In this document: in pieces, positions 1 to 64,000 of the stretch
Numbering within the stretch: the stretch's first letter is position 1
Layout: every line of letters starts with the position of its first letter
Source: an uncultured Lachnospiraceae bacterium
GTDB lineage: Bacteria > Bacillota > Clostridia > Oscillospirales > CAG-272
Length of the DNA: 64,000 nt
Reading direction: 5' to 3'
Assembly (NCBI GenBank): GCA_964403505.1
Contig: CAYOFP010000004.1
Span: 33,978-97,977, forward strand
Notes under the pieces: model-generated
Told to the model about the DNA's origin: nothing
Database searches by the model: none
Seen by the model: the letters and a program-made list of their open reading frames with translations, nothing else
Translations under genes and position numbers: made by a program

Positions 1-547
1 TGATTCCCTCCTCGAGGTCGGGCATCATGATATACTCGAGTGCATTGACACGCCGGCGTGTCTTTTCTATTTCCTCTGCGAGCATCTGCGCTGTCTTTTC
101 CTTCTCTGCAAGCTCTACGAGGTCTGGAAGTATATCCGAAAGCTCTGCCACCGCCGAGTCGAGCTCGCCCGATGTAAATGCAAAGCCATAGTTATAGCTA
201 CCCTCGCCGCCGTCCTTTACCGAAAAGGAAAACTCGGGAACAGTCACGCTCATCATATTTCCGTAGGAAAGATCAAGCTCGCCTTCTTTTTTCGGGAGCA
301 TAAGCGCTTCTTCGAGCATTTTCGGCGACGAAACGGCCGCCGCAACAGAAAAGCTCTTATGCACCTTCATCAGGCTCTCCTCGACCTTTTCACGCAATTC
401 CTTATTATCCTTTACGATCTCGAGAAATTGCTTCATCAGCTCGTCCCGCTTATCTTTCAGAAGCTTATGACCCCGTCTTGCCGTAGCCAAACGTGCCTTG
501 AGCTTCTTTAGCTCCATACGGGTAGGATTGACATTTGTCATCGCCAT
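1..547 (-). CDS. ntpD: V-type ATP synthase subunit D (3' end runs off the window)
   Basis: Not in the ORF track because it is open at the window edge. My translation of the minus strand from the ATG at 545-547 gives MAMTNVNPTRMELKKLKARLATARRGHKLLKDKRDEL..., the conserved N-terminus of V/A-ATPase D subunits. It directly follows subunit B. Confidence 0.85.
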   Translation of the reverse strand, partial: MAMTNVNPTRMELKKLKARLATARRGHKLLKDKRDELMKQFLEIVKDNKELREKVEESLMKVHKSFSVAAAVSSPKMLEEALMLPKKEGELDLSYGNMMSVTVPEFSFSVKDGGEGSYNYGFAFTSGELDSAVAELSDILPDLVELAEKEKTAQMLAEEIEKTRRRVNALEYIMMPDLEEGI

Positions 548-548
548 A

Positions 549-1928
549 TCAGTTATCCTTCTTCGGCAAATACTTATCGAGCATATCCGGCTTTATTCTC
601 TTCAGTTCCGAACGTGGGAACATGGATAACAGCTTCCAGCCGATATCGAGCGTCTCCTCGATCGTTCTGTTCTCATAGAAGCCCTGATTGATATACTCTG
701 CCTCAAATTCATCGGCAAAACGTGCATACAGTCTGTCCATCGGAGTCAGCGCCGCCTCACCGAGGACGACCATAAGCTCCTTTGCGTCCTTACCTCTCGC
801 ATAGTTTGCGAAGAGCTGGTTCATGATACTCTTATGGTCTTCACGGGTCTTATCCGGTCCGATACCCTTATCTTTCAGACGGGAAAGGGACGGGAGAACA
901 TCGACGGGAGGGAGTACACCCTTTCTGTAAAGGTCACGGGAGAGGATGATCTGTCCCTCCGTGATATATCCCGTAAGGTCGGGGATGGGGTGCGTTTTAT
1001 CATCCTCAGGCATAGTGAGGATCGGGATCATCGTGATAGAACCCTCACAGCCCTCTTTTCTTCCTGCTCTTTCATACATTGTCGCAAGGTCGGTATAAAG
1101 ATATCCGGGATATCCGCGTCTGCCGGGGACTTCCTTTCGTGCAGCGGAGACCTCACGCAGTGCCTCGGCATAGTTTGTGATATCCGTCATGATAACGAGA
1201 ACGTGCATTCCCTTTTCAAAAGCAAGGTACTCTGCCGCAGTCAGTGCCATACGGGGCGTAGAAATACGCTCGATCGCAGGGTCGGATGCGAGGTTGACAA
1301 AAAGCACGGTTCTGTCGATCGCACCTGTTTTCTTAAAATCCGAAATGAAGAAATCCGATTCCTCAAACGTGATACCGATCGCCGCAAATACGACGGCAAA
1401 TTTTGAATCGGAATTGCGTACCTTCGCCTGACGTGCGATCTGTGCGGCGAGGTTTGCATGAGGCAGACCTGACGCCGAGAATATCGGCAGTTTCTGTCCT
1501 CGAACCAGCGTATTCAGACCGTCGATGGTCGATACGCCCGTCTGAATAAACTCCGATGGGTACATACGTGCCGCCGGATTGATCGGTGTGCCGTTGATAT
1601 CAAGCTGTTTATCTGCGATGATCTTCGGCCCTTTGTCGATCGGCTCGCCCATACCATTGAATACCCGTCCGAGCATATCTTCCGAGACGGGGAGCTGTGT
1701 GCTGTGTCCGAGGAAACGCACCTTACTCTCAGCGAGGTTAAGTCCTGCCGCTGAATCAAAAAGCTGAACGAGCACGTTCGAGCCGTTTACCTCGAGCACC
1801 TTACATTTACGTATCTCACCGCTCGGCAGTTCGATCTCGCCGAGCTCGTCATACTTGACATTCTCGACATTTTTGACGAGCATAAGAGGGCCGGCGACTT
1901 CCTCGATCGTCTTATATTCTCTTACCAT
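549..1928 (-). CDS. ntpB: V-type ATP synthase subunit B
   Basis: 459-aa ORF with B-subunit signatures [10 protein letters not shown] and [22 protein letters not shown]. It lies between the A and D subunit genes. Confidence 0.95.
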
Positions 1929-1929
1929 C

Positions 1930-3702
1930 TTATGCCTCCTCTGCCTCGGCTACGATGCCGTCAAGCTCTTTCTGTACTTTTTCTTTTATGGTTTTATATT
2001 CTGCTTTGAATCTGTCAGCCGGAACGCTCTTTGCACGGCCGATCAGTTCTCTTGTCGGCATGACGGCGATCTTATCTATGGGAGCGCCCTTCTTGATCGC
2101 CTCTTTTGCCTTATCATAGAAGTAAAGGATGAGCTCGAGCAGTGCATTCTGCTTTTCAAGAGGTGTGTAAGAATCATCGGGATCCATAGCGTCCTGCTGC
2201 AAGAAGTCCTCACGGACACTGCGTGCCACCTCGAGCGTGAGGCGGTCATCGGCAGAAAGCGCATCCTCGCCGACGAGCTTAACGATCTCGTCGAGCTCTG
2301 CCTCTTTTTGCAGGATTCTCATCGCCTCGGCAATATAGCTCTCCCACGTCGAGGAAACATTTTCGTTAAACCACGGGTTAAGCCTGTCTTTATACAGCGA
2401 ATATGAATTCAGCCAGTTGATCGCCGGGAAGTGGCGCTTATATGCGAGGTTGGAATCAAGCCCCCAGAACACCTTGACGATACGAAGTGTCGCCTGGGTT
2501 ACAGGCTCGGAAAGGTCGCCGCCGGGAGGCGATACTGCGCCGATGGCGGAAAGTGCGCCCTGGCGCTCGTCAGAACCGAGACATACGACGCTTCCGGCTC
2601 TCTCATAGAACTGCGCAAGACGGGATGTAAGATATGCAGGATATCCCTCCTCGCCCGGCATTTCCTCAAGGCGGCCGGACATCTCACGGAGCGCCTCTGC
2701 CCATCTCGACGAGGAATCGGCGATGATGGCAACGGCATAACCCATATCTCTGAAATATTCTGCTATTGTAATACCCGTATATATCGAAGCCTCACGTGCC
2801 GCAACGGGCATATCGGACGTATTTGCGATCAAAACCGTACGCTTCATAAGCGAGAAGCCCGTGCGTGGATCCTGCAGCTCAGGGAATTCACGCAGAACAT
2901 CTGTCATCTCGTTTCCTCGCTCTCCGCATCCGACGTAAACGACGATATCAACATCGCTCCACTTTGCGAGCTGATGCTGAACGACCGTCTTGCCCGAGCC
3001 GAAGGGACCGGGAACACATGCCGTGCCGCCCCGTGCGATCGGGAACATAGAGTCAACGTTCCGCTGACCCGTGATCATAGGCGTATTGGGAGGCAGCTTC
3101 TCTGCATAAGGTCTTGCACGGCGGACAGGCCACTTCTGAGCAAGCGTGATATCGACCGTCTCTCCCTTATCTGTTTTCAATTTACCGATCGGAGCGTCGA
3201 CCGTATAATCGCCGCTTGAAATACTCTCAATAACGCCGGAAACACCGGGAGGTACCATGATCTTATGGAGCACGCTCTCCGTTTCCTGAACCGTACCGTA
3301 GATGTCTCCGCCGCTTACCTTATCCCCTGCCTTGCAGGTGGCATCAAAATGCCATACTGCCGTTCTGTCAAGGGCAGGCACATCGATTCCGCGGGTGAGA
3401 TTCGCACCGACCATCTCGACTATTTTTTCGAGCGGACGCTGAATACCGTCATAAATATTATTGACAAGTCCCGGTCCGAGCTCTACCGAAAGAGGAGCGC
3501 CCGTCGATACGACCTTATCTCCCCTGCCGAGTCCCGCCGTCTCCTCATAAACCTGGATGGAGGCCCGGTCTCCGTGCATTTCGATGATCTCTCCGATGAG
3601 CTTTGCCTCACCGACACGCACAACGTCGAACATATTTGCTTCACGCATACCGTCGGCTACGACAAGCGGTCCGGAAACTTTAACTATTCTTCCTTCTATC
3701 AT
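1930..3702 (-). CDS. ntpA: V-type ATP synthase catalytic subunit A
   Basis: 590-aa ORF with Walker A GPFGSGKT and [10 protein letters not shown]. The length and non-homologous insert region are typical of V/A-type A subunits. Confidence 0.95.
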
Positions 3703-3706
3703 TTAC

Positions 3707-4024
3707 TTACTCCTTAAAGAGAATGTCTGCGCCAACTGCGCGTTCAACTGATTTTTTAAGGTTCGTCATACCGTAACCCGTCGTGCCGTCCTTGCCCGGA
3801 ATGACAATGACCGCAGGAATCGGCTTATCCTTATATCTCGCTATCTCCTCTTCCATACGGAATGCGAGATTTTCGGTGATATATATCACAGCATAATCCT
3901 CGTTTGCCATCTGACGAAGCAGTTTCGATGCCTGCACGGTATCATCGGCTGCAAAAACCTTGAATCCGACAGCCATAAATCCGAGGACGCTGTCCTTATC
4001 TCCTATCACGCCTATCTTATACAT
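3707..4024 (-). CDS. ntpF: V-type ATP synthase subunit F
   Basis: 105-aa ORF starting MYKIGVIGDKDSVLGFMAVGF..., F-subunit-like. It overlaps the subunit C gene by 8 nt. Confidence 0.85.
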   Translation of the reverse strand: MYKIGVIGDKDSVLGFMAVGFKVFAADDTVQASKLLRQMANEDYAVIYITENLAFRMEEEIARYKDKPIPAVIVIPGKDGTTGYGMTNLKKSVERAVGADILFKE

Positions 4025-5006
4025 AACTTGCCCTCAGCCTTTCCGTGATTTTTTCGGTTGGCAGAGCCGCTTGCTTTGATGCGTACAGGATACGCAGATT
4101 CTTCGCCTCATACTCACGTGCTACGACATATGCTACGAGCACACAGGCGCCGTATGAAACAAACTTTGTATGCTCCTTTACGTATCTCATATATTCATCA
4201 TCGCATTCCCTCTCAAGCAAGGAGAGCGACACACCGACACCGTTTGCGGCGAGCGCCGAATATTCCCCGGATGCAAGATAACGGAAAAACTCCTCCTCGT
4301 CCTTCTCAAAAAGAGAGACAAACTGCGAGAGCGATATCGTTCCGCCGTCGATGAGATTTTCCCGGAGAAATGCGGAATTCACATATCCGCTCTTCATACG
4401 CATGAGCCGAACGGTCGTAAGAATATTCGTCAGGTCTATTCTGACCGATACAAGCTCCGACAAAAACGGAAAATCGTAATCCGACAGCAGCTGTTTCATC
4501 GAGGCATAGCACGCCTTGTCGATCAGGGTATCAATCCTCTGCGGGTCAGAGGTACGGGCGTATTCGTCGAGCGCAGTATTCGCCGCTTCCGCCATCTCCT
4601 CGGGAAACGGTGAGAAATCACGGTCCCGTACACAGGCGGCGATGCGTGATGTTTCTACCGTACCGAGCTCTACGAATAAATGCCCGGGATCTGAATCACG
4701 CAGTGCACTCTTGATCGCACTTTTGAGATTATGCGCATCATACTGATAACGCAAAACGTCAAATACCTTTGCGCCGGAAATCTTATATGCGGTCTCAAAC
4801 GCCTCGTTTAACCGTGCGTCGATACCTGCGTCATATCCGTTTTCGGGAGAGACGCCTGCATCCTCGAGCATCCTCGTAAGCTCGGACAGATTCTTCGTCT
4901 GCGCCATGGCGATGAGCTTCTCTGTGCCGACAATGCTGTTTTCAAGCGCACGAATCAGTCCCGTCTGATATAGATAGTCGCTGTCTTTTATCTTAATTTT
5001 CTTCAC
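4017..5006 (-). CDS. ntpC: V-type ATP synthase subunit C (d-like)
   Basis: 329-aa all-helical ORF in the canonical position between E and F. Confidence 0.8.
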   Translation of the reverse strand: MKKIKIKDSDYLYQTGLIRALENSIVGTEKLIAMAQTKNLSELTRMLEDAGVSPENGYDAGIDARLNEAFETAYKISGAKVFDVLRYQYDAHNLKSAIKSALRDSDPGHLFVELGTVETSRIAACVRDRDFSPFPEEMAEAANTALDEYARTSDPQRIDTLIDKACYASMKQLLSDYDFPFLSELVSVRIDLTNILTTVRLMRMKSGYVNSAFLRENLIDGGTISLSQFVSLFEKDEEEFFRYLASGEYSALAANGVGVSLSLLERECDDEYMRYVKEHTKFVSYGACVLVAYVVAREYEAKNLRILYASKQAALPTEKITERLRASYV

Positions 5007-5021
5007 GACTCATTCTCCGAA

Positions 5022-5678
5022 TCAATTATTGCCGAAAAGTGCCTTATACACCTCAGGCTCTGTTTGCTCACGAACCTCAGCCACCGCCTGCTCGATAGAG
5101 CAGTTAATAAACATATCCCCGTATGCGATGAGCATTCCGCCTGCGATATCCGCACATTCACGGGAGAGCAGGCATTTTTTGCCTGTACCCTTCAGCGCGT
5201 CAGACGCAAACTTCTCAAGCTCGGATGCGTATTTTTCGGTGTCTTTTTCATTGAGACTGACAACAAATGTGTCGGGGGCGGTATACTCGCTGTCCTCATC
5301 GCAAAGAAGCGCGCTCTCAGATGCGAGCGTGTCCTTTGCGGCGGCGGAAAACATCCCCTTAAGCATATCAAGATACTCTTTTTTATCCATACGGGAAATG
5401 TAACCGACCGCATTTTCATATGCCTCGTCGACCATTTTGCTTTTCGCTGTGAGGAGCATATTACGCCTGAGCATAGCGGCATTTGAAAGACCCCTCGAGA
5501 GAATGCTCTCGCATTCTTTTTCTGCCGCGGCATTTGCTTCATCGATTATTTTTGCCGCCTCATCGCTGTATTTCTTTTTAATCTGCTCTATCTCACTCTT
5601 TGCATCCTCGTATGATTTATCACACGAGGCTTTTGCATCGCTTAAGATGGCAGATGTGATTTTTTCGAGTCCTTGCAT
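5022..5678 (-). CDS. ntpE: V-type ATP synthase subunit E
   Basis: 218-aa ORF with an Ala/Glu/Lys-rich N-terminal coiled coil and a globular C-terminus. Operon position is between K and C. Confidence 0.8.
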   Translation of the reverse strand: MQGLEKITSAILSDAKASCDKSYEDAKSEIEQIKKKYSDEAAKIIDEANAAAEKECESILSRGLSNAAMLRRNMLLTAKSKMVDEAYENAVGYISRMDKKEYLDMLKGMFSAAAKDTLASESALLCDEDSEYTAPDTFVVSLNEKDTEKYASELEKFASDALKGTGKKCLLSRECADIAGGMLIAYGDMFINCSIEQAVAEVREQTEPEVYKALFGNN

Positions 5679-5681
5679 AAA

Positions 5682-6182
5682 TCAACCCTTATAGAAGATG
5701 ATAAGAAGAAGCGATACGAGAAGTGCGAAGATCGCATATGTCTCAACAAGAGCGCTCGATGTAATAGCCTTACCGACCTCATTTTTCTGCTTTGCGATAA
5801 GAGATATGCCCGATACTGCAACCTTTGCCTGATGACGAGCCGAGATATAGCCGACAACAGCAATCGGGAGCGACGCCATAAGGAAGTAACCGCCCTGTGC
5901 TACAGTGAGATTCGAGCCTGTCCCGCTCATAATACCTGCGTTTGTCATGATCATAAACGCTGTGATAAGACCGTAAATACCCTGTGTGCCGGGAAGAGCC
6001 TCGAGAATGAGCACCTTACCGAACATATTCGGCTGCTCTGTCAAAAGACCCGAACCTGCCTGACCGACGATTCCAACGCCGATAGCCGAGCCCGCACCTG
6101 CGAGTCCAGCTGCGAGAAATGCGCCAATAAGCGCTAAGTTCTGTCCTGTTAATAAGCTTGCTAAAAGATCTGCGATTGTCAT
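5682..6182 (-). CDS. ntpK: V-type ATPase proteolipid subunit K (double hairpin, 4 TM)
   Basis: The ORF track gives 5682-6215. I prefer the ATG at 6180-6182 (MTIADLL...), which is preceded by GGAGGA and follows the subunit I stop at 6184. Motifs LPGTQGIYG and ALVETYAIF are present. Confidence 0.85.
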   Translation of the reverse strand: MTIADLLASLLTGQNLALIGAFLAAGLAGAGSAIGVGIVGQAGSGLLTEQPNMFGKVLILEALPGTQGIYGLITAFMIMTNAGIMSGTGSNLTVAQGGYFLMASLPIAVVGYISARHQAKVAVSGISLIAKQKNEVGKAITSSALVETYAIFALLVSLLLIIFYKG

Positions 6183-6183
6183 T

Positions 6184-8172
6184 TTACTTTTCCTCCGAAA
6201 ATAAAGTTTCATCATCGATTCTCGTGTATGTCGCCTCCGGCATTACGGGAGCAAATTCCCTGCCGCCATCCTCGAAAAACTTACCGAAGAATTCGATATA
6301 TTGCAATCTGCTTGTATGAACGAATGTTCCGAGCAGATTAATTACAAGATTTAATGTGTGTCCGAATATCAGAATGAGCGTCATTATCGCCCACGCCGCC
6401 ACCTTACCGACAATACTTCCCATCAGGCCGCCTGCAGGCATTGTCGCAAGTATATTTACTACATTTGCAATGATAGCCGAGGCAAGACCGAGAGCCATTA
6501 TTCTCGAATAAGATAACAGATCGGATATATAGTTGACTATGTTATAAAGGCTCTTGACTCCGCCGAATACCTTCATAACGGGATTTTTGGAATCACGTCC
6601 CTGTGAGAACACCAGCATAAGCACACCGACGATCGCAACGACAGCGCCTACCGTCGAGTTGACAAAGATAAGTCCTATGCCTGCAAACAGCACATACCAC
6701 GAGCCGACATCGAAAAGTGCGGCAAACGGATGTCCGTTCTTTATCAATATATACGCCTGTATTCCCATACCGAAAAGCAGATGTACAGCCCCCGCTATAA
6801 ACGCCAACACAAGGAAGTATATCGGTCCCGTGCCCGTCGTCGGGTCAAAACCCGCCGCAACCGTCGTCACCGAATAGTCGCCGAACATCGTCTGCATGAT
6901 CTTGATCGGCAGATCTCCGAAATATCCGCCGTATATCACGCCGAATACAATACACGATATCCCGCAGAAGCAGAACATCTCGGCAAGATCCTTGACACCC
7001 CGTCCGACATCAAGCTGACGCCAGACGATGAGTCCGCCGATAAACAGTATAATTCCGTATATAACATCTCCGAGCATCATTCCGAAAATTATGAAATAGA
7101 ATATGCTCATTATAAATGTCGGATCGAATGTGCCGTAGCTCGGAAGCGAATACATCTTGACAACGTATTCAAAGGGCTTTGCCCATTTGTTGTTATCAAG
7201 AAGCACCGGCACTTCCTCACCCTCGCCGGGTTCTGTAAATTCATAGGCGCACGGCGATTTATCGAGTACCTTCGTCACCCTTGCGATCGCCTTTTCGGGC
7301 ACCCAACCGCTGATATATACCGTAGACTCGGATCTTCCGAGCTTTGCATGCGCCTTTATTTTTACGACCTCGGTCGAGGCGACATCACACGCAAATTCAA
7401 GATCGGGTATATCCGTGCAGAACGCCTTAAGACGGCCGATCAGCGTCTCCTCCTGCTTTTCAAGAGAATCCATCCTCTCGCCGAGCGCATTATACTGCTC
7501 ATATACCGTAGCTCCGTCACCGGATAAATCCACCCTCGTAAAGCCGTAGGAACCGAGTATTTTCACTGCCTCGTCCGCATCAGGGGAATAAACGATCACA
7601 GCATAGTAGTATGCCGCATCGTCTGCCGAGACACGCTCCGCTATCACACGGTCCGTCGCAGAATATAACGCCCCAAGCGCCCCGTCGACATCCGCACTCA
7701 GCGGAAACGTCCCGAGAAATACCTGCGTATTCTCCGTGCCGCTGTAACCCAAAGGCAGATCGTATTTCATCCACGGTGAGAGTCCGTCGCACCTTGCCTT
7801 TACCTTTGCCTTTTCCGCTCTTACGGCCAAAAGCTCATTCTGAGCATCGAGCACGGCGTCTGCGCTCTGAACTGCGGCGTAATACAGATCCTTTGCGCCG
7901 TCAAAATCCTCACGTTTTACAGCACGCCGCCATGTGAAAAGGCCTTTTTTTACCTCTTCATACGGCTTTAAGACCGCTAACGCCTCGGTTATTTTATCAA
8001 GACGGGAATTTACGAGCGCCAGCTCCGCCTCACAGTCGCACGGCGAGTATACATCTGCACTCTCGATTTTATTCAGCTCCACACACGAGAGCCACATCAG
8101 CTGAGAAATGAGCAGATCCGCCTTATCCGCCATGGCAAAGAGCGAAAGCTTCTTCATATTGCTTACTGCCAT
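6184..8172 (-). CDS. ntpI: V-type ATP synthase subunit I (a-like stator)
   Basis: 662-aa ORF with a soluble coiled-coil N-terminal half and a polytopic C-terminal half carrying the conserved LLSYSRIMALGLA arginine motif. Confidence 0.9.
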   Translation of the reverse strand: MAVSNMKKLSLFAMADKADLLISQLMWLSCVELNKIESADVYSPCDCEAELALVNSRLDKITEALAVLKPYEEVKKGLFTWRRAVKREDFDGAKDLYYAAVQSADAVLDAQNELLAVRAEKAKVKARCDGLSPWMKYDLPLGYSGTENTQVFLGTFPLSADVDGALGALYSATDRVIAERVSADDAAYYYAVIVYSPDADEAVKILGSYGFTRVDLSGDGATVYEQYNALGERMDSLEKQEETLIGRLKAFCTDIPDLEFACDVASTEVVKIKAHAKLGRSESTVYISGWVPEKAIARVTKVLDKSPCAYEFTEPGEGEEVPVLLDNNKWAKPFEYVVKMYSLPSYGTFDPTFIMSIFYFIIFGMMLGDVIYGIILFIGGLIVWRQLDVGRGVKDLAEMFCFCGISCIVFGVIYGGYFGDLPIKIMQTMFGDYSVTTVAAGFDPTTGTGPIYFLVLAFIAGAVHLLFGMGIQAYILIKNGHPFAALFDVGSWYVLFAGIGLIFVNSTVGAVVAIVGVLMLVFSQGRDSKNPVMKVFGGVKSLYNIVNYISDLLSYSRIMALGLASAIIANVVNILATMPAGGLMGSIVGKVAAWAIMTLILIFGHTLNLVINLLGTFVHTSRLQYIEFFGKFFEDGGREFAPVMPEATYTRIDDETLFSEEK

Positions 8173-8519
8173 AGCTGCTTTACCCTCTTTGCGATAACGT
8201 CCACCGCCGTGTCCATATTGGCTTTGGCGCCTGTGGTGAGAAGACCCGATTCGACCCTTGCGCCCGAGCGTCTTTTCTCCTGAACGTCAGTCGCCTCTGT
8301 CTCGGCTTCTGCACGGGCATTCGCCATGATCTCCTTTGCCCTGCCGTGCGCATCGGAGACCATACGTTCCCCCTCGATACGCGCGGCGGCAAGTGCGCCT
8401 TTGACTTTATCAGCTGCTTCCCTTTTCATAAGAGCCGCTTTTTCTTCCGATTCCTTAATTTTCAGAATCGCTTCACTTGCCACTTTTCGCACTGCCTCCT
8501 TTTTCAAAATACTATTCAT
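8163..8519 (-). CDS. small coiled-coil protein, putative V-ATPase peripheral-stalk subunit (G/H-like)
   Basis: First gene of the ntp operon, overlapping ntpI by 10 nt. It is an Ala/Glu/Lys/Arg-rich predicted single long helix. Start chosen at MNSILKK (ATG 8517-8519); the ORF track extends to 8552. Confidence 0.5.
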   Translation of the reverse strand: MNSILKKEAVRKVASEAILKIKESEEKAALMKREAADKVKGALAAARIEGERMVSDAHGRAKEIMANARAEAETEATDVQEKRRSGARVESGLLTTGAKANMDTAVDVIAKRVKQLWQ

Positions 8520-8731
8520 TATAATATTACCACTTTTTCTCAATAAATACAATACTTATTTTGATTTATAATAATAATTTTTACATACTGCACAAATTTT
8601 ATAATTATTGCTTTAAAAGAATAAAAAATGTTGTTTTTCCGTCTTTTTTACCTTTACAAAAGCAGAGAAAAAGAGTACAATATTATGTAGATATCATTAT
8701 ATCTAATTTTAAACCCCTTTCGGAGGATATC

Positions 8732-9562
8732 ATGGAAAAGACACAAATAGAATGTCTTGCAAAAACAGCCGATCGGATACGAATGTCGGTGATCCGCGGC
8801 ACCTATTTCGCAGAAAGCGGCCATCCGGGCGGTTCGCTTTCCATTTGCGACCTGCTCGCTTATCTCTATTTTGCGGAGATGAGGGTAGATGCGCAAATGC
8901 CGAAAATGCCCGACCGTGACAGGCTCGTTCTGTCAAAAGGCCATGCGGCGCCCGCTCTTTACGGCGCGCTGGCAGAAAAGGGATTTTTCCCGAAAGAAGA
9001 TATCGATACCCTGCGCAAGATCGACTCCTATTTGCAAGGGCACCCCGACTGCAAGCATACGCCCGGCGTGGATATGTCGTCCGGCAGTCTCGGACAGGGT
9101 ATTTCGGCGGCGTGCGGCATCGCACTCTCTGCAAAGCTGTCAGGTGACTCATACCGTACCTATGCCATTCTCGGTGACGGCGAGCTTGAAGAGGGAGAAG
9201 TATGGGAAGCGGCGATGTTTGCCTCTCACTATAAGCTCTCGAATCTCTGCGCATTTATCGACTTAAACGGCCTGCAGATCGACGGTTCGACCGCCGAGGT
9301 CATGGATTCCGCACCGGTAGACGATAAATTCCGTGCCTTCGGCTGGAATGTCGTCGTGATCAACGGTCACGATTTTAATGAGATTGAAAAAGCGCTCAAC
9401 TCCTTCCATGCGTGCGAAGACAAGCCCACGGCGGTCATCATGAATACCGTCAAGGGTAAGGGCGTTTCCTATATGGAAAACAAGGCAAACTGGCACGGCG
9501 CAGCGCCTAAGGAAGATGATTTCAATACAGCCGTAAAAGAAATAGAAGCAAGGTTAGGCTAA
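8732..9562 (+). CDS. transketolase, N-terminal (TPP-binding) subunit
   Basis: GHPGGSLS and the GDGELEEGEVWEA TPP motif are present. The ATG at 8732 is preceded by GGAGGA (8723-8728). The longer track ORF (8561) is an AT-rich upstream extension. Confidence 0.9.
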   Translation: MEKTQIECLAKTADRIRMSVIRGTYFAESGHPGGSLSICDLLAYLYFAEMRVDAQMPKMPDRDRLVLSKGHAAPALYGALAEKGFFPKEDIDTLRKIDSYLQGHPDCKHTPGVDMSSGSLGQGISAACGIALSAKLSGDSYRTYAILGDGELEEGEVWEAAMFASHYKLSNLCAFIDLNGLQIDGSTAEVMDSAPVDDKFRAFGWNVVVINGHDFNEIEKALNSFHACEDKPTAVIMNTVKGKGVSYMENKANWHGAAPKEDDFNTAVKEIEARLG

Positions 9563-9574
9563 AAGGAGGACGGC

Positions 9575-10516
9575 ATGGAAAAGATAGCAACAAGAGAAGC
9601 ATACGGTGACGCCCTCGTTGAATTCGGCGCAAAGTACGATATCATCGTACTTGATGCAGACCTCGCAGAAGCGACAAAAACAAAGAAATTCAAGGTAGCT
9701 TACCCCGACAGATTCATAGACTGCGGCATCGCCGAGGGAAATATGATGGCAGTCGCCGCCGGTATTGCGACGACAGGCAAAATCCCCTTTGCGAGCTCGT
9801 TTGCCATGTTTGCGGCAGGCAGAGCCTATGAGCAGATAAGAAACAGTATAGGTTATCCTCACCTCAATGTTAAGATCGGTGCGACCCACGGCGGTATCAC
9901 CGTCGGTGAGGATGGCGCAACACACCAGTGCCTCGAGGATCTCGCACTTATGCGTACCATACCCGGCATGACCGTCATTAACCCGGCAGACGCTGTCGAG
10001 GCAAGAGCCTGCGTCGAGGCGGCAATCAACCATGACGGCCCGGTATATATGCGATTCGGCAGATACGCCGTACCCGTAATACACGATAAGGCTTCATTCA
10101 AATTCGAGCTCGGACGCGGCGTAAAGCTTACCGAGGGAAGCGATGTAACGATCGTTGCGACAGGTATCATGGTATCCATGGCGCTCGAAGCGGCAAAAAT
10201 CCTCGCAGAGGAAGGAATCTCCGCCGAGGTCATTGATATCCACACGATAAAGCCGCTTGATAAGGAACTGATCACAGCATCAGCCGCAAAAACAGGCGCT
10301 GTCGTTACCGCAGAAGAGCACAACATCATCGGCGGTCTCGGCTCAGCCGTTTGCGAATGTCTGTGCGAGGCGCATCCCGTCCCCGTTATGAGAGTCGGCG
10401 TGGAGGATAAATTCGGCAGAAGCGGTAAAGTACCGCCGCTGCTCGAAATGTACGGACTCACACCGCAAAATATAGTAGATAAAGCAAAAGAGGCTATGAA
10501 AAAAAAGGCGATGTGA
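9575..10516 (+). CDS. transketolase, C-terminal (pyrimidine-binding) subunit
   Basis: 313-aa ORF with IAEGNMMAVAAGIA and GEDGATHQCLEDLALMR. It directly follows the N-terminal subunit gene. Confidence 0.9.
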   Translation: MEKIATREAYGDALVEFGAKYDIIVLDADLAEATKTKKFKVAYPDRFIDCGIAEGNMMAVAAGIATTGKIPFASSFAMFAAGRAYEQIRNSIGYPHLNVKIGATHGGITVGEDGATHQCLEDLALMRTIPGMTVINPADAVEARACVEAAINHDGPVYMRFGRYAVPVIHDKASFKFELGRGVKLTEGSDVTIVATGIMVSMALEAAKILAEEGISAEVIDIHTIKPLDKELITASAAKTGAVVTAEEHNIIGGLGSAVCECLCEAHPVPVMRVGVEDKFGRSGKVPPLLEMYGLTPQNIVDKAKEAMKKKAM

Positions 10517-10677
10517 GTTTTTCACAACGCCCAGTGAAAAGATAAGAGAGAAAAATTAAGAGAATCGGTATGCTTCGCTATGCGAAGCAAATTATTAAAA
10601 AAGACGCAAAGCGGCTTTTTCTACCGGTTCTCTTCTCTTTTCTCTCTTAGTTTTTCTTTGGCGATGTTTTACATCGC
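10506..10677. repeat. family A nested-palindrome repeat, copy A1 (inverted relative to A3; fills the convergent intergenic region after transketolase)
   Basis: The reverse complement aligns with A3 through AAGAGAGAAAAGAGAAGAGAACCGGTAGAAAAAGCC...AATTTGCTTCGCATAGCGAAGCATACCGATTCTCTTAATTTTTCTCTCTTATCTTTTC. It is flanked by hairpins GGCGATGTGAgttttTCACAACGCC (which overlaps the tkt stop codon) and GGCGATGttttaCATCGCC. Confidence 0.8.
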
Positions 10678-10679
10678 CT

Positions 10680-11174
10680 TTAGTGCGAGCATATTATTTT
10701 TTTCGCTTTCTCGTTATCGTCTGTCACAAGGAGAACTGCATAGTCACCGTGTGTAAAGACCTCGGCACTTTCGCCGCATCTCTCATAGCCTGAAATGTCA
10801 TATTCCGCCGCTTTTTTCTGCTGTATCAGGTCACGCCTGTCGTACAGCGCAGATACGATCTCGTCAAGGTCGGAATGTGCTCTTGCGAGCAGAATGTGTA
10901 TCTCATACGGCGAATCATCGCAGGATATCATCACGGCATAGTCCGAGCAAAGCGCATTGATATCAAATGTATCGTAATATATTTCCCCGATATGCTCGGC
11001 GTCGAGAAAATGATCCGTATCGGGTGAAGCATCTGAATAATACATCAGACGGGAGGCAGGAGCGTTATCGAGCCCTGTCACGACATACGCCATCAGGGAC
11101 GACGGTCTCGTATTTTCGCCGCAGGAGGTAAGCAGGCATATGCAAAAAAAGATAAACAAAAGTTTTTTTCTCAT
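10680..11174 (-). CDS. putative lipoprotein (DUF4358-like)
   Basis: 164-aa ORF with a signal peptide and lipobox (LLTSC). The family assignment is from memory only. Confidence 0.45.
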   Translation of the reverse strand: MRKKLLFIFFCICLLTSCGENTRPSSLMAYVVTGLDNAPASRLMYYSDASPDTDHFLDAEHIGEIYYDTFDINALCSDYAVMISCDDSPYEIHILLARAHSDLDEIVSALYDRRDLIQQKKAAEYDISGYERCGESAEVFTHGDYAVLLVTDDNEKAKKIICSH

Positions 11175-11219
11175 ATGCTATCATACGAAAAAAAATCGCA
11201 GATTATTCTGCGATTTTTC

Positions 11220-12809
11220 TTAGTCTAATAAAAGTATCTTCGGGTTGCCGTCGCTCCATAGCTGATACGGCGAAACAGGCTGATTGAATACCGTCACCGA
11301 GAGGTGAAGCATACCACTGCAGTATCCGATCACATCCCCCTTTGACACCTCTGCGCCGACCGTAAGTGAGGGTGCTGCCTGATCGAGTCTGAAATACCAT
11401 GAGCGCAGACCGTATCCGTGATCGATCACCACGACCGTGCCGAGATCGTCGCTCTGACCTATGTACGAAATAACGCCGGCCGCAGTCGCCTGCGCCTCGT
11501 CTCCGGAGGCAGCATCCGAATAATCGATTCCGGCATGACGGTAACCTCCTGCGACCATTCGTCCGAATCCCTTAAAGGATGAGTGTTTACCCGTCGCATG
11601 GCCGAATGCACCGCTGAAGTAGGCTGTCTGTGTATATTGCGCATCGAGAGAAGCAGATATGGTATCGATCTGTGATTGCAGAGTCGCCTCTCCGAGCTCG
11701 GCAAGAGTCGAGAAGTTTGCGCTCTTATAGTTCACTGCCATCGTGCTCTTTGTTCCGCCCGAGGTAACACTGAAAACAAACTGATTGCTGTCATAATCCT
11801 TATAAATGCTGATCGGTATAAGCGCACGCACCGTACCCGTCTCGGTATCGTTATACCACACGGGCGTATAGCCTATCTCGGGACTTGACGAGAATGTGAT
11901 ATCCGCCGTATCACGAACATTTTTGCCCTCGATCATAATGAGGCTTCCCTCCTGAACGGTGTCAATATCTCCGAGCTTCAGCGAAAATACCGGCGGAGGA
12001 ACGAGTGTCGCCTCAAAAAGATACTCGGCTTTTCCCGCATATACATGATCGACGCTCTCATACCACTCGGCGGTGACTGCGACCTTTACAGGGGTCTCGA
12101 TATCAAGGGTCGAGGGAACGATAAGATCAGCATAATCGCCCTTATAGATCTCTGTGTCATTTTGCGTCACGGTAATATAGAAAAAGTCAGGCTCCACGGA
12201 GAAATGCATACCGATATTCGATGACATTTCATATGTATTTATCGCTTTTGTCGTAGTAAACGCTGTATCATAGCTGACATACTCGCCGCTTACCGTGCGG
12301 AAAGTCCATGTCACAGTCGACGGGACGACAGCCTTGGTATCCGCCACCGAAAGAACTGGCGTTGCGGCGCCGTCATATAAGCATCTTGCGTAAGAAGTGC
12401 ACATAAACGCCTTTGCATCCTCCTCATTCAGCTTATAGACCTTGCCCTCGGAATTTGAATAATATGCATCGGTCGATCCCTGCGCAAAATAATATTTATA
12501 CGGCGCAGAAAGTGAATAGCTATGATAAACAAAGGTAAAGGCAGGAGCCTCTGCAAGCTCCGCAGGTAAAGAATCCACCGCACGTGATTTTTTATTGAGC
12601 GATACGAAAAACTTTAACATATCCTCCGCCGCCGAGCCGTCGGCACGGTCTATTTTAAATATATCTCCCGCAAGGTCGGTGATTTCAAGACCGGATAAAT
12701 TACGGTATTCAAGCGGTGTATGCTTCAGGTATGCATAGTCTGCTATCGCAATAAATGTCGGTATCAAAAGCGCAAGTATTATCAAAAATGTAATTAACTT
12801 CTTTTTCAT
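11220..12809 (-). CDS. membrane-anchored LytM/M23-domain protein (catalytic motifs look degenerate)
   Basis: N-terminal TM helix (LITFLIILALLIPTFIAI) and a C-terminal M23 fold (RHAGIDY ... VVIDHGYGLRSWY ... GMLHLSV). Start moved to the ATG at 12807-12809 (MKKKL...), preceded by GAGG. Confidence 0.7.
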   Translation of the reverse strand: MKKKLITFLIILALLIPTFIAIADYAYLKHTPLEYRNLSGLEITDLAGDIFKIDRADGSAAEDMLKFFVSLNKKSRAVDSLPAELAEAPAFTFVYHSYSLSAPYKYYFAQGSTDAYYSNSEGKVYKLNEEDAKAFMCTSYARCLYDGAATPVLSVADTKAVVPSTVTWTFRTVSGEYVSYDTAFTTTKAINTYEMSSNIGMHFSVEPDFFYITVTQNDTEIYKGDYADLIVPSTLDIETPVKVAVTAEWYESVDHVYAGKAEYLFEATLVPPPVFSLKLGDIDTVQEGSLIMIEGKNVRDTADITFSSSPEIGYTPVWYNDTETGTVRALIPISIYKDYDSNQFVFSVTSGGTKSTMAVNYKSANFSTLAELGEATLQSQIDTISASLDAQYTQTAYFSGAFGHATGKHSSFKGFGRMVAGGYRHAGIDYSDAASGDEAQATAAGVISYIGQSDDLGTVVVIDHGYGLRSWYFRLDQAAPSLTVGAEVSKGDVIGYCSGMLHLSVTVFNQPVSPYQLWSDGNPKILLLD

Positions 12810-12820
12810 TTTATACCTCA

Positions 12821-12860
12821 TGTCACACTTTCGTAGTATATGTCACACTTTTATAGTATA
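12821..12860. repeat. tandem 20-bp direct repeat in the promoter/leader of the LytM-domain gene
   Basis: TGTCACACTTTCGTAGTATA (12821-12840) and TGTCACACTTTTATAGTATA (12841-12860) match at 18 of 20 positions. They begin 12 nt upstream of the ATG at 12809. Confidence 0.8.
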
Positions 12861-12912
12861 TATTATACACTTTTTACCGTGAAAGGTCAAGGGGTTACCA
12901 TCCCGATGTAAG

Positions 12913-12946
12913 AAAAGATGCCGATTTTCAAAAATCGGCATCTTTT
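12913..12946 (-). terminator. intrinsic terminator after ldh
   Basis: AAAAGATGCCGATTTTcaAAAATCGGCATCTTTT. Confidence 0.8.
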
Positions 12947-12952
12947 CTTATA

Positions 12953-13927
12953 TTACTTTTTCAACTCCGCATAAATTTCCGAGAGGTAGTCTGCGCTGTC
13001 ATTCAGCTTGCCTATTTCAGAGCGTGTGAGGGGCAGCTCGATGATGCTCCTGATTCCCGATGAGCCGATGATACACGGCAGACCGAGCGTCACGTTCTCG
13101 AGACCGTATTCGCCGTGCAAGGGTGCGGAAACCGTAAGGATGGAATTCTCATTATTGAGTATCGCACGGCAGATCCTGACCGCCGACATACCGATACCGT
13201 AATAGGTCGCTTTTTTCGCTTTGATTATTTCATACGCCGCATTTTTTACCATATCGGCAATACTGTTTAAATCCTGTTCGGTATACTGCTCATACTGTGA
13301 GCATACGAGCTCTACCGGCTTCGTGCCGACCATCGCCTGACTCCACGGCACGAACTCACTGTCTCCGTGCTCACCGATAACATATGCATGAACGCTTTTC
13401 GGGTCGATGCCGAAATAATCGCCGAGCAGATAACGGAGCCTCGCCGAATCGAGCGTCGTTCCCGTACCTATGACACGGTGCTCGGGCAGACCCGACAGAT
13501 CCTTTGTGATCCGGGTCATGATATCGACCGGATTTGTTGCGACAAGGAAAACACCATCAAAGCCGCTTTCCATAACGGGTTTTACGATCGACTCAAAAAC
13601 TGCACTGTTGCGCTTTAAAAGATCAACACGTGTCTCGCCCGGCTTCTGAGCCACTCCTGCGCATATCACGACGATATCGGCATCATGGCAGTCGGCATAT
13701 GTTCCCGCCGAAATATGCATATTCGACTGTGCGAAGGCAAGTCCGTGATTTAAATCCATTGCCTCGCCCTTTGCACGCTGCTCATCAATATCTACAATGA
13801 TAAACTCATCGCACAGATTCTGATTGAGAGCCGCATAAGCAAAGCTCATACCGACAAAACCTGCACCGACAAGTACAATCTTCTTTGAATTCGTATTCAT
13901 ATTACGCCTCGTAGTATTTTTTTCCAT
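12953..13927 (-). CDS. ldh: L-lactate dehydrogenase
   Basis: Rossmann motif KIVLVGAGFVGMS and catalytic region IGEHGDSEFVPWS. The start is ambiguous: 13927 (MEKNT), 13900 (MNTNSKK), or the track's 13957. Confidence 0.9.
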   Translation of the reverse strand: MEKNTTRRNMNTNSKKIVLVGAGFVGMSFAYAALNQNLCDEFIIVDIDEQRAKGEAMDLNHGLAFAQSNMHISAGTYADCHDADIVVICAGVAQKPGETRVDLLKRNSAVFESIVKPVMESGFDGVFLVATNPVDIMTRITKDLSGLPEHRVIGTGTTLDSARLRYLLGDYFGIDPKSVHAYVIGEHGDSEFVPWSQAMVGTKPVELVCSQYEQYTEQDLNSIADMVKNAAYEIIKAKKATYYGIGMSAVRICRAILNNENSILTVSAPLHGEYGLENVTLGLPCIIGSSGIRSIIELPLTRSEIGKLNDSADYLSEIYAELKK

Positions 13928-14070
13928 AATTATATACCCTCTCGCTTTCAGAGTCAACTGTTTAATTATAGTTTGTGCATATTTTTATAAATTATCAGCA
14001 TAGTATGAAACAAAAAGTTATTGAAAAAGAGATAATAAACTGATATAATTTTATTAAAGAGGAGAAAAAC

Positions 14071-15807
14071 ATGGATTCTAATTCACAAAAACCCCGTCCT
14101 GTGCGTGAAGCTCCGATGAGACAAAACGATCACGAAGAGATACCGCAAACAGACGTAATACCGCCCGAGAGCGAAATAGCGGAAAAAAACGAAATTCCCA
14201 CTCAAATTGAAATAAAAACCGAGGAAAAGACGCCTGATCCGTCCGACACGCCGGCGACGCCCGATGTGCCTGAAACGCCCGGTACGCTCGACACGCCGAA
14301 AAAGAATAAAACAGTCGGTCCGGGAGCGTTATTTCTTTTGCTTTTTATACCGCTGCTCATCATTTTCCTTGTAGGAGCTTCGGTATTTTTAAACGAGCAC
14401 CGAGGAGAAGATTCTCCCGGGTTATTTGCACTCGACAAGGGTGAATCTCACATACTGAAATCATATATCTCAAATGCATCCCGTGAGGTGCGGGGCGTTT
14501 ATATCGCAACGGTATATAATATCAACTTCCCATCAAAAAAAGGGTTATCGTCAAGGCTTCTCAAAAGCGAGCTCGACGGTATTATAGACACCTGCCTTGA
14601 AAACGAACTGAACACGATCTATTTTCAGGCAAGTCCCAATTCGGATGCGTTATACAAATCCGATCTCCTGCCGACCTCGGCAGTGATCACGGGTACGGAA
14701 GGAGCGAGCCTGCCGGGAGGATTTGATCCGCTCGAATATTTATGTGAGACGGCAAAAGAGCATAACATCGCCGTGCATGCCTGGGTCAACCCCATGAGAG
14801 TTACGGGGAAAAACAGCGATTTTAACGACTTAGCTGAGGACAACCCTGCAAAAATCCACCCCGAATGGACGGTGGAATATGACTCACTTACATACTATAA
14901 TCTCGGAATTCCCGAGGTAAGAGCGCTGATTGCCTCGGTCTGCGCCGAGATAGCGAAAAATTACGATGTGGCAGGCGTCATGTTTGACGATTATTTCTAC
15001 CCCTACCCCGTGGACGGGCTCACCTTCGGCGATGAGGAGCAATACAAGCAGTACGGAAGCGGTTATTCTGATATCGGAGACTTCCGCCGTGCCTGCTCGA
15101 CCGAGCTCGTAAAGCAATGTCACGACGCCGTAAAGGAAGCAGATCGTGATTGTGAATTCGGCATTGCGCCCTTCGGCGTATGGAGAAACAACGACGGCAC
15201 AAACGGCGGAAGCGATACGAAAGCTTTTCAAAGTTATGAGTCGCTGTATTGCGACACACTCGCTATGATAGAGGCAGGCACGCTCGATTATGTTGCGCCG
15301 CAGTTATATTGGCAGATATCCTTTGAGAAAGCGCCGTACAACACCCTCTGCGACTGGTGGAACAAGGCAGTCGAGGGCAGTAAAACAAAGCTGATCATTT
15401 CCCACGCCGCATATCAGGCAAACGACTGGCAGTCGCAAACGGAATTCGCCGATCAGATCAACTACGCAAGAGATGAAAAAAATTATGCGGGCAGTATATT
15501 TTACGGCTATGCCGCAATATATGAAAACGACTGCGGAATATCAAGTCAGATCAGATCCTGTTATGAAAACGAAATCGTTTACACCGATTACCATCCCACC
15601 GAAACGCCCGTATCTCTGACCTCCTATACAAGAGACTCGGACACGCTCACATTAGAGGGGACAAGCGATGTGGGATATACGCTGTACGCCGAAAACGAGA
15701 AAGTTCCGCAAAAGCGTGACGGTTCATTCAAGATAAAAATAAAAACGGACAAAACACAGATCGTTTTCACCCAAAACGGAAAAGAATATGTTTTTAAAAC
15801 CGAATAA
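14071..15807 (+). CDS. glycoside-hydrolase-like family 10 (UPF0748/YngK-like) protein with Pro/Thr-rich N-terminal linker and TM anchor
   Basis: 578-aa ORF with a TM segment (ALFLLLFIPLLIIFLVGASVF) followed by a TIM-barrel-like region (RGVYIATVYNINFPS..., HAWVNPMRV). Family recognised from memory. Confidence 0.55.
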   Translation: MDSNSQKPRPVREAPMRQNDHEEIPQTDVIPPESEIAEKNEIPTQIEIKTEEKTPDPSDTPATPDVPETPGTLDTPKKNKTVGPGALFLLLFIPLLIIFLVGASVFLNEHRGEDSPGLFALDKGESHILKSYISNASREVRGVYIATVYNINFPSKKGLSSRLLKSELDGIIDTCLENELNTIYFQASPNSDALYKSDLLPTSAVITGTEGASLPGGFDPLEYLCETAKEHNIAVHAWVNPMRVTGKNSDFNDLAEDNPAKIHPEWTVEYDSLTYYNLGIPEVRALIASVCAEIAKNYDVAGVMFDDYFYPYPVDGLTFGDEEQYKQYGSGYSDIGDFRRACSTELVKQCHDAVKEADRDCEFGIAPFGVWRNNDGTNGGSDTKAFQSYESLYCDTLAMIEAGTLDYVAPQLYWQISFEKAPYNTLCDWWNKAVEGSKTKLIISHAAYQANDWQSQTEFADQINYARDEKNYAGSIFYGYAAIYENDCGISSQIRSCYENEIVYTDYHPTETPVSLTSYTRDSDTLTLEGTSDVGYTLYAENEKVPQKRDGSFKIKIKTDKTQIVFTQNGKEYVFKTE

Positions 15808-15818
15808 GGAGAGAAAAA

Positions 15819-16628
15819 ATGTCATATCTTGAAAATATGATGAATTCACTGATCGAAAAAGCCATCAGCGCAGGCTTATCTCTTATTTATGCGCTGATCA
15901 TACTCATCGTAGGTCTGAAGCTCACGAAGTTTATTATCAAATTGCTCAAAAAAGGCAGATTCTTTGCAAAACTCGACCCAACAGCCGCTTCGTTTATTAT
16001 CAGTCTGCTCAACATCCTTTTGAAAGCGCTCGTTATCATTACCGCATCGGTAGTCCTCGGCATCCCGATGACATCGTTCATCACGATCCTCGCCTCCTGC
16101 GGCGTTGCGATAGGCCTCGCACTTCAGGGTTCGCTCTCAAACTTTGCAGGCGGACTCATGATCCTGATATTCAAGCCGTTTCACGTCGGCGATTACATCG
16201 AATCAAACGGAATCGAGGGGACGGTCAAGGGCATATCGGTGCTGTATACCGTGATCACCACAAACGATAACCGCAATATCACGCTACCCAATGGTACGCT
16301 CTCAAACAATGCCGTCATTAACTACTCGGCAAATGACAAGCGCAGGATATCCTTCAATTTTGGCGCTGCATATTCCACCGATATCGATAAGGTCAAAGAG
16401 GTCTTACTCGAGGTCGCATACGCAAATGAAAATGTCCTCGACGACCCTGCGCCTGCCGCCTTTGTCTATGAGCACAATGATTCAAGCGTCGGTTATCTGC
16501 TCAATGTCTGGTGCAAATGCGAGCATTTCTGGGATGTCAGGCTTTCGATTCCCGAGGCAGTCAAAAAGAGCTTTGATGCAAACGGAATCGAGATCCCGTT
16601 CCCGCAGATCGATGTACATACGAAATAA
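15819..16628 (+). CDS. mechanosensitive ion channel, MscS family
   Basis: 269-aa ORF with three N-terminal TM helices, then GDYIESNGIEGTVKGISVLYTVITTNDNRNITLPNG, typical of the MscS beta domain. Confidence 0.85.
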   Translation: MSYLENMMNSLIEKAISAGLSLIYALIILIVGLKLTKFIIKLLKKGRFFAKLDPTAASFIISLLNILLKALVIITASVVLGIPMTSFITILASCGVAIGLALQGSLSNFAGGLMILIFKPFHVGDYIESNGIEGTVKGISVLYTVITTNDNRNITLPNGTLSNNAVINYSANDKRRISFNFGAAYSTDIDKVKEVLLEVAYANENVLDDPAPAAFVYEHNDSSVGYLLNVWCKCEHFWDVRLSIPEAVKKSFDANGIEIPFPQIDVHTK

Positions 16629-16659
16629 AAAATGCGCTGATTTTAGTCAGCGCATTTTT
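16627..16659. terminator. bidirectional intrinsic terminator
   Basis: AAAAAATGCGCTGAttttagTCAGCGCATTTTT lies between the convergent mscS-like and PPTase genes. Confidence 0.8.
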
Positions 16660-16680
16660 ATATTACATTATGCAAATTAT

Positions 16681-17190
16681 TTATTGCATTTTCTCGGGAG
16701 AAACAAAGATACAGCTTTTCGGGAAGGTATCCTCTCTGGTAGAGACACAGACGTAGTATTTCGTATAATCATGCTCAAGCTGATATTCCTTCTGAAAAAG
16801 CGGCTCGGTCTTTTCTTGATAGAAAAATCCCTCTCCCGTCAGCTTGCCGTAGCTTTCGCGGCGCACCCATTCTCTGATAAGCGTTTTTTTATCATCGGTG
16901 TCTATGCCGAGATAGCGCACCCCGATATGACGGCCGATCTCTCTTATGGGTTCGATATCCACGCCGATCTCCTTCTCCGACACGGCGACTACTACCACAC
17001 CTCCCGAATGGGAGATCGAAAAGTACAGGGGCAGGTTCGTAAAATACGGCTTTCCCTGCTCTTTCCGTGCGATCTCTGCACACTCGGGCGAAAAGCCGTA
17101 ATACTCATGCAAAACAAAGCCGAGCAGGACTCTCCCTGCACGGCTTTGCTCTTTATGACTCTGATATGTCGAATAGAAAACAGATATCAT
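16681..17190 (-). CDS. 4'-phosphopantetheinyl transferase (Sfp-type)
   Basis: GKPYF...FSISHSGGVVVVAVSEKEIGVDIE and WVRRESYGKLTGEG motifs are present. The start overlaps the rnfB stop by 4 nt. Confidence 0.75.
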   Translation of the reverse strand: MISVFYSTYQSHKEQSRAGRVLLGFVLHEYYGFSPECAEIARKEQGKPYFTNLPLYFSISHSGGVVVVAVSEKEIGVDIEPIREIGRHIGVRYLGIDTDDKKTLIREWVRRESYGKLTGEGFFYQEKTEPLFQKEYQLEHDYTKYYVCVSTREDTFPKSCIFVSPEKMQ

Positions 17191-18056
17191 TTTACGTTTA
17201 CTGTCTCTTCTTCCGTCTTATCGTCTTTCAGTTCAGTTTTTGATATCGTCTTGACATCTTTCTGCCGCTCGGACGTCCAGATGATCTTCCTCGGACAGGC
17301 TTCGGCACACTTACCGCACGCAACGCACTTTGCGTAATCGATCGATGCGACAAAATCGTTCACATGGATCGCATCGTACTCGCATTTCTTTTCGCACATC
17401 TTACAGGATATGCATCCGACATCGCAATACGAGCGTGTGACCTTACCGTTATCGACAGACATACATCCGACCCAGTATTTTGCATCATACGGAATCATAC
17501 GGATAATATGCTTCGGGCAGGCAGTTGCACATCTGCCGCAACCCGTACATTTATGATAGTCGACGTATGCCACACCGTCCTTAACGCTGATCGCACCGAA
17601 CGGACAGATGGAAACGCACGTTCCGAGACCGAGACACCCGTTCGGGCAGGCCTTCGACCCTCCGTCCAGTTTAGAGAGAGAGATACAGTCGTGCGCTCCC
17701 TCATAAACATATTTATGCTTGGCGCATTCGCTCGTGCCGCTACACATTACCTGTGCACGCAGACGAACCGATTCGCCGGCTTTTTCGCCCATGATTTCGG
17801 CTATCTTATCGGCGCTGTCCTTGCCGCCGACGGCGCAGGCGTTGATCTTCGCCTCGCCTTTTGCAATCGCCTCTGCAAGCGCCTCACAGCCTGCATATCC
17901 GCATCCGCCGCAGTTTGCACCGGGCAGTGCATCCTTTATCAGCGGCACTCGTTCGTCTACCTCAACTGCAAAGACCCTTGAAGCAATAGCGAGAAGAAAC
18001 CCGAGCACACCGCCGAGAATAGCGAACCACATAAGAGCCATCAAAATATTATGCAT
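17187..18056 (-). CDS. rnfB: Rnf complex subunit B (polyferredoxin)
   Basis: 289-aa ORF with an N-terminal TM helix, a CGGCGYAGC cluster and several CxxCxxCxxxCP 4Fe-4S motifs. Last gene of rnfCDGEAB. Confidence 0.9.
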   Translation of the reverse strand: MHNILMALMWFAILGGVLGFLLAIASRVFAVEVDERVPLIKDALPGANCGGCGYAGCEALAEAIAKGEAKINACAVGGKDSADKIAEIMGEKAGESVRLRAQVMCSGTSECAKHKYVYEGAHDCISLSKLDGGSKACPNGCLGLGTCVSICPFGAISVKDGVAYVDYHKCTGCGRCATACPKHIIRMIPYDAKYWVGCMSVDNGKVTRSYCDVGCISCKMCEKKCEYDAIHVNDFVASIDYAKCVACGKCAEACPRKIIWTSERQKDVKTISKTELKDDKTEEETVNVK

Positions 18057-18070
18057 AACGCGACACCTCC

Positions 18071-18652
18071 TTAAAAGCTTGCGCCGGAAAATCCGGAGAA
18101 TGCAAGCGCTAAAAGTCCTGCCGAAATAAGCACGATCGGCATACCCCGAAATGCCTTCGGCGTGTCGGCGAGACGCAGTCTCTCACGCACGCCGGCAAAT
18201 ATGACAATGGCAAGAGTAAATCCAAGAGCAGCAGAGAAGCCGAATACAACGCTCTCGATAAAATTATAACCGTTCTGAATATTGAGAAGAGCCGCACCGA
18301 GCACTGCGCAGTTTGTCGTAATAAGCGGCAGATAAATACCGAGCGCATTGTAAAGAGCCGGAACGAATTTCTTCATAAACATCTCAATAAACTGCACAAG
18401 AGAAGCGATAACGAGAATAAACGCTATCGTCTCAAGATACTCGAGATGGGATGGAACGAGTATTAAATAGTAGACAGCATATGTAACAGCGCTCGACAGC
18501 GTCATAACGAACATGACGGCAAATCCCATGCCGAGTGCGGTCGAGGGTTTCTCGGAAACGCCGAGGAAAGGGCAACAGCCGTAAAAACGGTAGAAAATGA
18601 AATTCTCAATCAGTACTGCCGTGAACATGATAAGAAAAAGTTCTTTTATCAT
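18071..18652 (-). CDS. rnfA: Rnf complex subunit A
   Basis: 193-aa polytopic NqrE/RnfA-like protein in the canonical operon position. Confidence 0.9.
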   Translation of the reverse strand: MIKELFLIMFTAVLIENFIFYRFYGCCPFLGVSEKPSTALGMGFAVMFVMTLSSAVTYAVYYLILVPSHLEYLETIAFILVIASLVQFIEMFMKKFVPALYNALGIYLPLITTNCAVLGAALLNIQNGYNFIESVVFGFSAALGFTLAIVIFAGVRERLRLADTPKAFRGMPIVLISAGLLALAFSGFSGASF

Positions 18653-19287
18653 TTTTCATTCCCTCCTGCCTTTTCGGATTTTTTATCAAGGATATAGTGC
18701 ACTCCGGCAATCAGACAGCCGAGGGTGATAAATGCACCTCCACTCGACACAAAGAACAGCACCGGATAGTCGTGCAGTCCCGGAATGGTGATCATAAAGG
18801 ACGTTCCGGAGAACAGCGTTCCCGCACCGAAAAGCTCTCTTATCGCACCGAGTATAACAAGCGCAAAAGTAAAGCCGATACCCATCGCAAAGCCGTCTAC
18901 GACCGACGGGAGCGGTGTATTTTTAGAGGCAAATGCCTCCGCACGGGCGAGGATGATACAGTTTACGACAATAAGCGGTATGAAAAGGCCGAGCGTCTTT
19001 GAAAGCTCAAAGAAATATGCCTTCATGAGCATATCGACCGCTGTGACAAAGCCGGAAATAATGACGATAAAGCAAGCGATACGTACCTGATCGGGTATAA
19101 ACTTACGCAGAAGCGATATCATCAGATTTGAGCACATGAGCACCGCAGTGACTGCAAGTCCCATGCCGACTGAGTTTACGACCGTCGTCGTGACCGCTAA
19201 GGTCGAGCACAGTCCGAGCAACTGAACGAAGATCGGATTTTTATATAAAAGTCCGTCCTTAATTATAGAGAGATAATTCGTTTTCAT
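18649..19287 (-). CDS. rnfE: Rnf complex subunit E
   Basis: 212-aa polytopic NqrD/RnfE-like protein. It overlaps both neighbours by 4 nt. Confidence 0.9.
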   Translation of the reverse strand: MKTNYLSIIKDGLLYKNPIFVQLLGLCSTLAVTTTVVNSVGMGLAVTAVLMCSNLMISLLRKFIPDQVRIACFIVIISGFVTAVDMLMKAYFFELSKTLGLFIPLIVVNCIILARAEAFASKNTPLPSVVDGFAMGIGFTFALVILGAIRELFGAGTLFSGTSFMITIPGLHDYPVLFFVSSGGAFITLGCLIAGVHYILDKKSEKAGGNEK

Positions 19288-19835
19288 TTGTTACCCCCTA
19301 TCACGGCAAACGCCTCGATCGCATAATTCACGCCGTTCATGATTGCCTTTGACGACACGGTCGAGCCGGAAATCACATCGATATCCGAAATTCCCATAAC
19401 CTCGCTCTTTCCGTTATACTGCGAAAGGTATTCGCTGTCGTTTGCACGGCTGCCGAGACCTGCGGTCTCTGCGATCTCAACGATACCGATGCCCTTCACC
19501 GTACCGTCGGCATTCATGCCGACCATCATTTTGATATTTCCGCCGTAGCCCGATGTATTGACCTCGATGCAGTATCCGGCGCTCTCACCGTTCATCGTAA
19601 CGGCGAGTACCTTGCCGACATTAGAAGAGAAATCGCCCGAGAGCTCCTCGGTACTGATCTCCCCTTCGCCATAGATCGAGCCGATGGCGGCATTTTGCTC
19701 GGCGAGCTGATTTTCAGCTATCTTATCTTTTGTTATCATATCGACTGCTGCAAGCATAGCGGCGACGAGCGCAGTTATGACAAGCAGAGTCACTCCGATT
19801 TTTATAAAATATGAGGCACCCATTTTATTTTGCAT
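19284..19835 (-). CDS. rnfG: Rnf complex subunit G (FMN-binding)
   Basis: 183-aa ORF with an N-terminal anchor and an FMN-attachment-like ISGSTVSS motif. Confidence 0.85.
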   Translation of the reverse strand: MQNKMGASYFIKIGVTLLVITALVAAMLAAVDMITKDKIAENQLAEQNAAIGSIYGEGEISTEELSGDFSSNVGKVLAVTMNGESAGYCIEVNTSGYGGNIKMMVGMNADGTVKGIGIVEIAETAGLGSRANDSEYLSQYNGKSEVMGISDIDVISGSTVSSKAIMNGVNYAIEAFAVIGGNK

Positions 19836-20811
19836 TTGTCTTGCCTCCGAACTTTACAGGTTTCGTAAATTTATCGATATACCACACGAGCAGATTCATG
19901 ATAAGGATCGAATAGGATACTCCCTCTGCGCCCGAACAGAAATAACGGATGAAGACGGTGATAAGACCGCATCCGACGCCGTATATGAGCTGACCGTTCT
20001 TTGTGACGGGGCTCGTGGCATAGTCATTTGCCATATAAAGTGCGCCGAGGAAAAGTCCGCCCGAGAAGAGCTCGCTCCACATGAATGTAACACCTGCCGC
20101 ATTTTTCGCAAACACAAGCGTGAGAAGCGCAACCGTCGCAATATATGCAACGGGGATATGCCAGGTCGTTACCTTTCTTATCATCAGATAAATAAATCCG
20201 ATGAGCAGAAGCAGTGCCGATACCTCGCCGAGCGTACCGGGCATATTACCGATAAACATATCGAAAACGCTCTGTTGCGGCAATTCGCCGCCCTTAAGCG
20301 CCGCAAGCGGCGTCGCCTCTGCTACCACGTCGTCCGCATTTACAAAAAGCGAATTGAACCGGGAGAGGACAGGCGCTGTAAAGACCGTCATCGCATTCGG
20401 CCACGAGAACATGAAAACACGTGCGGCAAGCGCCGGATTCACGATATTCTTTCCGATACCGCCGAACAGCTGCTTTACGATAACGATCGCAAAGAACGCG
20501 CCCAATATCGGCATCCAGAGCGGAATCGTCACCGGCAGATTGAATGCGAGGAGCACGCCCGTGACTGCAGCCGACAGATCCGACACGGTGACAGGCTTTT
20601 TCATCAGCTTCTGATATAAAAATTCAAATCCCACACAGCTCGCAACGCAAACGAGCGTTACATAAAGCGAACGCATACCGAATATGTAACACGCCCAGAT
20701 GAGCGCAGGCGTCAGCGCAATGAGCACATCGCCCATAATACCCGTCGTCGACAGCGGTCCGTGCATATGGGGGGAGGAGGATACGGTCAGCAGGTTATTA
20801 TCTTCTTTCAT
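19825..20811 (-). CDS. rnfD: Rnf complex subunit D
   Basis: 328-aa polytopic NqrB/RnfD-like protein. Confidence 0.9.
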   Translation of the reverse strand: MKEDNNLLTVSSSPHMHGPLSTTGIMGDVLIALTPALIWACYIFGMRSLYVTLVCVASCVGFEFLYQKLMKKPVTVSDLSAAVTGVLLAFNLPVTIPLWMPILGAFFAIVIVKQLFGGIGKNIVNPALAARVFMFSWPNAMTVFTAPVLSRFNSLFVNADDVVAEATPLAALKGGELPQQSVFDMFIGNMPGTLGEVSALLLLIGFIYLMIRKVTTWHIPVAYIATVALLTLVFAKNAAGVTFMWSELFSGGLFLGALYMANDYATSPVTKNGQLIYGVGCGLITVFIRYFCSGAEGVSYSILIMNLLVWYIDKFTKPVKFGGKTNAK

Positions 20812-22166
20812 TTCGTTTCCTCCTTCTTTGTGAGCGCTTCAGCCGCCTTTTGCGCCATCTGCGCTTCTCTTATCTTTCCTTTTGCAGTGCGGATATGCTG
20901 AACGATCGGCACTCTGCCGGGGCAGGTATAGGTGCAGCATCCGCACTCGACACAGCTCATCGCGTCAAATTCTATGCATTTCTCAATATCGTTTTTCTGA
21001 GAAAACGACGCAAGGTATAACGGCATCAGATGCATCGGACATACAGACACACACTTTCCGCATCTGATACAGCTGTAATCCTCCTTCGGTTTTGGGGACT
21101 GCGCCTCCGAGAACACGAGAACGGCGGACGTCGTCTTTGTCACGGGAGATGACATATCCCATAACGCCTGACCCATCATAGGGCCGCCGTTTATGAGCTT
21201 TTTCGGAGTCTTTTTGAGTCCTCCGCAGAACTCGATCAGGTCGGACAGCGGCGTTCCTATCGGTACGAGCACGTTTTTCGGCATTTTGACGCAGTCACCG
21301 TCCACGGTGACCGTGCGCTCTATCACAGGCATACCGTGCGCAAATGCGTTATAGATACTCGCCGTCGTTTCGGCGTTAAATATCACGCATCCTGCATCGG
21401 CAGGCAGCTTTCCGACGGGAAGCTGCTTCCCTGTTATGACATAGATCAGCTGTCTTTCATCGCCCTGAGGATATTTGGTCGGGAGCACCCTGACCTTTAT
21501 CATCTCGTCATTTACGAGAAGCTCCTCGAATTTGTTTGCGGCGTCGAGCTTATTGTCTTCTATGGCGATAACTGCCTCGGTTATCCCGAGCGCCTTTAAG
21601 AGTATCTTTGCTCCGTTGACGATCGCGGCAGGGTTTTCGAGCATCAGGCGGTGGTTTGCCGTGATGTACGGCTCACACTCGGCGCAGTTTATGATAAGTT
21701 TATCAACTTTATCTATCGCACTCTGTATCTTCGCATATGCAGGGAAACCTGCACCGCCCATGCCGGAGATGCCGGCCTGCCTGATCACCTCGATGATCTC
21801 CTCGGTCGAAGTATCAATAAGAGATTTTTCATATGGCTTTATATCCGGGCACAGGGTATTTTGCCCGTCATTTTCTATTACGACGGTACGCACGGGCATA
21901 CCCGTCGCAGTATGTCTGACGACAATATCGGTAACGACACCCGAAACGCTCGAGTGAACGGGACACCCGAGTCCCTTTTCCACCACGCCTATGACCTGAC
22001 CTCGTGTGACACTCTCACCTTTATCTACCACAGGGGTGCAGTGCGCACCGATATGCTGGGAAAGAGGTATCGTCACGACAGCCGGCGCCGGCATACGTCT
22101 TATCTGAGCTTTACGGGTATTTTTATGCTCATCTATATGGATTCCGCCTTTAAAGGTAAACGGCAT
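20808..22166 (-). CDS. rnfC: Rnf complex subunit C
   Basis: GMGGAGFP and two ferredoxin motifs (CIRCGKCVSVCP, CVECGCCTYTCP). Start set at the ATG at 22164-22166 (MPFTFKGGIH), preceded by GAGGTGA. The track ORF extends to 22235. Confidence 0.9.
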   Translation of the reverse strand: MPFTFKGGIHIDEHKNTRKAQIRRMPAPAVVTIPLSQHIGAHCTPVVDKGESVTRGQVIGVVEKGLGCPVHSSVSGVVTDIVVRHTATGMPVRTVVIENDGQNTLCPDIKPYEKSLIDTSTEEIIEVIRQAGISGMGGAGFPAYAKIQSAIDKVDKLIINCAECEPYITANHRLMLENPAAIVNGAKILLKALGITEAVIAIEDNKLDAANKFEELLVNDEMIKVRVLPTKYPQGDERQLIYVITGKQLPVGKLPADAGCVIFNAETTASIYNAFAHGMPVIERTVTVDGDCVKMPKNVLVPIGTPLSDLIEFCGGLKKTPKKLINGGPMMGQALWDMSSPVTKTTSAVLVFSEAQSPKPKEDYSCIRCGKCVSVCPMHLMPLYLASFSQKNDIEKCIEFDAMSCVECGCCTYTCPGRVPIVQHIRTAKGKIREAQMAQKAAEALTKKEETK

Positions 22167-22293
22167 TTTATCACCTCGTATTTTATAAAAATAATATCGC
22201 ATAGTAATTATACAATAACACAGAAGAAAAATCAATTATAAAAACATGTAAAAAATTATTTTTTATCATAAATATAATTATGCAAAAAAACAC

Positions 22294-22323
22294 TTGACAA
22301 AAAAGCGTATGATATGATATTAT
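22294..22323 (+). promoter_or_regulatory. sigma-A-type promoter for the tRNA-Met/tRNA-Glu pair
   Basis: TTGACA (22294-22299), an 18-nt spacer, then an extended -10 TGaTATTAT (22315-22323), about 30 nt upstream of the tRNA. Confidence 0.6.
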
Positions 22324-22353
22324 ATATGAGCGTTGTTTTGGCGCATCATATTT

Positions 22354-22430
22354 GGCGGAATAGCTCAGTTGGCTAGAGCATCCGGTTCATACCCGGCAGG
22401 TCGTTGGTTCAAATCCGACTTCCGCTACCA
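22354..22430 (+). tRNA. tRNA-Met (CAT), elongator type
   Basis: Cloverleaf read by eye: acceptor GGCGGAA/TTCCGCT, anticodon loop TTCATAC, T-arm GTTGG-TTCAAAT-CCGAC, encoded CCA. Confidence 0.85.
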
Positions 22431-22432
22431 AA

Positions 22433-22507
22433 GGCCCGATGGTCAAGCGGTCAAGACACCGCCCTTTCACGGCGGTAACGGGGGTTCGATTCCCCCTCGG
22501 GTCACCA
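22433..22507 (+). tRNA. tRNA-Glu (TTC)
   Basis: GGCCCGATGGTCAAGCGGTCAAGACACCGCCCTTTCACGGCGG...GGGTCACCA. The anticodon loop is CTTTCAC, and the sequence closely resembles the Firmicutes tRNA-Glu consensus. Confidence 0.9.
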
Positions 22508-22511
22508 CAAT

Positions 22512-22542
22512 AAAAAATCCCCCGAAGCTCGGGGGATTTTTT
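22512..22542. terminator. bidirectional intrinsic terminator
   Basis: AAAAAATCCCCCGAagcTCGGGGGATTTTTT lies between the tRNA-Glu 3' end and the stop of the convergent DHHW gene. Confidence 0.85.
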
Positions 22543-23731
22543 ATTGTCCGTTACATTCGGTTTGCAGGAGCGCCTCATAATCCCTGATACATACTACAAT
22601 ATCAGGTTTGTTTTTCTCTATGAAATCTGAGAGAGTCATCTCCTTATAATGACGGAAGTCGAGAGAGTCCATTTTATCGAAATTATACCATATGATACTC
22701 TCCACGGCATTTGTAAATGAATCGCCGTATATGAGGATATCAGGCAGTTGCTCACGATGGGTATCAATGGTCGTATTCGATATATCGCCTCCCATATACA
22801 TGGTATATGCCGCCTTTTCATACACATTTGCAGGGATAGAGTATACGCTTGAGGCAGTTTTATTCGAATAATTATATCTGTCATACGGTATGCTGACATT
22901 CGGCTCGATAGTATAGAGGTGCGCACCCATTGTCATAAGATCGCACAGCTTTCTCTCTCGGGAACCGAGATATGGATTCGGCACTTCATTTACGGTATAA
23001 TCTCCGTCGCCGAGAATATCAAGAGAGTAGCCGAGCTTGTTTACACGCTCCATTATCTCACGGTATGTCTCATATGCGCCGAAAATGCTGAAGTGATTAT
23101 CACAGGACGAGCTGTATTTATAATAATCGCCTAATTCCCTGAAAACCGGCAGCATGTCAATATAACCGACACCGTTTTCATCAAGCTTTTTAAACAGCGT
23201 CTTTGACGTTATCTCGGTATATCCCTTTCTGTTATTCATATAAGGGGGATAAGAATCCTCGAAAATAACATACTGGCACGGCACGGCGACATAAATAAAC
23301 TCCGCACCGTATTCCTCACACTGTTTTTTATGCTCTGTCAGCCTGTCTGCTATCTTCTGCGCCTTGGCGGACACAGCGTCCTCATCTACGCTCTCATACT
23401 CTAAATACGGCAAAAGCACATCGTCATTGATCACGATCGTATTAACCACAGGGCGTTTCAGCACTTTCAGATCGATTGCCGTATTCAGCCTGATGATACT
23501 CTCTCTGCCTGCCGCATGATCCTGCAAATATTTATCAACACCGGAAAAATACGAGCCGTCGAGGATACCCGCCCTCGTATACTCCGGCATCACGGCGAGC
23601 GTGCGGTTCTCGTAATATGATGTAGTCTGCTTTTCGCGAAATACCGTAGCTCCCATTCCGATAAAAAGAAATGCGATAAATGCCAAAATAAACATCATTT
23701 GAATGATACGTGATATTCTGTTATTCTCCAA
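22541..23731 (-). CDS. DHHW-family protein (AlgX/AlgJ-like partner of MBOAT acyltransferases)
   Basis: 396-aa ORF with a single N-terminal TM helix and an extracytoplasmic domain containing CDNHFS in the DHHW position. It lies immediately downstream of an MBOAT gene, the usual pairing. Confidence 0.6.
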   Translation of the reverse strand: MENNRISRIIQMMFILAFIAFLFIGMGATVFREKQTTSYYENRTLAVMPEYTRAGILDGSYFSGVDKYLQDHAAGRESIIRLNTAIDLKVLKRPVVNTIVINDDVLLPYLEYESVDEDAVSAKAQKIADRLTEHKKQCEEYGAEFIYVAVPCQYVIFEDSYPPYMNNRKGYTEITSKTLFKKLDENGVGYIDMLPVFRELGDYYKYSSSCDNHFSIFGAYETYREIMERVNKLGYSLDILGDGDYTVNEVPNPYLGSRERKLCDLMTMGAHLYTIEPNVSIPYDRYNYSNKTASSVYSIPANVYEKAAYTMYMGGDISNTTIDTHREQLPDILIYGDSFTNAVESIIWYNFDKMDSLDFRHYKEMTLSDFIEKNKPDIVVCIRDYEALLQTECNGQ

Positions 23732-23748
23732 AATAAAATTCCTTTCTA

Positions 23749-25161
23749 TCAGAATTGGAAATAAATAAACGGATTAAAGCTGCCCGAGACTAACTTCATA
23801 TACGATAATCCGAGCACGAGTATCGCAAGTCCCTTTGACAATAGTTCATACGAAAACACAAATACCGGCTTTGCCGCTCTTTTCTCGAAAAAGCGCTTTG
23901 CCGCATTTTTTATCGGGAACACCGCAATCAGAGCGAGGATGAATTCGGGCAGGTACTGACGGATAAAATAAAACGCCTGATTGACAGAGGAAACACCGGA
24001 TGCACCGAACATCGTGACGACATATGATACAGCCTGTGAAATAGTGTCCGATCGGAAAATCACCCAGCTTATCATAACAATGACAAGCGTCAGCGCATGG
24101 CGTATAACGCCCGGTATTTTCGGCAGCACCTTTGCAAGGGCGTATTTTTCCACGATCAGTATGATGCCGAAATAAAGTCCCCATGCGATAAATGTCCAGT
24201 TTGCGCCGTGCCACAAGCCCGTGAGCGCCCATGTGATAAGCAGGTTTATAATATGGCGGTACTTACTGCATCTGTTGCCGCCGAGAGGGATATATACATA
24301 GTCCCTGAACCATGACGACAGCGAGATATGCCATCTGCGCCAGAAATCCGTAACAGATGAGGCGATATACGGATAATTGAAATTTTCCATAAATCTGAAG
24401 CCAAACATCCGGCCGAGGCCGATAGCCATATCGGAATACGCCGAAAAATCAAAATAGATCTGTAATGTATAGGCTATAATGCCGACCCACGCCACGGCTG
24501 TACCGAACAGTCCGCAGTCAAGGGAAAACACCTTGTCCGCAATCTCTCCCATGGCGTTTGCGATAAGCATTTTCTTACCAAGACCGAGTGCGAAGCGCAC
24601 CGACCCTTCTGAAAAATCAAAAACAGTATGTTTGCGTGAGGACAACTCCTTTTCGACAGTGGTATATCTGACGATCGGTCCTGCGACGAGCTGAGGGAAC
24701 AAAGCCACATACAAAGCGACCTTTAGCGGATTTTTCTGCACTGCGGCGTCGCCTCTGTAAACATCTATGACATAGCTGAGACTCTGGAAAGTGAAAAACG
24801 ATATTCCGATCGGCAATACGATATTCGGCACGGTAACAGGAAGTCCGGCATCTTTCAGTATCGATGCAGCAAATCCTGCGTATTTGAATACTCCGAGCAT
24901 AGCGAGGTTCGCCGTGACCGTTATGGCGAGCACCGCCCGTCCTACACCCGGTTTCTTTACAAAAAGACCGGCAGTGTAATTGACCGTCACAGACGCAAGA
25001 AGCAAAAACAAGCAACGTACTCCTCCCCACGCATAGAAGACCAGGCTGAATATAAGTAATATGGCATTTCTGATATTTATAAAACGTGCCGGTACCGCAA
25101 AATAACATAGCAGTAACAACGGAAGAAAATACAGAAGAAATACCGTGCTGCCGAATAACAT
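23749..25161 (-). CDS. MBOAT-family membrane O-acyltransferase (AlgI/DltB-like)
   Basis: 470-aa polytopic ORF with RRWHISLSSWFRDYVYIPLGG and the conserved-His segment LTGLWHGANW. Confidence 0.9.
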   Translation of the reverse strand: MLFGSTVFLLYFLPLLLLCYFAVPARFINIRNAILLIFSLVFYAWGGVRCLFLLLASVTVNYTAGLFVKKPGVGRAVLAITVTANLAMLGVFKYAGFAASILKDAGLPVTVPNIVLPIGISFFTFQSLSYVIDVYRGDAAVQKNPLKVALYVALFPQLVAGPIVRYTTVEKELSSRKHTVFDFSEGSVRFALGLGKKMLIANAMGEIADKVFSLDCGLFGTAVAWVGIIAYTLQIYFDFSAYSDMAIGLGRMFGFRFMENFNYPYIASSVTDFWRRWHISLSSWFRDYVYIPLGGNRCSKYRHIINLLITWALTGLWHGANWTFIAWGLYFGIILIVEKYALAKVLPKIPGVIRHALTLVIVMISWVIFRSDTISQAVSYVVTMFGASGVSSVNQAFYFIRQYLPEFILALIAVFPIKNAAKRFFEKRAAKPVFVFSYELLSKGLAILVLGLSYMKLVSGSFNPFIYFQF

Positions 25162-25258
25162 ATCTTTACCTCATATAAAAATTTTCATGTTTTAGAATAT
25201 TATATACTATATAGCAATTTTTTTCAATATCAAAATGTTACTACGGTATTTTGTCATA

Positions 25259-25287
25259 TTGAAAACATCGACAAAACGTGCTATAAT
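25259..25287 (+). promoter_or_regulatory. sigma-A-type promoter
   Basis: TTGAAA (25259-25264), a 17-nt spacer, then TATAAT (25282-25287), upstream of the 25316 CDS. Confidence 0.55.
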
Positions 25288-25315
25288 ATTCTATAAAATG
25301 ATATGTGAGGATGGA

Positions 25316-25963
25316 ATGAAAGAGACTGTCAAAAGATACATATTACTGATTATAGGACTGTTTTTCTCGGCGCTCGGCGTCGCCATCACTAAACGCGGCG
25401 AGCTCGGGGTCTCACCGATATCATCGGTCGCAAATATAATGAGTATCAGATTCCCTGCTCTGTCGCTCGGCTCGTGGCTCATTGTATGGAACTGTGTGCT
25501 GATCTTTGGGCAGATCATCATTCTGCGAAAGAAATTCAAGATAATACAATTATTACAAATCCCCCTATCGTTTTTATTCGGTTATTTCACCGACTTCGGT
25601 ACGTTCCTCGTATCGTATCTGCGGACTGACTTTTATCCCATGCGTATCAGTATGGTCTTGATCGGCACGTTTGTACTCGGCTTCGGCATTACGCTCGCAG
25701 TGACGGCGAACAAGATCATGAACTCGGGCGAGGCTTTTGTCAAGGCCATATCCGACACGGCAAATAAAAACTTCGGAAATGTGAAAATATGCTTTGATAT
25801 CAGCTGTGTTGTTTTTTCGGTCATCCTCTCGCTGATATTCTTTGACTGGAAGATCGTCGGCACACGGGAGGGGACGCTCGTCGCCGCACTCTTTACAGGT
25901 ATTTCGGTCAAGCTGTTCACGCGCCTGATAAAACAACCGCTTGAAAAAATGTTAGGCAAATAA
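25316..25963 (+). CDS. YczE/YitT-like integral membrane protein
   Basis: Start set at MKETVKRY (ATG 25316), preceded by GAGGATGG. About 6 TM segments. Family recalled from sequence style (GVAITKRGELGVSPISS). Confidence 0.5.
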   Translation: MKETVKRYILLIIGLFFSALGVAITKRGELGVSPISSVANIMSIRFPALSLGSWLIVWNCVLIFGQIIILRKKFKIIQLLQIPLSFLFGYFTDFGTFLVSYLRTDFYPMRISMVLIGTFVLGFGITLAVTANKIMNSGEAFVKAISDTANKNFGNVKICFDISCVVFSVILSLIFFDWKIVGTREGTLVAALFTGISVKLFTRLIKQPLEKMLGK

Positions 25964-25987
25964 AAAAGCTCTTTTAAGAGCTTTTTT
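25962..25987. terminator. bidirectional intrinsic terminator
   Basis: AAAAAAGCTCTTttaaGAGCTTTTTT lies between convergent genes. Confidence 0.8.
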
Positions 25988-26810
25988 ATTTATACAGACC
26001 GAGTCTGACCAGCATCCGATAGAAAATCAGCATCATGCGCACCATTTGTTCGGAAAGCGCATACTTACCTTTTGACTGACCGGCAAAATCGCCGTTTTTC
26101 GTAAGCTTATTTAACATATCGACGGCTTCTTTGCCACCCATGGCGTCCGTGACATGCGCATTCCAATTCACACTCGTTATGCACGGCGCAACAGCCTCTT
26201 TCAGTTTATCTATACTGTTTTTCAGAGTTTCGTTTTCGCTTTTGAGCTCTTGTACGCTTTTGACGAGCTTATCAAACTCCGCTTTTTCTTCTTTTGTCAA
26301 TGGTACATCCTCCGGGTATAGTTCTTCATATTTTTCTTTTACAAGTGCAAGGTAATAATCCCAGCCGTAATCGTCAAGCGTGCGTTCGGGGCAATGCTTT
26401 TTTGAATAATCCTCATGCTTTGTGATCCGGGAAAGATCAAGCCCCCAGCCGAAGTCATGCATAAGGCGTGCGCATAGTATCGCCGAATTCTCCTGCGAGC
26501 GCTCGAAAAGCTCCTTTTCTCCCGCCGAATAGCATATCTCGATCCCGATACTGTATCTGTTGCCTTTCCCGTCGGCGCCGTCGCCTGCGTGCCAGCCGTT
26601 CCGGTCAAGCGGTAAGATCTGTACCGCCCCGGTATCATCGACTGCAAAATGAAACGATGTCGCTGCGGGATTTGTATGCACATAATGCGCTTCATTTTCC
26701 GCCGATGCGTTATTTGCCGTATTATGAATACAGATACAACGCGGGGTCATTTTATATGTGCATTTCAGATCCCACAAATTTTCGGGAACGATATAGTTAC
26801 GAATGTTCAT
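25986..26810 (-). CDS. N-acetylmuramoyl-L-alanine amidase (Amidase_2/PGRP-type endolysin-like) with an unassigned C-terminal half
   Basis: The N-terminal ~160 aa carry CICIHNTANNASAENEAHYV...FHFAVDD...WHAGDG...IGIEICY. The C-terminal ~110 aa are a coiled coil plus an unknown domain, and I recognise no SH3b/LysM/CW-binding repeat. Confidence 0.85.
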   Translation of the reverse strand: MNIRNYIVPENLWDLKCTYKMTPRCICIHNTANNASAENEAHYVHTNPAATSFHFAVDDTGAVQILPLDRNGWHAGDGADGKGNRYSIGIEICYSAGEKELFERSQENSAILCARLMHDFGWGLDLSRITKHEDYSKKHCPERTLDDYGWDYYLALVKEKYEELYPEDVPLTKEEKAEFDKLVKSVQELKSENETLKNSIDKLKEAVAPCITSVNWNAHVTDAMGGKEAVDMLNKLTKNGDFAGQSKGKYALSEQMVRMMLIFYRMLVRLGLYK

Positions 26811-27007
26811 TTTTCATCATTCTCCGGGATTACGGTTATGCTCGTAAGAAGCGATAAAAGCACCGCAAGCAGTGAGGCGGACAGCGCCGCAAGCCAATTC
26901 ACCTCATCGAGCACGGCGCTCGTGCCGATCGTCGCAATTGCTGTCTGCGCCGCGGTCTTTGCCGCACGGATCGCCGCCGTGCGCATCCATTTCTTAAAAC
27001 TCGTCAT
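26807..27007 (-). CDS. small phage-type holin (phiLC3/LL-H-like)
   Basis: 66-aa ORF: amphipathic IRAAKTAAQTAIATIG, then the TM helix WLAALSASLLAVLLSLLTSI and an acidic tail. It overlaps the amidase start by 4 nt (ATGA). Confidence 0.6.
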   Translation of the reverse strand: MTSFKKWMRTAAIRAAKTAAQTAIATIGTSAVLDEVNWLAALSASLLAVLLSLLTSITVIPENDEK

Positions 27008-27055
27008 TCTTATTTATCCCCTTTTTAACATTATATTATAAAGAGGGGCAAAGTT

Positions 27056-27086
27056 GAAAAAAGGAAGGCTTTCACCTTCCTTTTTT
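27056..27086 (-). terminator. intrinsic terminator of the ABC-DUF1854-ABC operon
   Basis: AAAAAAGGAAGGctttcaCCTTCCTTTTTT lies immediately after the stop at 27085-27087. Confidence 0.8.
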
Positions 27087-29268
27087 AATGCAGTTTATTC
27101 ATCGATCTTTGCGCCATGACAAGACCGTAATATATTCCCTTTTTCCGCATCAGCTCATTGTGCGAGCCTACCTCGGCGACCTCACCTTTATCGAGCACAA
27201 CGAGTCTGTCAGCATTTCGCAGGGTGGAGAGCCTATGGGCGATAGCGATCGTCGTTCTGCCCCGCATAAGCTCCTTCAGAGCATCCTGTATCTGCTTTTC
27301 GGTCTCGGTATCGAGAGAGGCTGTCGCCTCGTCAAGGATAAGTATCTTCGGGTCACGGAGCAGCGCTCTCGCGATTGCGATCCGCTGGCGCTCGCCGCCC
27401 GAAACGGTATGTCCATTCTCTCCCACACGGGTGTCATAACCGTCTGTCAGCTTCATGATAAATTCATGCGCCCCTGCAGCTTTTGCCGCAGTGATGATCT
27501 CCTCACGGGTCGCTTCCGGCTTTGAATATGCGATATTATCATAGATCGTTCCGGCAAAGAGGAATGTCTCCTGAAGCACGACGCCCATATGCGAGCGCAG
27601 ATGCTCCTGCGATATATCCCGTATATCCACACCGTCGAGCAGTATCCTGCCGCCTTCCGCATCGTACATTCTCATAACGAGGTTGATCAGCGTGCTTTTT
27701 CCCACGCCGCTTTTGCCGACGATACCGATCATCTCGCCCGGCTTTACCTCGAGGTCGATATGGCGCAGGACCGTCTGCCCTTTATTATAACCGAAGGAAA
27801 CATCCTCAAATCTGATATCTCCGACGATCTCTCTGTCGTCGGGCGTGTCCGTCTCGGGAACATCGCTCTTTTCATCGACGATCTCATATATTTTGACAAC
27901 AGAAGTGACAGCCATAACGATCTGCCTCGGCAAAGTCGCCATCCATCTGAGCGGCCCGTACAGCATACCTACATAGGAGGAAAACTGCGCCATTTGTCCG
28001 AATGTCATCTCTCCGCCGAGAATCTGACCGCCGACAAAATACAAAAGGAAAAATTCACCCATCCCTGCAAAAAGCGCTATCAGCGGATTTACAACGGCAA
28101 ACATGACCTCATTTTTGATATGTATATCACGCTGGGCATCAACGGCGCTATCGTATCTTTCGATCTCTCTGTGCTCCATGCCAAAGGATTTTACTACACG
28201 GATGCCTCGCAGGGTATCAAAAAGTATCGTGGACGAAGCGCTCTCGTACGACCACAGCTTATGCCACATACTCCGCATAAAATTCCAGAAAAGCCGGTAG
28301 AAGATGATAACAAACGGCACGGGAACGATTACAAGCAGGGCGAGCCGCCAATCGTAATATACTACCACAGCGCCGACTGCGACAAACAACAGCACCTGCT
28401 CGATAAGACCCGGGAGGGTACTGGTCAAAAAGTCCTGTAAACGCCTCGCATCGCCCGTGACACGTCTGATAAGATCGCCCGACGGGCGCTTTGAAAAACC
28501 CGAAAGGGAAAGGGAATGTATCTTTTTAAAAACCAGCTCACGAAGCTTGACAACGAGGCTCGTGCCTGCAATCATCAAAAGATAATTCCGCAAAACGGAA
28601 ACCGCATACGAAACGACGAGCACACCGACCATCGACAAAACCACCGCAATAAAAGCGCCGAGCGGCGGGGTCGATTCCGCCTTTACGTAATCGTCCACAA
28701 AAATTCTTTGAATATAGGGAGCCGACACGTCGACTGCACTTTTTATAAAGAAAAGCAGAACGGAAAGTGCGATGATCCACCGCTGTCCCTTAGTGAGAGC
28801 GAAAAGACGGGCAAGCGTCTTTAATTTATCGGTGCATTTCATGCAGACATCGCCTTTATTTTTCAAGATCCTGCCGCACCTCGGGCAGATCGCCACAAGC
28901 TCGCAGGGAGCGTCAATATCCCCTCGGATGAGCGAGTTCATCGCTCCGACAGCGGAGGATATCTCATTCTGCGCACGCATATCCGAGACGAGAAGCAGAT
29001 GCGTATCATCACATGTGTCATACACCACACGGAATGCGCCGACGAGATTTTCCAGTCGGAATTCCGTAACGCCGTCAAAGGAAACTTCACGCAAAAGCAC
29101 GCCGTTTTCGTACAGAAAAACGCCGTTTTTCGTGATGATACCAATTCCCTTTACCTGCTCATACTTTTTCTTCGCCGAAAGGTTATATGCGAAAGCCGTG
29201 ATGATATCATCCGGCAGGTCATTCCCTTTTTTCTTAAGAAAAGCAATGAGAGAACCGCTCCGAGTCAT
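27085..29268 (-). CDS. ABC exporter half-transporter (TMD-NBD) with an extra N-terminal cytoplasmic domain and zinc ribbon
   Basis: 727-aa ORF. Walker A GKSGVGKST, signature VSGGERQR, Walker B ILILDEATS, and 6 TM helices. The N-terminal ~150 aa end in CPRCGRILKNKGDVCMKC. Confidence 0.9.
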   Translation of the reverse strand: MTRSGSLIAFLKKKGNDLPDDIITAFAYNLSAKKKYEQVKGIGIITKNGVFLYENGVLLREVSFDGVTEFRLENLVGAFRVVYDTCDDTHLLLVSDMRAQNEISSAVGAMNSLIRGDIDAPCELVAICPRCGRILKNKGDVCMKCTDKLKTLARLFALTKGQRWIIALSVLLFFIKSAVDVSAPYIQRIFVDDYVKAESTPPLGAFIAVVLSMVGVLVVSYAVSVLRNYLLMIAGTSLVVKLRELVFKKIHSLSLSGFSKRPSGDLIRRVTGDARRLQDFLTSTLPGLIEQVLLFVAVGAVVVYYDWRLALLVIVPVPFVIIFYRLFWNFMRSMWHKLWSYESASSTILFDTLRGIRVVKSFGMEHREIERYDSAVDAQRDIHIKNEVMFAVVNPLIALFAGMGEFFLLYFVGGQILGGEMTFGQMAQFSSYVGMLYGPLRWMATLPRQIVMAVTSVVKIYEIVDEKSDVPETDTPDDREIVGDIRFEDVSFGYNKGQTVLRHIDLEVKPGEMIGIVGKSGVGKSTLINLVMRMYDAEGGRILLDGVDIRDISQEHLRSHMGVVLQETFLFAGTIYDNIAYSKPEATREEIITAAKAAGAHEFIMKLTDGYDTRVGENGHTVSGGERQRIAIARALLRDPKILILDEATASLDTETEKQIQDALKELMRGRTTIAIAHRLSTLRNADRLVVLDKGEVAEVGSHNELMRKKGIYYGLVMAQRSMNKLH

Positions 29269-29774
29269 AAATAAAGCTCCAGTTTCTTTCGGCTGTGACG
29301 GTCGAGCGCATCGATCGACGGTATCTCATATCTGTTACCGTCGACATCGATGATAAACACTCTTCCCCCGCCGACCTTCAAAATGCTTCTGTAAACATCT
29401 CTGAGTCCGAAGGAAAGCGCACCCATATTCGTTTCCGCACTAACCTGCATAAAGCCGTAATTGTCTTTCATATCTATTATTTTGGTGATCTTAGGTGAAA
29501 AATACTTTCTGTCAAGCTCGTCCGTCAGAACGACGATATCATTTTCATCAAAATCCCGATCGATAGAGCGGATCATGCCGATCTCCTTTTTCTCATCGTC
29601 GAGCACGCTGATGTACTCCCGTTCCATTTCAAAGGGAAATGCCCTTTGAAGACTGACACGGCACTCTTTTCCCATGTGTGTCATATAGAGAAAGCCATCT
29701 CTCTCCTCAAACGATGCGTTTTCACGTGACAGAATATTGATGCTGATAATATCAGATAATTCTTTGTTTTCCAT
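29265..29774 (-). CDS. DUF1854-family protein (ABC-transporter-associated)
   Basis: 169-aa soluble ORF wedged between the two ABC genes (4-nt overlap and 1-nt gap). Family recalled from memory as ABC-associated. Confidence 0.55.
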   Translation of the reverse strand: MENKELSDIISINILSRENASFEERDGFLYMTHMGKECRVSLQRAFPFEMEREYISVLDDEKKEIGMIRSIDRDFDENDIVVLTDELDRKYFSPKITKIIDMKDNYGFMQVSAETNMGALSFGLRDVYRSILKVGGGRVFIIDVDGNRYEIPSIDALDRHSRKKLELYL

Positions 29775-29775
29775 A

Positions 29776-32091
29776 TCATTCCTCTATTCCGACGTTTTTC
29801 AGTGCTTCCGCCTGTAATGTATACAGTTTATAATATACGCCCTTCTCACGGATCAGCTTATCGTGTGTGCCCGACTCGCATATCTTACCGTTTTCTATCA
29901 CGATAAGAGCATCCGAGCCTCGCAGGGTGGATAAACGATGCGCTATGGTTATTGTCGTCCTGCCCTTTGAGAGCTCATCAAGCGCCGTCTGGATCTTCAT
30001 TTCCGTTTCGGTATCCATCGCCGAGGTCGCCTCGTCGAGGATGAGTATCTTCGGGTCACGCAATATCGCACGGGCGATCGAGACCCTCTGCTTTTCTCCG
30101 CCCGAAAGGTCCTTATAACCGAACCCGATTTTGGTATCATATCCGTCATCGAGCTTTATGATAAAATCGTGCGCTCCTGCCGCCCTCGATGCGGCGATGA
30201 CCTCGTCGTACGTGGCTTCCGGCTTCGCATAACGGATATTGTCGAGGATACTGCCGTAGAAAAGATATGTCTCCTGTGAAACTATGGCGATATTTTTCCG
30301 CAGATCGGCAAAGGCAAGCTCCTTTACGTCCACGCCGTCGATTCTGACGCTGCCGTCCTCGGCATCATACAGACGCAAAATGAGATTTGCGATCGTACTT
30401 TTCCCCGCTCCCGTATGGCCGACGATACCGAGATGCCCGCCCGAGCCGACATCAAAGCTCATATGATCTATAACGGTTCTGTTTTTTATATAAGAAAAGC
30501 TGACATTGTCAAAGGTGACACGCCCCTCGCACTTTTCGAGGTGTACGGGCGAATCGCTCTCGCATACATCGGGAACGGAATCGATGATCTCCGACATACG
30601 CTGTGCGGAGTTAAGGCTGTTTGTCAAATGAAAAGAAAGATTGATCAGATGAGCGATCGGCGACGTCACCATGCCGACATATGCGATAAAGGTGACGAGC
30701 GTTCCGTATGTCATGCCGCCGCTGTGAGTGACTGTCATCCATCCGCCCACGCCCCATACGATATAGACGCTGAGCGCCATGAGCAGATTAGGGACAGGAT
30801 AGCGTGTGATATTAAATGTCTCCGTTTCACGGTCTGCCGCCGTCTTTTCACGGCTTGCTCTGTCAAAGCGGTCTATTTCACGGTTTTCTTTCGCAAATGC
30901 CTTTACCACTCGCACACCCGATATCGAATCCGACAAAACGCCGTTCATTTTGCGGTTTTTCGTCCACATATGCATATGCAGAACCCGTGATCTTCTGAAA
31001 AGACGGGTAAAGATAACAGTTGCGGCAGGAACCGTTATGACCGAGGCGAGCGCAAGCGTGGGATTCATCACAAGCATTATGATGAATATCGCTATTATCT
31101 GTATGATATTTATAATAAAATACGGAAGTCCGTCGCAGAAAAACCAATAGATCGCATCGGCATCGTTATCGACCTGGCTCATAAGTCCGCCCGTCTGTCT
31201 TGCCGAGAAAAATCCGACCGACAACCGCTCAAACGAAGCAAAAATCGTCTTTCGCATATCACAGACGAGCTTCGCCGAGACACGTGCGGTTATAATGCCG
31301 TTTAAAATACTCACCGCAATCGAAAGAACACGGGTGCCGATGATCAAGGCGATAACGAGCAGCAGCCTGCCGTAATACTCTCCGCCGAGCGTCAGGACCT
31401 CATCATAATAAAAGCCCGAGGAAATGTACGGTGCGAAAACGCTCAGCGCACTGCTCACCGCAAGACACATAAGTATGAGCAGTACGCTCGTCTTATATTT
31501 CCTTGTGAAAAAGAGCGTCTTTTTGATAAGCTGAGACCTCTTCATACAGTAAGAGCATATTTTTCTCTGAACGTCGGCATATCTCCTGCCGCATTTCGGG
31601 CAGTATTTCTCCTCACGTTCATCGTCGGGAAGCTCACCGCCCTCCCCAAGCGCCGCAAAACACTTGCAGATATATAGGAGCGTATCTTTTGCAGTGAACG
31701 AGCCGTATGTGAGCAGGGTGTATTTATCATCTTTCTTTCCGACGAGGCGCACCGTCGAGACCAGCTCCTCAAGCACGAGAGAATCGAAATCGTTTATCTT
31801 ATAAAAAGATGATGAAACCTCGCAAAATTCACTTTTATTTCTGCCTGAGAGCGGTGCGCCGTCCGATGTGACGGTATTACTTCCGCCGATAAAGGCGATC
31901 GTATCGGAGGTGATAAAAATACAGTTATCGAGCAGTACGCCGTCTGCATCTCTGTCAGACATGGCGCAAAGCAACAGCTCATCTTCAAGAATACCATGCT
32001 TCTCAAGGCGTGAAAGCGCCCCCTGCGGTACTTTATCGACTACCTTCACATCATCACATCCTCTCTCACAAATCCGAACATATTGTACCAC
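29776..32091 (-). CDS. ABC exporter half-transporter (TMD-NBD) with an extra N-terminal cytoplasmic domain and zinc ribbon
   Basis: 771-aa ORF. Walker A GHTGAGKST, LSGGEKQR, ILILDEATS. The N-terminal ~190 aa end in CPKCGRRYADVQRKICSYC. The track start is GTG at 32091; an in-frame GTG at 32049 with AGAGGA upstream is an alternative. Confidence 0.9.
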   Translation of the reverse strand: MVQYVRICERGCDDVKVVDKVPQGALSRLEKHGILEDELLLCAMSDRDADGVLLDNCIFITSDTIAFIGGSNTVTSDGAPLSGRNKSEFCEVSSSFYKINDFDSLVLEELVSTVRLVGKKDDKYTLLTYGSFTAKDTLLYICKCFAALGEGGELPDDEREEKYCPKCGRRYADVQRKICSYCMKRSQLIKKTLFFTRKYKTSVLLILMCLAVSSALSVFAPYISSGFYYDEVLTLGGEYYGRLLLVIALIIGTRVLSIAVSILNGIITARVSAKLVCDMRKTIFASFERLSVGFFSARQTGGLMSQVDNDADAIYWFFCDGLPYFIINIIQIIAIFIIMLVMNPTLALASVITVPAATVIFTRLFRRSRVLHMHMWTKNRKMNGVLSDSISGVRVVKAFAKENREIDRFDRASREKTAADRETETFNITRYPVPNLLMALSVYIVWGVGGWMTVTHSGGMTYGTLVTFIAYVGMVTSPIAHLINLSFHLTNSLNSAQRMSEIIDSVPDVCESDSPVHLEKCEGRVTFDNVSFSYIKNRTVIDHMSFDVGSGGHLGIVGHTGAGKSTIANLILRLYDAEDGSVRIDGVDVKELAFADLRKNIAIVSQETYLFYGSILDNIRYAKPEATYDEVIAASRAAGAHDFIIKLDDGYDTKIGFGYKDLSGGEKQRVSIARAILRDPKILILDEATSAMDTETEMKIQTALDELSKGRTTITIAHRLSTLRGSDALIVIENGKICESGTHDKLIREKGVYYKLYTLQAEALKNVGIEE

Positions 32092-32220
32092 CGAAACAAT
32101 ATAAAGTCAATGAAAACAGAATTACTTATTTACAATTATAGATAAATATGATATAATTGCAAAGTATATATTTGGTAATTATTACATACTGCCAATAATT
32201 ACGATCATTTGGAGGCTATA

Positions 32221-32958
32221 ATGAAAGCTATAATAATGGCAGGCGGTAAGGGAACGAGAATACAGGATGCATCCTGCCCCATGCCGAAGGTGCTGAAAGA
32301 GGCAAACGGAAAACCGCTTCTTTCTTATGTACTTAACACTGTCAAAGATATGAAAAAAGATGATATCACGATCATCGTCGGATTTATGCGGGAAAGCGTC
32401 ATGGAGATGTTCCCTGATTACAACTATGCAATCCAGGCGGAGCAACTCGGAACCGGGCATGCGGTTATGTGCGCCATAAAGGACGCAAAGCTCGAGGAAT
32501 ATGACGGAGACGTCATCATCTTAAGCGGTGATGTGCCGCTCATCTCACAAAAAACCATAGAAAATATGAAAAAAATGCACGAGGAAGGCAAAAACGCCTG
32601 CACCATGCTCACCTGTATCAGCGAGGATGATCCCTCGCTCGGAAGAATCATCCGTGAGAACGGAAAGGTGGTCGGCATCGTCGAGGCAAAGGACTGTACG
32701 CCCGAACAGCTCAAAATAAATGAGAAAAACGCCGCCCTCTACCTCTTTGACTGCCGCAGTCTGTGCGATGCGATAAAGCAGATAAAGAATAATAACAAGC
32801 AGGGTGAATATTACCTCACCGATGTGCCGAAAATACTGATTGATTCCGGCAAAAGGGTCGAGGCTTACGTCACTGATGATCTGCGTGAGCTCATGGGCGT
32901 AAATACCCCGGAGAACCTCGCACAGGTAGAAAAAGTATTGAGAGAAATGGAGTTATAA
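32221..32958 (+). CDS. sugar-phosphate nucleotidyltransferase (GlmU N-terminal-domain-like, no acetyltransferase domain)
   Basis: MKAIIMAGGKGTRI, LGTGHAV and ILSGDVPLI motifs. The ATG at 32221 is preceded by GGAGG (32211-32215). Confidence 0.8.
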   Translation: MKAIIMAGGKGTRIQDASCPMPKVLKEANGKPLLSYVLNTVKDMKKDDITIIVGFMRESVMEMFPDYNYAIQAEQLGTGHAVMCAIKDAKLEEYDGDVIILSGDVPLISQKTIENMKKMHEEGKNACTMLTCISEDDPSLGRIIRENGKVVGIVEAKDCTPEQLKINEKNAALYLFDCRSLCDAIKQIKNNNKQGEYYLTDVPKILIDSGKRVEAYVTDDLRELMGVNTPENLAQVEKVLREMEL

Positions 32959-33413
32959 TGAGTAAGAATGATATGATCGCATTCGGCACGCAGTTTCGTG
33001 GCTATAACAAGTCGGACGTAAACGCATATATCGAAAAAAAGAGCAGAGATTATTCCGAAGAACTCGACAAATGCGAAAAATCCCTGAAGGAAGCAAACGA
33101 CAAACTCGAAAAGCAGAATGCCGAGCTTGCACGTATGTGCTCTACCCTCTCGGAAAGCGATAAGATCATCGTCTCTCAGAAGAGCGAGATCGATGCGCTC
33201 AAAAAGGAGAATGCCGAGCTTGCCGAGGCGTTTACAAAAATGCGTGCCGAGCTCGACGACATCGAGAGCCTCGTACACAATAAAGCATCGGCACGTACCG
33301 CTCCTGCCGATCACAGACCCGAACAGAAAAAGCAGGAAATGAATGACGATGAATTCACCCTCTCGGTGGCGATCAAAACCATTAAAAATAAACTCGCAAA
33401 ATTCTTAAAATGA
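32958..33413 (+). CDS. DivIVA-domain coiled-coil protein
   Basis: N-terminal FGTQFRGYNKSDVNAYIEK (DivIVA signature) followed by a long coiled coil. TAATG overlap with the upstream gene. Confidence 0.6.
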   Translation: MSKNDMIAFGTQFRGYNKSDVNAYIEKKSRDYSEELDKCEKSLKEANDKLEKQNAELARMCSTLSESDKIIVSQKSEIDALKKENAELAEAFTKMRAELDDIESLVHNKASARTAPADHRPEQKKQEMNDDEFTLSVAIKTIKNKLAKFLK

Positions 33414-33934
33414 AAAGCTATAATACTAAGGATATCAGAACCCTCGCAAGCGAGGTAAGTGCAGGAGAGAGCATACTGCTCTCGGGCACGGTATACACCG
33501 CACGTGATGCGGCACACAAAAGAATCATGGCGCTGATCGATGAGGGAAGACCGCTTCCCTTTGAGCTAAAGGACGCAGTCATCTACTTTGCCGGCCCGAC
33601 GCCCGAGCGCCCGGGACAGGTCATAGGCTCGTGCGGACCCACCACATCGTCGAGGATGGATCCGTATACGCCCCGCCTCACCGATATGGGACTCGGCGCA
33701 ACCATCGGAAAGGGAGAGCGCAGTCAGGATGTCATAGACGCCATCGTGCGTAACCGCAGCGTGTATTTATGCGCCATCGGCGGCGCAGGCGCACTCGCCT
33801 CCAAATGCATTACCTCCCTCGAGGTGATAGCATTCGAGGATTTAGGATGCGAATCGGTCAAAAAACTGACATTTGACAATTTTCCTCTTATTGTTGCGAT
33901 AGACAGCAAGGGAAACAGTATATTTAATAAATAA
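33410..33934 (+). CDS. Fe-S hydro-lyase beta subunit (class I fumarase / tartrate dehydratase C-terminal domain)
   Basis: 174-aa ORF with GTVYTARDAAHKR, GPTTSSRMD and IGKGERS. No alpha-subunit gene is adjacent. Confidence 0.8.
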   Translation: MKSYNTKDIRTLASEVSAGESILLSGTVYTARDAAHKRIMALIDEGRPLPFELKDAVIYFAGPTPERPGQVIGSCGPTTSSRMDPYTPRLTDMGLGATIGKGERSQDVIDAIVRNRSVYLCAIGGAGALASKCITSLEVIAFEDLGCESVKKLTFDNFPLIVAIDSKGNSIFNK

Positions 33935-33965
33935 AAAACTTCGTAGTTTTTTACGAAGTTTTTTG
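33934..33965 (+). terminator. intrinsic terminator
   Basis: AAAAAACTTCGTAgttttTACGAAGTTTTTT directly after the stop at 33934. Confidence 0.8.
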
Positions 33966-34046
33966 CTTTATTTTTCCATAATGCATTGTGAATATAAAGC
34001 GCCGGACATACGCATAATAAAAACACCGACATGGAGGTGATTTTAT

Positions 34047-34229
34047 ATGGGTAAGTGTAACAACGGAAATTGCGGATGCAACCAGTGCATCGAGTGCGAA
34101 GTCACCGAATGTATGCATCATGCCAAGGGCGAGAACTACTGTTCTCTCGATAAAATCAAAGTAGGTACGCATGAGGCTAATCCTACCGAAAGCAAATGCA
34201 CCGACTGTCTGTCATTTGAACGCGGCTAA
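34047..34229 (+). CDS. DUF1540-like cysteine-rich small protein
   Basis: 60-aa ORF with 10 Cys and CIECEVTECMHHAKGENYCSLDKIKVG, which matches the DUF1540 pattern as I remember it. GGAGGTG RBS. Confidence 0.6.
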   Translation: MGKCNNGNCGCNQCIECEVTECMHHAKGENYCSLDKIKVGTHEANPTESKCTDCLSFERG

Positions 34230-34250
34230 AGCCGGCACATTTGTTCTCGA

Positions 34251-34281
34251 ATTACCCGAGGGTCCGCCCTCGGGTAATTTT
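34251..34281 (+). terminator. intrinsic terminator
   Basis: ATTACCCGAGGGtccgCCCTCGGGTAATTTT. Confidence 0.8.
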
Positions 34282-34416
34282 GCGTTTTATTATACATAGC
34301 ACAACCTTCGGTTGGATTTTCAGATTAAAAAGTATCATTTTGGTATGTTGAAAACAATATGCGGCCGTGTTAAAATTATCATAGTGATCACGAAAAACTT
34401 TTTAAGGAGAAAAAAT

Positions 34417-35502
34417 ATGAGTATCGGAACAAATATATACACCCTTCGCAAGCAGAAGAAGATCACCCAACTGCAGCTCGCTGAGAAGCTCGGCGTATCC
34501 GAGCAGGCCGTTTCCAAATGGGAAAACGATCAATGCGCTCCTGACATAAGTCTGATTCCTGTCATCGCAAATTATTTCGGAGTCTCGATCGACCGTATTT
34601 TCGGTTATCATATGGTAAGCTACGACAAGGAAGTAAAAGAGATCGTGGATGCAGCCGATGACAGTCACGACACCTATAAAGAAATCGAAATTATCAGTGA
34701 AGGTTTGAAAAAATATCCAAACAGTCCTGATCTGAAAATATATCTTGCCTTTTCGCTGTCTATGGTAAACCGCATCTCAAAAGACGAGAATGAACGAAAA
34801 GAAGCCATAAAGAAAGCAATTCGGCTTTGCGAAGAAGTCATTGATTCCTGCGGAGATATCAAGCAAGCGGACAATGCGCTGAATATGTTAGTACGCATCT
34901 ATAACGAGACAGAAAACTACGACAAAGCAGAAAAATGTATCGCAAAAATCAGTGCAGATCGTTTTAATTCCCGTATCGTAGGAATGGTCCACCTATTAGA
35001 CATGAAAAAGTACTATACAGAGCAAGAACGGTATGCAGAAGAATCCCTGTGGAAGATGTACTGGACAATGAGCCATGTTTTTGAAGCTATGACGCACACC
35101 TTGAAAAATAACCGGGAATACGAGAAAGCACTTGCTTTCTTTGACGCCCATGAAAAATTGCTATCGGTTTTTGATGGCGGATGCGCCGATTTTTACGCAA
35201 CCGATAAAATATTCGCTTGCGAAAATAAAGCGCAGACTTATATGAAACTAGGCAACAAGGAAAAATGTCTTGAAACACTGAAGCGTTTTGCCTTGCTTGC
35301 GAAACAGGTAAAGGAAGTCGCAAAAAGCGCCAACTTCCACGTTGCAGTACGCAATCCAATTTATTTTTCAAATATTGAAGATGATGAAATTATGGAAGAA
35401 TATATGGATAACGTATGGCCGGAAAAAGCACTCTCAAAATACGATGAATTCTTCGGTGAGAACGAGGAATATCTGCAATTCAAAAATAGTATTATCTCTT
35501 GA
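34417..35502 (+). CDS. XRE-family HTH regulator with C-terminal TPR-like helical domain
   Basis: The ATG at 34417 follows AAGGAGA. The HTH is ITQLQLAEKLGVSEQAVSKWENDQCAPD, and ~290 aa of helical repeats follow. The track ORF start (34312) is an upstream extension. Confidence 0.8.
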   Translation: MSIGTNIYTLRKQKKITQLQLAEKLGVSEQAVSKWENDQCAPDISLIPVIANYFGVSIDRIFGYHMVSYDKEVKEIVDAADDSHDTYKEIEIISEGLKKYPNSPDLKIYLAFSLSMVNRISKDENERKEAIKKAIRLCEEVIDSCGDIKQADNALNMLVRIYNETENYDKAEKCIAKISADRFNSRIVGMVHLLDMKKYYTEQERYAEESLWKMYWTMSHVFEAMTHTLKNNREYEKALAFFDAHEKLLSVFDGGCADFYATDKIFACENKAQTYMKLGNKEKCLETLKRFALLAKQVKEVAKSANFHVAVRNPIYFSNIEDDEIMEEYMDNVWPEKALSKYDEFFGENEEYLQFKNSIIS

Positions 35503-35512
35503 AATAGAATAG

Positions 35513-35539
35513 CCGGGTAACCCCTTGAGGTTACCCGGT
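35513..35539. terminator. hairpin between convergent regulator genes (weak U-tract)
   Basis: CCGGGTAACCccttGaGGTTACCCGG. Confidence 0.5.
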
Positions 35540-35551
35540 TACCTTTGACTG

Positions 35552-36595
35552 TTACCTGACATATTCTGCGAGATCATATTCCCTCAGATATTTATAGAAC
35601 GGAGCCATGATCTCATCTTTGTGTTCCTCAAAATCGTTCCATGATGTCGAAACGATGTGATACGCCTTATCGATCATTTTCTCACATTCATCCAGCTGAC
35701 CGAGCCTTTTGTAGCAAGCCGCAATTCTTTGACAGAATATATAGTGGAAGGTTTGCATTCCCGGCCAGAGATATCGGGCTTCTCCCTCATTTTCCTGAAC
35801 CATGAAGAGCTCGATAACGGAAAGCCCCTTGTTATAACGCTCTATCGCCTTGGGCAGATAATCGGCAGGAGTGTAGTAACGGAACGTTACATTCGGATAC
35901 TGATCCATACTGTACCAGGCGTCTCCCTCTTTCTGACACGCTATATACAATTCCTGCAAATGCTCACACCGATAGTTTTCGGCGGCATTCAGCCCGTCTT
36001 TGCCGGTCAAAGTGAACGCTGTCATTTTGCATTTTGTGGGGATATCGCAGAAATTCGGCAAGGCTTCGAAAAGTTCTTTCGCCTTATCATACTCACCCCT
36101 TTTCTGATAAGCCTGTGCCAGCCTCAGTTTAGTCCAGCATATCGTCATATAATCGGTGCATTCTGCGAAAAGTTGATTGGCGCTTTCAAGCATATCGCCA
36201 AAATAATCGTCACCGTCGATTTCGGGATCGAAACATGAGTAAACATTCACCAAACCGTAGAGCAGATCTTCATGATTTGGATAGATCTTAAGCGCATCTT
36301 TCATGGTTTGCGCGTACCGCTTCGGATCACTGTTAAAATATTTCGCTGCCTCTTCCTTTATCTTGTCGACCTTTTCCTGTATTTCGGCGACATTGTAATC
36401 GAACAGAGTGTCAAGCGACACACCGAAGTATCTTGCAATAGCGGGAACTGTCGCCATGTCGGGATAAGTCAGATTGCTCTCCCATTTGCTCACCGCCTGC
36501 GGAGAGACCGACAGCACAGCTGCAAGTGCTTCCTGCGTGATACCCTTTTTCTTGCGGAACTCACGAATCTTATTACCGAGATTGATATCAGTCAT
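35552..36595 (-). CDS. XRE-family HTH regulator with C-terminal TPR-like helical domain (paralogue of 34417-35502)
   Basis: True start is MTDINLGNKIREFRKKKGITQEALAAVLSVSPQAVSKWESNLTYPD (ATG 36593-36595), preceded by AGGAGG. The 505-aa track ORF reads through the promoter region and tRNA-Thr. Confidence 0.8.
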   Translation of the reverse strand: MTDINLGNKIREFRKKKGITQEALAAVLSVSPQAVSKWESNLTYPDMATVPAIARYFGVSLDTLFDYNVAEIQEKVDKIKEEAAKYFNSDPKRYAQTMKDALKIYPNHEDLLYGLVNVYSCFDPEIDGDDYFGDMLESANQLFAECTDYMTICWTKLRLAQAYQKRGEYDKAKELFEALPNFCDIPTKCKMTAFTLTGKDGLNAAENYRCEHLQELYIACQKEGDAWYSMDQYPNVTFRYYTPADYLPKAIERYNKGLSVIELFMVQENEGEARYLWPGMQTFHYIFCQRIAACYKRLGQLDECEKMIDKAYHIVSTSWNDFEEHKDEIMAPFYKYLREYDLAEYVR

Positions 36596-36763
36596 AAACG
36601 ACCTCCTGTTGTTTATTGTGATGCGCTTCACTGTATGTATTGTAACACGGAATGTCCGCTCATTCAACAACTTGATTTTAGAGAAAAAACAACCATCGGT
36701 TGAAAACGCAAAAACAACGGAAGACAAAAACCTATAAAAATAACACAACTTATATATAATCAA

Positions 36764-36852
36764 TGCTTTGCGAAACAAAGCTTCCGATTCTCTTATCTTT
36801 TCTCTCTTAGTTTTTCTCCGGAAAAAGTCGCTTGATTTTTTAGAGAAGAGTA
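36764..36852. repeat. family A repeat, degenerate/rearranged copy (A2)
   Basis: TGCTTTGcgaaaCAAAGCTTCCGATTCTCTTATCTTTTCTCTCTTAGTTTTTC matches the central hairpin plus polypyrimidine arm of A1/A3. A short inverted AGAGAAGAG follows. Confidence 0.6.
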
Positions 36853-36885
36853 CAAAAAAAAGCCGCTGATGCGGCTTTTTCTTTT
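36853..36885 (-). terminator. intrinsic terminator after tRNA-Thr
   Basis: AAAAAAAAGCCGCtgatGCGGCTTTTTCTTTTT; on the minus strand the hairpin is followed by U8. Confidence 0.8.
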
Positions 36886-36961
36886 TGGAGCTGATGGCGG
36901 GAGTCGAACCCGCGACCTCATCCTTACCAAGGATGTGCTCTACCAACTGAGCTACATCAGC
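36886..36961 (-). tRNA. tRNA-Thr (GGT)
   Basis: The reverse complement is GCTGATGTAGCTCAGTTGGTAGAGCACATCCTTGGTAAGGATGAGGTCGCGGGTTCGACTCCCGCCATCAGCTCCA, with anticodon loop TTGGTAA. Confidence 0.9.
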
Positions 36962-36977
36962 GCACTTCAATATTATA

Positions 36978-37241
36978 TCAAATACATTTGTCTTTGTCAA
37001 TAATATTGATCTGATTTTTGATATATTTTTCAATATCCGCCGGGCATCGGAGCTGATCGATATCTTCATCCGCTATCGCAGCGCCGAACTCTGCTTCGAG
37101 TGCAAGTACGGTATTCATGACGGCAAGCTCGCTCATGCCGAGCATACCGATAAGATCAGTATCATATTCTATCTTATCCGCCGGCACACCTGATTTTTCG
37201 GAAATCAGCGAGACGATGCGGTCATATATCGCACGATCCAT
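36978..37241 (-). CDS. acyl-carrier-protein-like (PP-binding) small protein
   Basis: DLIGMLGMSELAVMNTVLALEAEFG aligns by eye with the ACP DLGxDSLDxVELVMxLEEEFG motif, and the Ser is conserved. The ATG at 37239-37241 overlaps the upstream stop (TGATG). Confidence 0.6.
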   Translation of the reverse strand: MDRAIYDRIVSLISEKSGVPADKIEYDTDLIGMLGMSELAVMNTVLALEAEFGAAIADEDIDQLRCPADIEKYIKNQINIIDKDKCI

Positions 37242-37582
37242 CACTCAGCATCATTTGCGCTGTTATCTACGGTCACGTCCTCATCAGACTCATCCGCTCT
37301 GTCACGCAAATCCACCCAATTCTCGTCAAACTCGAAGTCATCGCCGTCCTCGCAAAATGCGTCCATAGCGGCGAGTATCCTCTGCTCTCTCTTAATTTCT
37401 TTGGAATTCTTATATACGAGATAAGCGCCTGCCATGCCGCCTGCCGCTGCAATTGCAAGGAATGTGTTAGCGAGAGATTTTTTCTTTCTCCACAGCGCAA
37501 AAAACAGCGCAACGAACGTCACCGACTGTGCGATCAGCGCAAGTCCGATATAAAACTTCGATTTTTTAAATGTTTCAAACAT
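37241..37582 (-). CDS. small membrane protein with two TM helices and a strongly acidic C-terminal tail
   Basis: 113-aa ORF with TM segments FYIGLALIAQSVTFVALFFAL and FLAIAAAGGMAGAYLVY and the tail DGDDFEFDENWVDLRDRADESDEDV. No family recognised. Confidence 0.5.
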   Translation of the reverse strand: MFETFKKSKFYIGLALIAQSVTFVALFFALWRKKKSLANTFLAIAAAGGMAGAYLVYKNSKEIKREQRILAAMDAFCEDGDDFEFDENWVDLRDRADESDEDVTVDNSANDAE

Positions 37583-37610
37583 AATATTTTCCTCCTTAAT
37601 TATAGGTTGT

Positions 37611-38720
37611 TTACTGTTGTGCGTTCTGCTTCAGATAAGCGTTAATAAATCCGTCGATTTCGCCGTCCATTACCGCCTGTATATTTCCGTCCTCGTATCC
37701 TGTGCGTGTATCCTTTGCAAGAATATACGGCATGAATACATAGGAACGTATCTGTGCACCCCACTCGATATTTGTCTTTACGCCCTGAATATCCTCGATC
37801 CTCTCGAGCTTTTCACGTGCCTTTATCTCCATGAGCTTGCTTTTCAGCATTCTCATAGCCGTTTCTTTATTCTGGAGCTGACTGCGCTCTGTCTGACAGC
37901 CAACGACAATGCCTGTCGGTATATGCAGTATTCTTATCGCCGAGTCGGTCTTATTGATATGCTGACCGCCTGCACCACTCGAGCGGTGAGCCGTCACCTC
38001 GATATCCTCTGCCCTTATCTCAATAGAGCCGTCGTCCTCAAATTCCGGCATTACCTCTACCGAGGCAAAGGACGTATGGCGTCTGCCCGAAGCGTCAAAA
38101 GGCGATACACGGACAAGGCGGTGTACGCCGTTCTCACTTTTGAGATATCCGTAAGCGTTCTCTCCCTCGATGGTGATCGTCGCACTTTTGAGTCCTGCCT
38201 CATCGCCGTCCAGCCAGTCAATGAGCTTTACAGTGTAGCCGTGCTTCTCAGCCCAGCGGGTATACATACGGTAGAGCATCTGCGCCCAGTCCTGCGCCTC
38301 TGTGCCGCCCGCACCGGGGTGGAAGGAAAGGATAGCGTTATTACTGTCGTATTCGCCCGAGAGAAGCACCTCGATACGCTGTTTCTCCTCCTCGGCCTCA
38401 ATACCCTTTACCTCGGCACACACCTCATCGGTCAGCGACTCATCGTCTTCCTCGATCGCCATTTCGCACAGCACCTGTGCATCCTCGAGACGGGAGCAAA
38501 GCGCATCATAACGCTGTAATTTACCCTTTAACGATTTTATCTTCTGCAAAATCGGACCGCTTTTCTCCTGGTTCGACCAGAACGCCGGGTCTGAGGTCTG
38601 CTCCTCGAGCTCTGCGACCTCTTTCCTCACGCTGTCGACACGCAGTGCGTTACCGAGTTCTTTTATATCATCTTCAATAGAAGCGAGATTTCTTTTCGCC
38701 TCTTCCAGTGCTATTATCAA
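37611..38720 (-). CDS. prfB: peptide chain release factor 2 (no programmed frameshift; TTG start)
   Basis: SPF motif (RVSPFDASGRRHTSFASV) and GGQ motif (SGAGGQHINKTDSA). The ORF is continuous through the region where the +1 frameshift site occurs in other species. Confidence 0.95.
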   Translation of the reverse strand: MIIALEEAKRNLASIEDDIKELGNALRVDSVRKEVAELEEQTSDPAFWSNQEKSGPILQKIKSLKGKLQRYDALCSRLEDAQVLCEMAIEEDDESLTDEVCAEVKGIEAEEEKQRIEVLLSGEYDSNNAILSFHPGAGGTEAQDWAQMLYRMYTRWAEKHGYTVKLIDWLDGDEAGLKSATITIEGENAYGYLKSENGVHRLVRVSPFDASGRRHTSFASVEVMPEFEDDGSIEIRAEDIEVTAHRSSGAGGQHINKTDSAIRILHIPTGIVVGCQTERSQLQNKETAMRMLKSKLMEIKAREKLERIEDIQGVKTNIEWGAQIRSYVFMPYILAKDTRTGYEDGNIQAVMDGEIDGFINAYLKQNAQQ

Positions 38721-38795
38721 AACGTCCTCCGATTATATATCTTTATATATATTATATCATTAAATACAGACATTGTAAACAAAAATTATATTTTT

Positions 38796-39542
38796 TTACA
38801 TTCCCTTGACGGTATTGCTTACGAATTTTTCAGTTTCTACGCCGAGCTTGTCTAACATATCGCATAAAACATCGCATACGGGATCCTCGGTAAAGAAGTG
38901 CCCCGCCTCAATACAGTTAATGCCCATATCCGCCGTATCTATCATAATATTGTAGCTCGTGTTGCCCGTGACATATGTATCGCATCCTACGGCGACGACA
39001 GAATCGATCAGATCCTTGCCGTCTCCGCCCAGGACTGCTATTTTATGCACCGTATTGCCTCCGACATATCTGAGACCGTCACAGCCGAGGGTATCCTTCA
39101 CAAAAGCCGCAAAACCGCCGAGCGGCATCGGCGGCTCGATATAACCGACACGTGCCATATCGCACAGAGGTACTGCGTCCTTTATGCCGAGCTTTTTTAC
39201 GAGTGCGTCATTCACGCCGCCCTCGAGTGCGTCGAGCCTGGTATGAAAGCTCATCACCGCTATTTTATTCTCGATACATTTTATGATCTTCGGCGTCTGA
39301 AAGCTTGTATATGAAAGGTTCTTTAACTCCCGGAAGATCATCGGATGATGGGTGATGAGCACATCGGCGCCTATCTTGACCGCTCTATCTATCGCCGCCA
39401 TATTCGCATCGAGTGCAACGAGCGCCTTTTTCACTTCCCTGTCGGGCGCAGGCTCTACCATCAGTCCGTCATTATCCCATTCACACGAAAGGGACGGGGG
39501 TATCATCTCATTCAGTTTTTCATATAACTTACGAACCGTCAT
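38796..39542 (-). CDS. Nif3-like dinuclear metal-centre protein
   Basis: 248-aa ORF with VLITHHPMIF and the conserved C-terminal GHFFTE. The usual partner of trmK. Confidence 0.85.
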   Translation of the reverse strand: MTVRKLYEKLNEMIPPSLSCEWDNDGLMVEPAPDREVKKALVALDANMAAIDRAVKIGADVLITHHPMIFRELKNLSYTSFQTPKIIKCIENKIAVMSFHTRLDALEGGVNDALVKKLGIKDAVPLCDMARVGYIEPPMPLGGFAAFVKDTLGCDGLRYVGGNTVHKIAVLGGDGKDLIDSVVAVGCDTYVTGNTSYNIMIDTADMGINCIEAGHFFTEDPVCDVLCDMLDKLGVETEKFVSNTVKGM

Positions 39543-40198
39543 AATAATCCCTCGAGCTCCTTGATTAATTCTTTAATATGCGAGTTATCGCCGCCCGAGC
39601 GTGCGATCCCATCGGCGCTTTTGTTAAATGCGGCGATGCGGGCTCTCACAAGCGCCTTCACATCCTCGCTTATCACACCGTGCATGCCGATCTGGGCATC
39701 TATCTCGCTATATCGGGTATTCTCGCCGACATACTTTGCGCAAATGACCTGATATAACCTGTCCGAGCATACTGGCTCGTCATATGTTATCTCATATCCG
39801 TTATCCCAGAGATATTTTCGCAGACACTCCTGTTTTGTCATGGGCTGTAATATCAACTTAGCGGCACGTTTGGGACGGTCTGTCGCATGCAGGATATCGG
39901 CGATCAGCTCTCCGCCCATACCGGCGATGATGATATTGTCGCACACGTCAAAAGCCTCGCTTTCCAGTCCCGGTGTGCATATGACGTCTATCTGATCCGC
40001 CACACCGCAAAGCATGACATTCCGCCTCGCCCGCAGTACCGGCCCCTCGTTGATATCCGAGGCAACGCAGCGAGCGCATTTTCCGTTTTGTATCAGCCAT
40101 ATCGGTATGTATGCGTGGTCTGTACCTATATCCGCAACGCACGAGGCGTCATCCACAAAAGAAGCACATACCGAAAGGCGTTTATCGAGTTTAACCAT
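39539..40198 (-). CDS. trmK: tRNA (adenine22-N1)-methyltransferase
   Basis: 219-aa ORF with DIGTDHAYIPIWL and IIAGMGGELI. 4-nt overlap with the Nif3 gene. Confidence 0.85.
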   Translation of the reverse strand: MVKLDKRLSVCASFVDDASCVADIGTDHAYIPIWLIQNGKCARCVASDINEGPVLRARRNVMLCGVADQIDVICTPGLESEAFDVCDNIIIAGMGGELIADILHATDRPKRAAKLILQPMTKQECLRKYLWDNGYEITYDEPVCSDRLYQVICAKYVGENTRYSEIDAQIGMHGVISEDVKALVRARIAAFNKSADGIARSGGDNSHIKELIKELEGLL

Positions 40199-40231
40199 TT
40201 TTTTGAGAAAAGACGGAGAATCCTCCGCCTT

Positions 40232-40429
40232 TTATTTTGAAAGATATTCGTTCAGCTTATTTACAAGCTCGTCGGCATCCGTACCGTGAACCATGCAAGC
40301 CGCCTCAATGCTCTCGCCTCTTGCCGAAGGGCATCCGAGACAATGCATCCCTATCTCAAAGAAAAACTCTGCCGTTCCTGCGTCAAAATCAAGTACATCG
40401 CCGATGATAGACTCTTTTGTTACTGTCAT
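40232..40429 (-). CDS. DUF1858 / hybrid-cluster-associated redox disulfide protein
   Basis: MTVTKESIIGDVL...GMHCLGCPSARGESIEAAC... (65 aa). The ATG at 40427-40429 is preceded by AGGAGGA. The longer track ORF runs into repeat C1. Confidence 0.75.
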   Translation of the reverse strand: MTVTKESIIGDVLDFDAGTAEFFFEIGMHCLGCPSARGESIEAACMVHGTDADELVNKLNEYLSK

Positions 40430-40456
40430 AATTTTTATTCCTCCTGTATTATCTTG

Positions 40457-40616
40457 GGCAACACCGCATAGTTCTGACGGTGCAATTGCGCCGACAGATT
40501 TTTCGTCAGACAAAACAAATTGAGGAGGCAAGAGTAGAGCCTCTGCCGACGAAATTTGTGAAGTATGACGAAAAATATGCAAGCAAGTGTGCCGCCGTGA
40601 ATTATGCGGCATTGCC
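40457..40616 (+). repeat. family C foldback repeat, copy C1 (MITE-like, ~160 nt)
   Basis: GGCAACACCGC-ATAGTTC-TGACGGTGCAATTGCGCCGACAG...GTGTGCCGCCGTG-AATTATG-CGGCATTGCC. Terminal inverted repeats and an internal long stem (ATTTTTCGTCAGAC.../...GTATGACGAAAAAT). Confidence 0.85.
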
Positions 40617-40717
40617 CATTTACTAATTATATATTATTATCACGCAAAAGTCAACTTTTATACTTGAAGGAATTATATATACATGATATAATTATAAAAA
40701 AAGGAGGCATTTTCATA

Positions 40718-41056
40718 ATGGATTGTTTATTTTGCAGTATTATAAAGGGAGATATCCCGTCAACAAAGGTTTATGAGGATGATAAGATACTTGCATTCCG
40801 GGATATCAATCCCCAAGCGCCCGTGCATGTTCTCGTTATCCCCAAAGAGCATATACCGAGTATGGACGGAGTGACCGCAGAGAACAGCGGTATCATCGCA
40901 TATATTTTCGAGAATATCCCGAAAATAGCAAAAGCGGAAGGGCTGACAAACGGATACCGTGTCATATCCAACTGCGGCGAGGACGGCTGTCAGAGCGTAA
41001 AGCATCTGCACTTCCACATCGTAGGCGGAAAGAAATTATCCGAGACCATGGCATGA
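40718..41056 (+). CDS. HIT-family (histidine triad) nucleotide hydrolase
   Basis: MDCLFCSIIKGDIP..., HVLVIPKEH, HLHFHIVGG. The ATG at 40718 is preceded by AAGGAGG. Confidence 0.9.
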   Translation: MDCLFCSIIKGDIPSTKVYEDDKILAFRDINPQAPVHVLVIPKEHIPSMDGVTAENSGIIAYIFENIPKIAKAEGLTNGYRVISNCGEDGCQSVKHLHFHIVGGKKLSETMA

Positions 41057-41083
41057 CAATTATATATTGCATATGTAATAAAT

Positions 41084-41114
41084 AAAATGCGCTCTCTTTC
41101 GAGAGCGCATTTTA
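41084..41114 (+). terminator. intrinsic terminator
   Basis: AAAATGCGCTCTCtttcGAGAGCGCATTTTATTT. Confidence 0.8.
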
Positions 41115-41119
41115 TTTAA

Positions 41120-41280
41120 GGCAATACCGCACAAATCCGACGGTGCAATTGCGCCGACAGATTTTTCGTCAGACAAAACAAATTGAGGAGGCAAGAGTAG
41201 AGTCCTCTGCCGACGAAATTTGTGAAGTATGACGAAAAATGTGCAAGCAAGTGTGCCGTTATGATTTGTGCGGTATTGCC
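41120..41280 (+). repeat. family C foldback repeat, copy C2
   Basis: GGCAATACCGC-ACAAATC-CGACGGTGCAATTGCGCCGACAG...GTGTGCCGTTATGATTTGTGCGGTATTGCC. It is flanked by AA/TT and its core is near-identical to C1 and C3. Confidence 0.85.
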
Positions 41281-41284
41281 TTTA

Positions 41285-42790
41285 TTACTGTTCTTTCTTT
41301 ATTTCTTCGGCGTGAGCCTCATTTATGTCGGGGAAAGCCGAGAGCATAGGCTCTTTGTCGATTTTGCGAAGCCGTCTGTCGACATAGTTCTTCGTTATCT
41401 TCATGACAAGACCGGAAAGCGCCACGACGCCGATCAGGTTAGGAATCATCATAAGTCCGTTGAATGTATCGGAAATATCCCAGGGCAGCTGAACATTTTC
41501 CATAACCGCACTTGCATATATAATGCAAACGAATACAATCTTATATATGATAGCACTCTTTGCGCCGAAAAGATATGACCAGCTGCGTGTTCCGTAATAG
41601 CTCCATCCAAGGCATGTCGAGAAAGCGAAGAGCAGGATCGCAATAGCAACAAACTTACCGCCGATAGGTCCGAATACGCCCGAGAACGCCTGCGCTACAA
41701 ATACACTTGATTCGTGCTCTGTCAACAGTGCGCCTGTCTCCAGGTCGATGAATCCGGATGACAGAATAACGACAGCCGTAAGCGTACAGATGATGATGGT
41801 ATCAAAGAATACCTCGAATATACCCCAAAGACCCTGCTTTACAGGCTCTTTTACGTTCGACGCAGAGTGAACCATGACCGATGAGCCGAGACCTGCTTCG
41901 TTCGAGAAGATACCGCGCTTGAAGCCCATCTTTATCGCAATACCTAAAGCACCGCCGCAAACAGCACTGGGAGTAAATGCGAATTTGAATATCGATGCAA
42001 ACATCGCTCCTACAGATGTAATGTGCGAGAAGAAAATAACCAGCGCACCGATCACATATACGACACACATGAAAGGAACGAGCTTTTCGGCAACCGATGC
42101 AATACGCTTGATGCCGCCGATAACAACGAGTGCCGCTATAACAACGAGGACGATACCCGTGATCCGTGTAGCAACGCCAAACTCGCTCAAGAGGTTCTTA
42201 GATATCGTATTGATCTGTGCAAGGTTTCCGATACCAAAGGAAGCGATAAGAGCAAATACCGAGAAAAGTATTGCGAGAACTCTGCCGATCACCTTGCACC
42301 CCTTCATACCGCCGAGGCCGTCTTGGAGATAATACATAGCGCCGCCTGCCCATTCACCGTTCTCATCCTTGCGACGGAAGAAAATACCGAGCACGTTTTC
42401 GGAGAAGTTGGTCATCATACCGAAGAAGGCAGATACCCACATCCAGAATACCGCACCGGGACCGCCTGCCGCAATAGCTCCGGCAACACCTACGATATTA
42501 CCTGTGCCTACCGTCGCCGCAAGAGCCGTACAAAGCGCCTGGAACTGAGAGATCGACGCCTTATCCTTTGTGTGTCTGGAAACGTCCTTATGAAATACGC
42601 TTCCTATCGTCTGTTTCATCCAATGTCCGAAATGCGATACCTGGAAGAATTTTGTGAGTACAGTCATAAGTATGCCTGTTCCGAGGAGTATCGCAATACC
42701 GAACCAGCCCCAGATAAAGCCGTTCAGATCCCCTGCGATCCACTCGAGAACGCTCATTACGCGCTCACCGATTGTTTTGAGAAAATCCAT
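41285..42790 (-). CDS. alanine/glycine:cation symporter (AGCS family)
   Basis: 501-aa polytopic ORF. The sequence style is typical of sodium:alanine symporters (GPGAVFWMWVSAFFGM, FSNEAGLGS). Confidence 0.9.
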   Translation of the reverse strand: MDFLKTIGERVMSVLEWIAGDLNGFIWGWFGIAILLGTGILMTVLTKFFQVSHFGHWMKQTIGSVFHKDVSRHTKDKASISQFQALCTALAATVGTGNIVGVAGAIAAGGPGAVFWMWVSAFFGMMTNFSENVLGIFFRRKDENGEWAGGAMYYLQDGLGGMKGCKVIGRVLAILFSVFALIASFGIGNLAQINTISKNLLSEFGVATRITGIVLVVIAALVVIGGIKRIASVAEKLVPFMCVVYVIGALVIFFSHITSVGAMFASIFKFAFTPSAVCGGALGIAIKMGFKRGIFSNEAGLGSSVMVHSASNVKEPVKQGLWGIFEVFFDTIIICTLTAVVILSSGFIDLETGALLTEHESSVFVAQAFSGVFGPIGGKFVAIAILLFAFSTCLGWSYYGTRSWSYLFGAKSAIIYKIVFVCIIYASAVMENVQLPWDISDTFNGLMMIPNLIGVVALSGLVMKITKNYVDRRLRKIDKEPMLSAFPDINEAHAEEIKKEQ

Positions 42791-42822
42791 TTGTATATTT
42801 CCTTTCTAAAATTATTTTTTAA

Positions 42823-42983
42823 GGCAATACCGCCGGGCTCTGGCGGTGCAATTGGGCCGACAGATTTTTCGTCAGACAAAACAAATTGAGGAGGCAAGAG
42901 TAGAGTCCTCTGCCGACGAAATTTGTGAAGTATGACGGAAAATATGCGTTTCAAGTGTGCCGTCAAAGCCCGGCGGTGTTGCC
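42823..42983 (+). repeat. family C foldback repeat, copy C3 (inside the symporter 5' leader)
   Basis: GGCAATACCGC-CGGGCTC-TGGCGGTGCAATTGGGCCGACAG...GTGTGCCGTCAAAGCCCGGCGGTGTTGCC. It lies 32 nt upstream of the symporter ATG and 4 nt downstream of the riboswitch terminator U-run. Confidence 0.85.
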
Positions 42984-42987
42984 TTGT

Positions 42988-43016
42988 AAAAAAAGACCAT
43001 CCGAAAAGAACAGTCC
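42988..43016 (-). terminator. candidate riboswitch expression-platform terminator
   Basis: Minus-strand sense GGACTGTTCttttCGGATGGTC followed by T7. The stem is imperfect (G-U pairs). The upstream CTGTTCTTTT can alternatively pair with the aptamer's AAAAGGACAG. Confidence 0.4.
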
Positions 43017-43049
43017 AAAAGGCATAATGCGTCCATTGCATTATCAATT

Positions 43050-43195
43050 TGCTCTGTCCTTTTGCCTGAGAGATTAGTTTCCACTTGCACCTTCGGCACT
43101 CGTCTGCACGAGCTTCTCCAGAGTTCCGTCAATCCACAGTCCCTTTTACCTGAAAGTTTCGCTTCTTCGGCGGGCTGTCCCTTTTCCTGCAGATA
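43050..43195 (-). promoter_or_regulatory. tandem glycine riboswitch
   Basis: The second aptamer on the minus strand reads CTCTGGAGAAGC...GTGCCGAAGGTGCAAG...AAACTAATCTCTCAGGCAAAAGGACAGAG, which closely matches the consensus as I remember it from the V. cholerae/B. subtilis aptamers. The first aptamer reads GGAAAAGGGACAGCCCGCCGAAGAAGCGAAACTTTCAGGTAAAAGGGACTG. It is upstream of an AGCS symporter, a classic glycine-riboswitch target. Confidence 0.8.
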
Positions 43196-43219
43196 TCATA
43201 CGGTATTCAACTAATGAAT

Positions 43220-43248
43220 ATATTACCATATTATTCATCCAAATGCAA
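43220..43248 (-). promoter_or_regulatory. sigma-A-type promoter for the riboswitch/symporter transcript
   Basis: On the minus strand: TTGCAT (43243-43248), a 17-nt spacer, then TAATAT (43220-43225). Confidence 0.55.
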
Positions 43249-43326
43249 CATATTTTGCAAAAAAATTTTCAGTTTTGGCTTTACTTTTTCATATTTTTGG
43301 TATATTATATAATGAAATATATTCGA

Positions 43327-43386
43327 GACAACACCGCACGATTCATGACAGCGCAATTGCACCGTCAGAATTATGCAGTATTGCCT
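43327..43386 (-). repeat. family C repeat, minimal 60-nt hairpin copy (C4)
   Basis: GACAACACCGCACGATTCATGACAGCGCAATTGCACCGTCAGAATTATGCAGTATTGCC. Its reverse complement matches the left ~45 nt of C1-C3. It is a palindrome centred on GCAATTGC and lacks the internal core. Confidence 0.65.
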
Positions 43387-43408
43387 CAAGAGTGACTAGG
43401 AGCATACC

Positions 43409-44869
43409 ATGAACAGCGCATATTCCGTCAGAGAGAATTTCACCCTGCTGTGTGATTTTTACGAGCTGACAATGGCAAACGGATATTTCCAGACCCCCGT
43501 TAAGGACAAAATAACATATTTCGACGTGTTTTACCGTAAGGTACCGGACAACGGCGGTTTTTCAATTTGCTGCGGTCTCGAGCAGGTCGTCGAATATATT
43601 GAAAACCTGCATTTTACCGCAGACGACGTTGAGTTCCTGCGCTCAAAAGGTATTTTTAACGAGGAGTTTTTATCATATCTGAGAGGCTTTCATTTCACGG
43701 GCGATATTTATGCGATTCCCGAGGGAACGCCGATCTTCCCGGGCGAACCGATATTAACGGTCAAAGCTCCTGCCATGGAAGCACAGTTTATCGAGACTTT
43801 CATACTTTTAACTCTTAACCATCAGTCACTCATTGCAACAAAGGCAAACAGGATCGTCCGTGCGGCGGACGGCAGACCCATCTCCGAATTCGGCTCACGT
43901 CGTGCCCAGGGCGTCGAGGGCGCCGTGCTCGGCGCACGTGCCGCTTTTATCGGCGGTTGCGCAGGTACGGCATGCACGATATCCGAGCTTCGCTACGGCG
44001 TACCGGCAGGCGGTACTATGGCTCATTCGTGGGTGCAGATGTTTGACTCGGAATACGAGGCTTTCGAGACGTACTGTAAGCTGTATCCGACAAACGCCAT
44101 ACTCCTGATCGACACGTATAACGTCCTTAATTCCGGCCTGCCCAATGCGATAAAGGCATTCAAAAATGTGCTGTGGCCAATGGGAATCAAGAAATGCGGC
44201 ATCCGAATCGATTCAGGCGATATAACATATTTAACAAAGCGGGTAAGAAAAAAGCTCGACGAAGAGGGTCTTACCGACTGCAAGATCGTCATATCAAACT
44301 CTCTCGACGAGTATATCATCCGTGATCTGCTCATGCAGGGCGCACAGATCGACTCATTCGGCGTAGGCGAGCGCCTTATCACCTCAAAAAGCGAACCCGT
44401 ATTCGGCGGAGTCTACAAGCTCGCTGCGGTCGAGGACGATAACGGAAACATTATCCCCAAAATCAAGGTATCGGAAAATGCCGCAAAGATAACAAATCCG
44501 CATTTCAAGAAGGTCTACCGCATATTTGACAACGAAACGGGCAAAGCGGAGGCAGACCTGATATGCGTGCACGACGAGGAGATCGACGAGTCAAAGCCGC
44601 TCACGATTTTTGACCCCGACTATACATGGAAGGAAAAGACGATCGAGAATTTCCATGCAGTTCCCCTGCAGAAAACGATATTCAAAAACGGCGTCCGTGT
44701 ATACGAGCTCCCGTCGACCAAAGAGATAAAGGACTACTGCGCCGAGCAGGTAGGCACTCTCTGGGACGAGGTCACCCGATTTGAAAACCCGCATAATTAT
44801 TATGTCGACCTCTCGCAAAAGCTGTGGGATATCAAGCACGAGCTTCTGCGCAAGGCAGGAAAGAAATAA
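43409..44869 (+). CDS. pncB: nicotinate phosphoribosyltransferase
   Basis: 486-aa ORF with FGSRRAQG and GGTMAHSWVQMF, typical of the NAPRTase family. Confidence 0.9.
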   Translation: MNSAYSVRENFTLLCDFYELTMANGYFQTPVKDKITYFDVFYRKVPDNGGFSICCGLEQVVEYIENLHFTADDVEFLRSKGIFNEEFLSYLRGFHFTGDIYAIPEGTPIFPGEPILTVKAPAMEAQFIETFILLTLNHQSLIATKANRIVRAADGRPISEFGSRRAQGVEGAVLGARAAFIGGCAGTACTISELRYGVPAGGTMAHSWVQMFDSEYEAFETYCKLYPTNAILLIDTYNVLNSGLPNAIKAFKNVLWPMGIKKCGIRIDSGDITYLTKRVRKKLDEEGLTDCKIVISNSLDEYIIRDLLMQGAQIDSFGVGERLITSKSEPVFGGVYKLAAVEDDNGNIIPKIKVSENAAKITNPHFKKVYRIFDNETGKAEADLICVHDEEIDESKPLTIFDPDYTWKEKTIENFHAVPLQKTIFKNGVRVYELPSTKEIKDYCAEQVGTLWDEVTRFENPHNYYVDLSQKLWDIKHELLRKAGKK

Positions 44870-44871
44870 GA

Positions 44872-45073
44872 CGCTGTAAAAAAACGAAAGTTTTTTACAG
44901 CGCCTCAGAGAAAAACGAAGAGAGAAAAGTGAAAAGAATTGGTAGAAAAAGCCACTTATGTGTCTTTTTCAATATAATTTGCTTCGCATAAGCGAAGCTT
45001 ACCGATTCTCTTCTCTTTTCTCTCTTATCTTTTCGTTGGTGATGTAAAAAAACAAAAGTTTTTTTACATCACC
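44872..45073. repeat. family A nested-palindrome repeat, copy A3 (fills the convergent pncB/rpiB intergenic region)
   Basis: The layout is: flanking hairpin CGCTGTAAAAAAcgaaagTTTTTTACAGCG, arm AAGAGAGAAAAGTGAAAAGAATTGGTA, central hairpin GCTTCGCataaGCGAAGC, arm TACCGATTCTCTTCTCTTTTCTCTCTT, and flanking hairpin GGTGATGTAAAAAAAcaaaagTTTTTTTACATCACC. Confidence 0.8.
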
Positions 45074-45078
45074 TTTTC

Positions 45079-45522
45079 TTATTCATCAAAGCTGTTTACC
45101 ATATCGACTCTCGCCTGGTGTCTGCCGCCCTCATACTCGGTATCGAGAAAGAGGTCGACCATATCGAGTGCGAGTCCCATGCCGACTACCCTGCCGCCCA
45201 TACAAAGGACGTTTGCATCGTTATGCATACGGGTAAAGCGTGCGGAAAATGTGTCGGAGCAGCATGCGGCACGTATGCCCTTATGTTTATTTGCCGCCAT
45301 GCTCATGCCGATGCCCGTTCCGCATACCAAAATGCCACGGTAACACTCGCCCGTCTGTATCTTCTCGCACAGCTTATGCGCATACTCTGGGTAATCGCAC
45401 GATGCCGTGGAGTTCGTGCCGACGTCAATAAATTTTACGCCTTTGCCTGTCAGATGCGCCTTAATCTGTTCCTTTAATTCGTAGCCTCCGTGATCGGAGC
45501 CGATAACAAGTATTCTATTCAT
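45079..45522 (-). CDS. rpiB: ribose-5-phosphate isomerase B
   Basis: 147-aa ORF with GSDHGGYELK and GILVCGTGIGMSMAANK. Confidence 0.9.
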   Translation of the reverse strand: MNRILVIGSDHGGYELKEQIKAHLTGKGVKFIDVGTNSTASCDYPEYAHKLCEKIQTGECYRGILVCGTGIGMSMAANKHKGIRAACCSDTFSARFTRMHNDANVLCMGGRVVGMGLALDMVDLFLDTEYEGGRHQARVDMVNSFDE

Positions 45523-46199
45523 AGTTTACCTTTCTCTCTTTCAAGGCGCTCCCTCTCCGCCTGGGACGGTCTCAGATACTCGGGGGCAAGTGCCCTGTCG
45601 CTTGTGTCGTTTTGTTGATCATATATTTTAAGCATGGCAAGGGCCACTCCGTGACCGCTCACGCTTATTTCCTCATTTTCTGCGGTGTTTTCGCCGTATG
45701 CCGTCAAAAGGGCATCCCTGCCGTCTCCGCATACAAATACAGGCCCGCCGTATTTTTTTAGCTCCTCCGCAATATCCGCATAGGATATCAGCCGGTCCTC
45801 ACACAGGCGCTCTCCGTCACGGAACAAAGCGTTATAAGCATTTCCCCGTCTTGCATCGATCACGGGACAAACGATACATCCCTGCAGATCCGTACAGTAT
45901 GCGAGAGAGGCGACGCTCGACACCCCGACGCACGGCTTGTCCTTTGCAAAGGCAAGACCCTTCACAAGCGAGGTAGCGATCCGCACTCCCGTAAAAGAGC
46001 CGGGACCTACCGCACAGGCAAATACATCCACATTGTCGAGGGTAAGCCCTGCGCCCTTCAGCGTCTTATCTACCAACGGAAGCAGAGTCTCGCTGTGTGT
46101 GCGCTCCCCTGCCGTTTTGTTTTCGCACAAGAGCCGTTCCCCGTCGCATACTGCGACAGCACCGGTCTTTGCGCTTGCGTCAAGTGCGAGTATTATCAT
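45519..46199 (-). CDS. tsaB: tRNA t6A biosynthesis protein TsaB
   Basis: 226-aa ORF with ILALDASAKTGAVAV and GPGSFTGVRI. Overlaps tsaE and rpiB by 4 nt each. Confidence 0.85.
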   Translation of the reverse strand: MIILALDASAKTGAVAVCDGERLLCENKTAGERTHSETLLPLVDKTLKGAGLTLDNVDVFACAVGPGSFTGVRIATSLVKGLAFAKDKPCVGVSSVASLAYCTDLQGCIVCPVIDARRGNAYNALFRDGERLCEDRLISYADIAEELKKYGGPVFVCGDGRDALLTAYGENTAENEEISVSGHGVALAMLKIYDQQNDTSDRALAPEYLRPSQAERERLEREKGKL

Positions 46200-46615
46200 G
46201 ATATCTTCTCTATTCTTATACGGCGACTGTTTTCGCCCGTCTTTTCTATTTTTATTTCGTATCTCGGCGTGGGCAGGGCGTATCCTATATTCTCACTCCA
46301 CTCCACTGCCATGATACAGTCCGAATAATCGTAAAAACCGACCGAATACAGGTCGTCATCATCGGTTATTCTGTAAACGTCAAAATGGCAGAAATTATAC
46401 TCACCTCCATATTCGTTCACGATAGAATAACTCGGGCTCGACACCTGCGCATCCGGCGAAAGAATCGAGGCGAGTCCGCGAACAAATGCGGTCTTCCCTG
46501 CACCGAGGTCACCATACATAGCGAGAAACTCTCCGCCTGCAAGCCCCCGTGCAAAATCTCTTGCCATCGCCTCGGTCTCATCGGGCGTGTGCGTTTCTGC
46601 CTCCATTATAACCAT
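46196..46615 (-). CDS. tsaE: tRNA t6A biosynthesis ATPase TsaE
   Basis: 139-aa ORF with the P-loop GDLGAGKTAFVRG and the downstream SPSYSIVNEY. Confidence 0.85.
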   Translation of the reverse strand: MVIMEAETHTPDETEAMARDFARGLAGGEFLAMYGDLGAGKTAFVRGLASILSPDAQVSSPSYSIVNEYGGEYNFCHFDVYRITDDDDLYSVGFYDYSDCIMAVEWSENIGYALPTPRYEIKIEKTGENSRRIRIEKIS

Positions 46616-46656
46616 ATAAATTCCCCCTTAATATGACGAGCAGACACTATTATAAT

Positions 46657-47733
46657 TCATATATGACCGTTTGGCAAGTCTTTTTTATGATATTTCTCAT
46701 CACCCGTGAAATCGCCCGAAGAATAGGGCATAAGCAGTTCTATCGCCGTATCAAAATATTTTTCATTCACTCGGTATAACATGACCTTGCCGTCGGCCCG
46801 GGAAAGTATCATACCGGCTTTCAGCATAGCGGACAGGTGATGATATGCGGTCGAGCCGGAAAAGGCAAATTCGCTCTCAAGATCCTTTCGTGTGATCTCG
46901 CCTCGTTTCATAATAAACTCGAGAATATTCACCCTGTTCTTTTCTGCGAGCATTTCACCGAGGGTGTTTAGATCCTGTCCTGTTCGCTTGTCGGCAAAAA
47001 ATTCGAAGCTTTTCTTATATTTCGTACCGAGGATAATAAAGGCTTTTGTCTTCTTTTTAAACATACTCACATATACTAAATACTTATTCAAAAGACAAAA
47101 TGAACAGCTTATTTCAGCATCAGGGTCAAGCTCAAGCCGTTCGCACAGCGCCTTGCTCGTAGTATCCTCAGAGACGGTAATCGCTTTATGATAATTTTTA
47201 TTATAGTATTCCGACAGTGCGATCTCCTTCAGCGACAGCTCATAAGTCAGCAGGTCGATATAACTGTCGGGATTTATGAAAAATTCATAGAGTCTGCTCT
47301 TTTCCTCGCCGGAATAATTTGAAGACTTGATATAATCAAAAACGACGGCGTCCTGCTCCATACATGTTTCTATTTCAGTTTCCTTTAGAGCGGAGAAATA
47401 ATGCCTTATCATATTACGCTTCAAATTCTCTTTGTTTTGCAGCTCTGAAATCAAAAATCCGAAATCGTATTCATTTTCAAATTTATCAAAATAAGGCTCG
47501 AAATAATGCCTGATGAGAAAAGAGTTTCCGAGCTCCCCTGTGTGAAAGAAAATATAAAGGTCGTCTGCGACCTCGCCGAACTGCTCGGGAAAGCGGTCTA
47601 TGCTCTGCTTCACATCATCAAACAATTCTGCACTCACATCCGAAAGAAATAAATCGGAATTGAATTTAACAAAGAAAATAAACATCAAATCGTAAACATA
47701 TCCTGCGCTTCGGGAAAATCTTATTTTCTTCAT
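46657..47733 (-). CDS. ArsR-type winged-helix regulator with a large unassigned N-terminal domain
   Basis: The C-terminal ~90 aa (NRVNILEFIMKRGEITRKDLESEFAFSGSTAYHHLSAMLKAGMI) look ArsR/SmtB-like. The N-terminal ~260 aa match no family I recognise. The gene is visibly AT-rich. Confidence 0.5.
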   Translation of the reverse strand: MKKIRFSRSAGYVYDLMFIFFVKFNSDLFLSDVSAELFDDVKQSIDRFPEQFGEVADDLYIFFHTGELGNSFLIRHYFEPYFDKFENEYDFGFLISELQNKENLKRNMIRHYFSALKETEIETCMEQDAVVFDYIKSSNYSGEEKSRLYEFFINPDSYIDLLTYELSLKEIALSEYYNKNYHKAITVSEDTTSKALCERLELDPDAEISCSFCLLNKYLVYVSMFKKKTKAFIILGTKYKKSFEFFADKRTGQDLNTLGEMLAEKNRVNILEFIMKRGEITRKDLESEFAFSGSTAYHHLSAMLKAGMILSRADGKVMLYRVNEKYFDTAIELLMPYSSGDFTGDEKYHKKDLPNGHI

Positions 47734-47863
47734 TTTATAGCAATTCCTTTCTGATTTTTTATTATTTTACCACAAAAGAACAATTTCTTCAAGGCTGATA
47801 ATGTTAAAATCAATAATATCGCAAAAATTATTATTTTTCTTATAATAATTCAGAAAAAATATA

Positions 47864-47892
47864 TTGACAATTTTCAATGCGCATGATATCAT
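47864..47892 (+). promoter_or_regulatory. sigma-A-type promoter of the ABC exporter pair
   Basis: TTGACA (47864-47869), a 17-nt spacer, then TATCAT (47887-47892). Confidence 0.6.
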
Positions 47893-47946
47893 ATAAATGA
47901 AATAACAAATCGAGGGAAAAACTGAAAATACGTATAATATGAAACA

Positions 47947-48004
47947 AGCACACCCTCGGACGAATTCTCTCCTAATAATTGTCTCGGGCGGTGTGCTGTT
48001 TTTT
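47947..48004 (+). terminator. leader terminator/attenuator upstream of the ABC exporter pair
   Basis: AGCACACCCTCGGAC...GTCTCGGGCGGTGTGCT followed by GTTTTTT. It lies between the promoter and the ATG at 48032. CGAGGG (47911-47916) can pair with CCCTCG (47953-47958) as a possible antiterminator. Confidence 0.5.
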
Positions 48005-48031
48005 ATTTAATTAGCTGTTTTAGGAGTAATA

Positions 48032-49888
48032 ATGAAAAGGAACAAAAAAGAAAAAGCGCCAAAAGAAAAAAAGGAACGCCAATCCCTTAAAAAGATAATT
48101 TTAAATAATGCTTATATGCTGAGAATTTATCACAATACCGTGCCGAAAACCTTTTATTTGCGGTTTATCACCAGCATCATAAATTCGGCTGTCAACTTCC
48201 TTTCGGGAACATACCTGCTCAGACAGATATTAAATAATTATCAGAGCGGTGCTCCCCTCAAAAACACGGTAATTATGATAGCCGTTATCTTCGGCTTTCT
48301 GATCATATGGAATTATGTATGGAATTTCATATGGCTTTATGCCTACAATGTGGACGACTTCAAGCTTGAGCGGCATATGAAGAATATGATATATGATAAA
48401 ATATCCACGCTCGAGCTCGGTGCATATGAAAACACCGCCTTTTACGACCAATATGTCAAGGTGGCGGGCGACGCGCTGAACAGAGTGAGAGGTGTATTCA
48501 ATACATTTCAGGATACTGTATGGTACTTTACGTCGTTTTCTCTCAATGGCTTTCTTATTCTCTCGATCGACCCGTTTCTTGTCATATTTGCGATAATACC
48601 GCTCATAACGACATTCTTCTTATTGCGCTTCGACAACAAATATATGTTTGAATACAATATGAAAAATGCCGAGCTGGAACGGCAGCGTGATTATACGAGA
48701 CGCACATTTTACCTTTCCGACTTTGCAAAGGAGATGCGGCTTACCCATGCAGGCGACCTTATGCTCGGACGGTTTCAGCGCACGACCAAGATAATCCGTG
48801 ATTATATGGCAAAGAAACTGCCTCTGCACGCTTTTCTTAACCTGCTGAAGGATGAAATAGAGGGTCCGTTATGTGAATACGGCGCTATGATATACGCCGT
48901 CTACCGCACGCTCGTCACACACACCATGACATACGGCGACTGCGTGATCGTCATCGGCTCGATATCTTTTCTTACATATATTCTCAGCGATTTTGCGAAA
49001 AAGACGACCGACTATCAGTCGCATTCGCTGTATGTCGAGAACCTGCGCAAGTTCCTCGCATATGAGCCAAAGGTACAGGGCGGAGAAGAAAGCACGCCCG
49101 AAGAATGCGCCGACCTCATTTTTCACGATGTTCACTTCCGCTACGACGGCCAGGAAGAGGACACCATATGCGGAATCGATATCCGTCTGGGAGCAGGCGA
49201 GAAGATCGCCCTCGTCGGTCACAACGGCGCAGGCAAGACGACGATCGCCAAGCTGATGCTCCGCCTCTATGACCCGACGGGCGGAAAGATAACATACGGC
49301 GGACGTGATATAAAGGAATATAAATTAGAAAACGAAGGCGGATACCGTGAGCGCTTCGCCGTGGTATTCCAGGATTTCAAGCTGTTTGCGATGTCTGTCG
49401 CCGACAATATCATCCTACGCAAGCGCCGTGACGGCGACGACGCCCTGATTTCCGATGCGATGAAGGCAAGCGGTATCGATAAAAAGGTCGAGACCCTGCC
49501 CCAAAAGGAAAACACCCTGCTCACACGTGAATTTGACGACAACGGAACAGTACTCTCGGGCGGCGAAGGACAGAAGGTGGCAATCTCACGCTCCTTTGTA
49601 AAGGACGCTCAGGTCGTCATACTCGACGAGCCGTCGAGCGCCCTCGACCCTATCGCCGAATACAGGATGTATGAAAACATGATGAAGGCCTGCGAGAACA
49701 AAAGCGTGGTATTCATCTCTCACCGTCTCTCGAGTGCTACCCTCGCCGACAGGATCTATCTGCTCGAGGGCGGAAAGGTCATCGAGCAGGGCTCGCACAG
49801 CGCCCTGATGGCAATGAACGGAAAATACGCAGAGATGTTCCGCATTCAGGCAGAAAATTACTTAAGTGAAAGCGAGGAGGAAGAATGA
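48032..49888 (+). CDS. ABC exporter half-transporter (TMD-NBD)
   Basis: 618-aa ORF with a Lys-rich N-terminus, 6 TM helices, Walker A GHNGAGKTT, LSGGEGQK and VVILDEPSS. Confidence 0.9.
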   Translation: MKRNKKEKAPKEKKERQSLKKIILNNAYMLRIYHNTVPKTFYLRFITSIINSAVNFLSGTYLLRQILNNYQSGAPLKNTVIMIAVIFGFLIIWNYVWNFIWLYAYNVDDFKLERHMKNMIYDKISTLELGAYENTAFYDQYVKVAGDALNRVRGVFNTFQDTVWYFTSFSLNGFLILSIDPFLVIFAIIPLITTFFLLRFDNKYMFEYNMKNAELERQRDYTRRTFYLSDFAKEMRLTHAGDLMLGRFQRTTKIIRDYMAKKLPLHAFLNLLKDEIEGPLCEYGAMIYAVYRTLVTHTMTYGDCVIVIGSISFLTYILSDFAKKTTDYQSHSLYVENLRKFLAYEPKVQGGEESTPEECADLIFHDVHFRYDGQEEDTICGIDIRLGAGEKIALVGHNGAGKTTIAKLMLRLYDPTGGKITYGGRDIKEYKLENEGGYRERFAVVFQDFKLFAMSVADNIILRKRRDGDDALISDAMKASGIDKKVETLPQKENTLLTREFDDNGTVLSGGEGQKVAISRSFVKDAQVVILDEPSSALDPIAEYRMYENMMKACENKSVVFISHRLSSATLADRIYLLEGGKVIEQGSHSALMAMNGKYAEMFRIQAENYLSESEEEE

Positions 49889-51705
49889 AAAAAGATAAAA
49901 AAGAAAAGAAACAGCGAAAAAGTCTGAAACAGCATTTTTCCGACCTCGGAAACTGCATATTTATGCTACGGCAGGTCGCAAAATACTCGCCCGAATTCCT
50001 GTTTCTTACACTGTTAGAGCGTGCGATCTACGGCATATCACACGGCCTTCTGAGCGCCGTAATGATAAAGATACTTTATGACCGTCTGGAGGCGGGAATA
50101 TCATTTTGGAATGTAGCGTCTGTTATCCTGATCATGATACTCATCGCCACATTACGGAGTCTCTACAGCCATATGTACGGCTGGAGCCTGAAGCAACGTC
50201 TGCGCATAAAGGTGCACAGGGGAATGCACGGCGCTCTTTACAAAAAAGCGCATTCGCTCGATATGTCGTGTTATGACGACCCGAAATTCTATAATGATTT
50301 CGTATGGGCGCTGAACGACTCGGATGCACGGGCTATGGCGATCGTCGAGGATATAGGCTCGATCATACAGCAGATGATTACATCCTTCATGACGCTCGGC
50401 GTAATGCTCTCGATCGACCCGATCATCGTCGTCATCTCCCTTATCAACGCCATCGTAAATACATATATTAATATTTTCTTTTCCAAGCTGTCAAAAAAGC
50501 AAAATGAGGAGGCAATTCCCCACAACAGGGAAACGGACTATGTCGACCGTGCCATGACCCTGCCCGACTATGCAAAAGAGATGCGCATAGGGCACGCTCC
50601 CGAGCTTGTCCGTGAGCAATACGAGCGCTCTGTCAGCGAGAGAATAAAAATATCCTTAAAATACGGCAGAAAGCGCTTTGCCGCATGGTTCTTCTCCGAC
50701 TTTTTCTATTCGGGATCACAGGGAGCGATATACATATATCTCGTATGGCGGCTCTTCACGGGCAGGATATCGCTCGGCGGATATGCTGCGGCGTCGACCT
50801 CGATATGGAATCTTTTCTATGGTTTTTCCAATATATCAAGACAATATACGACCTTTATCGAGCACGGCATGTTTGCGGAAAAATACCGCACCTTCATCTC
50901 ATATGAGCCGAAGATCGTGAGCGGAGAGGAAAGCGTACCGCAAATTGATGAGATCTCGTTTAAGAATGTCACTTTCCGCTATCCCGAAACGGAAACAGAC
51001 AGTCTGAAAAATATCAACTTCTCAATTAAAAAGGGCGAAAAGGTCGCTATCGTCGGTTGCAACGGCGCAGGCAAAACGACGCTTATTAAACTGCTTTTGC
51101 GCTTATACGACCCGTCGGACGGAGAGATCGACATAAACGGCATCGACATCCGCTCCCTCTCGCTCGAGGATTATCGTGATAAATACGGAACGGTATTTCA
51201 GGATTTCCAGATTTTTGCCGCAACCATAGCCGAAAATGTCATAGCAGGTGAATACACCGAGGATATGGAGGAACGGGTCCTCACAGCGCTGAAGCAAAGC
51301 ACGTTTGACGATAAACTCGCAACGCTGAAAGACGGAATAAACACTCCCCTCACCCGTGAATTTGACGATAACGGCGTCAACCTCTCGGGCGGAGAAGCGC
51401 AGAAGATCGCTATAGCGAGGGTCTTTGCCCATAACGGCGAGGTCATCGTCATGGACGAACCATCCAGCGCCCTCGACCCGATGAGCGAATACCGCCTCAA
51501 TCAGACGATCCTCTCATACGCAAAGGACAAGACCGTCATATTCATCTCCCACCGCCTCTCTACCACACGCATGGCAGACCGTATCCTCATGTTCGCCGAC
51601 GGCGAGCTGATCGAGGACGGCTCTCACGAAGAGCTCATGCGCTTAGATGGCAAATACGCCGAGATGTTCAATATGCAAGCGGAAAAATATACTTCCAAGA
51701 CATAA
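49885..51705 (+). CDS. ABC exporter half-transporter (TMD-NBD), heterodimer partner
   Basis: 606-aa ORF with Walker A GCNGAGKTT, LSGGEAQK and VIVMDEPSS. 4-nt overlap with the upstream gene. Confidence 0.9.
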   Translation: MKKDKKEKKQRKSLKQHFSDLGNCIFMLRQVAKYSPEFLFLTLLERAIYGISHGLLSAVMIKILYDRLEAGISFWNVASVILIMILIATLRSLYSHMYGWSLKQRLRIKVHRGMHGALYKKAHSLDMSCYDDPKFYNDFVWALNDSDARAMAIVEDIGSIIQQMITSFMTLGVMLSIDPIIVVISLINAIVNTYINIFFSKLSKKQNEEAIPHNRETDYVDRAMTLPDYAKEMRIGHAPELVREQYERSVSERIKISLKYGRKRFAAWFFSDFFYSGSQGAIYIYLVWRLFTGRISLGGYAAASTSIWNLFYGFSNISRQYTTFIEHGMFAEKYRTFISYEPKIVSGEESVPQIDEISFKNVTFRYPETETDSLKNINFSIKKGEKVAIVGCNGAGKTTLIKLLLRLYDPSDGEIDINGIDIRSLSLEDYRDKYGTVFQDFQIFAATIAENVIAGEYTEDMEERVLTALKQSTFDDKLATLKDGINTPLTREFDDNGVNLSGGEAQKIAIARVFAHNGEVIVMDEPSSALDPMSEYRLNQTILSYAKDKTVIFISHRLSTTRMADRILMFADGELIEDGSHEELMRLDGKYAEMFNMQAEKYTSKT

Positions 51706-51711
51706 AATTTT

Positions 51712-51746
51712 GCAGGGGGAGCTTTTTGAAAAAAAGCTCCCCCTGC
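51712..51746 (+). terminator. intrinsic terminator
   Basis: GCAGGGGGAGCTTTTTgaaAAAAAGCTCCCCCTGC. Confidence 0.8.
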
Positions 51747-51899
51747 ACCCCTTCAAAAACTTTCAATAGGCGCAAGACCCGTCTTGCGCAGGGAAGTCAC
51801 TTACGAAGAGATATAACGTAACTAAAAGTTTTTGCGTCGATTTTTTCGGGCAAGCGACCGGCTTCAAAGGGCAGTTCTGCCCTTTGTTTTATCAATATT

Positions 51900-52157
51900 T
51901 CAACCTTTTAATCCTTTTGTTTGACGCTCCATATCCTCAACTACAATATCATATATCTCGCCGAGGGCAGCGCAATATTCGAGAATTTTCCACGGCTCGT
52001 TTGTATGATAATGCAATTTTATCGTATTTTCATCGCCGAACACAAGCAGGCTGTCGCCTATGAAATTTTCTTTTATATATTCATTTATAACATCTTCATC
52101 AAGATTTTTTCCGTCTATAAGAAGCTGTGTGTCATATCGGTATTCAAGCATTTTCAA
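51900..52157 (-). CDS. small stand-alone protein resembling the C-terminal module of DAK2/YloV/FakA-type proteins
   Basis: 85-aa ORF. GDSLLVFGDENTIKLHYHTNEPWKILEYCAALGEIYDIVVEDMERQ matches the GDSL-V...KVHVHT..P...G.L....ENM..Q pattern as I remember it. It overlaps the mtnN stop by 14 nt. Confidence 0.4.
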   Translation of the reverse strand: MKMLEYRYDTQLLIDGKNLDEDVINEYIKENFIGDSLLVFGDENTIKLHYHTNEPWKILEYCAALGEIYDIVVEDMERQTKGLKG

Positions 52158-52830
52158 AATACTCCTTTATGATCTCGGCGTTATGATCCGACGCTTTGGC
52201 GCAGAATGTGGGAAAATCCACGGGTGAATCATCATTCGCCCCATCGGATATCGCACGGAGCACGCAAAACGGCACGGAATTCACATAGCACACATGGCCG
52301 ATCGCCGCACCCTCCATTTCGCAGACCGACGCACCGAAAGTTTTTATGATATCGTCCTTTTTCTCTTTGCTCGCAACAAATTGGTCGCCTGAAGCGACAA
52401 TTCCGCCTTTCACCGCAATACCGGCGTCACAGGATGCTCTGTAAAGCCTCTTTTGTATCCCATCATCGCATTTTATATAGGTGATATTTATTCCCGATAT
52501 CATTCCTCGCTCGTCGCCGAGGGAAGAGGTATCCATATCGTGCTGACATACGCTCTCGGCTATTACCGTATCAAAAATTTTCAGCGTTTTGTCAAGCGCA
52601 CCTCCCACGCCGGTATTTATTATCTCGTCGGGTGAGTACCGTAATATCATCGCCTCGGTGCACAGTGCGGCAAAAACCTTGCCCACACCGCAGGTGGCAA
52701 CGACGACATCCCGACCGCCAATCTTTCCTTTCGTGAAGACTATACCGCTGACGGTCTCACTTTGCTTTTCGCTCATCATGCCGATGAGCTTTTGCGTTTC
52801 CACGCTCATTGCGCCTATAATACCTGTCAT
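52144..52830 (-). CDS. mtnN: 5'-methylthioadenosine/S-adenosylhomocysteine nucleosidase
   Basis: 228-aa ORF with IIGAMSVE, CGVGKV and EMEGAAIGHVC. Confidence 0.9.
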   Translation of the reverse strand: MTGIIGAMSVETQKLIGMMSEKQSETVSGIVFTKGKIGGRDVVVATCGVGKVFAALCTEAMILRYSPDEIINTGVGGALDKTLKIFDTVIAESVCQHDMDTSSLGDERGMISGINITYIKCDDGIQKRLYRASCDAGIAVKGGIVASGDQFVASKEKKDDIIKTFGASVCEMEGAAIGHVCYVNSVPFCVLRAISDGANDDSPVDFPTFCAKASDHNAEIIKEYFENA

Positions 52831-53288
52831 TTCCCCTCCGGATATTCAAAATTCTCACCACGTGCCTTGATTGCGGCGAGGTAGGTTTCACATTCTGCTT
52901 TTGCACAGCCGAGGTCAAGATTCTTATAATTCCCGCATTCTTTGCAGCTTGCGCCGAAGACCTCACCGTCATGCGCAAGGATCTTTTCGAGCGTTTCACA
53001 CACCGTCCTGTATACGACACCCGGTTCAAGATCACGGGTAAGCAGGTAAAAGCCGGTCTGGCATCCCATAGGACCGAAATATATGACATTATCCGATATC
53101 CCCGAGTTCCTGATATAAGTTGCGAACATATGCTCGACCGAGTGCATGGTAATATGATCCATATAATCACCCGCATTCGGCACTCTTGTGCGCATATCGA
53201 ACGTCGTAATATCCCCGTCGATCCGTGATATATAAAAACCAGGCACGATATAATCGTGATCTATCGTAAACGATGTTATCTTATTCAT
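52827..53288 (-). CDS. luxS: S-ribosylhomocysteine lyase
   Basis: MNKITSFTIDHD..., the HSVEH metal motif and GCQTGFY. Start set at the ATG at 53286-53288; the track ORF extends to 53354. Confidence 0.9.
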   Translation of the reverse strand: MNKITSFTIDHDYIVPGFYISRIDGDITTFDMRTRVPNAGDYMDHITMHSVEHMFATYIRNSGISDNVIYFGPMGCQTGFYLLTRDLEPGVVYRTVCETLEKILAHDGEVFGASCKECGNYKNLDLGCAKAECETYLAAIKARGENFEYPEGK

Positions 53289-53372
53289 CTCTCTATTTTC
53301 CTTTACCTTGTGATACACCATGTAAATTTTAACACATATACGGGCTTCGGTCAAGTAAAAGCATATTTTTTA

Positions 53373-53402
53373 TTGACAGAACGCCCCCGGACGTGGTATA
53401 AT
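53373..53402 (+). promoter_or_regulatory. sigma-A-type promoter for tRNA-Gln
   Basis: TTGACA (53373-53378), an 18-nt spacer, then an extended -10 TGgTATAAT (53394-53402). Confidence 0.65.
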
Positions 53403-53419
53403 ATCAAGGCATAAAAAAT

Positions 53420-53495
53420 AGGGGTATCGCCAAGCGGTAAGGCACAGGATTTTGATTCCTGCATCTCGCTGGTTCGAATCCAGCTACCCCTGCCA
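53420..53495 (+). tRNA. tRNA-Gln (TTG)
   Basis: AGGGGTATCGCCAAGCGGTAAGGCACAGGATTTTGATTCCTG...TACCCCTGCCA. The anticodon loop is TTTTGAT. It resembles canonical tRNA-Gln. Confidence 0.9.
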
Positions 53496-53501
53496 TAGAA
53501 C

Positions 53502-53538
53502 GCACATCCGAACATCCAATGTTCGGATGTCGTGCTTT
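53502..53538 (+). terminator. intrinsic terminator after tRNA-Gln
   Basis: GCACATCCGAACAtccaaTGTTCGGATGTcGTGCTTT. Confidence 0.65.
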
Positions 53539-53585
53539 ATATTCCACCATAATGGGGTCAACTCCACATAATCTGTCAGAAAATC

Positions 53586-54035
53586 ATGGGCATAAAAATG
53601 ATTACTCTAAAACCGATAACTGCCGAACAAATGAATATTTTCGAGGGCTCTTCATATGAGGTAATGTCCGATAATGAAAAAAGCCAGATGATTGCCGAAA
53701 GCAACGCTCTGCTGCACAACGGTAATTATTTTGAATTACTTGTAGTTTATTTAGACAATACGGTCATTGGATTTATGAATCTGTATGCTCATTCCGCTCA
53801 TATAATCAGTTGCGGTCCGGAAATCAAACCGGAATTTCAAAGAAAGGGTTATGCTTTCAAAGCGGAAAAAGCAACGCTTGATTATGCGAAAGAAAAAGGT
53901 TTTCGTATCGCTGTCGGATATGTTAACGAGAATAATATTGCGAGTCAAAAACTGCACGAAAAACTTGGTTTTGAACTTGATAATACATATGTAAAAAAGA
54001 ACGGAACAGCAAGACTCTATATCAAAGCATTATAA
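53586..54035 (+). CDS. GNAT-family N-acetyltransferase
   Basis: 149-aa ORF. The acetyl-CoA-binding-like segment is QRKGYAFKAEKATLDYAKEKGF, and the C-terminal segment is NNIASQKLHEKLGF. The gene is AT-rich. Confidence 0.75.
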   Translation: MGIKMITLKPITAEQMNIFEGSSYEVMSDNEKSQMIAESNALLHNGNYFELLVVYLDNTVIGFMNLYAHSAHIISCGPEIKPEFQRKGYAFKAEKATLDYAKEKGFRIAVGYVNENNIASQKLHEKLGFELDNTYVKKNGTARLYIKAL

Positions 54036-54089
54036 TTAAAGATTTTGATATATCGAAATTTAATAGTGCGTACTTTTTAATGATATAGT

Positions 54090-54123
54090 AAAACACCCGA
54101 ACGCATCAGCGTTCGGGTGTTTT
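54090..54123. terminator. bidirectional intrinsic terminator
   Basis: AAAACACCCGAACGCatcaGCGTTCGGGTGTTTT lies between the GNAT gene and the convergent tRNA-Val. Confidence 0.8.
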
Positions 54124-54198
54124 GGTGAAGATGATTGGACTTGAACCAACGACCCCTTGCATGTCAAGCAAGTGCTCTGCCAACTGAGCTACACCTTC
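54123..54198 (-). tRNA. tRNA-Val (GAC)
   Basis: The reverse complement is GAAGGTGTAGCTCAGTTGGCAGAGCACTTGCTTGACATGCAAGGGGTCGTTGGTTCAAGTCCAATCATCTTCACCA, with anticodon loop TTGACAT. Confidence 0.85.
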
Positions 54199-54215
54199 AT
54201 TACTCGCATATTATA

Positions 54216-55106
54216 TCACACACTTTCACTTTTTGCAAGCCTTAAATTCAAAATAAGTATAGATAAAATTACAAATGCCATTCCGAGCACACCTGTGACC
54301 CCGGGATTCTCCCCGAAAAAGGCAAAACCGAGCAATGCTGCAACTACCGGCTCGACCGTTGATACGATCGATGCCACCGTCGCATTATTATAAGCCATAC
54401 CCTTCGTATACAAGAGATACGGGAAAACCGTCACCCATACCGAAAACATTATGACGATCGGGATATTCATCCCGCTTTGAGCGAAAAGCGGAAGCGTATC
54501 GGGCAGATCCGCACAGGATACTGCCGCCACCGCTGCGAAAACAAAAGTATAAAACGTTATTGTCAGCGTCGTATATCCCTTATTCAATGCGATCGTGCCG
54601 AATATCGAGTAAAGCGCATATCCGAGGCCCGAGCCGAGACCGAGCAGAAGTCCCATAAGCGATATCCGCACCTCTCCGCCAAAGGAAACGAGCGCACATC
54701 CGCAGAGCGCAAAGAGGAGCGCTATTCCCTTTTTGGCACTGATCTTCTCACCGAAAATAAGCAAGGACATGATCATGACAAAAACAGGAGATGTATAAAG
54801 CAGGATCGCCGCAACGGCAAGCGAATTACTCCCGATCGAGAGCATATAACAGACATTGAAGGCAAAAAAGCTGACGATTCCCGAGCCGATAAAGATCCAT
54901 ATATCGCATATCTTTATCTTAAAGAGGCTCTTATCCGTAAAAAGAATGATCAGTGCAAGCACGACGGCGGTAGTCAGCGCACGGTAAAAAATCAGCGACA
55001 GCGAGGAAAAACCGAGAGGCGCTATTTTGCGTGTCAGAAACCCTATGGTGCCCCACATGGACGCCGCCGCAAGTATCATTACCGTTCCGAGTGTCTGTTT
55101 TTTCAT
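54216..55106 (-). CDS. EamA/DMT-superfamily transporter
   Basis: 296-aa ORF with 10 predicted TM segments in two EamA-like halves. Confidence 0.8.
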   Translation of the reverse strand: MKKQTLGTVMILAAASMWGTIGFLTRKIAPLGFSSLSLIFYRALTTAVVLALIILFTDKSLFKIKICDIWIFIGSGIVSFFAFNVCYMLSIGSNSLAVAAILLYTSPVFVMIMSLLIFGEKISAKKGIALLFALCGCALVSFGGEVRISLMGLLLGLGSGLGYALYSIFGTIALNKGYTTLTITFYTFVFAAVAAVSCADLPDTLPLFAQSGMNIPIVIMFSVWVTVFPYLLYTKGMAYNNATVASIVSTVEPVVAALLGFAFFGENPGVTGVLGMAFVILSILILNLRLAKSESV

Positions 55107-55170
55107 GATTTATCTCCCTGATATAAAAGTCCAATCAATTATACTACAAATAAACCCAAAATTCAACATT

Positions 55171-56616
55171 TTATTCCTCGGAAACCGGAAATTCCACCCA
55201 GAATGTACTGCCTGCGCCGAGTGTGCTCATGACACCGTATCTGCCGCCGTGCTCCGCCATGATCCCACGCACGATAGACAAACCGAGGCCTGTTCCCACC
55301 GCAGAGCGTTTATGGAGGGCATCGACTTTATAATACCGCTCCCATATCAGCGGCAGTTTCTCCTCTGCGATTCCATCTCCCGTATCGGTGACCGATATGC
55401 AGATATAGCCGTCGTGCTCTTCTTCGCTCACGTCGACCTTCTTATCCTCTCCCGTGTATGTCACTGCGTTGTTGACAAGGTTATATATCACCTGCAAAAC
55501 ACGGGTCTCATCACCTATGATATAGTGCTTGTTCTCCCCGTGGTCATAGGAGATATCATATCCGCCCGAGGTGAGCTTTACATATCGTGTCATGGCACGC
55601 TCGACGATATCGGTAATACACAGGCGCTTTTTTTCAAAGGTCTGAGCGCCCGACTGCAGTTTCGATATATCGAGCACATCATTTACAAGAGAGGTCAGCC
55701 GCTCCGTCTCGTCGATGATGACCTGCAGGTTCTCGGGTGTATTCTCCGACGGGATATCACGCATCATCTCGCTGTAACCGGATATCATGGTGAGCGGCGT
55801 TCGCAGGTCGTGCGAAATATTAGCGACCAGCTCTTTTTGCAACTGATCCACCTTGGAAAGCTCGTCTTCCGCATAATTCAGCGTGGCGGCAAGCGTATCC
55901 GCCTCAGAATATCCGCCGCCGGTAAACACGGCGTCATAATCGCCCTGCGCCAGGCGCCTCGCCGATCGGGTGAGCGATATGATCGGCTTTGATATTACCT
56001 GAGAAAGCACAAATGCGAGCAGGACCGACAGGATCACAAGGGCAAGCGTGATATAGACAAGTATGGTATTGAGCGTATTTACCGTTGCACTGACGGGGGA
56101 TATGACAGAATTCAAGAATATGATCGCATTATCTCCGTCTGTAGCATGAACACCCGAGAGCACGATACTCTGCTCGCTGTCCTTATCGTTTACATCAGAC
56201 TGATAGACATTCGGCGAATCCTTTAATCTGGAATAATATACGATACTGTCATCCTTCTCCCGTGCCTGATTATAGATCTTCATCAGCCCTGAGATATTCG
56301 TATGATGTATGATACAGTACGATGCGGCATCGACGCTCACCGTGTCAAACGAGCCGAACTGTGCAAGCACGATGATGCATACGTTGTATTCGTTCGCTAT
56401 CTTCTCGGCATTCTCGGCAAAAGTGCCGTCATCGATCGAGCTCTCGATCCTGCTGTATGCCGTCTTTATCTCCCGTATTTTAATCTGCTTATATATATCC
56501 GATAAAAAAACATTCTGACAAAGCCACAAAAGAATGATCGTGACCGAGGCGAAAGCGCCGAAACATGCGAGCAACTTCCACCTTATGCCGAAACGTCTGT
56601 GCTTACGCCCCTTCAA
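55171..56616 (-). CDS. sensor histidine kinase (HisKA/HATPase_c)
   Basis: 481-aa ORF with two TM helices flanking an extracytoplasmic domain, H-box SHDLRTPLT, N-box NLVNNAVTYT, DTGDGI and GTGLGLSIV. Confidence 0.9.
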   Translation of the reverse strand: MKGRKHRRFGIRWKLLACFGAFASVTIILLWLCQNVFLSDIYKQIKIREIKTAYSRIESSIDDGTFAENAEKIANEYNVCIIVLAQFGSFDTVSVDAASYCIIHHTNISGLMKIYNQAREKDDSIVYYSRLKDSPNVYQSDVNDKDSEQSIVLSGVHATDGDNAIIFLNSVISPVSATVNTLNTILVYITLALVILSVLLAFVLSQVISKPIISLTRSARRLAQGDYDAVFTGGGYSEADTLAATLNYAEDELSKVDQLQKELVANISHDLRTPLTMISGYSEMMRDIPSENTPENLQVIIDETERLTSLVNDVLDISKLQSGAQTFEKKRLCITDIVERAMTRYVKLTSGGYDISYDHGENKHYIIGDETRVLQVIYNLVNNAVTYTGEDKKVDVSEEEHDGYICISVTDTGDGIAEEKLPLIWERYYKVDALHKRSAVGTGLGLSIVRGIMAEHGGRYGVMSTLGAGSTFWVEFPVSEE

Positions 56617-57277
56617 AACGGTACCCCACTCCGCGAAGCGTCACGATAAGATAGCTGTATTCACCAAGCGACCGTCTGAGCAGCTTGATATGTGTATCGA
56701 GCGTTCTGTCATCGCCGTAAAAATCGTATCCCCACACCTCGCAGATCAGCTTCTCTCTCGTGAGCGCAATATTTTTGTTTTTGATAAGGAAAAACAAGAG
56801 GTCATACTCCCTCGGCGACAGATCGACACGCTCTCCGTCTATGGTAACGGTACGTGCCGTCATATCGACGGAAAGGCCGCCGCAGGTAAACACCTCGTTG
56901 CGTGCGCTCACCTTCAGCGTGCGCTTCATCACCGCCTCGACACGCATCATGAGCTCCTTTGGCGAGAATGGCTTCACAACATAATCGTCTGCGCCTATCT
57001 CGAATCCGTTTATCCTGTCGTACTCCTCGCCGCGGGCAGATAATATGATGACGGGAATGTCGGAGATATCCTTTATTTTACGGCAGGCGGAAAAGCCGTC
57101 GAGCATCGGCATCATGATATCCATGATGACGATATCGTAGCTGTTCTTGCGGCACAGCTCCACTGCGCTCATGCCGTCCGACGCCTCGCTGACGTCATGC
57201 CCCTCAAACTCCGCATACTTGCGTATCAGGGTGCGTATCTTCTCTTCATCATCGACTATAAGGATATGATATCCCAT
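56603..57277 (-). CDS. OmpR-family response regulator
   Basis: 224-aa ORF with a receiver domain (ILIVDDE...VIMDIMMP) and a winged-helix domain (LTREKLICEVWG...TLDTHIKLLRRSLG). It overlaps the kinase start by 14 nt. Confidence 0.9.
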   Translation of the reverse strand: MGYHILIVDDEEKIRTLIRKYAEFEGHDVSEASDGMSAVELCRKNSYDIVIMDIMMPMLDGFSACRKIKDISDIPVIILSARGEEYDRINGFEIGADDYVVKPFSPKELMMRVEAVMKRTLKVSARNEVFTCGGLSVDMTARTVTIDGERVDLSPREYDLLFFLIKNKNIALTREKLICEVWGYDFYGDDRTLDTHIKLLRRSLGEYSYLIVTLRGVGYRFEGA

Positions 57278-57291
57278 ATTTTTTCACCTCT

Positions 57292-57614
57292 TAAGCAAAG
57301 CCGACAAATCCGAACCCGATTTTAACGGACGGATTTCCGCCTCTGCTTCGTTAAAATACTCGTGAATCCGATAGGATTCACTGCGTTTTGTGCCTCGCAC
57401 AGACAAAAATCCGCTCCGTTAAAATTCTTCGACCTGAAAGAGCAGAATTTAGAGTGATTTTTGGTGCGGAGGAAGCCGCAAGGCTTTGCCTTGCTCGGAA
57501 CGCCCCAAGACTCGACTACGCTCGTCTCGGGGAACCCCACGCGCAATGACGACAATCCGAAAAGCACCGAAATTCTGCTCTTTCAGGCGGGTTCGGATTC
57601 GTCGGCTTTGCTTA
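57292..57614 (-). repeat. family B structured foldback repeat, copy B1 (323 nt, abuts the RBS of the response-regulator gene)
   Basis: The core is near-identical to B2, with one 50-nt insertion (57495-57544). Outer clamp TAAGCA/TGCTTA. The strand is assigned by the orientation shared with B2 and the downstream genes. Confidence 0.85.
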
Positions 57615-57617
57615 CAG

Positions 57618-57643
57618 AAAAAAGCGGACATTTCCGCTTTTTT
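57618..57643 (-). terminator. intrinsic terminator after the htrA-like gene
   Basis: AAAAAAGCGGAcattTCCGCTTTTTT, 4 nt past the stop codon. Confidence 0.8.
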
Positions 57644-57646
57644 CTT

Positions 57647-59041
57647 TTACTGCTGTTTTTCTACCAGCGTAACTTTTACTTCCACCATCTTGCGGCTACG
57701 GGATACCGTAACCGTGACCTCGTCGCCGATTTCATAATCCGCTAGGATCTCACTTATGTCGTCAAATCCCGTGACACTGATACCGTTGATAGCAATAAAT
57801 CTGTCGCCGACTTCAAAATTCTCCTGCGTGTCTGATACGATATATACACCGAGACTATCGATATATTTGCCTATCTCGCTGTTCTTATATTGATAATAAT
57901 CCGACATATCGCTGATCTCAACGACTGACACTCCGAGTGCGGGACGTCCCGATACATAACCGTTCGTTATCAGTTCCTGTGCCACCTCGTATGCCGTGTC
58001 GATCGGTATGGCAAAGCCGAGTCCCTCGATGTCGTCACCCGACGACTTCGCATTGACGATACCAATGAGCTCACCATCCATATTGAACAGGCCTCCGCCC
58101 GAGTTTCCGGGGTTTATCGCCGCATCCGTCTGCAGCAAACGCATTTTATTTCCGTCTATTTCGACCTCACGGTCGAGCGCCGAAATGATACCGCAGGTCA
58201 CAGTGCCTCCGAGCTGCCCGAGAGGATTACCGATAGCGACGGCCTGCTGACCGACGATGAGAGATTCGCTCGAACCGAGCGTCGCGGCATGAAGCGACTC
58301 TGCCTCTATTTTGATGACGGCGATATCCGCTTGTGCATCTGTTGCCACTAGGGTTGCCGTATACTCCGATTCGTCCTTCAGCCTTACCTTTATCGTATCT
58401 GCGCCTGAGATGACATGATTATTTGTGATGATATATCCATCCTCGGAAATAATAACTCCGCTGCCTGCGCCCTCGGAAATATAATTTCCGAAAAACGTGC
58501 CGTTCACGACCGCCTCCGTCGTTATCTCAACGACCGTATCTGCGACGCTCTCGGCAACGGCGGCGACACTCCCCTCGGGAATCTCTACGGTAGTGCCGTT
58601 CGATTCAACCTTATTTACAGTGACGTTTCCGCCGCCGAAATAGCCCGGATTCAACTCTCCGTATAAATACGCTCCTCCGAATCCGCCGGCGCAGGATATT
58701 ACGAGACAGGCAATCAGCAATAAAGCGATTCCGCCTGCTCCCATCCCTCGCTTCTGCTTTTTTTGTTCCGATGGAGCCTGCACCGTGGGCTGTGCATACA
58801 TGTTAGAATATGCGGCTCTTTGGTCGGGATATCCGTTATATACCGCCCGAGGCTCGGGCGCTCTATATCCCGTATCTGCCGGCGGCTCCGGGGATGACGC
58901 CTGAGCGTCAGTGATACTGCTGTCGGAATCGGTATTTACTTCTACTTTTACCTCGTTTTCAGCAGGCGGAGCGGATACAACATTATCGGCTTCTTCGGCC
59001 GGAGTGAAATCTTCTCTTTCAAAATCAAAATCATTATCCAT
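57647..59041 (-). CDS. htrA: HtrA/DegP-like serine protease (S1C) with PDZ domain
   Basis: 464-aa ORF with a low-complexity N-terminus, a TM anchor, the catalytic triad context TNNHV / DIAVIKI / GNSGGGLF, and a C-terminal PDZ-like domain. Confidence 0.9.
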   Translation of the reverse strand: MDNDFDFEREDFTPAEEADNVVSAPPAENEVKVEVNTDSDSSITDAQASSPEPPADTGYRAPEPRAVYNGYPDQRAAYSNMYAQPTVQAPSEQKKQKRGMGAGGIALLLIACLVISCAGGFGGAYLYGELNPGYFGGGNVTVNKVESNGTTVEIPEGSVAAVAESVADTVVEITTEAVVNGTFFGNYISEGAGSGVIISEDGYIITNNHVISGADTIKVRLKDESEYTATLVATDAQADIAVIKIEAESLHAATLGSSESLIVGQQAVAIGNPLGQLGGTVTCGIISALDREVEIDGNKMRLLQTDAAINPGNSGGGLFNMDGELIGIVNAKSSGDDIEGLGFAIPIDTAYEVAQELITNGYVSGRPALGVSVVEISDMSDYYQYKNSEIGKYIDSLGVYIVSDTQENFEVGDRFIAINGISVTGFDDISEILADYEIGDEVTVTVSRSRKMVEVKVTLVEKQQ

Positions 59042-59056
59042 AGTTTCATCCTCCTT

Positions 59057-59329
59057 TAAGCATAGGAGGATAATCCGAACCCGATTTTAACGGACGGATT
59101 TCCGCCTCTGCTTTGTTAAAATACTCGTGAATCCGATAGGATTCACTGCGTTTTGTGCCTCGCACAGACAAAAATCCGCTCCGTTAAAATTCTTCGACCT
59201 GAAAGAGCAGAATTTAGAGTGATTTTTGGTGCGGAGGAAGCCGCAAGGCTTTGCCTTGCAATAACGACAATCCGAAAAGCACCGAAATTCTGCTCTTTCA
59301 GGCGGGTTCGGATTGTTCTCCTATGCTTA
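59057..59329 (-). repeat. family B structured foldback repeat, copy B2 (273 nt, abuts the RBS of htrA)
   Basis: TAAGCA-TAGGAGGAT-AATCCGAACCCG...CGGGTTCGGATT-GTTCTCCTA-TGCTTA, with multiple nested perfect stems (see findings). Confidence 0.85.
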
Positions 59330-59386
59330 TCACAAGCATATTATAGCCATTCAATGTGACGGTTTTATGACGGTTAGCAAAAACAT

Positions 59387-60355
59387 TTATGAAAAAGCAT
59401 ATTCCGTCACGGAATAGTACTCATCCCCCGGCAAAAGAACGCAGGACGGGAAATCGGGACGGTTGGGCGTATCGGGATAATACTGCGTCTCAAGGCAGAC
59501 CGCTCCCCGCAACGTCTGAGATACGCCGCCTTTCAGGCAGGGACTCTCGTTATTCATATAGTTCGCCGTATACAACTGTATGCCGGGCATATCCGTATAA
59601 ACATCCATTTTTATGCCGCTTTTATCACCGACAAGCGATGCGCATTTTCTGAAACCGTTTCCGGGAAGGACATAATTATGGTCGTAGCCGTGCGCAAGCG
59701 TGAGCTGATCGTATGCTTCGCCGATGCGCTCTCCGATCTTCCTCGGCTCTCTGAAATCAAAGGGCGTACCCTCGACCGATCTGTTTTCGGCAAGGGGGAT
59801 GCTCGCCCCGTCGGTAGGTGTGAACAGGTCTGCGGAAATACACAGCGTATGATCGAGCACGCTACCGCCGCCATTAAGATTAAAATAGGTATGATTCGTG
59901 AGGTTGCACACCGTCTTTTTATCACAGAGCGCACGGTACTCTATCCTGAGCGCCGCACCCGAGAGAGAATACGTTATCTCCACCTTAAGCTCGCCCGGGA
60001 AGCCGTCCTCCAGATCAGGCGAAAGGTAGGAGCATATCAGACCATTCTGCCCGTATTCACATTTATAATATCTGTTTGCATAGCCGTGACCGCCGTGAAG
60101 GCAGTTTTCACCGTCATTTGCAGGCAGACGGTATTCCACTCCGTCAAGGGTAAAGCATGCCTTTGCGATACGGTTTGCATATCTGCCGACACAGGCGCCG
60201 AAATTTGCCGCTGTATCGAGGATAAGATCTTCTGCCTCGGGGCCGCATACGACATCCACTCCCTTATATTCGAGGGAAACGAGCCTCGCACCGTAATCTG
60301 CTATTTTCGCACGTAAAAATTCATTTTCTAAAGTATATAGTTCCATTATTTTCAT
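59387..60355 (-). CDS. galM: aldose 1-epimerase (mutarotase)
   Basis: 322-aa ORF with GRYANRI, NCLHGG and TNHTYFNL, typical of the aldose epimerase family. Confidence 0.85.
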   Translation of the reverse strand: MKIMELYTLENEFLRAKIADYGARLVSLEYKGVDVVCGPEAEDLILDTAANFGACVGRYANRIAKACFTLDGVEYRLPANDGENCLHGGHGYANRYYKCEYGQNGLICSYLSPDLEDGFPGELKVEITYSLSGAALRIEYRALCDKKTVCNLTNHTYFNLNGGGSVLDHTLCISADLFTPTDGASIPLAENRSVEGTPFDFREPRKIGERIGEAYDQLTLAHGYDHNYVLPGNGFRKCASLVGDKSGIKMDVYTDMPGIQLYTANYMNNESPCLKGGVSQTLRGAVCLETQYYPDTPNRPDFPSCVLLPGDEYYSVTEYAFS

Positions 60356-60438
60356 CTCCTTTTATTATTATACTTTATTTTGTCTGTTAAATCAAGAATA
60401 AAAATGCGCCGGAAAACGATAATATTTACGGTGATATT

Positions 60439-61737
60439 ATGGATTCAATGTGGCTGAAATACGCAGACATGCCGAAATTCGATACTCCGGCAAAAGATAT
60501 AGAAACAGACACGCTCATAATCGGCGCAGGAATGGCAGGAATACTGTGCGGATATTTCCTTGAGCGTGCAGGAAAGGACTATACGATCGTTGAGGCAAAC
60601 AGGATCGCATGCGGCATAACGGAACATACGACAGCAAAGATCACCTCTCAGCACGGTCTGATCTACGGAAAGCTGATTCGTGAGTTCGGGCACAAAAAGG
60701 CGAAGCTCTATCTCGAGGCAAACGAGGCGGCGATCAAAAAATACCGTGCGTTATGTCATGACGCAGACTGCGATTTCGAGGAAAAATGCGCATTTGTTTA
60801 CTCAAAAGACGACAGAGGCAAACTTCTCAAGGAGATATCGGACTTAAAAAGCATCGGCTGTCACGCATATTATTCATCTCAGACGCCGCTCCCCCTGCAG
60901 ACGGCCGGGGCGGTAAAATTCACTACCCAAGCGCAGTTCAATCCCCTTAGATTCATCTCTCATATCGCAAAGGGACTGAATATTTACGAAAACACCGAAA
61001 TAAAAGAGCTCAAAGGATTCACGGCATATACCGCAAACCACAAAATAAAAGCAAAAAACATCATCATCACGACTCACTTCCCTTTTATAAATAAACACGG
61101 TCTGTATTTTCTGAAAATGTACCAGAATCGCTCGTATGTGATAGCGCTGGAGGGTGCGCCCGACTATGGCGGTATGTATATCGACGAGGCAGAGGGCGGT
61201 CTTTCCTTCCGAAATTACAAGGATCTTTTGCTGCTCGGCGGCGAGAGCCACAGGACAGGCAAGCCAAGCGGCGCATGGGATGCGCTCGAAAATTTCGCTA
61301 TGCATAAAATCCCCGGATGCCGTGTCAGATACCGCTTTGCGGCGCAGGACTGCATGACCCTCGACGGGATACCGTATATCGGCAGGTATTCTAAGAATAC
61401 AGACGGCTTGTATGTCGCAACGGGCTTCAACAAATGGGGCATGACCTCGTCTATGGTTGCGGCATCGCTTTTATGCGATATGATATGCGAAAAAGACAAT
61501 AAATACGCAGAGGTCTTTTCCCCATCGAGGAGCATCCTGCACCCTCAGCTCGCCGTAAACGCATATGAGGCGCTGTGCTCATGGTGCTGCCCTACGACAA
61601 AGCGTTGTCCCCACCTCGGCTGTGCGCTCAAATGGAATAAGCACGAGCATACATGGGACTGCCCGTGTCACGGCTCACGTTTTACCGAGGACGGAAAACT
61701 GATCGACAACCCTGCAACCGGTGATTTAAAAAAATAA
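60439..61737 (+). CDS. FAD-dependent oxidoreductase with C-terminal Rieske [2Fe-2S] domain
   Basis: 432-aa ORF with the N-terminal dinucleotide fold LIIGAGMAGILCG and the C-terminal Rieske motif CPHLGC...CPCHGS. Confidence 0.8.
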   Translation: MDSMWLKYADMPKFDTPAKDIETDTLIIGAGMAGILCGYFLERAGKDYTIVEANRIACGITEHTTAKITSQHGLIYGKLIREFGHKKAKLYLEANEAAIKKYRALCHDADCDFEEKCAFVYSKDDRGKLLKEISDLKSIGCHAYYSSQTPLPLQTAGAVKFTTQAQFNPLRFISHIAKGLNIYENTEIKELKGFTAYTANHKIKAKNIIITTHFPFINKHGLYFLKMYQNRSYVIALEGAPDYGGMYIDEAEGGLSFRNYKDLLLLGGESHRTGKPSGAWDALENFAMHKIPGCRVRYRFAAQDCMTLDGIPYIGRYSKNTDGLYVATGFNKWGMTSSMVAASLLCDMICEKDNKYAEVFSPSRSILHPQLAVNAYEALCSWCCPTTKRCPHLGCALKWNKHEHTWDCPCHGSRFTEDGKLIDNPATGDLKK

Positions 61738-61834
61738 CGTATCTTACAGTTTTGTATATATTTTCACTTGAAAAATATCATTATTTTGGTATAATATAAC
61801 ATATAATATCGCAAAAATTTTTGGAGGTTCGATA

Positions 61835-62953
61835 ATGAAACTTTATGAAGGCTTTGTATGTCACCCGACAGTATGCGCTGTCGGCGAAAAATATCAGATA
61901 ATGATACCCGTCAAGTACGATATGCTGATCTCGGTCCGGATAGGAGACAGAGAGTATTTCAATCACTCGAACGGAATACGCATATCCTCAGGCGAAGTGC
62001 AGAGGATCACAGTACCCCAAAAGGCGCTCGATGCGGCAAAAAAATACACCGTCACCGTGCGCAAAATGATAGAGCGCAAGCCCTATTACCCGGTAACCGA
62101 GGACCTGATCGAGTTAGAGTACGATTTCAAGCCGCTCGAAAAGACGGAAAACATCAATATATATCAGGTAGCAGACGCACACGGCGTCATAACCGAAGCA
62201 ATTGACGCCGGAAAATACTACGGGGACGACACCGACCTCATCGTGCTGAACGGCGACGTGCTGGATTCGGCATCGAGCGTGGAGGCGATCATCGCACTCT
62301 ACAAAATAGCATCGGGAATCGGAGGCGGCGGAATCCCCTGCGTCATTTCACGTGGAAATCACGACCTGCGCGGCATCTGCGCAGAGAGGCTCGCAAATTA
62401 CATGCCGAATGACAACGGAAACTCCTATTATACCTTCCGTGTCGGATGCATATGGGGGATCCTCGTCGATTGCGGCGAGGATAAGGTCGACGAACATGCA
62501 GAATACGGCCACACCATCTGCTGTCATGAATTCCGCCTCGAGGAGACCGATTTTATCAAAGAAGTCATCGAAAACGCAGACAAGGAATATTCGGCAGACG
62601 ACGTCAAATACCGCCTTGTGATTTCACATAATCCCTTTGCGCATACCATCTATCCCCCGTTTGATATCGAGCAACCCCTCTTTGCAGAATGGTCAAAGCT
62701 CTTAAAGGATCATGTAAAGCCGGATCTTATGCTCTGCGGACACATTCACACCCTCGCAATATCCGAGTACGGAGGCGAATACGACCAAAAGGGACAGCCC
62801 TGCCGCACGCTGATCGGCTCTGATGTCAAGAAAAACGAGGACGGCAGCGCAGTATACACGGGCATGGGCGTGACCCTGCACGAAGAACAGGCGGATGTAG
62901 TATTCAATTCAAATGAAAAGGTCATTGAAGAACACACCGTAAGATACAAATAA
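61835..62953 (+). CDS. metallophosphoesterase
   Basis: 372-aa ORF with calcineurin-like motifs (VADAHG, LNGDVLD, SRGNHD, CGHIHT). Confidence 0.75.
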   Translation: MKLYEGFVCHPTVCAVGEKYQIMIPVKYDMLISVRIGDREYFNHSNGIRISSGEVQRITVPQKALDAAKKYTVTVRKMIERKPYYPVTEDLIELEYDFKPLEKTENINIYQVADAHGVITEAIDAGKYYGDDTDLIVLNGDVLDSASSVEAIIALYKIASGIGGGGIPCVISRGNHDLRGICAERLANYMPNDNGNSYYTFRVGCIWGILVDCGEDKVDEHAEYGHTICCHEFRLEETDFIKEVIENADKEYSADDVKYRLVISHNPFAHTIYPPFDIEQPLFAEWSKLLKDHVKPDLMLCGHIHTLAISEYGGEYDQKGQPCRTLIGSDVKKNEDGSAVYTGMGVTLHEEQADVVFNSNEKVIEEHTVRYK

Positions 62954-62958
62954 GAACC

Positions 62959-63636
62959 GTGGAAATCAAGGAGATCGCACATATACATACGCTCTTTCCC
63001 GACAAATTCGGCATACCGAGGCAAAGCGGCATGGCGGACCTCCCCTGCGAGATCGTATTCACCCCCGAATACCGGGTCGATGAAGCTCTGCGTGGGATAG
63101 AGGATTTTTCACATCTGTGGCTGATATGGGGATTTTCCCTCTCCGATAAAAAGAAGTGGTCGCCCACCGTGCGCCCACCGAGGCTCGGCGGCAATAAGCG
63201 TATCGGCGTTTTCGCCACACGCTCGCCCTACCGACCGAACCCGATCGGTCTGTCCTCGGTCAGGCTCTTAAGCGTGGAAAAGACCGATAAATACGGAAAA
63301 ATACTGCGCATCTCCGGTGCGGATATGGCAGACGGCACGCCGATCTACGATATCAAGCCGTATCTTGCCTACACAGACTCGCACCCGGACGCCGCAGGAG
63401 CATATGCTGACGACGCTCTGCGTCATATGCTCGATGTTGAGTTTGCCCCCGGAACGGAAGCACTGCTCCCGTCTGAGCTGATACAGGGGGTACGCTCACT
63501 GCTCGCCTGCGATCCCCGCCCGTCGTATCACGACGACCCCGGGCGGATATACGGCGTACATATAGCAGGATACGACATACGGTTTACCGTCGAAAAAAAC
63601 AAATTAACAGTTAAGGAAATCATACAAAATGGCTAA
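62959..63636 (+). CDS. trmO: tRNA (m6t6A37) methyltransferase TrmO/TsaA
   Basis: 225-aa ORF with a GTG start, FPDKFGIPRQSG, RPNPIGLS and DGTPIYDIKPY. Confidence 0.85.
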   Translation: MEIKEIAHIHTLFPDKFGIPRQSGMADLPCEIVFTPEYRVDEALRGIEDFSHLWLIWGFSLSDKKKWSPTVRPPRLGGNKRIGVFATRSPYRPNPIGLSSVRLLSVEKTDKYGKILRISGADMADGTPIYDIKPYLAYTDSHPDAAGAYADDALRHMLDVEFAPGTEALLPSELIQGVRSLLACDPRPSYHDDPGRIYGVHIAGYDIRFTVEKNKLTVKEIIQNG

Positions 63637-64000
63637 TTTAGAAGTTCACTTCATGTCCGGTTTTTTAGGTCAAAGCGTCGGCATGAATGTCATCCTGCCC
63701 GAGTTAAGACCCGGAGATAAGACCGCAGACGGCAGAACAGTCGGGGAGAAATTCCCTGTTCTCTACCTTTTGCACGGTCTGTCCGATGACTATACCGGCT
63801 GGGCGAGGTATTCCTCGATCGAAAGATATGCAAGAGATTACGGCATTGCGGTCGTTATGCCCGACGGAGCGATCAATTTCTATGCAGATAACCCGAAGGG
63901 AAGCAGATACTATTACAGTCTGATCGCAAAAGAGATACCCGATTTCTGTAAGAGACATTTCGCCTGTATATCCGACAAGCGAGAGGATACATACATCGCA
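63629..64000 (+). CDS. alpha/beta-hydrolase esterase (esterase D / tributyrin-esterase-like), 3' end off the window
   Basis: Not in the ORF track because it is open-ended. My translation from the ATG at 63629 is MANLEVHFMSGFLGQSVGMNVILP...FPVLYLLHGLSDDYTGW..., which overlaps the trmO stop by 8 nt. Confidence 0.7.
   Translation, partial: MANLEVHFMSGFLGQSVGMNVILPELRPGDKTADGRTVGEKFPVLYLLHGLSDDYTGWARYSSIERYARDYGIAVVMPDGAINFYADNPKGSRYYYSLIAKEIPDFCKRHFACISDKREDTYIA

Follow-up and report, generated by a model that had tools for sequence, protein, structure and literature searches.

Probable insertions of a small non-autonomous transposon flush against ribosome-binding sites in an htrA two-component operon

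Two copies of a palindromic repeat, here called B1 and B2, lie in the same orientation within an operon that encodes an HtrA protease, a response regulator and a histidine kinase. The repeats very probably represent two insertions of one non-autonomous DNA transposon (MITE). Both copies entered the operon at a TA located immediately 5′ of a native Shine-Dalgarno (SD) sequence. Several properties expected of a MITE are present: the element is short and non-coding, it has terminal inverted repeats, its dispersed copies have unrelated flanks, and orthologous sites are found empty. The operon was examined within a window of 64,000 nucleotides, which is the whole stretch of DNA that was analysed, and the features discussed below are listed in Table 1.

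Table 1. Location of the two element copies, the neighboring genes and their native signals in the window.
Feature	Position	Strand	Remarks
B2, 273-nt MITE copy (probable)	59057..59329	-	between htrA promoter -10 and htrA SD; orthologous site empty in L027, L028, L031
B1, 323-nt MITE copy (probable)	57292..57614	-	between htrA terminator and response-regulator SD; orthologous spacer empty in L027, L028, L031
B2 gene-proximal terminal inverted repeat	59057..59083	.	anti-SD-like ATCCTCCT on mRNA strand
B2 distal terminal inverted repeat	59303..59329	.	SD-like TAAGCATAGGAGAAC... on mRNA strand
B1 gene-proximal terminal inverted repeat	57292..57318	.	variant inner patch GTCGGCTTT
B1 distal terminal inverted repeat	57588..57614	.	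variant inner patch AAAGCCGAC
B1-specific extra hairpin, ~48-50 nt	57495..57542	-	missing from B2 and all other family members; unique in window
htrA, S1C serine protease with PDZ domain	57647..59041	-	Pfam: Trypsin_2 and PDZ
OmpR-type response regulator	56603..57277	-	Pfam
Histidine kinase	55171..56616	-	Pfam: HisKA and HATPase_c
Native htrA SD AAGGAGGA	59049..59056	-	abuts B2; identical SD at L027 empty site
Native response-regulator SD AGAGGTG	57285..57291	-	abuts B1; homologous SD at L027 empty site
Predicted htrA -10 box TATAAT	59340..59345	-	11 nt upstream of B2 distal end
Direct repeat CCGTCA-N5-CCGTCA, candidate OmpR-type regulator box	59357..59373	-	kept in all four orthologous promoters
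Intrinsic-terminator-like hairpin and T-run after htrA	57618..57646	-	native; in L027 and L031 without element

Element copies and empty sites in the htrA operon

The initial annotation of this DNA located both copies, noted their common orientation and counted two substitutions in their shared core, and each of these observations was confirmed when the copies were aligned. The alignment covers 323 element columns and contains 13 substitutions plus a single 50-nt indel, which corresponds to the B1-specific hairpin (~57495-57542). The remaining 11 substitutions fall within the terminal inverted repeats, where they cluster in two patches of 9 nt (sense positions 7-15 and 309-317). These two divergent patches had gone unremarked in the initial annotation. 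Repeat-end divergence in B1, B2 and the metagenome copy L025 is patchwise and self-complementary, and it apparently matches the adjacent flank.

The spacing reported earlier between elements and genes is also correct. From the proximal end of B2 (59057) to the htrA ATG (59041) the distance is 15 nt, and from that of B1 (57292) to the ATG of the response regulator (57277) it is 14 nt, with nothing but an SD between each copy and its start codon. Likewise, Pfam assignments agree with the identities first given to the three genes (HtrA, OmpR-type regulator and histidine kinase).

The element measures ~250-320 bp, and copies including shortened ones span 143-323 nt. Its ends read TAAGCAGAGGAGG...ATCCGAAC, and every full copy examined carries terminal inverted repeats of 27 bp with the arrangement TAAGCA-(9-10 variable nt)-ATCCGAACCCG. 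The interior is formed by two long palindromic arms, and a 12-nt inner repeat, AATCCGAACCCG, occurs four times in the window versus 0.5 expected. The open reading frames that overlap B1 differ from those that overlap B2, and thus no reading frame is conserved.

Three other lineages (L027, L028 and L031) have the gene order aldose-epimerase / htrA / response regulator / kinase in common with the window, and in all three both element sites are empty. The closest relative is L027, whose HtrA is 75% identical, while the HtrA proteins of L028 and L031 are 62-63% identical. Upstream of htrA, L027 reads ...CTATACTATGACTGTAAATCAAGGAGGATGAAACCATG, and its htrA-regulator spacer consists of the terminator and TTTTTTCCGGATGAGGTAAAAAAATATG. 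The window carries the same sequence at both places, interrupted in each case at TA by the element. The corresponding spacers of L028 and L031 are 19-88 nt long and element-free. An SD carried in by the element was considered and rejected, because the empty sites have that SD as well.

At the break points, just 5′ of the native SDs, the TA appears to be duplicated in the window, and the spacer lengths at the two empty sites (19 versus 19 nt, and 27 versus 28 nt) fit a duplication of 2 bp. A TA adjoins nearly every copy of the element, although TA is not strictly separable from TAA or TTA because the empty sites come from diverged relatives. The target duplication would most simply be TA, which is consistent with these alignments rather than exact. 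A comparable case is the SIG588 epimerase site, which is uninterrupted in L032-L034; in a SIG588 sister lineage the site is intact and reads CTG-TA-AGGAGAA. The genes that flank L025 were looked for, as they could mark a reverse empty site, and are absent from the window.

The native signals of the operon are evident with or without the element. The htrA -10 box is kept as TATAAT or TATACT in L027, L028 and L031; it is missing from a simple promoter scan because it has no -35 match. Shared control of the unit is likely to reside in the CCGTCA-N5-CCGTCA box and the -10 upstream of htrA, whether or not an element is inserted, and the ancestral htrA / response-regulator / kinase operon was compact and probably autoregulated.

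These comparisons bear on the proposal, made in the initial annotation, that a shared structured 5′ leader co-controls both units. As a conserved cis-regulatory RNA or protein platform, such a leader would act as a sensor or relay of envelope or secretion stress for htrA and the two-component genes. Both copies do share one orientation and directly adjoin SDs that belong to two genes of the same stress unit, their fold is extremely stable, and B2 lies inside the predicted 5′ UTR. However, the element is missing at the orthologous sites of three lineages that retain the promoter box, SD and terminator, and these empty sites already largely refute the proposal. Moreover, the cores of B1 and B2 are ~99% identical, which points to recent copying and not old paralogous leaders. 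The folding and family data below also oppose a regulatory leader, which we consider highly improbable.

Folding and dispersal of the element family

The helices listed in the initial annotation are real and are seen in the predicted fold of each copy, where a 27-bp terminal stem closes two long, nearly perfect arms. For B2 the minimum free energy (MFE) comes to -140.6 kcal/mol (z = -12.4), while B1 reaches -177.8 kcal/mol (z = -11.4). The opposite strand of the element is equally stable (MFE -138 kcal/mol, z = -13.9), indicating that the structure is that of a DNA palindrome and provides no evidence for an RNA acting from one strand. When sense and antisense strands are compared, the antisense MFE is lower by 7-20 kcal/mol in all 10 of the 10 copies from other MAGs and by ~2 kcal/mol in B2; only B1 and L025 favor the sense strand. 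No preference for the mRNA strand was found in these energies or in G-U counts, and the compensatory changes present in the terminal stem are valid equally for both strands. Thus the equal folding of both strands, with the antisense often the more stable, argues against the regulatory leader and is joined by the outcome of an Rfam search. The initial annotation could match the element to no RNA family, and Rfam returned none at the gathering score and noise alone at E <= 10.

At least 14, 7 and 2 copies are present in three other Oscillospiraceae/Eubacteriales MAGs. These 23 loci are 78-87% identical to B2 and their flanks are all different. In the genome of the window itself two copies are visible, one or two occur in metagenome contigs, and a metagenome scan yielded two further loci only. 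Short-read contigs break within the element. The genes downstream of the copies, which include dnaG, an rlmL-like gene, rsmG, an engB-like GTPase and genes for an ABC ATPase, UDP-GlcNAc 2-epimerase, a beta-lactamase fold protein, a DUF4015 protein and a WYL protein, are housekeeping genes unrelated in function. That the same element precedes such genes elsewhere again speaks against a stress-specific leader. The other possibility raised in the initial annotation, a MITE that landed twice, is instead borne out by the empty orthologous sites and by the multi-copy family positioned before unrelated genes.

Neither the window, the 42 fetched loci nor the plasmid, phage and viral collections yielded an autonomous element or a transposase whose ends match, and searches of plasmids, phages and viral contigs gave no match. 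Deletion, one-armed and truncated derivatives exist among the loci. Four candidates for an autonomous parent (L014, L005, L008 and L011) were rejected, as they are one-armed, truncated or deleted derivatives and not longer elements.

Position and orientation relative to Shine-Dalgarno sequences

One given end of the element abuts SDs far above chance. Of 25 copies, 10 have an SD no more than 3 nt from the proximal end and 13 have one no more than 30 nt away, whereas the distal end is SD-adjacent in none of 14 copies (Fisher p = 0.0009 versus the proximal end). Only 1.5% of random intergenic TA sites would be expected to be SD-adjacent (binomial p = 2e-12), and the enrichment is ~25-fold. L025, a metagenome copy of the window type, is likewise SD-adjacent and has the same orientation. 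An ordinary MITE, as described in the initial annotation, would have many copies in random orientation and at random distance from genes. The many copies are indeed present, but orientation and distance are both strongly non-random.

The other copies are distributed differently. For 12 of 25 copies, the first 30 nt beyond the proximal end contain no gene start, and several non-SD copies adjoin terminator hairpins or face convergent genes. Copies away from SDs have mixed orientation relative to neighboring genes, and an SD-like sequence is found beside the proximal end of 3 of 13 non-SD copies versus ~14% expected, which is not an informative difference.

We infer that the transposase most likely has an oriented target preference for TA followed by an AGGAG-like sequence. 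The terminal repeats are nearly symmetric, and oriented target choice by a cut-and-paste transposase is consequently without obvious basis. The AGGAG-like target resembles the element's own end, TA-AGCAGAGGAGG.

Alternatively, the one-orientation pattern beside SDs could be produced by selection after random TA insertion, with copies at other sites or in other orientations being lost because they disrupted promoters or genes or terminated transcription. The 12 copies distant from gene starts, several of them at terminator hairpins or facing convergent genes, are placed as tolerated sites would be, and a hairpin followed by a T-run is present inside the element. Yet this terminator-like hairpin scores on both strands, and for this reason a one-orientation terminator was rejected as the cause of the orientation bias. 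The symmetric repeats also mean that the sequence beside the SD is identical in either orientation, neutral sites upstream of promoters and after terminators far outnumber SD-flush TAs, and a ~25-fold enrichment over intergenic TA sites must be accommodated. Selection is thus an unlikely explanation for the pattern. A strand-specific mechanism linked to replication is unsupported, given the mixed orientation of non-SD copies relative to local gene direction, which was used as a proxy for replication.

A single-strand, palindrome-associated element of the IS200/IS605 type, moved by an HUH transposase, would directly explain the orientation bias, since such elements insert in a single orientation on the 3′ side of a short, fixed target. 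The strict orientation to the abutted sequence and the extensive hairpin potential of either strand fit such an element. Nevertheless, long near-perfect terminal inverted repeats close the whole element, the proximal flank is variable apart from TA(A) and contains no fixed tetra- or pentanucleotide, the spacer lengths at empty sites are better matched by a 2-bp duplication than by no duplication, and the non-SD copies lack a consistent orientation to their neighbors. These features make an IS200/IS605-type origin very unlikely.

Given its position between the htrA -10 and SD, B2 is expected to be transcribed as a portion of the leader of htrA mRNA. This mRNA would start a few nucleotides before B2, downstream of the regulator box and -10, and would carry the whole Y-shaped B2 structure as its 5′ leader. 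In this RNA the SD-like distal repeat is expected to pair with the anti-SD-like proximal repeat, such that the element folds on itself and, according to the models, the htrA and regulator SDs stay about as accessible as before insertion. B1 is placed after the htrA terminator and would merely lengthen the spacer before the regulator gene.

Predicted probabilities that the SD is unpaired with the full element versus the empty site are 0.34 versus 0.36 for B2, 0.45 versus 0.54 for B1 and 0.82 versus 0.82 for L025. Of seven modelled copies, six are predicted, when complete, to leave the SD about as accessible as it is without the insertion, the exception being L018, for which predicted accessibility falls (0.24 versus 0.75). 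When the last 45 nt of the element stand alone before the SD and the distal repeat is missing, predicted accessibility drops to 0.00 for B2 and L023 and to 0.17-0.18 for L010 and B1. A self-insulating fold of this kind may be what permits SD-flush insertions to be tolerated.

It is possible that the element, having arrived by transposition, has been exapted and now modulates the genes it abuts. It could serve as a 5′-terminal stabilizing stem, as an RNase III substrate, or as a switch that operates when the distal SD-like repeat is lost or not transcribed, which would free the proximal anti-SD-like repeat to sequester the SD. The proximal repeat ATCCTCCT of B2 is perfectly complementary to the htrA SD over 8 nt, full SD sequestration is predicted once the distal repeat is missing, and the strong SD enrichment could reflect positive selection. 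Perfect helices such as those of the element, 18-27 bp long, are cleaved by RNase III in Correia elements (PMC2229807). However, the downstream genes have no common function, and an outward sigma-70 promoter was sought inside the element and none was found. SD accessibility with the complete element is predicted to be essentially unchanged, which makes neutrality the default expectation. On balance, exaptation seems fairly unlikely.

Returning to transposition with an oriented target preference, we tentatively offer a joint reading that is less probable than not. The element would be a MITE that homes to ribosome-binding sites by recognizing TA and an SD-like purine run in one orientation, and that then forms a self-insulating leader. 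One of its ends would mimic an SD and the other an anti-SD, each neutralizing the other. If the distal end were removed or left untranscribed, the element would become a translational silencer of the abutted gene, and the divergence of the repeat ends would represent templated tuning of this silencing switch.

Comparison with known systems

The htrA, regulator and kinase genes presumably resemble a secretion-stress unit of the CssRS-HtrA type. By analogy, the likeness consists of an HtrA protease gene beside genes for an OmpR-type regulator and kinase, together with a conserved direct-repeat box upstream of htrA; a difference is that htrA, regulator and kinase form one co-oriented unit in the window. 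A tempting annotation is removed for this window, in that the shared structure is very probably not a stress-responsive leader. Bacterial MITEs are usually found where they are least harmful. An SD-flush family in one orientation would show how a 5′ leader can accommodate a perfect 270-nt hairpin, and such elements can misdirect the discovery of RNA motifs and fragment metagenome assemblies at the starts of genes.

Correia elements duplicate a TA target. Like the present element, these Neisseria MITEs, also known as NEMIS, are short, non-coding and multi-copy with terminal inverted repeats of ~26 bp, and they are often co-transcribed with their neighbors, the repeat hairpin in the transcript being a proposed RNase III site (PMC2229807). 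They differ in being 100-155 bp long with an IHF site and promoter elements (PMC2229807, PMC3184786), whereas the element described here is 250-320 bp long, has two long internal palindromic arms, contains no promoter-like site that we found, shares no sequence similarity with Correia elements and resides in another host phylum. An SD-flush placement in one orientation has not been described for Correia elements.

RUP of Streptococcus pneumoniae is a Firmicute MITE that also inserts at TA, and its repeats match an IS630-family element, IS630-Spn1 (PMC2229807); the evidence for it is similarly copy number and presence or absence. However, RUP is 107 bp long, tends to target IS elements and is mobilized by IS630-Spn1, while the searches above gave no parent IS for the present family. 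Pneumococcal repeats are over-represented between convergent genes and not upstream of genes (PMC3049150). The ERIC/IRU repeats of enterobacteria are palindromic, intergenic and co-transcribed, with orientation-dependent effects on mRNA stability (PMC2229807, PMC3049150), but they are 127 bp long, act via RNase E, are not reported to abut SDs and have no sequence relation to this element.

Two parallels in position, Neisseria REP2 (CREN) and the Borrelia repeats IR-A/IR-B, are located immediately upstream of many genes in fixed orientation and contain internal stem-loops (PMC3184786). REP2 lacks terminal inverted repeats, itself provides the promoter, RBS and ATG, and precedes genes that form a co-regulated set (PMC3184786), whereas for the present element the SD and start codon are native, a promoter is not evident and the downstream genes are unrelated. 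MITEs as a kind are already known, and what is unusual here is the same-facing position flush against ribosome-binding sites. With ~40% of its copies so placed, this family is unlike usual MITEs and would provide a natural case for studying target-site selection by small transposons.

Structure and position of the two copies

On the mRNA strand, the two copies of the repeat, B1 (5′ of the response-regulator gene) and B2 (5′ of htrA), both start with TAAGCA and end with TGCTTA, and their outermost 27 nt at either end are inverted repeats. Four copies of AATCCGAACCCG are present in the window, whereas chance predicts 0.5. Because the interior consists of two long, nearly perfect palindromic arms, the entire element folds as a Y, with minimum free energies (MFE) of −140.6 kcal/mol for B2 (z = −12.4) and −177.8 kcal/mol for B1 (z = −11.4); the opposite strand folds equally well (−138 kcal/mol, z = −13.9). 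B2 ends 15 nt from the htrA ATG and B1 14 nt from that of the response regulator. Pfam confirmed HtrA, the OmpR-type regulator, the HisKA kinase and the upstream aldose 1-epimerase, and the initial annotation had described the foldable, same-strand copies close to the htrA and regulator ATGs accurately.

B1 and B2 are separated by 13 substitutions and a single indel of 50 nt; the indel is an additional hairpin in B1 that is unique in the window. Only two of the substitutions lie in the core. The terminal repeats hold the other 11, confined to two 9-nt patches that pair with each other and retain this pairing despite the changes. L025, a locus outside the window, carries a third and likewise self-complementary version of the patch. 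The proximal patch of B2 (nearer the gene start) is complementary to the adjoining Shine-Dalgarno sequence (SD) of htrA, and the distal patch of B1, AAAGCCGAC, matches the inverted complement of the adjoining htrA terminator arm GTCCGCTTT at 8/9 positions. Such flank-complementary patches suggest templated conversion; one idea, drawn from three subfamily copies only, is quasi-palindrome conversion templated from the flank, then correction from repeat to repeat.

Elsewhere in the window, the pyrimidine-rich motif TaCCGaTTCTCTTcTCTTTTCTCTCTTAgtTTTTC (~35 nt) has three same-strand copies, each between short hairpins, and no match in Rfam. A glycine riboswitch lies near three 133-nt direct repeats.

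Coordinates of repeats and associated features (window positions unless a locus is named)
Feature	Position	Strand	Remark
B1	57292-57614	−	Element copy, direct repeat of B2
B2	59057-59329	−	Element copy, direct repeat of B1
Additional hairpin of B1	~57495-57542
Terminal repeats with patches, B1	57292-57318, 57588-57614
Terminal repeats with patches, B2	59057-59083, 59303-59329
Region with patched terminal repeats, L025	L025 285-548
CCGTCA-N5-CCGTCA	59357-59373	−	Within AACCGTCATAAAACCGTCACAT
−10 TATAAT	59340-59345	−	Just 3′ of direct repeat; no good −35
TaCCGaTTCTCTTcTCTTTTCTCTCTTAgtTTTTC motif	10622-10667, 36782-36827, 45000-45045	+	Window repeats
133-nt direct repeats (three)	40449-40581, 41112-41244, 42815-42947		71-92% identical
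Glycine riboswitch	43044-43131	−
One-armed 143-nt copy	L014 2092-2234
148-nt copy	L011 789-936
Remnant copy	L024 180-265
GGCTGGCGAGAGTCGAACTCTTTGCGC repeat	L004 ~85-107, L011 769-787, L015 231-249, L008 ~1080-1096		Adjoins MITE ends

Insertion sites and the dispersed family

The nearest HtrA homologues were placed on their own contigs (L027, L028 and L031) for comparison of the sites. In L027, whose HtrA is 75% identical, the promoter region is as in the window, AACCGTCATAAAACCGTCACAT then CTATACT, and continues directly into AAGGAGGATGAAACCATG; in the window, B2 interrupts this sequence at a TA that lies between the −10 and the SD. Between htrA and the regulator gene, L027 has a terminator plus TTTTTTCCGGATGAGGTAAAAAAATATG, and the window a terminator plus TTTTTTCTG-(TA...B1...TA)-AGAGGTGAAAAAATATG. 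Once the element and one TA are taken out, the spacers agree in length with those of the relative (19 versus 19 nt and 27 versus 28 nt), and these lengths, compared with a diverged relative, are consistent with a 2-bp TA duplication. L028 and L031 (62-63% identical) keep the epimerase / htrA / regulator / kinase order with spacers of 19-88 nt, from which the element is absent. Judged from these sequences, the SDs are native and not delivered by the element.

The initial annotation had proposed a structured 5′ leader shared by htrA and the two-component operon, or else a MITE that landed twice. The leader reading is unsupported, since the element is absent at the orthologous L027, L028 and L031 sites. 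Nor do the sense/antisense MFEs and downstream gene functions of family copies give any sign of an RNA specific to one strand or of a regulon. The antisense strand is more stable by 7-20 kcal/mol in 10/10 copies from other MAGs and by ~2 kcal/mol in B2, and the sense strand is favoured only in B1 and L025. Genes 3′ of SD-adjacent copies encode a primase, an RlmL-like methyltransferase, an ABC ATPase, RsmG, UDP-GlcNAc 2-epimerase, a beta-lactamase-fold protein, a DUF4015 protein, a WYL protein and an EngB-like GTPase. Two insertions at TA and a dispersed family elsewhere bear out the MITE alternative.

Shared control of the htrA unit likely resides in the CCGTCA-N5-CCGTCA direct repeat, which, with a −10 and no good −35, is conserved 5′ of htrA in four lineages (the window, L027, L028 and L031). 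A direct repeat above a −10 that lacks a good −35 is typical of promoters dependent on OmpR-family activators. The repeat is a candidate binding box of the OmpR-type regulator, which would make the htrA / regulator / kinase operon autoregulated.

A 20-nt query taken from the proximal arm recovered at least 23 loci. These belong to three uncultured Oscillospiraceae/Eubacteriales MAGs (at least 14, at least 7 and at least 2 copies, 78-87% identical to B2). Metagenomes supplied two further loci. The consensus ends are TAAGCAGAGGAGGCGCATCCGAACACG ... CGGGTTCGGATATGCCTCCTCTGCTTA, and copies take forms of 251 nt, 274 nt, a 148-nt deletion form, a one-armed form of 143 nt and truncated versions. Many copies are found at the ends of contigs; where the window's htrA or the epimerase gene of the SIG588 lineage is carried on short-read metagenome contigs (L026, L036-L042), the contig terminates within the element in every case, indicating that the repeat systematically breaks assemblies right at gene starts. 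Plasmid, phage and viral collections held no match to the element, and the Rfam search advised by the initial annotation matched no family. A search of the window and fetched loci for a longer element sharing these ends gave nothing, and thus yielded no transposase. The family has the defining properties of MITEs, parent element excepted, and is an undescribed, new MITE family.

Several copies depart from the full form. In the one-armed copy, the terminal TA coincides in part with a fumarase-like gene's stop codon; the 148-nt copy in L011 has an internal deletion, and the small GTAAATCC hairpin is missing from the 251-nt copies (derivative-form loci L003, L006, L019 and L023). A fragment of another copy lies against the element in L003. 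The L024 remnant retains no more than the final ~32 nt of the proximal arm plus repeat (…CCGTTAAAATCGGGTTCGGATT). It has a strong promoter-like site on one side and an SD on the other, in the same orientation as other SD-adjacent copies, and the gene after it has, by eye, a KsgA/RsmA-like N-terminus. A second short repeat, GGCTGGCGAGAGTCGAACTCTTTGCGC, directly adjoins MITE ends in the SIG591 MAG, and ARAGORN found no tRNA at its sites.

Oriented adjacency to Shine-Dalgarno sequences

With copies set in a common orientation, the end bearing the ATTTTAACGG arm adjoins gene starts much more often than chance would allow. An SD lies within 3 nt of this end in 10/25 copies and within 30 nt in 13/25, with 13-17 nt from element end to start codon in SD-adjacent copies; L025 is one more such case. 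The corresponding values are 0/14 for the opposite end (Fisher p = 0.0009) and 1.5% for oriented TA positions drawn at random from the non-coding portions of these loci (binomial p = 2e-12). Statistically, the oriented adjacency to SDs is real, and because all flanks differ, the SD-adjacent copies represent independent insertions.

The base 3′ of TA is A in ~19/25 copies, and the next is mostly G or A. In a sister lineage of SIG588 the site is uninterrupted, CTG-TA-AGGAGAA, and the upstream gene stops at its TAA. Selection following random insertion could place copies beside SDs, but seems insufficient, as the ~25-fold enrichment seems too much for this process alone. The reading we favour is that insertion is targeted, in one orientation, to TA with AGGAG-like sequence after it; this sequence resembles the element's own end, TA-AGCAGAGGAGG. 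No basis for the orientation was found: a search of the element gave no outward promoter, its internal hairpin with T-run is picked up on both strands, and positions 15-16 and 24 are the only ones that distinguish the two repeats. Copies away from SDs are inconsistently oriented relative to genes.

Epimerases of L018/L035 and L032-L034 are 98% identical as proteins, and their DNA is shared only from TA-AGGAGAA onward. A PadR gene and terminator lie 5′ of the MITE in SIG588, and an RmlD-like gene, ending in the target TAA, occupies this place in the sister lineage; the differing upstream genes indicate that the element marks the breakpoint of a rearrangement.

Predicted effects on mRNA and related repeats

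As the −10 is only 11 nt from the distal end of B2, the htrA mRNA should begin a few nucleotides 5′ of the element and carry B2 whole. Read on this strand, the distal repeat resembles an SD and the proximal repeat an anti-SD; in B2, ATCCTCCT is complementary to the htrA SD AGGAGGAT at all 8 nt. SD accessibility was computed by partition-function folding for the full element, the empty site and the last 45 nt only. In the full element the distal and proximal repeats are predicted to pair together, and accessibility (full versus empty) is 0.34 versus 0.36 for B2, 0.45 versus 0.54 for B1, 0.82 versus 0.82 for L025, 0.56 versus 0.43 for L010, 0.20 versus 0.24 for L020 and 0.54 versus 0.40 for L023, with L018 the exception (0.24 versus 0.75). 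The last 45 nt alone sequester the SD (0.00 for B2 and L023, 0.17-0.18 for L010 and B1). The complete element is predicted to be self-insulating, leaving the SD about as accessible as at the empty site. Such a fold would explain the persistence of SD-flush insertions before essential genes, and may allow room for a conditional effect.

The long perfect helices formed by Correia transcripts are cleaved by RNase III (PMC2229807), and those of the present element would be the same kind of substrate. Its closest analogues are the TA-duplicating bacterial MITEs Correia/NEMIS and RUP, together with co-transcribed palindromic repeats such as ERIC (PMC2229807, PMC3049150). The repeats known to lie immediately 5′ of genes are REP2 of Neisseria and the IR elements of Borrelia, but they lack terminal inverted repeats and supply their own promoter, RBS and ATG (PMC3184786).
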